DNA of 63,961 bases, filler included, from Collodictyon triciliatum (Eukaryota): NCBI GenBank assembly GCA_043381765.1. It is 8 parts of 8 records of this genome, joined end to end, with 100 filler letters (N's around TTAATTAATTAA, not from the genome) between each part and the next. Parts side by side here need not be neighbours in the genome. Positions count along the whole stretch, not along the records: positions 18,802 to 28,098 come from JBHJMP010003082.1; 7 more parts are not named here. One strand, given 5' to 3'. Position 1 is the stretch's first letter. Each line of letters begins with the position of its first letter. Positions 1 to 63,961 of this stretch are shown piece by piece. The position numbers and the translations under genes are program-made. The notes beneath the pieces were generated by a model that ran no database searches, was not told the DNA's origin, and saw nothing but the letters and a program-made list of their open reading frames with translations.

Positions 1-11686: not shown

Positions 11687-13684
11687 ATCCCAGCTCAAGT
11701 TGTGTTTGCCTGTATACCGCTCCTTAGGAACCGACACACAAATAACGCAGAAGTCAATGAAAATCAGTCAGTAAACAGGTGTAAGCAATATATATCACCA
11801 TCATCGATTTTCCTGATTCTGTTACTTATACATAAAGGCAGCATGCTGATCGGGAATGTCACCGGACAAACTATATCCTGAACTGACTTAAGCAAATGCC
11901 AAAAAGCATTGTTGTGTATCTTCCAAGCATGATGTCTTTCAAACCCCAGAATATTTGAGGACTTTTGTGCCACTATTTTGTTTAAATTTGAACATTTGTA
12001 TTTTGAACAATCAAATCTCATTTGGCTCATCTGAAAAGGAATGTGTTCGCGAAATAGTATCTGGCTCACTGGCTCTTTGGGTGGCGGCCGGTATCTATGC
12101 TGTGATGGTTAGGATGATATGAAGATGTAAAGTCAATATCGTTTAATAAGATAAGGAGTGTTCCATGAAACCGAATCTCGCAAAGCGAAGTTAACTCCAA
12201 TAAAAATCAGATTCCATGATGCAGCATGCGTTCAAAAAAAAAAAAGAGAAAAAAAAAGGGTTGCGCTTTCAGGATTTGCCTTCCCTGGGGGACTTGAGCT
12301 TTTAAGCTGTATGACGAAGCTGGTATTATCACGCAGCAGCGATTATCTTGATACATCAGTCGTTGCCATTCACCTTCACAGACTAGGTATGCTTTGTTAT
12401 GAGAATTGAGAAAACACTCTGATTGCAATAATATTTCGTGCACATACCCACAGAGCTTATAAGCATTTGTTATTCAAAATTCAAAAGGACGTACATCGCA
12501 AAGAAGGTACATATAGTATCATGCGGCAAGTGAGAAAAAAATCATAGCGTGCCAACCAGATGACTGTGCCTCATCGCATATCTCAGCAGAGTTGGATAAG
12601 CTTTCAAAAGGTTGATGCAACGAAGAGCAAGATGTTACAGGGAAGGCCAAACTTCTCCCTTCTTTTCTCTCTCTCTCTATATATATATCGCTCTCCCTGG
12701 GCACCAGACACACTGGAGAGCGATGCACCATGGACGAGTGACAGTCACCTCAATCAAACTATGTACAACAGACATGAATGCTTTGTTCTTTGACTGTCTT
12801 GCCATGCAAAAGTTGTCCAAAAGGCTATATCTTGCCAGATCTGCTGCACTTGTGCGTATCTACTCGATTTCTTGTATGGACGGGCACCAAGGCAGAAGTC
12901 AACTCTGGATGCCACTCAAACAAGCAAAAATGCGCAATGTGTCAATGCAGAACCAAGCCTCTCATTGGCGGAATACGAACAGTCACCGATCCAGGAGAAA
13001 TGAATGAATGAACTGAAAACCAGAGTCGGTCGAGCATTTAGTGCATTCTTCCTTGCTACCGTCAGCGAGGTGTCATCTTTTCGCAACGAAAGTGGCATCC
13101 TCTTTCCTTTCATTCGCGCACATATATACATGCACTCTTTTTTCTTCCTTTTGAAATAAAAAAAATAATCTTACAAAGTATTTTCGTCTGGGGGCAGGCT
13201 TGGGAAAAAGGATTCGAGACAGGCTGCTTGATGCACTCCGATCAGCTGCAAAGAGGAAAGACTCTCCAGGTGAAGAGATTGTTGGACTCCACTTGCCTCT
13301 CTCTATCCATTTTCCATTTTTTCCCTTGTTTTATTCAGTGGAATCTAGTTCTATGTCTTCGTCTTGTGAAACTTATCTGTTTTTTCTTTTCTATTTTGTT
13401 AGTTTTCGCTTCGTTTCATTACCTTTTTTTTTTTTTAAGAGGGATAAAGCGAGAGTCTCTTTTTAATTTTCATTTTAATTCGCCCCTTTCAAAAAAAGTT
13501 TTTATATTTATTAATACCTTCTGTATCTTTCCTTCGCATATTCGTTTTTGAGGCACAGCATTACGGCTGAAAAAGAAGTGAACAAAACAAATAGTAGAAA
13601 TATTAAAAGAAGAAACATCATTCTTTATCATCCTTCAAACGACAATGAAATGAAAAACCTTCGTTTCTCTTGACTCGTATCGCG

Positions 13685-16600
13685 ATGTCTTTAGGGCATA
13701 GAACATGGTTCAGCTCCTTCTCGTTCATTCAGCCAAGGGAATGCATTCAAGCTACGGACCCAAAGCAAGCAAAAGATTCAGGTTACAAAATGCCATATCA
13801 TCGAGTATGCATTCTTATGCAAACCATGATGTAAATTGAATACAATAGCTATATTATGGCAAAGTCTCTTGTCAAACATTACTTGCATTTCTCTTCAATT
13901 TATTCATCAGGAATACGAGGATTGTGTGACCCTAAGTGCGTCAATCCACGGCCCAGACTTCTCCTTGGACGACGTTATTGTAAATCCAGATTTTGCAAGA
14001 GGCTTTGCAAAAGGACAAATAGTAGAGATTTACTCCACTGATTTCCCAGATGCGAGCGTTTTTGCAAAAATAAACCTTGTGGAACCTGGAAAGCAGTGTA
14101 TAAAAATCATTCATATGATAAGATATCTAAAAACAAGAAAACATAATATATGTATATATACTTTTTTTTAAAAAAAAATAATTTGTCTCGGTCAGTTTTG
14201 AACGTTAATCCATGTGTGATATTCTTATCTTTTAATAAAATCACAACCGAAATCAAAATTATAATCACTATGATACTCAACTTTTAAAGCCAAGATTCAG
14301 TTGAGTGTGGCTAAAGGCCTAGCCGACCTAGCTAAGTTACAACCAAGAAAGCCTGTCGTAATGAAAAAAGTATGTTCAACGGTGATACGACTCATTTAAC
14401 AGAAACAACTTAGATTTGAATCCCTTTTAATTTACATGAGCAAAAACTCAAAGAAAATCAAACGATATATTTTGGTTAGTCTTTAAAAAAATGAATGAAA
14501 GGTAGCACCTTCATTATTATACTTTTTTTCATTCATCTGCCCAAGATTTCTGAGGCAAGAGCAAGTATAGAGCATTTGGAGTTTTCTTTCAAGGATCAGT
14601 TCATTTCACGTAGCGATCAATGGTGGTTCCGAAAGAATTTTCTTAACGTGTGTGTCTCCACAGGTCAAAACCTCACAGCTCAAGGAGTTCGGGTATGTAT
14701 TCTCCATTTTGAAAACATTCATTATATTGACAGGCCAGTTGTCAATTTTTCTTTTTTTTTTTAAATAAATAAATAAATGAGTAAAACAATCATCTCTTGC
14801 GCGTTTCTTTTACTAAAAATAAACAAAAGGTTCGGGTCTCTGGTATTATGGTTGAAGGAAAAATTAAATCAAGCGGGATAGTAACAGAGAAAACAAAGTA
14901 CACTTTTCGATCGCGTTCATCGAGGATATATTGGCTGGTGGAAATGAGTCGGTGAGGAACCTAGTTGGTATCATGGTGTTCATATATTTATAAATTGGAA
15001 ACTTGCTCATTTATTCTTTCGTCAGTTTGGAAAAGAAAAATAAAGGGCGTTGCCTACCATCCATACATTATGAATTATATTCTGCTTTGATTAATTCACA
15101 AAACATATTATTATCTCTGGAACATATTTGAATTGACATCATTATTAGAGAAATGTGGGAGTACGCGCCAGACGGGGACTTGTATTTTGATAAATTGGTC
15201 TGTGCTTTCAGAGGGAAATCTCGCTACTCTCTCTTCTATCACATCTCCGGTTTAAAATGAAGAATCTTAAATGAGTTGTGATTTATCAGATTGACAAACA
15301 CCTGGAACTGGTTTACCAGCGCTGGGCAGTGACTGACGTTAATCACAGCCTTACTATTGTATTTTATTCAAGAACAGTCGTATTAAATTATAAAAGGTAA
15401 CAAAAATCACAATTCTTGTTGAAAAAAATAATATGTGAATAATTACGACAATTAAATGTATCCTACATTCAATCGATTTCTATTGCAATATTCTAGTTCA
15501 ATATTCAATCATCTTCCTGTGTCCTTTTTCGACGGGAAATATCATATTGATTCTTTTCACGTAAGAGTATAAATACATTTGAACCTTTGTCAGGGATTTT
15601 TATTAAATCAGAAAATAACTATGAGGTAGGTGTAAAAATGATAATAGTATATTGCATTATTTGATGATACATTCCGCAGGTTATTTACCACACTGAGGCA
15701 CAACGAGATTGGGAAAAAATTAAATTGGCCATGAAAACGCACTTTTCAAGATATCCATCTATGCACTATTGGGATGCGAAAGAGAGTAACTTTAGCATTA
15801 TTTTTTATATAAGAAGTGTTTATAATCTTGCTGTCATTTTTTATGTCCTATGACATAATTTACTGTTAACATGATAAAAAGGTGATAGACATATCGCATC
15901 ACCATCTCGAGCCTCTGAGGGCAACTTTCTGGAGGCCATCAACATGGTACTCCAAATGACTGAACAAGTTTGTATATTTTCTATTCTCTTACAATCCATC
16001 ATGAAAATTTCATTTTCATATCTTTAGCCCATGGGATATTTATATTTATACACAATTTTTTTCCTTTATTCGATTCAAAGTAAATTTGCACACTATAATA
16101 AGCGCTTTTTTTTTTTAAAAAAAAAAAACTTTCATAGGGGTCGATAGACCGTGATTTGAATCACACTGGACAAGCAATAGTAGCTTTCACGGCCGGAAAT
16201 GGAATTTACAACGTATGCTATTCGAGTTTCATACTCAATTTTCAACTACTTTCATATCTGAGATTTTTCATATGATTATGATTTTAACATCTTGAGTTCA
16301 TCAACAACTCTGATAAAAAAACATGGATGTATGTGACAGGTCAACTATGACTTGAGTAAGATCACGAAACAACGAATCATTTATAAAGGGCTGGGAATGG
16401 AGTTAATTTCTTTATCAAAAAGACCATTGCATTCAGTTCCTTTATTTCTGTACAGAAAGCTGCTGGATCAAGTGTGCTTCTATTCTATCACATATAATTT
16501 TATTCCATTTTGACCAAGTAATTATTTTTTTTTTGTATTTGTTCATGTGCAGATGTACCACTGCATAACAGAAGTTGGTGCTAATTTATCCATACATCTT

Positions 16601-18482
16601 TTGCTGTTGGTCTTAGACACCTGCTTATGTAATTCCAACTTGGATAGAAGTCATGTTTTTCGATGACTTTTTTCGACTTGAACTATCCACAAAAGCAAAT
16701 GACACTTCGGTTTCAAATTTCAAATTTCCTCCTTACTCTCCTTTGTTCAGAATTCCCCTCATAGAAGGTATATATCGAAGTTAGTGTGATAGTCTGACGT
16801 ATTTTTTTTTTCATTCATCTGCTTCTTTGAATGATGCGGACTGGATTCTGCCTCATCATATTATTCATTTGAAAGGATGTAAATTCATCAATTGTACATA
16901 TAGAGTTATCCTTTCACAGAAAATGGAAGATAAATATTTCTTCTGGGAATCAACAATCTATAATAGAGTCTGTGAAAGCAAAAACGACTGTTTTTACGAT
17001 TCAAGGAAGCAAGGGACGGGTATGCTACAAAAAATTATCAAAACAGAAAAAAATTAAATTATAAAATAATTTCTGATGAAAAAGTTTTATACTATATTTG
17101 CGCATTTCTTTTTTTTTCTATTCTCTTGAGTCCTATTTTATCTACTAAACTTATTTTATATAAGTGTGACCTCTGCCAACTTGAAGGAACTCTGAGTCCC
17201 AAAGACCAACACGATTCCCATCTCCCTGAAAGACTCAAAATAATCAACCTATGTATGGGCTGCAAATCAAATTATTCAGATAGCCTTAATGAAGAGAGAG
17301 CGCCAATACCTCTGCAAAGTCTTAATTTGAATTCAGGATTAGAAAATTTAAACCATCGCCGTATGACTGTAGATTTTGATGAGGTTTTTTTTTCTCATTC
17401 AATTATTACATTTTTTTCGTTACTTCTCTTTATTTATAAATTGCTCTTCTGAGGTAATACCATTTTTCTTTTCTCTTTTTTTAAATTGTTAAGTAAATAT
17501 GTTTCAATTGTCTAAAGAAATCCCCCCCAAAAAAAAAAACCGGTATAGTATGACGCAAGCATATTCCAAGACTCGCAGACCCACGAGGATGACATTCCAC
17601 CGAGGCCGATGAAAAGCGTTCGGTATAAATGAGATTTTAGTATATAATTGTTAATTATATGGCACATAAAACCATACAATAATATTGTAGAATCCTGGCT
17701 TCTTTTTTTCTATTTTTTTTTTTTTTGTAGGTCTCATCCCTCGCTATCCGAACTTGGCAAGTCATCTAGCCAACTCCCTGTTCCGGTGGAACAGCCTTAT
17801 ATTTTTCAAGACGAATCTTCCTTGACAAGAATGAAAAGCTCCTCTCTGTCTAGAGAATCGTAATTATTATTTTCCATAATTTTATCTATCCCGTCATATA
17901 TATATATATATCTTCGAACCGATTGCCGATAAAATAAAGGAAAATCGCCAGTGCTTTATATTTCGTGGAATGATACTTTTTTTCTCACACATATTGTAAT
18001 AGTCTCAATCCGTTATCGTCCACGCCACAACAACAATCGCCCAAACGACGTCCAAATAAGGCCCGCTTGGCTCAAAATTTGGATTCTCTTACATCCCATG
18101 GATCATCAATCCTCAGCATAGGATTACCTACTCGCAAGATAAATCATGTACAAGCGAATCCATACGTCCTATCCAATGATACATTTGAATACCGTGCATC
18201 GAAACTGAATCTCAATACACCTGGAAAAAAGAAAAAAGGTGATTCAGCCGCTCAGGTAATCTTACATTTTATTTTTAGGAATCATATATCAATATTTTTA
18301 TACTTTATTATCTGATCAATTAGTTGTATTTTTCATGTTTTCTTAAAAAAAAAAAATACTTTTATGCAACTAAACCCTTTATATTAAAATAATTTCGATT
18401 TAGTTCATGAATCCTTTTCGGGAAGGTGGCATCGTGACTCTTAACAGCAACTCACAAAGGTGGACTCATTTGTTTCCAAAAG
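13685..18482 (+). CDS. DEPDC5: GATOR1 subunit DEPDC5/IML1 (5' part, truncated by contig end)
   Basis: Spliced motifs IEHLEFSFKDQFISRSDQW, GIVTEKTKYTFRSRSSRIYWLVEMSREMWEY..DGDLYFDK, NHSLTIVLFSRT, EGNFLEAIN, DRDLNHTGQAIVAFTAGNG, PLHSVPLF, NPF...QRWTHLFP match the IML1/DEPDC5 N-terminal domains. Confidence 0.93.
16056..16082 (-). mobile_element. Ultra-short poly(A) insertion element, copy A (DEPDC5 intron)
   Basis: T7-CCTTTATTCGATTCAAAG-TA on +; flanks atttatacacaat / atttgcacactat (10/13 identical) are consistent with a decayed TSD. Confidence 0.75.
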
Positions 18483-18535
18483 GCAAGTCATTCATAATTT
18501 ACCCCATCCTTTGTGTGTTTATTTTACAATAACAC

Positions 18536-18701
18536 ATGTCTGTGTCTGTGTATGTGTCTGTGTATTTGTCTGTGTCTGTGTCTGTGTCTGTGTCTGTGTC
18601 TGTGTCTGTGTCTGTGTCTGTGTCTGTGTCTGTGTCTGTGTCTGTGTCTGTGTCTGTGTCTGTGTCTGTATCTGTATCTGTATCTGTATCTGTATCTGTA
18701 T
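18536..18701. repeat. (TGTGTC)n grading into (TGTATC)n
   Basis: Tandem hexamers at contig end. Confidence 0.95.
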
Positions 18702-18801
18702 NNNNNNNNNNNNNNNNNNNNNNNNNNNNNNNNNNNNNNNNNNNNTTAATTAATTAANNNNNNNNNNNNNNNNNNNNNNNNNNNNNNNNNNNNNNNNNNN
18801 N

Positions 18802-19105
18802 CGCTCCAATGATTCACCCGAACGAGAAATCAATCTAGCCAGGCTTGAGAGCCTCGTGCAATACAGCTTCCTGAACAACCTGCTGAAACACGCCCGCATT
18901 CTTCGCTACTCTGACCGCAAGCGAAGAGAGATGTGGAAATGTGTGATAAGTGATATCTCCCACAGCATATCCAACCCCTGCTACCCACACAACCAATCAA
19001 CCAGTTGGGGACGCCCACCTGACCAGCTCGCTATCACTGATTTCTTTTCGCTGGGTTTCATCATTACCAATCGGCATCCACACATGAAAGGAAAGGCACA
19101 AACCC
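18802..19105 (+). CDS. Possible exon of an unidentified gene
   Basis: Frame open from the contig start (RSNDSPEREINLARLESLVQYSFLNNLLKHARILRYSDRKRREMW...) and reaching a strong donor-like gtaagt; no family recognised. Confidence 0.35.
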
Positions 19106-19129
19106 CGTAAGTTTCAATCAATATCTCTA

Positions 19130-21700
19130 TTTTCCCTTTATTATGTTGTCATGTTCAGGGCTGTTTCTTATTAGTTCTCGCAAGCATTCCAGGAAGAATC
19201 ATCTGGAGGTGTGGGTTTCTGGGGAATTCTTTGTTCGGGGGTTTCTTTCAAGCCAAGACATTCCACCGGCAATTATGCCTTCCTGTGTTATCTGATTTTT
19301 CCAGTCATTTTCGTTTTTGGATTCTCTGAATAATATATCCACAGTTTCTCTCACATTACAACTTTTTGGATACATGTGTGTACTTTATCAGTTATGGGTG
19401 GGATGCGCCTGATATTCGGAGTTTTTATGGGGAAATTACCGTCCCAGAAGATGATGTAAGGTAGCAACACTGTTCTCGCATGATGTTGGCTTGGTCTCAT
19501 ACTCACTTTCTCTTCTTTTCTGGCGTGGTTTCCTGGCAATCGCACAGATACATCAATTAAGTGCATGTTTTTGCGTATCTTATCATGAGCTACTAAGCCA
19601 GGTCTAATAGCCGCTGTGTGAACTTTGGGGTCAAAGTTACAGTCAGAGTGTATCGTGCCGTATTGGTTTGTTACTGTATTACTGAACTTGTCGAGGTCAA
19701 GCCTCGGGCTTTTAGCTGCTTGTATTTCCTCAATTTGGGTGGCTAGGGATATTTCTTTTTTTTCTCTAGCATGAGGATAGCTGTTTTCCTGCTGTTTGTC
19801 GAGGTGTCGCTCAGGTAGCTGTAGGAGTTTATGAGAAACAATTATGTCTTGTGCGTTCAATGCTGGCAAGTCCCACTCCGTTTTCATTTCTGGGTCGGTG
19901 GAGTCTCTGTAAGCTTGCAGCTATGAAGTGGACTTTCTCGTTCCTAAGGAAATTTCCTACTTTTAAGTCCATCTCTATGAATTGGTCCGTGCTATTGTCG
20001 AAATGGCCTATATGATAGTTTAGTAGTGATAGGGCAAACTCATTGATTGCTTCAAAGAGGTGTTTGGTGTTTAGGTTTGTTGCACATAGTTTTTTGAATC
20101 GTTTATACATCTCTTCTTGAGTTTCTGTCCATGTCGTTTTTGCTATATGGTTTCCTTGGTCTTCGTAGACTCCTAGGTATCTGTATGTCCCATCTTGTCC
20201 AATTTCTTGGGCGCGGAGGGAGTCGGTTTGATAGTAGGTTGCTGATTTCCCTTTACTTATTATAAGCCCTACTATCTTTAGCTCGCTGGCTGTAATTTCT
20301 AGCATTGTCTCTGGCCGCTGTTTGGTGGTTTTTTTTAGCTTGTTGTCATCCACTATTTTTTTTCCTTTATTCGATTCAAAGAATGACACTCACAAATAAT
20401 AAGTGGTTTAGTTTCATTTATTGTTGCTCGTTGATGCTTATTTGTGGTACTACATTGAATTCTAGTTTTCTCGTGATAGGTTTTATGATGAAGATGAAAA
20501 GTAGGGTGATAAGCTGTCTCCTTGTAGTATACATTGTTTCAATTCAGCCCTTCCAAGCTTTTTTTCTTTGTGGTTTATGTTGAGTGTCCACTATTTTGTT
20601 GCGTTCTCCATGAATTGTATTATATGGGTTGGTGCTCAGAATTTTCCAGTGTTTTTAGGAGGAACTTGTGGCTGACTGAATTGTAGGCCTTCTGTACATC
20701 TAGGCATGCTGTGAATAACTTATTACCAAGTGAATGATTGATTTCTCTGTTGAAAAGGGCGTGTTCTTTGGCTCCTTGAGTTCCCTTCCTTATGCCTATT
20801 TGGTTCTCTAATATTATTCTGTTTAATTCTGGGTGTTAAGAGAGTTCACGCGACGGGGTAATTGTCAATAGTTTATGGAGGTCGCTCATGCACGTAATCG
20901 GTCTGAATCGTGATGGATTGTTCACTAATTTTTTATATGGAATGAGGTAGGTATTCTCTGTAAAGAACCACCTTGGTAATTCATCAGTTTTTTTATTCCT
21001 TTTTCATGACTTCTATAAGGTAAGTTGGAGTAAGTGTAAGTCTCTTGATGAAGAGTTTCTGCAACATATCGGGCCCAGTTGCTTTTCAGTAAGGGAGGGC
21101 TTTTATCACTTTCATCCATGTTTCCTCTAGAAAACTCCAGGACTCTCTTTCTCTCTTTTAATTGAGTTTGGTAGCCCACCAGGCCGCCCAGTCCGCTTTT
21201 CTTTTAAAGCCTATCCACTGCTCTTCTCAAAACTCGAGGACTTCATTTTCTCTTTTTTTCCATTTCTGGGGCCACAGAGTTTTGCTCCTGGAGGTTCCTG
21301 TAGAACCTGGGTATGTTTGTCTAGAATGGGTATCTTTCTTTCGAAAATTCCCTTCCCTTGTGCAAGCTTTCAATACGGCTTTGGTAGTTGCTATTTTTTC
21401 CTTGTATCGGCTTCTTATGATTCGGAGGTTCCTTTAATGTCGGTTTTCTACCATCCACTTTCGCAATATTTTTTTTATCTCTATCCATCGCTCATTGTCA
21501 ATTCTTTGGTTACCTATTTTTGGTCGAGAATGAGAATGATTTCTTGGAGTTTTGTGTTTTAGTGTTTAGTGGGGTCCAATCAATCTAATATTCGAGTTTT
21601 GCTTTCTGTGCAATGTTTTTTTTCAATACTCGTAAACTAGGCCATTTGAGCTTTTTGAGGTTGTTAGAATCAGCCCTGAAGAACCATGCTTTTTCACGGT
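19130..21700 (-). pseudogene. Decayed non-LTR retrotransposon with RT and restriction-like endonuclease (RLE; R4/EhLINE-like)
   Basis: Minus-strand fragments RFRPITCMSDLHKLLT, ENQIGIRKGTQGAKEHALFN, ACLDVQKAYNSVSH, LNHLLFV//DDNKL, YRYLGVYE, NLNTKHLFEAINEFALSLLNY, RPGLVAHDK...HLIDVSV, LLPYIIFWDG. Several stops and frameshifts; no introns. 5' boundary approximate. Confidence 0.88.
20356..20383 (-). mobile_element. Ultra-short poly(A) insertion element, copy E (within RT active-site codons)
   Basis: T8-CCTTTATTCGATTCAAAG on +; separates HLLFV from VDDNKL; flanks tgtcatccacta / tgacactcacaa resemble a decayed TSD of about 12 bp. Confidence 0.8.
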
Positions 21701-22721
21701 CAGCTATATGTTGCACGCTCAAGAGCCAGAATATTCAATAACCTCCTCACATGGCTCTGGACATGAGAAAGAAAAATTGTTTGTAAAAGAGCTATGAAAA
21801 ATGATGAATGTACAGCGACCAATTAAGCTACTAAATAAAAGGTGCATTTTCGCATAATCATGTGATGTGTGAACGTCAGAGTCGGTAAATAGGATATGGG
21901 AGTGGTGTTTCAAGTTTTCTCCATATATTCCAGACTGATATCATGTTGTTTTTTCCTTCCTTTTCATTCTACTCGCCTATAACATGGTACTTTCTGTGGG
22001 CTTTTACTACCTCGATGCGAGGTTGTAGTGCCAATCTTGTACCCCTTCTAGGATTACAATATCCTCTCCTTACAGCACCAAAGGAGTATCTTACCTTAGG
22101 GGAATAACGAATGAAGTAAGTAAAGAAAGAAAAAGCAATCTAATTACGATTCATACGTGACTTTACCCATTCATATCCCTATCTAGTCGATAAGTCCGCC
22201 AAACTCGTAGCTAAATTAGTTGACCAAACTTTCTGAGTCCCCATCAAACCGCGCGCTTCGACGTTTTAACCGGCCCAAAGAACGTGCCATTTAGGCTTCT
22301 CTAATTCACATGCACCCCTTTGAGGTGAATAAAGATTGAGAAAAAAAAAACGGACGTACATCTACCAAACTAGATATTTGATTATTAGGAGGGCGGTTGT
22401 ATCCTCGTTCTTACTATCTCATCTCCCATACCTTTGCCAACCGCATCTGCTCTTTTGCTCACCTCCCTTCCAACCACAACCCGCGCCATTTCCCACGGAT
22501 AGGATAGTCGCCCAAATCGAGCACACAACCGCCATTTCCAATAATAGATAATGTTCAACATTGTCTAATTGAATCATTTGCCATACATATACATATCATA
22601 AAATCAATAGAAAAAGAAAAAAGAAAAAGTGGTTTAATAAAAAGAAAAGAAAAATGGGTGTAATGGGATGATAATAATCAAAAAAAAAAAAAGTATTATA
22701 GACAGAACCAAAAAGCAAAGC

Positions 22722-25700
22722 ATGTCAGCCGCACGAAACGAGGAGAGTCCCACTGCACAGCGGACACGCGTTTCAGAAATCCGGCCATTCCATGAAGGCT
22801 CGCCCGCCAAGCCAACAGCCACAGAGAATCCCCCGCAAGGCCGAAGCATCCGATTTGCCGACATGGAGCCGGAGGACATAGAAATGAGCAGCCCGCGAAG
22901 CAACATGTCGACACTTCTAGCAAGAAAGAGTCCGCGATCGGCCACGAGACAAAACGCCCAACTCGCTTCTGAGCAGCCCCAGTCGCAAAGCCCGCGTGCC
23001 TCTTCTGCTTCTGCTTCTGCTTCTGCAAAGGCCATTCCCAACACACATATCGACCTGAGCGGAGTCGCAACTGCAACTGCAACTACAACTGCAACTGCAG
23101 CCGTTGGCTCTAGCGCCGAAACTTCGCAGCTGCAGATCGTGTCTGCCCGCTCGAATCACTCTTCTGAGGCAGGGCCGAGCGTTCCCCTTCGCAAGGCGAC
23201 TGAGACGGAAGCAACATCGAAAACATCGGTAGGTGTTGTCGCCCCGGCAGCTCCGAAAAAGATAAATCCGGCACCGAATTATGCCTACGACTTGACAGAT
23301 CGACGGGTGGCGACCTCAAAGTTTTCTCGCAGTTGGATGAATCACCGTTCCGTCAATATGTTTACGTCTAGGGTTTTTCGAATCTTCCAGCAGGTTTCTT
23401 TGATGATGAATCTTCATCTCATGTCTGATTATAGCTTTTCATGATGGTGCTTTCGTCATCATTACTATCGCTACTGTTTTTGTTGTTACTAATAATATTT
23501 GATTTCGGTATTTTTCATATTCTTGTTTGCTGGTCTATACCATTCGCCTTTTAATTTAAAAACCTGCAGCCGTCTCAGGATTATGCTGAGCAATCCAGCA
23601 ACATGTCTTCGCCGCCTCCAGCCTCTCCTGCCCCTGACAGTCAGGTCTCTCCGCCGACTCAGCCTGAAGTTCAGAGTCCAAAAGAAACAAAGACAGTTAC
23701 CTTTCTTGAAGAACTGATTGCATACAAAGATTACGTGGTACGGTGATAAGTGAAAGGATATGTGATGGATGCGCCATGAATATGTGCTTGTTTTTTGCCG
23801 GGCATGTTGTCACCTCGCTCATCGTTGCATGCGCTGAGTTGTTTATGAAAAACATTTCTGTTCATAGGTAGCATCTGTAACCTCAAAAGGGCTCTTTAAA
23901 TTTTTATTGGATGAAACACTCATTTTCCCTGAATCCAAATGGCTATCTTACTGGGACTTCTTTCTTACTCTCCTTATTTTCTACACTCTCTTGGTAGTTC
24001 CGTACGTGATTGGGTTCGATGTAGGAATTGCTTAAACTTTATTCTCAGTTATTCTTTGATTTTTATATTTTTGGATAAATATGTTTGGGCGCTTATAATT
24101 TAATTTCATTGATTTACTATTTTTTGCTAAAGGTTCATCCCCACTTATAGGTTAGTATGACAGGTGGATGGTATGACTTTGACATGTTTGTAGATGCGTG
24201 TTTCTTGACAAACATATTTGTGTCCTTCAGAACAGTCATCATTGAAAAATACGAGGTTTATTTAATCGATTTTCTTATTGATAATTTCTGCTGAAGCTCT
24301 TTCAAAGAACGACTTAAATCATTGAATTTATTTATTTAAATAAACTAGCCGGTCACAGATAATAAAAGGATCGCCATAAAATACATGAAAACATGGTTCT
24401 TAATCGACCTAATTGCTGGCTTTCCGTCAAATGTTCTTGCTGATAATCCCGTGATAAGTCATCCGCTCGGATTTATTCGATTGGTTCGATTATCGAAACT
24501 TAAACGTATTGGAAAGGTTAGTATGTGCACCTGACACATGCGGGATTTTTTTTTATGTCCTTCTGGTAGTCAATACTGAGATGCTTTGCTTTATACAATT
24601 AGTTTATCTTCTTGCATATACCAGAAGTATTTTGGATTTCTTACAAATTTTACAATGATATCTCTCATTCGCAGGCTAATATTTGGGCATCTACCTCAAA
24701 TCTATACACAGTGTTGAACCTTAGTGTTCAATTTGCCTTAATTGCTCATTGGTTAGGATGCGGATGGTATCTTGTAGGTCGTGTGCAGGTACAATAAAAC
24801 GAGAGTACATTTACGTATACTTAAGATGGTTCCGAACTCTTTAAAATATGGTTTCTAAATACTTTGAATCGAATAAAGGAAAAAAAAATATGGTTTCTAA
24901 AAAATAAATAAAAATGGGATATTTAATCTAAAAAAATGAAATGCCAAGTGTTTTAATTAACCAAAAATTAGGACTTTCCTGATAACAGCTTTTCCCCTGG
25001 GGCATCAGTTTTAAACAAGGTCAGGGTTTGCATATTCTTGAGAAAGCGAAACTATATCTCGGTTTGTTGATTTTTCGAAACAATTTATTTTACATGCGAC
25101 AACACGTATAGAGTAATGTCGAACGATACATGAAGTCTCTTTCATGGGGTTTTGTGAATCTTTCCGGTTTGGGTTCCAATTTGACTCCAGAGACATATCT
25201 CGAGTGCATTTTGACTATGATTGTGGTTATTGTCTCACTATTCGTGTTCGCTACAATTATCGGCTCTATGAACTCTGCGATTGGTTTGTATTCACCTTTA
25301 AATAGGAGGGAAAATATTGACTTCAATTTTCTGTCAGTCAGTTGACGTTATCTTATCAGTTAATATTATTTTAATGCTTATCAGAAAACTTGGATCGAAC
25401 CAAGTCACGATTTCGAGACCGCCTCCAAAGTGTCAACGAATACATGAGGGTTTGAATTGGTTTTACAATTCTTTCATATCTTTTCAAAGAATGGATAGTT
25501 AGGAAAATGTCCATCTTGTCATGAATGGAAATTAAAATCTCAAGTATACAGTACCGAAGACTTCCAGAGACTACAAAAACAAAAGTTCGTCAATACTACG
25601 AGAGAATTTGGTTTCTCAATCAGGGTGTGTTATGTTCCCTTATGAAGCTCCTTGTTGTTTGCATAAGGCGTATTATGGTTTAATTTTCCAATCCTAATCA

Positions 25701-26414
25701 TACTTGACATCCAGGACTGGACGAAAAAACTATTCTTGACGACCTACCCAGAGACTTGAGGCTTGAAGTTGCTATGTTCGTCCACAAGTCACTGGTACAA
25801 AAGGTTTTTTTTTTCATGCGCTTATCTTCTTTAAGTAAACATCTGGTGTCATATGTTGTTATTGCAATCAACAAAATAGATATAAAAGCGAAACAATTCC
25901 CATCAGGTTCCTCTATTTCGAGACGCTGACGAGGCATTTATCCGAGCACTCACCCTAAGAATCAAGCCAGAGCTATGCTTACCTGGAGACTTCATATTTA
26001 GACAAGGGTTTGTTCCTGGTGTTTTATAAAATAATTTGAATTTTTTTTAAGCAAATACAGTTAGAGGTTGAGAATTAACTAAAATAAAATGAAAGAGAAA
26101 GAGGGGCTGAAATGTACTTTCTCGGTCGTGGAAAGGTAGAGATTATCGCCGGCGATGGAGTCACTATCTTGACAGTTTTAGGCGAAGGGGCTTACTTTGG
26201 TTTGCCATTATATATGTATATATTATTTTGATGCTGGTATTCATTTATTTTGGATCTAACAAATGCATATGATACGAAAAGGTGAAATCGCAATTCTAGC
26301 AAATGCCACTCGAACGGCATCTGTCAGGGCAGTGGAGGCATGCGAATTATTTGTGGTGAATTTTCTTTTGTAACTTGTATTCATAACCTATTTGTCTCCA
26401 ATACGTTCCCCAAA

Positions 26415-26472
<58 letters not shown>

Positions 26473-27146
26473 ATTCAAGCTCCAAAAAGTGGACTTTGAT
26501 GATCTACTTGGACAGTACCCTTCCATGTCTGAAAAGATTCGACAGGTAATCAATCGCGTTCAAAGCAACATACCGATGGAAGAGAGTAGTCTGGCCATTA
26601 TGTGGTTCAATTTTTTCTTACATTTATTTTTTGCTTCGCTTTAATCATCTCACCTCGAATCTCAATAACTTGTCTTGCCAGGTTGCTCAAGAGAGAGAAA
26701 AGAATAAAGTAGCACCTGTCAATGCCCCACAATCCATATCTAATTTTATCAGTGCCCTTCGTGGAGCCAGGTTTGTTATTTTAACTCATTCATCTATCTG
26801 CAGTCACTAAGGTCGCCAACCAAACCGCAGATTTTAATCAACTGCTTCCTTTTGTGTGTAACGAAACAGGCACTTGAAAGCCAAAGCAGAAAGGCACCGC
26901 CACCTATCAGCGTCATCGGCCGCATCCACTGCCACAGCAGAGCTCATCCACGAAGAGGACGAGGAAGCAGACAAGACCGCAAGCCACGAAAAGGGAAGTG
27001 CGGCCGACGCAAAAACATCATCTGACAATCAAAAATCTATTCAAGCCCAATCCAAACAAGAGACCCCCAGTGCGAAATCAGAATCTGTAAGGGATGTGGC
27101 TAATCGAGATGATGAACTTGTCAGCCCGGAATCCACCCCACGCTAA
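22722..27146 (+). CDS. Cyclic-nucleotide-binding-domain 6TM cation channel (CNG/HCN/KCNH superfamily)
   Basis: Spliced: IFPESKWLSYWDFFLTLLIFYTLLVVPYVIGF (S1), RIAIKYMKTWFLIDLIAGFP (S3), FIRLVRLSKLKR (S4), AHWLGCGWY (S5), YMKSLSWGFVNLSGLGSNLTPETYLE (pore), FATIIGSM (S6), C-linker ILDDLPRDLR, CNBD PGDFIFRQG..G.EMYFLGRGKVE...GAYFGEIAIL...RTASVRA; ends ESTPR*. Confidence 0.92.
24860..24884 (+). mobile_element. Ultra-short poly(A) insertion element, copy B (channel-gene intron)
   Basis: TACTTTGAATCGAATAAAGG-An between perfect 17-bp direct repeats AAAATATGGTTTCTAAA (24843-24859 and 24885-24901). Confidence 0.92.
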
Positions 27147-27224
27147 CTGGAGATGCTCTGCCTGCTTCTGATTCGTGGACAGCACTGCGCCATCCTCTTG
27201 TCATTCCTTTTTCTTTTTTTTCAT

Positions 27225-27350
27225 TTTGTTTTGTTTTTGTTTTGTTTTGTTTTTGTTTTGTTTTGTTTTGTTTTGTTTTGTTTTGTTTTGTTTTGTTTTG
27301 TTTTGTTTTGTTTTGTTTTGTTTTGTTTTGTTTTGTTTTGTTTTGTTTTT
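27225..27350. repeat. (TTTTG)n microsatellite
   Basis: Directly visible. Confidence 0.95.
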
Positions 27351-27477
27351 CCTCTCGGATTAACACTTTTATCGACTTTGTAGTGAAAGCATAGATACCA
27401 ATACACTCTGTGATTATCCATATCTTCGAACCATTTCTCGGGCCTTCGCTGTATATAAAATATGATCTAGTCAAATA

Positions 27478-27503
27478 CTTTGAATCGAATAAAGGAAAAA
27501 AAA
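27478..27503 (+). mobile_element. Ultra-short poly(A) insertion element, copy C (downstream of channel gene)
   Basis: CTTTGAATCGAATAAAGG-A8 between perfect 16-bp direct repeats ATGATCTAGTCAAATA (27462-27477 and 27504-27519). Confidence 0.92.
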
Positions 27504-28198
27504 ATGATCTAGTCAAATAAAAAAAATCTGAAAAATACAGACACAACCAAGGACAGAACGCAGAAGACAAAGTCGTGTGGCAGGGGTGGTTGGCCATGCC
27601 TATTCCGGATTCCAGAAACGACATCAGCCCGGTGAGTGTTTGTAAAGATTGGTCGCTGTCGTTGCCGCCGATGGGATATGGCGAGGAAAAGTCTGTCTCA
27701 GCCGCTTTCGAAACGAGATCATTCGTTGTGGGTTTTGGGACGTGCCTTTGGTCAGGGCCGGCAGCACGGAATTTCGTGTTGCCAGAGGGGCATTGTTGGC
27801 AGGGGGCTTCTCTGCTTGTTCGATGTCTCTCGTATTGGGCGCTATACATGGCGTTGTGCTTATCTTTTTCTCTTTTCTCTTTTTTCTCTTTTTTCTCTTT
27901 TTTCTCTTTTTTCTCTTTTTTCTCTTCTTTTTTCTTTTTTCTTTTTTCTTTTTTCTTTTTTCTTTTTTCTTTTTTCTTTTTTCTTTTTTCTTTTTTCTTT
28001 TCTCTTTTATTCTCTTTTATTCTCTTTTATTCTCTTTTATTCTCTTTTATTCTCTTTTATTCTCTTTTATTCTCTTTTATTCTCTTTTATTCTCTTTTNN
28101 NNNNNNNNNNNNNNNNNNNNNNNNNNNNNNNNNNNNNNNNNNTTAATTAATTAANNNNNNNNNNNNNNNNNNNNNNNNNNNNNNNNNNNNNNNNNNNN

Positions 28199-28297
<99 letters not shown>

Positions 28298-28298
28298 C

Positions 28299-31200
28299 CT
28301 TGGCGATACGTTTCTCGAGATTATCAGATTCAAATGGTAAAACAGACATTTCACGAATAAGAGACTCGTAATACAAGAGTACGTTCCTTCCAGTAATCTT
28401 TTGTGACGAGCTTCCTTTTGTCTCTTTTGCCGGCGCCTGTGATTCGAACAGCAAGAGGGTAATAGTTTTTTTTTTTTTTTTATAGACTCGTTTCAAATCT
28501 AATCGTTGAAAGCTCATGATGTTAAACGGAAAAGGAGCAATACAAAAACAGTATAAAAGCCCAAGCATAAGTAAAAAAAACCTTGGGAACTTCTTTTGTC
28601 TTCTCATTTTTTTGCCCTGTTGTGGGTGTAGTCGACGGCTCGGCAGCCTTCTTCTCCTTCGCCTCTGCTGCGGGGTCGTACTCCATCAAGTCAAAGCGAG
28701 CAAAGTCTGGTAAACTGATAAACGAGCGACAGTTTTAGGTGACAAGCATTTTTTTCTTCTGTTGTTACTATATTGTGAAACTTAAAGAACCAATCATATG
28801 AATAGACATCAATCATAGTCTTACCTAGAAGGGTCGATTTGTTGATCCACCAGCCCAAATTGTCTCTTTGAGATCGATTCCTTAACTTGATACGCCCTGA
28901 AGAGTATTTAAGCTTGAGATATAAACAAAGAGATGTAGTTTTTTTTATCCTCTTAGAGGCTTCGGCTGGAAAATATATTAAAAAATGGAACACAGATGTA
29001 AATAGTCATGAAACTCATACTTTGATGCTACAACAAGATAGTACGCAGCTGCTGCGTTATATCTGTCCTTCGAAGCAGGGTCTGCCAGTGTTTGAAGAGA
29101 GCCATACATCAGAGCCCCAATCAAACATGTTGTTCGAAGAAGAGACAGTTCATGCCCACTCCTCTCCGAGATAAATGTCATAGTCTGTGAGAGTATCACA
29201 TTTTCCCCATTAATCATTTAACATATATTCACAGAAGTCAAGGAGTGGGTTTGAAAAATACAGAAGAATAATGGCATACTTGTTTAAAATACTGTGCGAT
29301 TTCACTCAGAGCTACATCCGAAATCACATCAGCTTCATCCTACAGTTTGATGAGTACTTGCCTTAATCACTTCTTTCTTTTTTTTTGGAAACAAAAACAT
29401 CATTCGCACACTTTACTCTCAATTGTTCAAGACATATACATGGATATGAAGAGGAGTCAATGACATATGATATGCATTTGAACAATGACACAAGTTTATG
29501 TTAATGCTTGCACATAGAAAATAACATGATAATACCTTCATCGCTTCTGTTGGTAGAACCAGCCCACCCCAACTTGTGTTCGTCATCGCAAAGAATGGTT
29601 CAGTGAAAAAACGCTGTGATAGGACCAGGAGGCGCCCATTCATCAACTTTGCGGCCAGGGAAGGAGAGCAGTGAACAACCTGGACAGTAACAAAATGTGG
29701 ATATATTCATGTCCATTTCAAAGAATAATACACATAGCATATATAATATCTCATCTCGTGCAAGGTAAAGTCAACAATATATAAAGCACAAAGTGCATAT
29801 TATTATTCATATGCACCCACAGAGGCCTTTTAGAAACCTGCTGAGTCAATAATATGGCGTCATCGTAAGTCTGTATGGACTTCTCTGGTTGGCCTTGGTC
29901 TCTGTATAGCTCTGCCAGCCGTAGATAGAGTTTCGCAAGGTGTGGTGTGTCCGGCAAATAAATCCTTCTGTCGAGCGTATTCTGAGGAGGAATACATTAA
30001 AACATCGAGGCAAAAACTCAGTGACACAATAAGAAACATTAATCATGAAATGCGATAAAAATGTCTGAACTACTTTTTTCACAAAATAACCACTATTGTT
30101 TCAAAAGAACAAAAAAGGAAAGGAAAGGAAAGGAAATTTAGAACAAGTAGTTTATGTTTTTTATCCCCCACTTTTGAAATCGAAACCATGTATTCTTACA
30201 GAGTGTTTCTGAAATCCAAGGTTTGCCAATGAGGACATATAGACTTTTTCAGCCTCTCTGTATTGAGTGACTGAATCGTCAATTCTCCCAAGTGACTTCA
30301 ACATATCCCCATAGGAGCAAGAAACGTAGGCAAACAGAGAATCTACTTGATTCAGTTTTTGGCACTGTGGAGGCGACAGAGACAAAGTAAATAGAGAAAT
30401 ATATAATTTAAGAAATTAAGATATAAACAAAATCAAAAATCAATAATGAAATTGAGTGATAATGAGAAAACAACTTTGTATTCTATAAAATACAAATTCT
30501 GCAGCATTCTACGCTTTGAATACATAAAACAGAAGAATAAAAAAAAAAGAACGAGCGGTAGTATCTCAATTATTAGCCTCGAATTAGTTTCGTCAAATGT
30601 ATTCACCTGTTTTTGAAGATTGTCGTATGATGCGAGCGCCGAATCTGTCTTTCCAAGATACACTTGAATCGTGGTTTGGTATCTCTGAATCTTCTTACAT
30701 GCCGTAAGATAATTCAAAGAAGTTGCTTCCTGGACGAATTGTAAATTCATGCATTTTATTTTAAAATTCAATTCGTGCTATGATCGATGCCTGAATATTA
30801 TAATTCAAGTTACCTGGATGGCAACAGAACATTGCTTCATACATGAAGCGAAGTGTCCTTTTGATATCATATGATGGATAATGGCAAGGCGACATTTGAC
30901 CCAAAATCGAGCGTTCAGTCTCCAGCGACTTTTTTTTTAAATACAATAGAAAAGAGAAGAAGAAAAATAGGTTTATTACATATACGGCTGCTTCATCCTT
31001 CTATAGAAAAATTACCAATCAAAAAAAAAAAGAGACTATATATTTGGCGACAACATGATGTAAATTACAATTCAGTATTTGTAGCAACGATTTTATCTTG
31101 TCCAAGTTCCTTGGAGAATAATTGCATCGCCTTGGTAACAGTGTCAAGGGCCTTTGAAAATCGTCGCATTTTATGTTAGTTTGTAATTTCTCAGCTATGA

Positions 31201-34200
31201 ATATATAGACAGAAAGTTGGAAATACCAAAAGTTCATTTCCTCTGGCTGCCTGTATTTCACTAAGAAGGAAATCCGATTCGCAAAATGTAAACAATCGCA
31301 AGCTCGCTTTGAATATACAGTGCAAAATATTCAAGTTAGACTAAAAATAAAACAGGGATGATCAGAAAGAAATGAAACTAGGAAAAAAAATTAAGATAAA
31401 GTTAAATACCTGGAATGTCTGATTTCTCTGATGACTCTCGCAAATCCAGCAGAATTTTCTCTGCCATAGACAAAAACTTATCTGAACTTATGCCCTTTGG
31501 TGCTGGGGGTTGCTCAGTTGCGACTGCTGCCTTTTGTGTTGTATCCGCTGACTTGGCCTTGCTCTTAACTTTCCCTGTACCGAGTGTTGGGGAGGTGTTT
31601 CTGTTCTGTGCATTACTACCTGACCCTGCGAACCCAGAGTCCACAGATATTTCTCCAAGGTCCTCTGAGCGCCCAAGAAACATGAGTAATTTCGCTCGAC
31701 ATAGCTCAATTCGGGCGCATAGGTAGGACCCATACATTTCCTTGACGTTCGCATTCTGAATTTAAGATAATTGTAAGGAAATTAGTGTAAACAAGAGAAA
31801 AGAGAGTTAGCTGGCAGCTTGTTCTCCATGCCAAAGCTACTGTCGCCGTACATGACCAGCAAGCACAATATTATATGGTACAAACCATTTTCCTTTCTGA
31901 TATGTAGTTTACATATGAAGAATTTCCTTCATCGTCAGGAGGCAGTCCGTTGTTGTAATAAATTTGATTTTCAGGAGGATTCTCAGGGATAGAGATTCCC
32001 ACATGAGCGGGGTTGATGCGAGCCTCGTGCTTGATAGGGAGAGGCACCAAACGACCATCCAAGATTTCCAGTAGTACGTGAATAGATTCGGCGACATATC
32101 CCAGTTGTACCAAACATTCCATCTGATTTGAAACAAAATATTTAATGAGAATATACGAAATATACAAAATTGCACAGTTCAATACTGATGTTTTTGTTTA
32201 TACTTAAAATGGCATAAGCTTACTCTAAGCATCCTCCCAATAGATACTGAAAAGGGGTCGCGACAGACAACGGTGGCAACATAGATATAAAAAGAAACCA
32301 CTGGAAGAGCCTCCAATGCATTATCATTTTCAATCAACTCAGTGGAAACGAATTCCAAAGCGTCCAAAAGGGTCACAACCTTGTACTTTTCCTCGTGTAA
32401 AATAGTGACTCTGGGCAGCAATTCAATCGGTGTGTATAGAGCAAAGTCACACAAGCGCTTAGGATGAGATATATCCGCTTCGAAAACAACAGAGAACAGC
32501 AGAGCACTCAAATTGCAAAGTTCTTGGCGATATTGAAGGTCTTGCACGGCCAGGTACCTGTTTTACCATAACATATAATATATTAAATATTTAATTTAAG
32601 AGGTGTAATATTTTTATAATGAATACACAATTATTCAAAAACATGCAATTTTTTAATTTGTAATTTAATGTGTAAATTGATAGTGATACTTTGCTAATTT
32701 CGCTGTCAGAATTCCACCCAATATGCATTTCCAGATTCCCATCGACTCTAGAAGATTTACACCACGTGTGATTGTCCTCCAATTCTTACACGCTTGAATG
32801 GCTCCAAAAGCCTGGTCTACTCCGTCATTCCAATAGACCTGTGCCTGCGACAGCTGTCCTTGCTTTGCATACAAGTCACCCACTTCTTGAAGAGCCTGAA
32901 TAACATACTCATCCTCTCGACGAAGTCGAAGTAGAGATATTGCCTTGTCATAGGCCGATGCGACGGGTGCGATTTCCTGGGCTCCTTCGACAGTGTCCTG
33001 TTGGAACGGAAGAGCCATTTTACGGGCTGTGGAGAGCGCTTCTGTGGCCGCAATTTTGTCTCTCTTAGCTTCAGCCAGCATTTCCTTAGCTGTCGCAGCG
33101 TCTCGGCCTATGCTTTGCATCGCGCTGATGGCTAAGGGAAGGAAGTCTTCAGCAAACTTGTATTCTGTAAGATCGTTCCATTTCTCTACTAGAGCAATCA
33201 CATGTCTCCAACGGCAGCAACGGAGAAGCTCTGAGTGATCAATGAAAATTGTCTGATTATCTTCTTTCTTTTCTTTTTTTTTTAATACTTTTGTGTGCAT
33301 ATATGATTGTACCATGAAATATTGTTTATAAATGGCGAATAGTTTAGCGAAATTCTTAAACAAAATTAGGAGAATGAGGAAAAGGGGAGGAGGGCGTACC
33401 TCTAGTACAGGTTGTGAAGAGCTTCAATATGACAGAAAAGTTAAAGAAATCCTGGTCGTCAAACCAGAAGCCTTGATTTCTTCCAACCTCACTAACATAT
33501 GATGTCGATGTTGTCGGGACGCTACTGAGCTCATCCATCGACTCGCTTCTACCTTCCATGTTTGGGGTGCCAGGCTCATCTGATTTTATAAATGACATCA
33601 TATCCAAAATAGCGTCAGCGACTAAAAACAAAGATTTCCCGATGGCGTTGTTTGGCTGCGCCTCGTCCATTCGATATTGGATTCGTAGATAATTCATTAA
33701 ACAAATCGAGCTGTTCTCCATGAAAGACCAGGCTCGGGCTCTGCAAGAAAGAAGAATCGATTGCTGAAAATGTTTGACTACATTTGCCGACTGCGAATCT
33801 GCTATTATCTCGACTGGCATGGTAGCCTGGGCAGACACAACTGGTGTTGAGTTTGGTTGGCTTTCAGGTTTTCCGGCCGGTTTCTTGCTTCGACTAGAGC
33901 CCAATGCTTGGGAACCTACTACTTGCGAGGAAGGACGAGTGTTTGCAGATACAGACATTGGTGTGAATTCAGAGTCATTGAGAGATAAAGCTCGAATAAA
34001 ACATATTTCTGCTCTAGATTCAACATCTCCTCTTCGTAAAGCAGCAAGATTTCTTTTCCGGATGGATTTTTGGATGAATGCATTCAGTTTGCATTGCAAG
34101 ACAATCGCGGCATTAGTTTTACGCTCCAGCTCTTGTTGCTCTGGCGTGAGCTCCTTCGTATCCTCTATGCTCTCGGCTGTTTTGTTTGCCATGTCATCCT

Positions 34201-37200
34201 CTTTCTTGCCGCCTTTTTCAGGCTTTTCACCTTTCACAGGCTTCTTTTTCTTTTTGGGGTCCTCCTCCTCTTTAGGCTTTGGGGCATCTTTCGAGGGCGG
34301 TGGCTTTACTGCGCGAGGTTTGATATCCTCGATTAACGCCCGCTCCGCTCTTCTCTGGTCTTCAATAATTTGAAGCATGTTGGTGCATCGGCGATGTACT
34401 TCATTTGGATCCTCTTTCAAGAGTGCATACCGACAAATGAGTGCCCCATACTTTAAAAACAACGAGTCTGTGGTAAACCTCTGGATTAGGATGGAAAAGG
34501 CGTCTGAAGTGTTCAGATGTATCAGCGGCCACAGGGTCCTCGCTATGTCTGGCAAATAGTCCAGCTTCCCATCACTGAATAGACGGCCATATAGATCAGG
34601 ATATGAAGCATACGACATTCCGAGAGCAACTACCTCTTCTACGGGAGCCTTCTTTTGCTGGGAAGCATCATCTGTTCGCCGCGCCTGGACACTCCCAGTC
34701 ATTTCCTCCTTCTTGAGAGAGCTTGACATGGCCCCTTGCGCCGTGTTGCTTTGTGAGGCGGCCCCACCAGTTCCGGGTGGAACAGTTTTTTGGGCCCCCT
34801 TTCCTCCACTACTTGCTGGATGGTTTCCGGACTGGCTATTTTGTGGCGTTTGGTTGAGAGCATTTCCAATGGCGGGGGTAGCTACACTCATCGCAGAGGT
34901 TATAGGAATCCGTCCTCGCCCGCTTTTAACTAATCGGACGTGTTCATCTAATTCGTCCACTTTGACTCCCACAAACAACTCGCTCGGACGCAGCTCGCCA
35001 ACACCTCGAAGAAAGGCAAAGACTTGGTAAGAGATAATGGCACCGATTCGGCTGATAGGCTCACAATCCAGCTCTTCCAGAGGAAGGAACTGGAGAGCGT
35101 GGTAACACACCTATACATTACACAGGGAGAAAAAATCGCAGAGTTTAAGTCTAATTGTCTCGACATTAAGTTACATGANNNNNNNNNNNNNNNNNNNNNN
35201 NNNNNNNNNNNNNNNNNNNNNNNNNNNNNNNNNNNNNNNNNNNNNNNNNNNNNNNNNNNNNNNNNNNNNNNNNNNNNNNNNNNNNNNNNNNNNNNNNNNN
35301 NNNNNNNNNNNNNNNNNNNNNNNNNNNNNNNNNNNNNNNNNNNNNNNNNNNNNNNNNNNNNNNNNNNNNNNNNNNNNNNNNNNNNNNNNNNNNNNNNNNN
35401 NNNNNNNNNNNNNNNNNNNNNNNNNNNNNNNNNNNNNNNNNNNNNNNNNNNNNNNNNNNNNNNNNNNNNNNNNNNNNNNNNNNNNNNNNNNNNNNNNNNN
35501 NNNNNNNNNNNNNNNTTAAAAAAAAAACTCCTTACCTTGGGAGATGATGTGTTGATAAAGTCTCGCACAAAGCATTTTTACTTCACAAATCATAGGTTAT
35601 TCAGTCTGTGTAAATTATAAGAAAGATACCATCAGTGTTTTTTTGGCTGTTTTCAAACGGAGTGCTTGGTATGGCACTAGATTAGTCTTTCCGTCCCTGG
35701 CATCATGTCGAAATCCCTAATTTTTTTTATTTCGTTTCGTTTTTTTTTTTAAAAAAAAAAAAGGCTGTAGTTTCAATCGCTTTTTCTTTTGTTGGGTTAC
35801 AACTTGATTGGCATTGCACTTAAAATTGACTAAACGAATCACACCTTGAATGAAACAAGCTCAGAGGCGAGCAGGAATGCATGAATAACCGCTCGTAGAA
35901 GAGGAAGTGAGCAGAGTCCTAAACGGTCGTCTCTAAGGTGACTTGTCGACATAGGATTTGCCTCCCAAGTTGGCTATAAGAATATATGGTGGATACTTTT
36001 GAAAACAGTAAATATAGCAAGGATTCGGATTCTAAGATCTAAGTTGGTCTCAATTGTATTTGAATGGAAGATTTCTTAAACAGCATTTCTACCTTATCTG
36101 CATCGGTTTTCGTGAAATAGTCAAACACTACTTGGGCTGCCTGTCTAGCAACATCAGATACTCCAAGTAATCGACTTGTCTGGCTCAAATATGACCATAG
36201 CAACCAAATCGGCAAAGGAGATAAAGCAGATATGTCGATACTGGAAAGACCAATATTCGATAAACGAGAGCCTAATAGCCGAAAAAAGTATCAGTAAAAG
36301 ACATTATCCTGCTGTAGGGTTATAAGTAATCATCTTGGCTTATAATCTATGTCCTTTTCATAAATTTTAAGCGTAAGACGGTAAGAATGGGATGGCTATT
36401 GAAGTGTTGCTTATTGCCTTGGGAATTAAATGCAGCCATAGCAAATTTATATGATTCATTAGGTTGCAGGTTCGTTATAATAATCTAAAAAAAAATCTCG
36501 TAAGGACGTGAACATAATCTAAAATATTCATGTTTTGTAACAATAAAACTAGTTCGTTTAAATATATGAATTTGGGAGTGTATCATGTTACACGTGCAAC
36601 TACTACATTAGGATAATTATAAATATATCTCACTGTTTCTCCAATGGGATAAGGGGTGCCTGTTCCAGAAAAGTCGCGATTATTTAGCGAGACACTGACG
36701 CCACTTCCAGCTGGTTTCCCAAACACGGCCATTCTGATGTTCATTTTCATATGATACGAGTTTTTTTTTCCATTTTAATAAAATAAATATAAGGGATTTG
36801 TGCATGAAGAAAGAGTGTAATTCAAAACCAAGAAAATATATGCTGGTTTGTAAGAATTCGAATGTATGTACAGGGGGATGATGCCTTTGGCTTGATAATT
36901 ATGCGACAGTAAGCCTATAGACGTTGGCGTACGGAAGAGCAGCATGGGCGGTTCGGGAACATCATAAACGTTGGGAGCTTTGGACACTCCCTTGGCTGAC
37001 ATTTGGAGATGAAAAAAAAATTATGTGAGAAGATGAAATAAGAAACTCCGATATGCCTTTAAATCAAATGATTATTTTCAAAGTCTGGTCAAATAAATTA
37101 CCGCCATATAGCAGTAATTCCTCTTCTTCTGTTTGAATTATTTCCAGAAAGTTGGCTGCTTCTTGGAGGAGTGTTTGTCTCTCCCTCCTTTTGAATCTAA

Positions 37201-37276
37201 GGAAAGCTGATTCCATAAGCAGAAGTGACTTAATGTACAGATTTTTTCCACTTTCCTTCATCAGTTTTGCTTCAAT
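28299..37276 (-). CDS. CFAP54: Cilia- and flagella-associated protein 54 (internal fragment, many exons, one N gap)
   Basis: VPEPPMLLFRTPTSI, AVFGKPAGSGVSVSLNNRDFSGTG, ITNLQPNESYKFAMAAF, ALSPLPIWLLWSYL, LQEVGDLYAKQG..AQVYWNDGVD...GIWKCILGGILTAKLAK, FEADISHPKRLCDFALY match CFAP54 blocks; 1.7-kb exon at about 33399-35110. Confidence 0.87.
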
Positions 37277-37354
37277 CTACGTAATAAAGTGGAGTGAAAT
37301 GACATTAGGGACATAATAAAGGACGGGTAGCATGTGAAACACATGAAAGATATA

Positions 37355-37497
37355 GATGGAAAGATGGAAAGATGGAAAGATGGAAAGGTAGAAAGATGGA
37401 AAGGTAGAAAGGTAGAAAGGTAGAAAGGTAGAAAGGTAGAAAGGTAGAAAGGTAGAAAGGTAGAAAGGTAGAAAGGTAGAAAGGTAGAAAGGTAGAA
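37355..37497. repeat. (GATGGAAA)n grading into (GGTAGAAA)n
   Basis: Tandem 8-mers at contig end. Confidence 0.95.
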
Positions 37498-37740
37498 NNN
37501 NNNNNNNNNNNNNNNNNNNNNNNNNNNNNNNNNNNNNNNNNTTAATTAATTAANNNNNNNNNNNNNNNNNNNNNNNNNNNNNNNNNNNNNNNNNNNNACA
37601 TACATACATACATACATACATACATACATACATACATACATACATACATACATACATACATACATACATACATACATACATACATGCATGCATGCATACG
37701 CTAACAAAACCCTGGCCGCCCGGCATCGCCACCCACACAG

Positions 37741-37949
37741 AAATCCTCGAGAATCTAAAGTCTGAGATGAACCATATATCAAGCCGTGCACTTGAAGACC
37801 CTGCTTGCTCTGAGGCCTTGGATCGGTCGAACCCACGACCAACGTCACTCACCGGGTGGGCTGGAGACAATGGCGATGACACAAGGTCCCTGGATTCTCG
37901 CTCGCGGTTGCCTTCCTCTGCTGGACTTGCGATGCTCGATTCAAAGTAA
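37741..37949 (+). CDS. Probable terminal exon of an unidentified gene
   Basis: Branch-like gctaac, acceptor cacacag, then open frame EILENLKSEMNHISSRALEDPACSEALDRS...MLDSK*. Confidence 0.4.
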
Positions 37950-38819
37950 CTTCCGTGGAATGGTTTGGTTCGATTTCTTGCGTTGGAGCATCGCAGAATT
38001 ATATGGTATCTGCGTCGCGTCTGTGCGCACCGCCACAATATGGAAATCAGGTAGCCACATGAACCGCACAATTTATTCCTGTCTAAGATTAAAAAAAAAA
38101 AAAAGGGCATTGCAGTATGGATGAAGATAAAAAAAATCACGAGTTTGTGGTCCAAGTAGGACGCTTGAGTCGTTTTTTGCCGTAGGTGGCGGTGTCACTG
38201 CTGTTTCTCATGCGTGTATTTATATATATGACAAGACATATCCTGCTCCGTTGCATACTTTTATTTGTTTTGAAAACGTACGAAGCGGGGATGGGATGAA
38301 ATGGATAGATGGAGAGGGTGGCATGGTGTGACTGTGACTGGACAGTTGTGCTCTTTGATTACCAATTACGCACTGAGAAAAGAAGATTTGGCTGCGGTGG
38401 TTGTAATCGCATATCTCTGAATGCTGTGCGGCGTGGTTTTCCTTTCTCGTTACGGGGCCATGACACTTCCCCTCCACTGGCGGCAAACCAAGACTTCGTT
38501 CCTGCGGATATGTTTCCAGCCACAACACGAAGCAGACATTGTCAATAAATCATGCTTGGGTGACTGTGTCACATTTACATGTTTTCATTCTGGGAAATAG
38601 AGAATCGATGGATATTATATAAACTTGAATTAATTATCACATTAGCATCTTAAACGCAATCCATGCAAGATGGGGGTCTTTCTTTTCTTCGAGTAGCTGT
38701 GTAGAATTACAAATAATCAAATTAAACGCACATAAAGGGAATATTGCTAGAATAAAAAAAAATGAAGATAGCAAAAACAACTAAAGAAAATACTAAACAA
38801 ATACCGAGGGGAAAAACTA

Positions 38820-40514
38820 TTAGAGATGGGCATAAGTAAACGAATAAACCAGGAGTTGTACCCTTCGAACGGCCTCTTCTCTNNNNNNNNNNNNNNNNNN
38901 NNNNNNNNNNNNNNNNNNNNNNNNNNNNNNNNNNNNNNNNNNNNNNNNNNNNNNNNNNNNNNNNNNNNNNNNNNNNNNNNNNNNNNNNNNNNNNNNNNNN
39001 NNNNNNNNNNNNNNNNNNNNNNNNNNNNNNNNNNNNNNNNNNNNNNNNNNNNNNNNNNNNNNNNNNNNNNNNNNNNNNNNNNNNNNNNNNNNNNNNNNNN
39101 NNNNNNNNNNNNNNNNNNNNNNNNNNNNNNNNNNNNNNNNNNNNNNNNNNNNNNNNNNNNNNNNNNNNNNNNNNNNNNNNNNNNNNNNNNNNNNNNNNNN
39201 NNNNNNNNNNNNNNNNNNNNNNNNNNNNNNNNNNNNNNNNNNNNNNNNNNNNNNNNNNNNNNNNNNNNNNNNNNNNNNNNNNNNNNNNNNNNNNNNNNNN
39301 NNNNNNNNNNNNNNNNNNNNNNNNNNNNNNNNNNNNNNNNNNNNNNNNNNNNNNNNNNNNNNNNNNNNNNNNNNNNNNNNNNNNNNNNNNNNNNNNNNNN
39401 NNNNNNNGAAATTGTGTCAAAACTACAATCACGCTTCATTCTAACTTGGTATACCACCCAAACCCAGCTGACCGTATCAAAATATTCAAGGTAATAGTCC
39501 GTGGTATGAATTTAAAGATAGCATACTTGGTCAATTCCGCATGTCGGGTCGGCGAAGCGGACGATGCTGACAAATTCAGAAAAGTCTAACTCTCCGTCGT
39601 TGTATATGTCGCTGGCAGAGAATAACTTGGCGAGATATTTGTCTGTAGCTGGGCTCTCCTTTTCAGCCTCTTCCATGACCAGCAAGAGAAATCTTTCGTC
39701 ATTTTGAGTTATTATTTGTTCTTGTTTTTAAAAAAGGCCATTCGATAAAATTATGTAATTGCTTATTTGAATCACTAAAATATAGATGTAGATATAGCCC
39801 ATCATGTGCCCAAATCACCCATGTTGATAAATTAATAACTACTTATCGACGGAGACGCAAACTATTTTATCCCCATCCTCTCCCACATATTCAGACTCTG
39901 TGCTTTTGGTACGAGATGCGGACGTTGGTCGGGTGATAGCCCTAACATAGATAAATACAGTCAGGCTGATGAATAGGACAACATTTTGGGTGACTAACAG
40001 ATAACTGTAGAATAAGTAAAAATCTATTATACTTTGCTGAGGTTGGCCGGACACTTGAGCGTGGTGCTGATGACGACCTTAGCATAATAAATTGAGAACA
40101 GAATTCATGTATACTGCATTTGAAAAGATTATGAAATATCTTGAACTCCTTTTACTTTTCACCGCATAAAAATGGTATGAATGGAAGGGAAAGCTATTCT
40201 TTTTTCTTTCTATTTGTTACCGGTAGGTGGTTTCGAGAATTTTTTCAAGTCTCTGCAAGAATCGTCCCAATTCTTCTGGTGTCCTATCCGTGAACAAATT
40301 ACGAGCCACATCCACAACCTTTGCGTGTGCGACAAGGGTAATTCCAACCGTCTTATCGGGTATTGTAGGTCCGATAACAGAGGAGTTTATAAGGTTCAAT
40401 GTGTGTCTGGGTATCAACAAACATTTTAGCGAGTGAAATCCTTTCAATCAATGAATTCTTATGTGTCACTCAAATCTCAATATCTTACTAATGTTAAAAA
40501 GAATAGAATACCAT

Positions 40515-40570
<56 letters not shown>

Positions 40571-43500
40571 AAAAAAAAAAAAAAAAAAAAAAAAGGCTTA
40601 CAAATAAAGGTTGAGATTGTTGAGGGAATATGGCACAAAGAAGCCCAAAAATTTTCCAAACATATGCACCCTCAAATTGTCAACGTGATATGCATGTATC
40701 CCTTCCAGAAAGTCTGTCAAGTGCTAATTATTTTATATTGTTTAGTTGTTTTCAGTAGCGGTTTACACAATTTACGTTAGGGGAAGCAGCCACATTCAAA
40801 TTATAAGCTAACTGATTTACTGAAACAGGTGATTGTCAAGGACGTATTACTGTAGAGATTATTACCTGTTCAGCCAACTGTTCAAGACCATATTTATTTT
40901 TGAAATGGAGATGAACGAACTGTTGAAAGTTGACCCGAGGTCTGACATTTTATCATTGAGTTCCAATCAATAAGGATGCCCCCATTTCGCAATTCATCCA
41001 TCAAATTTGTGACATAAGAAATTATTTCAGGACAAAATCACTATTGGAAAAAGTTGATTAAAAGGGTACCTATGTTCGGTGTCGCAAGCGGAATCATTCA
41101 GAATTTTTTCGATAAAAATCTGGTCAATAAGCTTGACAACGTGATGGAAAGCCCACGCCTTGCCATATCCTGTAGTACAAATATATAGGGAGTGGTCATG
41201 TGTCTCTTTCCCTGCATATGATAATATTCCTATGTCAACGTTCTCATTTGATGGTATAACTCATACTAACCAATCCTGAAAGAGTCAAAGAATATTGCCC
41301 AAGATTCTGTAAATGCCGCCTTCGTTGACTATAGTGCAAGAGTGAGAATAGTAAATATTCTCATTTTGTTGATCTTATTGCACTAATGTCAAATAAAAAA
41401 AAAAAGAAATAATCGAAGCTACGCAAAATTAATCGGATTGATAATAAATGAATTGTTTTAAAAATGAAAGAAAGAGAAGGGAAAGGAAATCAACGAGAAA
41501 GTATTACGGCTGGTGGGAGTGGTATATCCAGAGGAAGTGTTTGACAAGCGACGTGGCGGGACTCTGTGGCAGCTGGGTTCGTTGACTTTATGATTTCGAC
41601 CCGCGTCTCCAGCTTTTTAATTGTTGTCTCCAGCTCTGCGGTAATCTTCTTAAACCTGTTGCCTTCAATCACAGCACTGCCCAGATTCTGCAACTGTGCG
41701 CGATATTTATCTTCGAGCATTTTCATACCAACTCGTGGATCCGAATCAGAGTAAGCGCTGCTGTTTATACTGGCTTTGCTATCCATTCGACCAAAACGAT
41801 TAGATGGGGTAAACCCACCAAAGTCGTCAGCATCGGGTGAGTTTTTTGATGGCGAATATCCTGGCTTAGGAGGCGAGAAGGCTACATTCAGCCTATGATT
41901 GGAACTAGTTCCTGATGGCATTTGGGATAAGGCTAGCCCCGGAGTGTTTGCAGTGAACTTGAATGTAATATCTGGCGTATCGATAATTTTGGGGTCCAGT
42001 TTGGGAACAAGGTCAGACTGTGACACGGTATCGCCTATTGACATGGTTTGTTTGTTTGTTTGTTTGTTTGTTTGTTTGTTTGTTTGTTTGTTTGTTTGTT
42101 TGTTTGTTTGTTTGTTTGTTGTATTTTTAATCAAAATAAAAACTTAAGTTTAATACACATTTTGTCCACTCGACTTGCAATTTGGACATCGTATGTCTGG
42201 GTAAAGATAAGGACATACCAAGATTATCGAGAATCTTCTTCATGGATGAGGCCACAAACTCAGCATCAGCCAATCGCCTTGTGAGATTTATGACGCTGTC
42301 TCTTTCCCGTAATCGAACTGCCTCGACATCTGCAGCATACATGGATGCCTTTTCTTTCAGTGTCTGGATTTCTTGATGAAGCCTACAATATGAGATGAAG
42401 GAAACCTGCGATTAGATTACGGGCTGACATTTAATATTTCGAAAAAGGATTCCTTCTATAAACTACACTTCAAAAAAAAAAGGATTGACGGTTATTACGA
42501 TTCGATGACGCGATTAAGACCAGACTTTTCAACATTAAATGTGTTTTTTATTTTTGATATCTCCTCTTCGTGTCTCGAATATTCTGTTGGTGTAAGTTTA
42601 TTAATTACAAGTGAGCAAAGTTTTTTAAAGAAAAAATCGAGTAAATAGATAAAACAATCGGATACACGTACACAGAAAAAGTATAACTCTACCTTCATGT
42701 TTGGCTTTTGCTAACGTTAATATGTCCTCAAATTTGTTTTCATAGACCCCAACTAAACCATTATACAACTCGCTCAAAAACTCACCACGCTCAAAGCAAT
42801 GCACAGTTACCTAGGGATGGATAGGGTGATTTATTCGAAAATTGATTACATCGCTATATGGAGACCGCATACACATCACCTTGATAAAAAAAAAAAAAAA
42901 GAATTGATTCATTTAAGTTAACTCACCTGTCGAATAATTTCGTTGAAGCAACTTCCGTAGACGACTTTTGCAGCCTCAAAATTGCCTGTGTTGTTATTCA
43001 GATTAAACATATATCGATTTAATCCATCGATTAGATGAATCTGTGGTGATATATCAAAATTTGCCAGCCAATCATATATTCGTCATTTGCATAGTTTTGT
43101 CTCGAAGTATTCTTTTTTCGAAAATTTACTTATTGGGTCTGCCACGTCTTGGAGCATGAGGTTGTAGCATTCGCGGAGCATTTCAACCTCCCTTCTGCTG
43201 GAAGGCAAGCGTGATGGAAAGCTCCTTTTCATTATTCTTCCTATTAAACAGGGATGAGTTTTTTTTTTATGTATTGCCAATACCCAACCATCGCAATATA
43301 TATTGGATACCGTATGGAGGTGTACGTACCTGATTGAGGGTCATCTTCGACAACTTCCCACACATGATACTTTTCTGGGATTGCTGTAAGATAGGTGTCT
43401 GGCCCGCCTTGTCCCGAAGACATGTCTGCACGTGGTAGAATCCCGTGAAACTTGCGGTCGTTCACATAGGAAATGTCCATGCCCTTATGTATGCGCATCC

Positions 43501-44456
43501 ATTTAATTCGGAGTAAGAAATAGTTGGGCTGTATTTTTATACTGCTGCATACGGATATGTTGGAGGTTTTGCTTATTAAGACTTTGTCTAATATGTATGT
43601 ATTGTTTCAACGTTTTTTTAAACCCTATTATATCTATTTGTCATGTGATTCTCATGGTCGTGTTGCAACTTACAACCCCATTTAGATAGTTTGATATAAC
43701 TGGAGGCTTTGAAGTTTGGAGCCGGCCTTTTGCTGATGTGGGTCGATTAACTGCTTTGGATCGAATGTGCTGCTTGTGAGTAGTGGACTTTTACATAAAT
43801 GAATAGCAACATAATTTGCGAATTTCAGAACACACCTGTGCTTCTGCCATTTCCAGGAGATGGGGCTCGTTGCGTATTATGGCCATTTGGAGTTTTCATA
43901 ATTTTCCTGCAACATTGTATCTTTGGAATAAGCAAAAACAAACAAACAAACAAACAAACAAACAAACAAACAAACAAACAAACAAACAAACAAACAAACA
44001 AACAAACAAACAAACAACCAGACAGACATAGATGATAATATTATTTTTTTCCTTAAATCAAAAACATGATAATTTGGAAGGGAAGCGCCTCCAAACAACT
44101 CAGATCCTTTTCAAACACCATAGATATGTGAATTGACTTTTTGTATCTCATATCCTTTCGTAGCTAAAAGTGAGAAAGAGAAAACACACAGACAGACAGA
44201 GAAAGAGAGAGGGCGAGAGAACGTACTTGTCAGGAGTTGGAGAACCCCCGTTCTGGGCGGCTGAAGTGGCCGATGGACTCTGCGCCTGGGTGGGAGTCTG
44301 GGCCGAGGCTGATGGGCCTGCCTGGGCCGGTGACTGTGCGCGCCTGGGAGGAACCAAGTCGCCCGCATATGTCCGCACAAGACGGATTCCCGAGCCGGCT
44401 GCAGTTTCGGCACCCTCTCTGTCTGTTGCTTTGCGGGTGGCTTCGACGCGCAGCAT
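38820..44456 (-). CDS. Axonemal dynein light chain-domain / coiled-coil / EF-hand protein (AXDND1/TSNAXIP1-like)
   Basis: PSSRREVEMLRECYNLML...VYGSCFNEIIRQ|VTVHCFERGEFLSEL (Ax_dynein_light signature), LIDQIFIEKILNDSACD, FQQFVHLHFKNKYGLEQLAEQ, LFSASDIYNDGELDFSEFVSIVR (EF hand). The 3' part crosses an N gap, so the stop at 38820 is tentative. Confidence 0.72.
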
Positions 44457-44575
44457 TGCCGGGCGGGGCAAAGGAGCGTTGGAAAGGAGGAGGGAAAGAG
44501 AAAGAGGAGAGGTGCGTTCGGGTGCTCTAGGAAAAAATTAGAAAGAGAATATCAGTTGGAGGAATGGTGGAGCCC

Positions 44576-44885
44576 AGAGGAAAAGAGGAAAAGATAAAGG
44601 AGAGGAAAAAGAGGAAAAAGAGGAAAAAGAGGAAAAAGAGGAAAAAGAGGGAAAAGAGGAAAAAGAGGGAAAAGAGGAAAAAGAGGGAAAAGAGGAAAAA
44701 GAGGAAAAAGAGGAAAAAGAGGAAAAAGAGGAAAAAGAGTAAAAAGAGGAAAAAGAGTAAAAAGAGTAAAAAGAGTAAAAAGAGTAAAAAGGGAAAAGAG
44801 TAAAAAGGGAAAAAGAGGAAAAAAGAGGAAAAAAAGAGATAAAAGAGATAAAAGAGATAGAAGAGAAAAAAGAGAAAAAAGAAAA
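44576..44885. repeat. (GAGGAAAAA)n purine 9-mer repeat in divergent intergenic region
   Basis: Directly visible between head-to-head genes starting at 44456(-) and 45648(+). Confidence 0.95.
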
Positions 44886-45647
44886 CAAAGAGGCATTCGT
44901 TGTCTTTGTCCCCTAGGCAATAGGCCGAAATATGCCGTGATCTATCTCGGGTGCCCTTCTTGATCGCCTTTTTTTCTTTTATTTTTTCTACTGTTGCTTT
45001 CTGTTCGACCCGAGCAACGAGCAGACGAACGATTCCTTCTCTATCACGGGCCTGGACGAGTGGCTATCATATCTTTTCCGTCCTGCTGTTTGTTTCTATC
45101 TTTCCTTGTCGGCAACTCAGGCCGATCGCAACGAAAAAGAAATGAGGCAATGCCGTTAATTCCACATATAGAATATACTATTTGGGCGATAGGTTCGGTT
45201 TGATGATGTCAAGTTTGTGTGTGGTAATTATCCGCCTGAAGGATTTTTCAACGACCACATGACGAGTAATTTCTTACTAATTTAAAGTAATTTATTTTTA
45301 TAGTATATGTCATATAATGTTTAATGATCATATATTAAAGGTAAATTAAATCAAATACTATATAATCCACAAATAGAATGATACGTGTCGCCTTTCTTTC
45401 AAAGCATTTCTGTTCTTTGATGCTTGGAATTAAAGACAAAAGCCGAGACAAGGAGCAAGAGAAAAGAAAGACAAGTTTCAAAAGCAGGGGGTGAATCTTG
45501 GTGCTCATGGTGAGATTGGCGGCGAAAGAAAAGCAAGAAGCTTGCGGGTTTGGACTACTCCTTTTTTTTTCTTAGCCAAAACATAAGAATGGCGTTCGAA
45601 AAACTTTTAGAGGAAGAGGCGAGTTTGTCGATCAAAGCAAGGGCAAC

Positions 45648-46653
45648 ATGGAGTCTGGTCAAGTATTTCTGGCCTTGATGTGTGCGGCTTACTTTTTGCT
45701 CCTCGTGTTCCTCGCTGTTCAGTTTCATCGATTGGTTCGCTTCAAGTACGGTTTCTTTCTTTTCTTTTCTTTTCTTTTCTTTCTCTCATTTTCTCTCACT
45801 TTCTCTCACTTTCTCTCACTTTCTCTCACTTTCTCTTACTTTCTCTCACTTTCTCTCACTTTCTCTCACTTTCTCTCACTTTCTCTCACTTTCTCTCACT
45901 TTCTCTCACTTTCTCTCACTTTCTCTCACTTTCTCTCTCTTTCTCTCTTTCAATGCATAACCTGATCTTTACCATGTATTTAATTTTACCACACATGGAG
46001 CTCTATCCGCAGGTCTCGTAACAATCCTTTTTGTATCCTCTCTGTCGCGAGCAAACCTTTCGCTTATTTCTCTAGTTCTCACCTGGAAGCATACGTTTTT
46101 CAAATTATAGACCCATGCAGTTTCTAATTATTGATGATAGTTGCTTCCATCCATTTTTTTTTAAAAGAGTTACTGAATCCATTCTATTTTTTTTCGTAGA
46201 CACGACTTTCAATCCTTTCAATCAGGGTTCATCAGCTTGACCATTGTTTGGGTGATTTTTCGCTCCGTGTATTTCTTTTTGGGATTATTCGAGTATTCAT
46301 GGCCCAGTCTTTGGTCTCAAATTCTTGTCTATTGGTATGAATGTGTATGGAGATATCACCTTTCAAGTCACTATTGTACGAATCTGTCAACTAACAGTTG
46401 CCTGAGTCCACGTCTATTCATATATTTTCATAATGCAGCTCGCTTATTATTTTTTGTCGAATTTTTTTTATGTGGACTAATACACTCATTTGTTTTACCA
46501 GGGTTCCGTATGGGGTGCAATTCAACACATTCTCATTACTTATTCTCTTCTATGGTTCTTTGGTTCACGAAAGAGCATCATGGGAAGAATATAAGCATAT
46601 TATTTGGCCCATATTTTTTGGACTCAACACACTGATATACGGGTTTATTGGAG
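45648..46653 (+). CDS. TOM1/THH1/GPR137-like multi-pass membrane protein (5' part)
   Basis: MESGQVFLALMCAAYFLLLVFLAVQFHRLVRF...QGFISLTIVWVIFRSVYF...YW|VPYGVQFNTFSLLILFY; the W..FR..YF and P..QF.TFSLL.LFY motifs are typical of this family. Confidence 0.75.
45780..45945. repeat. (TTCTCTCACT)n intronic 10-mer
   Basis: Directly visible. Confidence 0.95.
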
Positions 46654-46786
46654 GTAAACATACATGCTCATTTTTTTATTATTGATCTTTGTTTCAAACA
46701 CGCTTTGTATGACAAGTAATTGCATTTTTATTTTATTTTCCTTTTCTTTTAAACAAAAATTCTCGGGTCAATGTGTTCGCGATCTA

Positions 46787-46877
<91 letters not shown>

Positions 46878-46985
46878 TTTATTATNNNNNNNNNNNNNNN
46901 NNNNNNNNNNNNNNNNNNNNNNNNNNNNNTTAATTAATTAANNNNNNNNNNNNNNNNNNNNNNNNNNNNNNNNNNNNNNNNNNNN

Positions 46986-47075
<90 letters not shown>

Positions 47076-47401
47076 CTTTTTTTTTCTTTTTTTTTCTTTA
47101 TTCTTTCGCTGAAGATTGGCGAGATTCACGGATTGTTGTCGTGTGATGTATGGTCTATTTTCCAAATTTGGTGCGTCACTATGATATTACCCACAAAAAA
47201 ACGAGTTCGCTCTATTATCAAACAAAAAATGAAAAAATAGAAAAAATGAAAAAATGAAAACAAAGAAGAAAAGAAGAAAAAGAAGAAAAGAAGAAAAGAA
47301 GAAAAGAAGAAAAGAAGAAAAGAAGAAAAGAAGAAAAGAAGAAAAGAGAAGAAAAGAAGAAAAAGAGAGGAGTGACTTGTTTTTACGAGTAGATCCGGGA
47401 G

Positions 47402-47708
47402 ATGGCAGAGAATCAGACAAAGAAGAAGGCTGCAAAAAAGTCCACTGCAAACGAGGCGGACACCGGAATCAAAGGTTCACTAACGTTGACTATGGCACCA
47501 AAAATGCCGATAACCAAGCCGCAACAACAAGTTTATGAATGCGACGAGCACGAGGTTTGTTAATTTTCATGTTTCGCTGCTCATTTAATAAATTATGATT
47601 TGCCGTCCTTTATCACTATTATCATTACCATTATTATTATTATTATAATAATTATTATTATTATAATAATTATTATTATAATTATTATTATTATCATTAT
47701 CATCATCA

Positions 47709-47761
<53 letters not shown>

Positions 47762-63895: not shown

Positions 63896-63961
63896 GTAAA
63901 ATAGTAAAAGGGAAAAAAAAAAAAAAAAAAATTTTTAGATAAAAAAAAAAAAAAAACAAAA

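What the first reader, a model, noticed from the sequence alone, without database searches (positions are those of the whole stretch)
24843..24901. Family of roughly 25-30 bp micro-retroposons: (TA)CTTTGAATCGAATAAAGG-poly(A) with 16-17 bp target-site duplications
Seen: the identical 18-nt core CTTTGAATCGAATAAAGG followed by 7-9 A occurs 5 times on three unlinked contigs and in both orientations (16056-16082 -, 20356-20383 -, 24860-24884 +, 27478-27503 +, 51493-51519 -). Three copies sit between perfect, mutually unrelated direct repeats: AAAATATGGTTTCTAAA, ATGATCTAGTCAAATA and TTGATTATATCAACTT. The other two have decayed duplications. All five start at essentially the same 5' position, and the core has AATAAA just before the tail. 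Known: a poly(A) tail plus a variable TSD of about 15 bp is the hallmark of target-primed reverse transcription, but SINEs are usually 80 bp or more with Pol III boxes, and 5'-truncated LINEs end at random points. Inference: this is either a defined ~20-nt RNA template copied into nicks, or a LINE whose RT stops reproducibly at a small hairpin (CTTTG/TAAAG stem). About 1 copy per 12 kb here would imply a very abundant family that repeat finders would miss because of its size.
Basis: partly seen in the sequence, partly recalled or inferred. Interest (0 to 1): 0.9.

Follow-up and report, generated by a model that had tools for sequence, protein, structure and literature searches.

The report
Tiny LINE-tail retrocopies, fixed length
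Five identical insertions of about 28 bases in this unidentified eukaryote are copies of only the last 20 bases plus the short A-tail of a LINE retrotransposon, and unusually they all begin at the same base.

Summary
CTTTGAATCGAATAAAGG occurs 5 times exactly (0.11 expected) on 3 of the window's 8 contigs. Each copy is followed by A7-A9 and preceded by TA in 4 of 5. Three of 5 lie between perfect 16-17 nt direct repeats.

New here: the 18-mer is the 3' end of an L1-like LINE. Metagenome locus L008 carries an ORF2 C-terminus (Pfam zf-RVT), a roughly 75-nt 3'UTR, then ...CTACA-core-A10. Its ORF part is 95.9% identical to window 18802-19047. So these are LINE-tail retrocopies made by target-primed reverse transcription, not an artefact and not a SINE.

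They are not ordinary random truncations. All 5 of 5 start at the same place, with no shorter or longer tail copy in the window. The proposed hairpin stop fails (-0.3 kcal/mol, no better than shuffles).

Two things do not fit. A relative's contig lacks 58 nt at 24843-24900, not the 42 expected for a clean empty site. Two copies have intact cores but no significant duplication.

What fixes the 5' end is unresolved: a discrete short template or a hard RT stop. No whole genome was available. This is a new variant of a known kind, of moderate interest.

The parts
24843..24859 (+). Upstream direct repeat (17 nt, AAAATATGGTTTCTAAA) of copy 1
24860..24888 (+). Copy 1: TA + 18-nt core (24862-24879) + A9. 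It lies in an intron of the cyclic-nucleotide-binding channel gene, in sense orientation.
   Evidence: intron 24787-24969 by spliced contig; loose ends at 24859 and 24889-24891 mark the repeat borders
24885..24901 (+). Downstream direct repeat of copy 1. It overlaps the last 4 A of the tail.
27462..27519 (+). Copy 2 with 16-nt repeats: ATGATCTAGTCAAATA (27462-27477, ending in TA), core 27478-27495, A8, repeat 27504-27519. It lies about 330 nt downstream of the channel gene's stop codon (27144-27146), in sense orientation.
51477..51535 (-). Copy 3 with 16-nt repeats (AAGTTGATATAATCAA on the - strand): repeat 51520-51535, TA 51518-51519, core 51500-51517, A7 51493-51499, repeat 51477-51492
16056..16082 (-). 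Copy 4: TA + core (16063-16080) + A7. The core is perfect and the flanking repeat is not significant (11 of 15, p about 0.07).
20356..20383 (-). Copy 5: TT + core (20364-20381) + A8. The core is perfect and there is no flanking repeat (9 of 15, p about 0.23).
18802..19047 (+). Fragment of the parent LINE family (end of ORF2). It is 95.9% identical over 246 nt to L008, whose own 3' end is the 18-nt core + A10. This copy starts at the contig edge and departs from L008 at 19047.

Best explanation
SHOWN. The units are TA + CTTTGAATCGAATAAAGG + A7-9. The 18-mer is the last 18 nt before the poly(A) of an L1-like LINE. L008 carries the C-terminal zf-RVT part of that ORF2. Its distant full-length relatives have APE endonuclease plus reverse transcriptase. 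The same LINE family is in this genome. Three copies carry perfect 16-17 nt duplications of unrelated sequence, each starting at a T|A step.

INFERRED, wide claim (about 0.85). The LINE's endonuclease nicks the target at T|A. The exposed 3' end primes on the A-run. The reverse transcriptase copies the tail. A staggered second nick 16-17 nt away produces the duplication. This is target-primed reverse transcription.

INFERRED, specific claim (scored here). The copies are not random 5' truncations. They are copies of a discrete, very short template of 20 nt plus a short A-run. This would be a tail-only, non-autonomous lineage marked by the dinucleotide TA and mobilised in trans by the LINE. The 18-20 nt block would be the only part the enzyme needs besides the A-run.

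How the short RNA gets its fixed 5' end (cleavage or a protected footprint of a longer RNA) is not known.
For: - Exact recurrence far above chance: 5 observed against 0.11 expected.
- An A-run follows 5 of 5 copies, and perfect 16-17 nt repeats flank 3 of 5. These three are the only such insertions in the window apart from 1 low-complexity row.
- Of 198 A-runs of 7 or more, the core is the only dispersed, non-tandem recurrent tail shared by 4 or more runs.
- Of 35 metagenome loci with the exact 18-mer, 1 (L008) has poly(A) after it. That locus carries a zf-RVT ORF (E 1.5e-7, 32.4 bits against a cut-off of 27.5), a 3'UTR, then the core and A10.
- L008 is 95.9% identical to window 18802-19047 over 246 nt.
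- Distant relatives P0013-P0016 (1226-1275 aa) carry Exo_endo_phos and RVT_1 in 4 of 4.
- Fixed 5' end: even the 5-nt suffix plus A6 occurs only at the 5 copies, and nothing in the window matches the 98 nt that precede the tail in L008.
- TA precedes the core in 4 of 5 copies and in at least one further copy in run X1 (loose end at 24859). The two LINE contexts seen have CA (L008) and CCC (an X2 contig).
- The conserved block shared by the LINE variants starts where the micro-copies start.
- Word depth in the bin holding the element is 144 and 155, against about 3-5 in the neighbouring bins, with loose ends on both sides. So further copies exist in two other runs.
- A contig of run X1 lacks the element at 24843-24900.
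Against: - The sample is only 5 copies in 62 kb, and the whole genome could not be searched.
- The 3' end of the LINE in the window's own genome was not seen. A LINE subfamily with TA before the core (one transition from L008's CA) would remove the TA argument.
- No RNA of this size was looked for or seen.
- The X1 contig skips 58 nt, not the 42 nt of a clean empty site. It lacks the unique part of the 'duplicated' target as well.
- Two of 5 copies have no significant duplication although their cores are perfect.
- A 20-nt unit has no room for a promoter, so a self-sustaining lineage needs an unexplained source of template.
Confidence: 0.45

Rival explanations
1. Abortive or early-ended reverse transcription on full-length LINE RNA. 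The enzyme starts on the poly(A) and copies about 20 nt. It then stops or switches to the target reproducibly at the edge of the terminal block, for example at a bound protein or a degraded template edge. The short cDNA is then sealed in. The micro-copies would be dead-end by-products of the LINE, not a lineage of their own.
For: - The core equals the LINE's 3' terminus.
- The LINE is present in this genome. Its ORF2-end segment (window 19008-19046) has summed word depth 154 and 188 in contigs of two related runs.
- The upstream duplications end A-rich (..CTAAA..CAAA[TA]..TCAA). This fits microhomology joining of a short cDNA.
- The tails are short (A7-9).
Against: - No hairpin or other predicted structure at the stop. 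The element folds at -0.3 kcal/mol with z +0.21, and the L008 3' region has z -0.23.
- TA in 4 of 5 copies does not match CA or CCC in the two LINE contexts seen.
- 0 of 5 tail-bearing copies in the window is longer than 20 nt. This would need nearly every event to abort at the same base.
Confidence: 0.33
2. Ordinary, randomly 5'-truncated LINE copies that happen to look alike in a small sample.
For: The core is a LINE tail. Earlier notes of this scan on another genome found SINE-like repeats to be truncated LINE tails.
Against: 5 of 5 copies start within the same 2 nt. There are no copies with 5-17 nt of the tail and none longer. Random truncation over a 3'UTR of about 100 nt or more would not give this.
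Confidence: 0.04
3. Not a simple target-primed insertion. The flanking repeats would not be duplications of the target but would arrive with the insert. This could be templated repair synthesis or secondary copying of an already flanked unit. Alternatively the element is lost imprecisely.
For: The X1 contig joins 24842 to 24901. It lacks 58 nt, namely the element plus both repeat copies apart from a shared AAAATA. Two of 5 copies have intact cores without duplications.
Against: - The three repeat pairs are unrelated in sequence and of the classic 16-17 nt length, and each starts at T|A.
- The 16 extra missing bases lie between two AAAATA repeats in an AT-rich intron, where slippage indels are likely.
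- The same pair of sequences differs by another 12-nt indel within about 2 kb.
- X1 is 2-3% diverged, so two separate events are plausible.
Confidence: 0.1
4. Artefact: adapter, primer or assembly error.
For: The sequence is short and perfectly identical in all five copies.
Against: - The copies are flanked by locus-specific duplications, lie in both orientations, and sit inside unique sequence.
- The motif is present in an independent metagenome contig as a LINE tail.
- It is also present in contigs of two other runs.
Confidence: 0.01

Closest known systems
5'-truncated ('dead on arrival') copies of L1-type, APE-endonuclease LINEs (general knowledge, recalled)
   Same: The A-tail, the variable 16-17 nt duplications, the nick at a T|A step (one site is TTT|AAAA), and a sequence identical to the LINE's 3' terminus.
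   Different: Truncation points are normally spread out. Here 5 of 5 are at one base, only 20 nt from the tail. They outnumber longer tail-bearing copies 5 to 0 in the window, and the TA before the core does not match the two LINE contexts seen.
SINEs that borrow the 3' tail of a partner LINE (for example the eel UnaSINE1/UnaL2 pair and bivalve tRNA-derived SINEs; the first is recalled, the second seen only as a search listing, PMC11481361)
   Same: Non-autonomous, sharing the partner LINE's 3' end, and possibly more numerous than the LINE.
   Different: No Pol III promoter head and no body. The unit is 20 nt, against roughly 80-500 nt for SINEs. The shortest primate SINE, Platy-1, is about 100 bp (abstract start seen in a listing, PMC4864456).
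Chimeric retrocopies made by LINE template switching (U6-L1 chimeras, PMC4476161; Magnaporthe tripartite pseudogene, PMC2104539; both seen only as listings or abstract starts)
   Same: They involve the LINE 3' end and a switch of template at a defined RNA end. One X2 contig joins the LINE ORF end (19046) to the core through CCC, which looks like such a junction.
   Different: The micro-copies carry no second RNA. The switch, if there is one, goes straight to the target DNA.
Truncated LINE tails mistaken for SINEs in a red alga
   Same: A SINE-like repeat turns out to be a LINE 3' end.
   Different: Those are 217-300 nt and of varied length. These are 20 nt and uniform.

Membership tests
Retrocopy made by target-primed reverse transcription of an L1-like (APE endonuclease) LINE | 3' A-run or poly(A) | tested here: met
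   5 of 5 copies end in A7-A9. L008's LINE ends in A10.
Retrocopy made by target-primed reverse transcription of an L1-like (APE endonuclease) LINE | Flanking target-site duplications of variable sequence, about 7-20 nt | tested here: inconclusive
   3 of 5 have perfect repeats of 17, 16 and 16 nt. 2 of 5 are not significant (p about 0.07 and 0.23). At the one site with a relative's allele, 58 nt are missing rather than 42.
Retrocopy made by target-primed reverse transcription of an L1-like (APE endonuclease) LINE | First nick at a T/A-type site (TTTT/AA-like) | tested here: inconclusive
   3 of 3 duplications start with A after a T. Only 1 of 3 is a full TTT|AAAA. The sample is too small.
Retrocopy made by target-primed reverse transcription of an L1-like (APE endonuclease) LINE | Sequence identical to the 3' end of an autonomous LINE | tested here: met
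   L008 reads zf-RVT ORF, 3'UTR, core, A10.
Retrocopy made by target-primed reverse transcription of an L1-like (APE endonuclease) LINE | Partner element encoding endonuclease and reverse transcriptase in the same genome | tested here: inconclusive
   Only the ORF2 C-terminal fragment is in the window (18802-19047). No RT or EN domain was found in the 20 window ORFs scanned. EN plus RT were seen only in distant relatives P0013-P0016.
Ordinary 5'-truncated LINE copies | 5' ends scattered along the element | tested here: not met
   5 of 5 start at the same place. There are none with 5-17 nt of the tail and none longer.
SINE | Internal Pol III promoter (head derived from tRNA, 7SL or 5S) | tested here: not met
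   The unit is 20 nt. ARAGORN and Rfam find only one tRNA-Ser at 10404-10484 and nothing at the copies.
SINE | Length of roughly 80-600 nt with a body | tested here: not met
   20 nt plus the A-run.
SINE | 3' tail shared with a partner LINE | tested here: met
Processed pseudogene of a cellular mRNA | Template is a spliced host mRNA | tested here: not met
   The sequence is the LINE's own tail and no host-gene part is attached.

The most novel reading that the evidence does not exclude
The 20-nt block plus a short A-run is a complete, self-standing retroposon. It would be the smallest non-autonomous retroelement described. It would have a defined RNA 5' end and would be the whole cis-requirement of its L1-like reverse transcriptase. 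LINE subfamilies would themselves acquire or exchange this block by template switching. That would explain why the sequence just upstream of the core differs among the contexts seen: CA in L008, CCC in an X2 contig, TA in the micro-copies. It would also explain why conservation starts exactly where the micro-copies start.
Probability: 0.25. Interest if true: 0.75.

Novelty: new variant of a known kind. Interest (0 to 1): 0.5.

Why it matters
If the fixed 20-nt length holds genome-wide, it marks either the minimal template an L1-like reverse transcriptase will accept or a hard stop only 20 nt into cDNA synthesis. Both bear on how 5' truncation arises and on what a LINE enzyme recognises at the 3' end of its RNA.

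In practice, units this short fall below the size limits of repeat finders. At about 1 per 12 kb they could amount to thousands of unannotated insertions. Each carries AATAAA and an A-run, and so could add polyadenylation signals inside introns and 3' flanks. Two of the five here lie in sense orientation in or just after one gene.

If it is only a local sample of LINE debris, it is ordinary.

Tried and rejected
- **Whole-genome census:** not possible, because no genome is held for this window.
- **Hairpin-stop idea:** rejected. The element has MFE -0.3 kcal/mol and z +0.21, with 77 of 200 shuffles folding as well. The 161-nt L008 3' region has z -0.23.
- **tRNA-like processing signal upstream of the core in L008:** none found.
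- **Other collections:** the 26-mer with TA and A6 gave 0 hits in metagenome contigs. Core plus A5 gave 0 in genome contigs and 0 in viral contigs. The LINE ORF gave no relative in genome contigs. A 36-mer of the LINE gave 0 in viral contigs.
- **Metagenome 18-mer hits:** 34 of the 35 lack a poly(A) and look like chance matches in unrelated sequence.
- **Paper search for the 18-mer:** 0 papers.
- **Paper searches for very short SINEs, fixed truncation points or abortive reverse transcription**: only listings were read. No listed title or abstract start described a LINE-tail retroposon of this size. That is not proof that none is in print. Supplements are closed and were not needed.
- **Taxon:** not resolved.
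  - A 584-aa window ORF had no homologues.
  - Atlas look-ups gave only 'Eukaryota', with animal phyla commonest for the LINE domain.
  - The LINE's closer relatives are unnamed fragments from ENA, JGI and Logan assemblies on contigs of 561-1809 nt.
- **RNA evidence:** no RNA holder was listed for the stretch. X1 and X2 proved spliced, so at least part is RNA. Run X3 laid 1 contig on a low-complexity spot only. Parts of the stretch without cover say nothing.
- **Earlier notes of this scan:** none on this genome or sequence.
- **Spliced-leader or reverse-strand reading of the motif:** considered and dropped. The A-run and duplication geometry fit the poly(A) orientation.
- **DNA-transposon footprint:** dropped. 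There are no terminal inverted repeats, and to my recollection no known superfamily makes 16-17 nt duplications.
Full report
**What the window is.** It is 63,961 bases with 1,754 N. Seven N44-TTAATTAATTAA-N44 linkers join eight contigs, most of which break in microsatellites. Three further N-runs (337, 525 and 276 nt) lie inside contigs. GC is about 28-45% per 2 kb. No whole genome is held.

Spliced contigs of two public runs define at least 12 GT..AG introns of 82-183 nt in a + strand gene at about 23632-27146. The gene encodes a cyclic-nucleotide-binding cation channel. So this is an intron-rich, AT-rich eukaryote. I could not name the taxon.

**The observation.**
- CTTTGAATCGAATAAAGG occurs 5 times, all exact, even with up to 3 mismatches allowed. 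Chance expectation is 0.11, and 0 of 100 shuffles reach 5.
- The copies lie on 3 of the 8 contigs, two on + and three on -.
- In a common orientation each is followed by A7-A9. The two bases before it are TA in 4 of 5 and TT in 1 of 5.
- A scan for exact direct repeats of 12 nt or more, 14-400 nt apart, with the second preceded by A6 or more, returned 4 rows. Three are copies 24843-24901 (17 nt), 27462-27519 (16 nt) and 51477-51535 (16 nt). One is a low-complexity tract.
- The three repeat pairs are unrelated to each other. Each begins with A after a T, and one site is TTT|AAAA.
- Among 198 A-runs of 7 or more, the core is the only dispersed, non-tandem sequence recurring upstream of 4 or more runs.

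The 'decayed duplications' of copies 16063 and 20364 score 11 of 15 and 9 of 15, p about 0.07 and 0.23 against 5000 random positions. Both cores are perfect. Age decay is therefore an unlikely reason for the missing repeats, and insertion without a duplication is more likely.

**What the 18-mer is.**
- A scan of metagenome contigs gave 35 loci with the exact 18-mer. In 34 the motif sits in unrelated sequence without an A-run. In 1, L008, it is followed by A10.
- Read on its - strand, L008 (1157 nt) carries an open frame of 202 aa and, after a frameshift, another of 133 aa.
- The first frame matches Pfam zf-RVT, the zinc-binding C-terminal domain of non-LTR reverse transcriptases (E 1.5e-7, 32.4 bits, cut-off 27.5).
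- After the stop comes a 3'UTR of about 75 nt, then ...CTACA, the core, and A10.
- L008 positions 687-929 (reverse-complement numbering) match window 18802-19047 at 95.9% over 246 nt. The same LINE family is thus in the window's genome.
- An exhaustive protein search found 14 relatives. The four full-length ones (1226-1275 aa, 29-38% identical over the matched part) all carry Exo_endo_phos and RVT_1. Three of the four also have a sub-threshold zf-RVT. This is the L1-type ORF2 layout.
- The closer relatives are unnamed fragments on short contigs.

The core is therefore the 3' terminus of an L1-like LINE, and the five units are copies of just that terminus.

**Independent data.** Contigs of runs X1 and X2 were laid on window 19000-28000. 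Exons match nearly perfectly and introns differ by about 2-3%, so these are close relatives.
- The 300-nt bin holding the element has summed word depth 144 and 155, against about 3-5 in the neighbouring bins.
- Loose ends sit at 24859 (before) and 24889-24891 (behind). Further copies with other flanks therefore exist, and their borders are TA...A9.
- Three X2 contigs run on as 19 or more A after the core.
- The LINE piece 19008-19046 has depth 154 and 188. Loose ends there read like L008's 3'UTR.
- One X2 contig joins 19046 to the core through CCC. This is a LINE variant, or a chimera, without the 3'UTR.

The motif is not an adapter or an assembly artefact.

**Are these ordinary truncations?** In the window, no.
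- Every suffix of the core from 5 to 18 nt, each followed by A6, occurs exactly 5 times, at the five copies.
- Nothing in the window matches the 98 nt that precede the tail in L008.

So 5 of 5 tail-bearing copies end at the same base and 0 are longer or shorter. The base pair before the core also differs: TA in the micro-copies, CA in L008, CCC in the X2 contig. The block conserved among the LINE contexts begins where the micro-copies begin.

**Why the 5' end is fixed.** The 29-nt unit folds at -0.3 kcal/mol (z +0.21), and 77 of 200 shuffles fold as well. The last 161 nt of L008's element give z -0.23, and there is no tRNA-like signal.

Two models remain.
- **(a) A discrete short template.** This would be a tail-only lineage marked by TA, or a protected or cleaved 3' fragment of LINE RNA, copied to its end.
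- **(b) A hard stop or switch.** The reverse transcriptase would stop or switch on full LINE RNA 20 nt in.

The upstream repeats end A-rich (..CTAAA..CAAA[TA]..TCAA). This hints at microhomology joining, but n is 3. I lean to (a) at 0.45 against (b) at 0.33, mainly on the TA evidence and the 5-to-0 ratio. The LINE 3' end of this very genome was not seen, and it could overturn that.

**What does not fit.**
1. An unspliced X1 contig of 377 nt joins 24842 directly to 24901. It lacks 58 nt. A clean empty site would lack 42 nt, namely the element plus one 17-nt repeat. The extra 16 nt lie between two AAAATA hexamers in a low-complexity intron. The same comparison shows another 12-nt indel within about 2 kb. 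An independent slippage indel, or an imprecise loss, is therefore plausible. Still, this single case does not give the textbook proof of a target duplication. It leaves about 0.1 for a mechanism in which the repeats arrive with the insert.
2. Two copies have perfect cores but no significant flanking repeat.
3. A 13-mer, TACTTTGAATCGA, also occurs at 37936-37948(-) in unrelated context. It is unexplained and may be chance.

**Comparison with what is known.** By mechanism these behave like L1-type retrocopies. By role they resemble SINEs that share a LINE's tail.
- They fail the SINE definition: no Pol III head, no body, and 20 nt.
- They fail the 'random truncation' feature of ordinary LINE debris.
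- Paper searches gave no precedent of this size among the listings I read. The shortest primate SINE named there is about 100 bp (PMC4864456, abstract start only).
- Earlier notes of this scan on a red alga describe SINE-like repeats that were truncated LINE tails of 217-300 nt. That is the ordinary version of this situation.

**Verdict.** These are real, recently inserted retrocopies of a LINE tail. The uniform 20-nt length, the TA mark and the excess over longer copies remain unusual. They are worth a genome-wide census.

This is a new variant of a known kind, with interest 0.5.

Noticed in passing
window 9302-9401, 18702-18801, 28099-28198, 37498-37597, 46886-46985, 56271-56370, 60070-60169: The window is eight contigs joined by N44-TTAATTAATTAA-N44 linkers. 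Most contig ends are microsatellites, for example (CTGTAT)n, (ATT)n and (ACAT)n.
   Followed up: yes
window 23632-27146 (+): A gene for a cation channel with a cyclic-nucleotide-binding domain. At least 12 GT..AG introns of 82-183 nt are confirmed by spliced contigs of runs X1 and X2. The stop codon is at 27144-27146, followed by a long (TTTTG)n tract.
   Followed up: partly
window 19047-19105: The window's LINE fragment departs from L008 at 19047. About 40 nt later it reads ...ATGAAAGGAAAGGCACAAA, which could be an older, mutated AATAAAGG-A(n) tail of another subfamily. A GTAAGT follows at 19107.
   Followed up: no
window 37936-37948 (-): TACTTTGAATCGA, the first 13 nt of the TA+core unit, occurs once more in a GC-richer context with no A-run. 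About 0.002 is expected by chance for an exact 13-mer.
   Followed up: partly
window 10404-10484 (-) and 10784-11767 (-): A tRNA-Ser(TGA) gene (65.2 bits) lies next to an open frame with a RING-type zinc finger.
   Followed up: no
window 35179-35515, 38883-39407, 53854-54129: Three N-runs of 337, 525 and 276 nt lie inside contigs (gaps or withheld stretches). Long stop-free frames of 584 and 614 aa abut or span two of them. They have no Pfam match, and the 584-aa frame has no homologue.
   Followed up: no
window about 170-520 (+): A tandem array of a roughly 17-nt A-rich unit (containing AAAATAGTAAACC) lies at the start of contig 1.
   Followed up: no
window 23074 region: The contig of run X1 lacks 12 nt here relative to the window. 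This is an in-frame-sized indel between close relatives.
   Followed up: no
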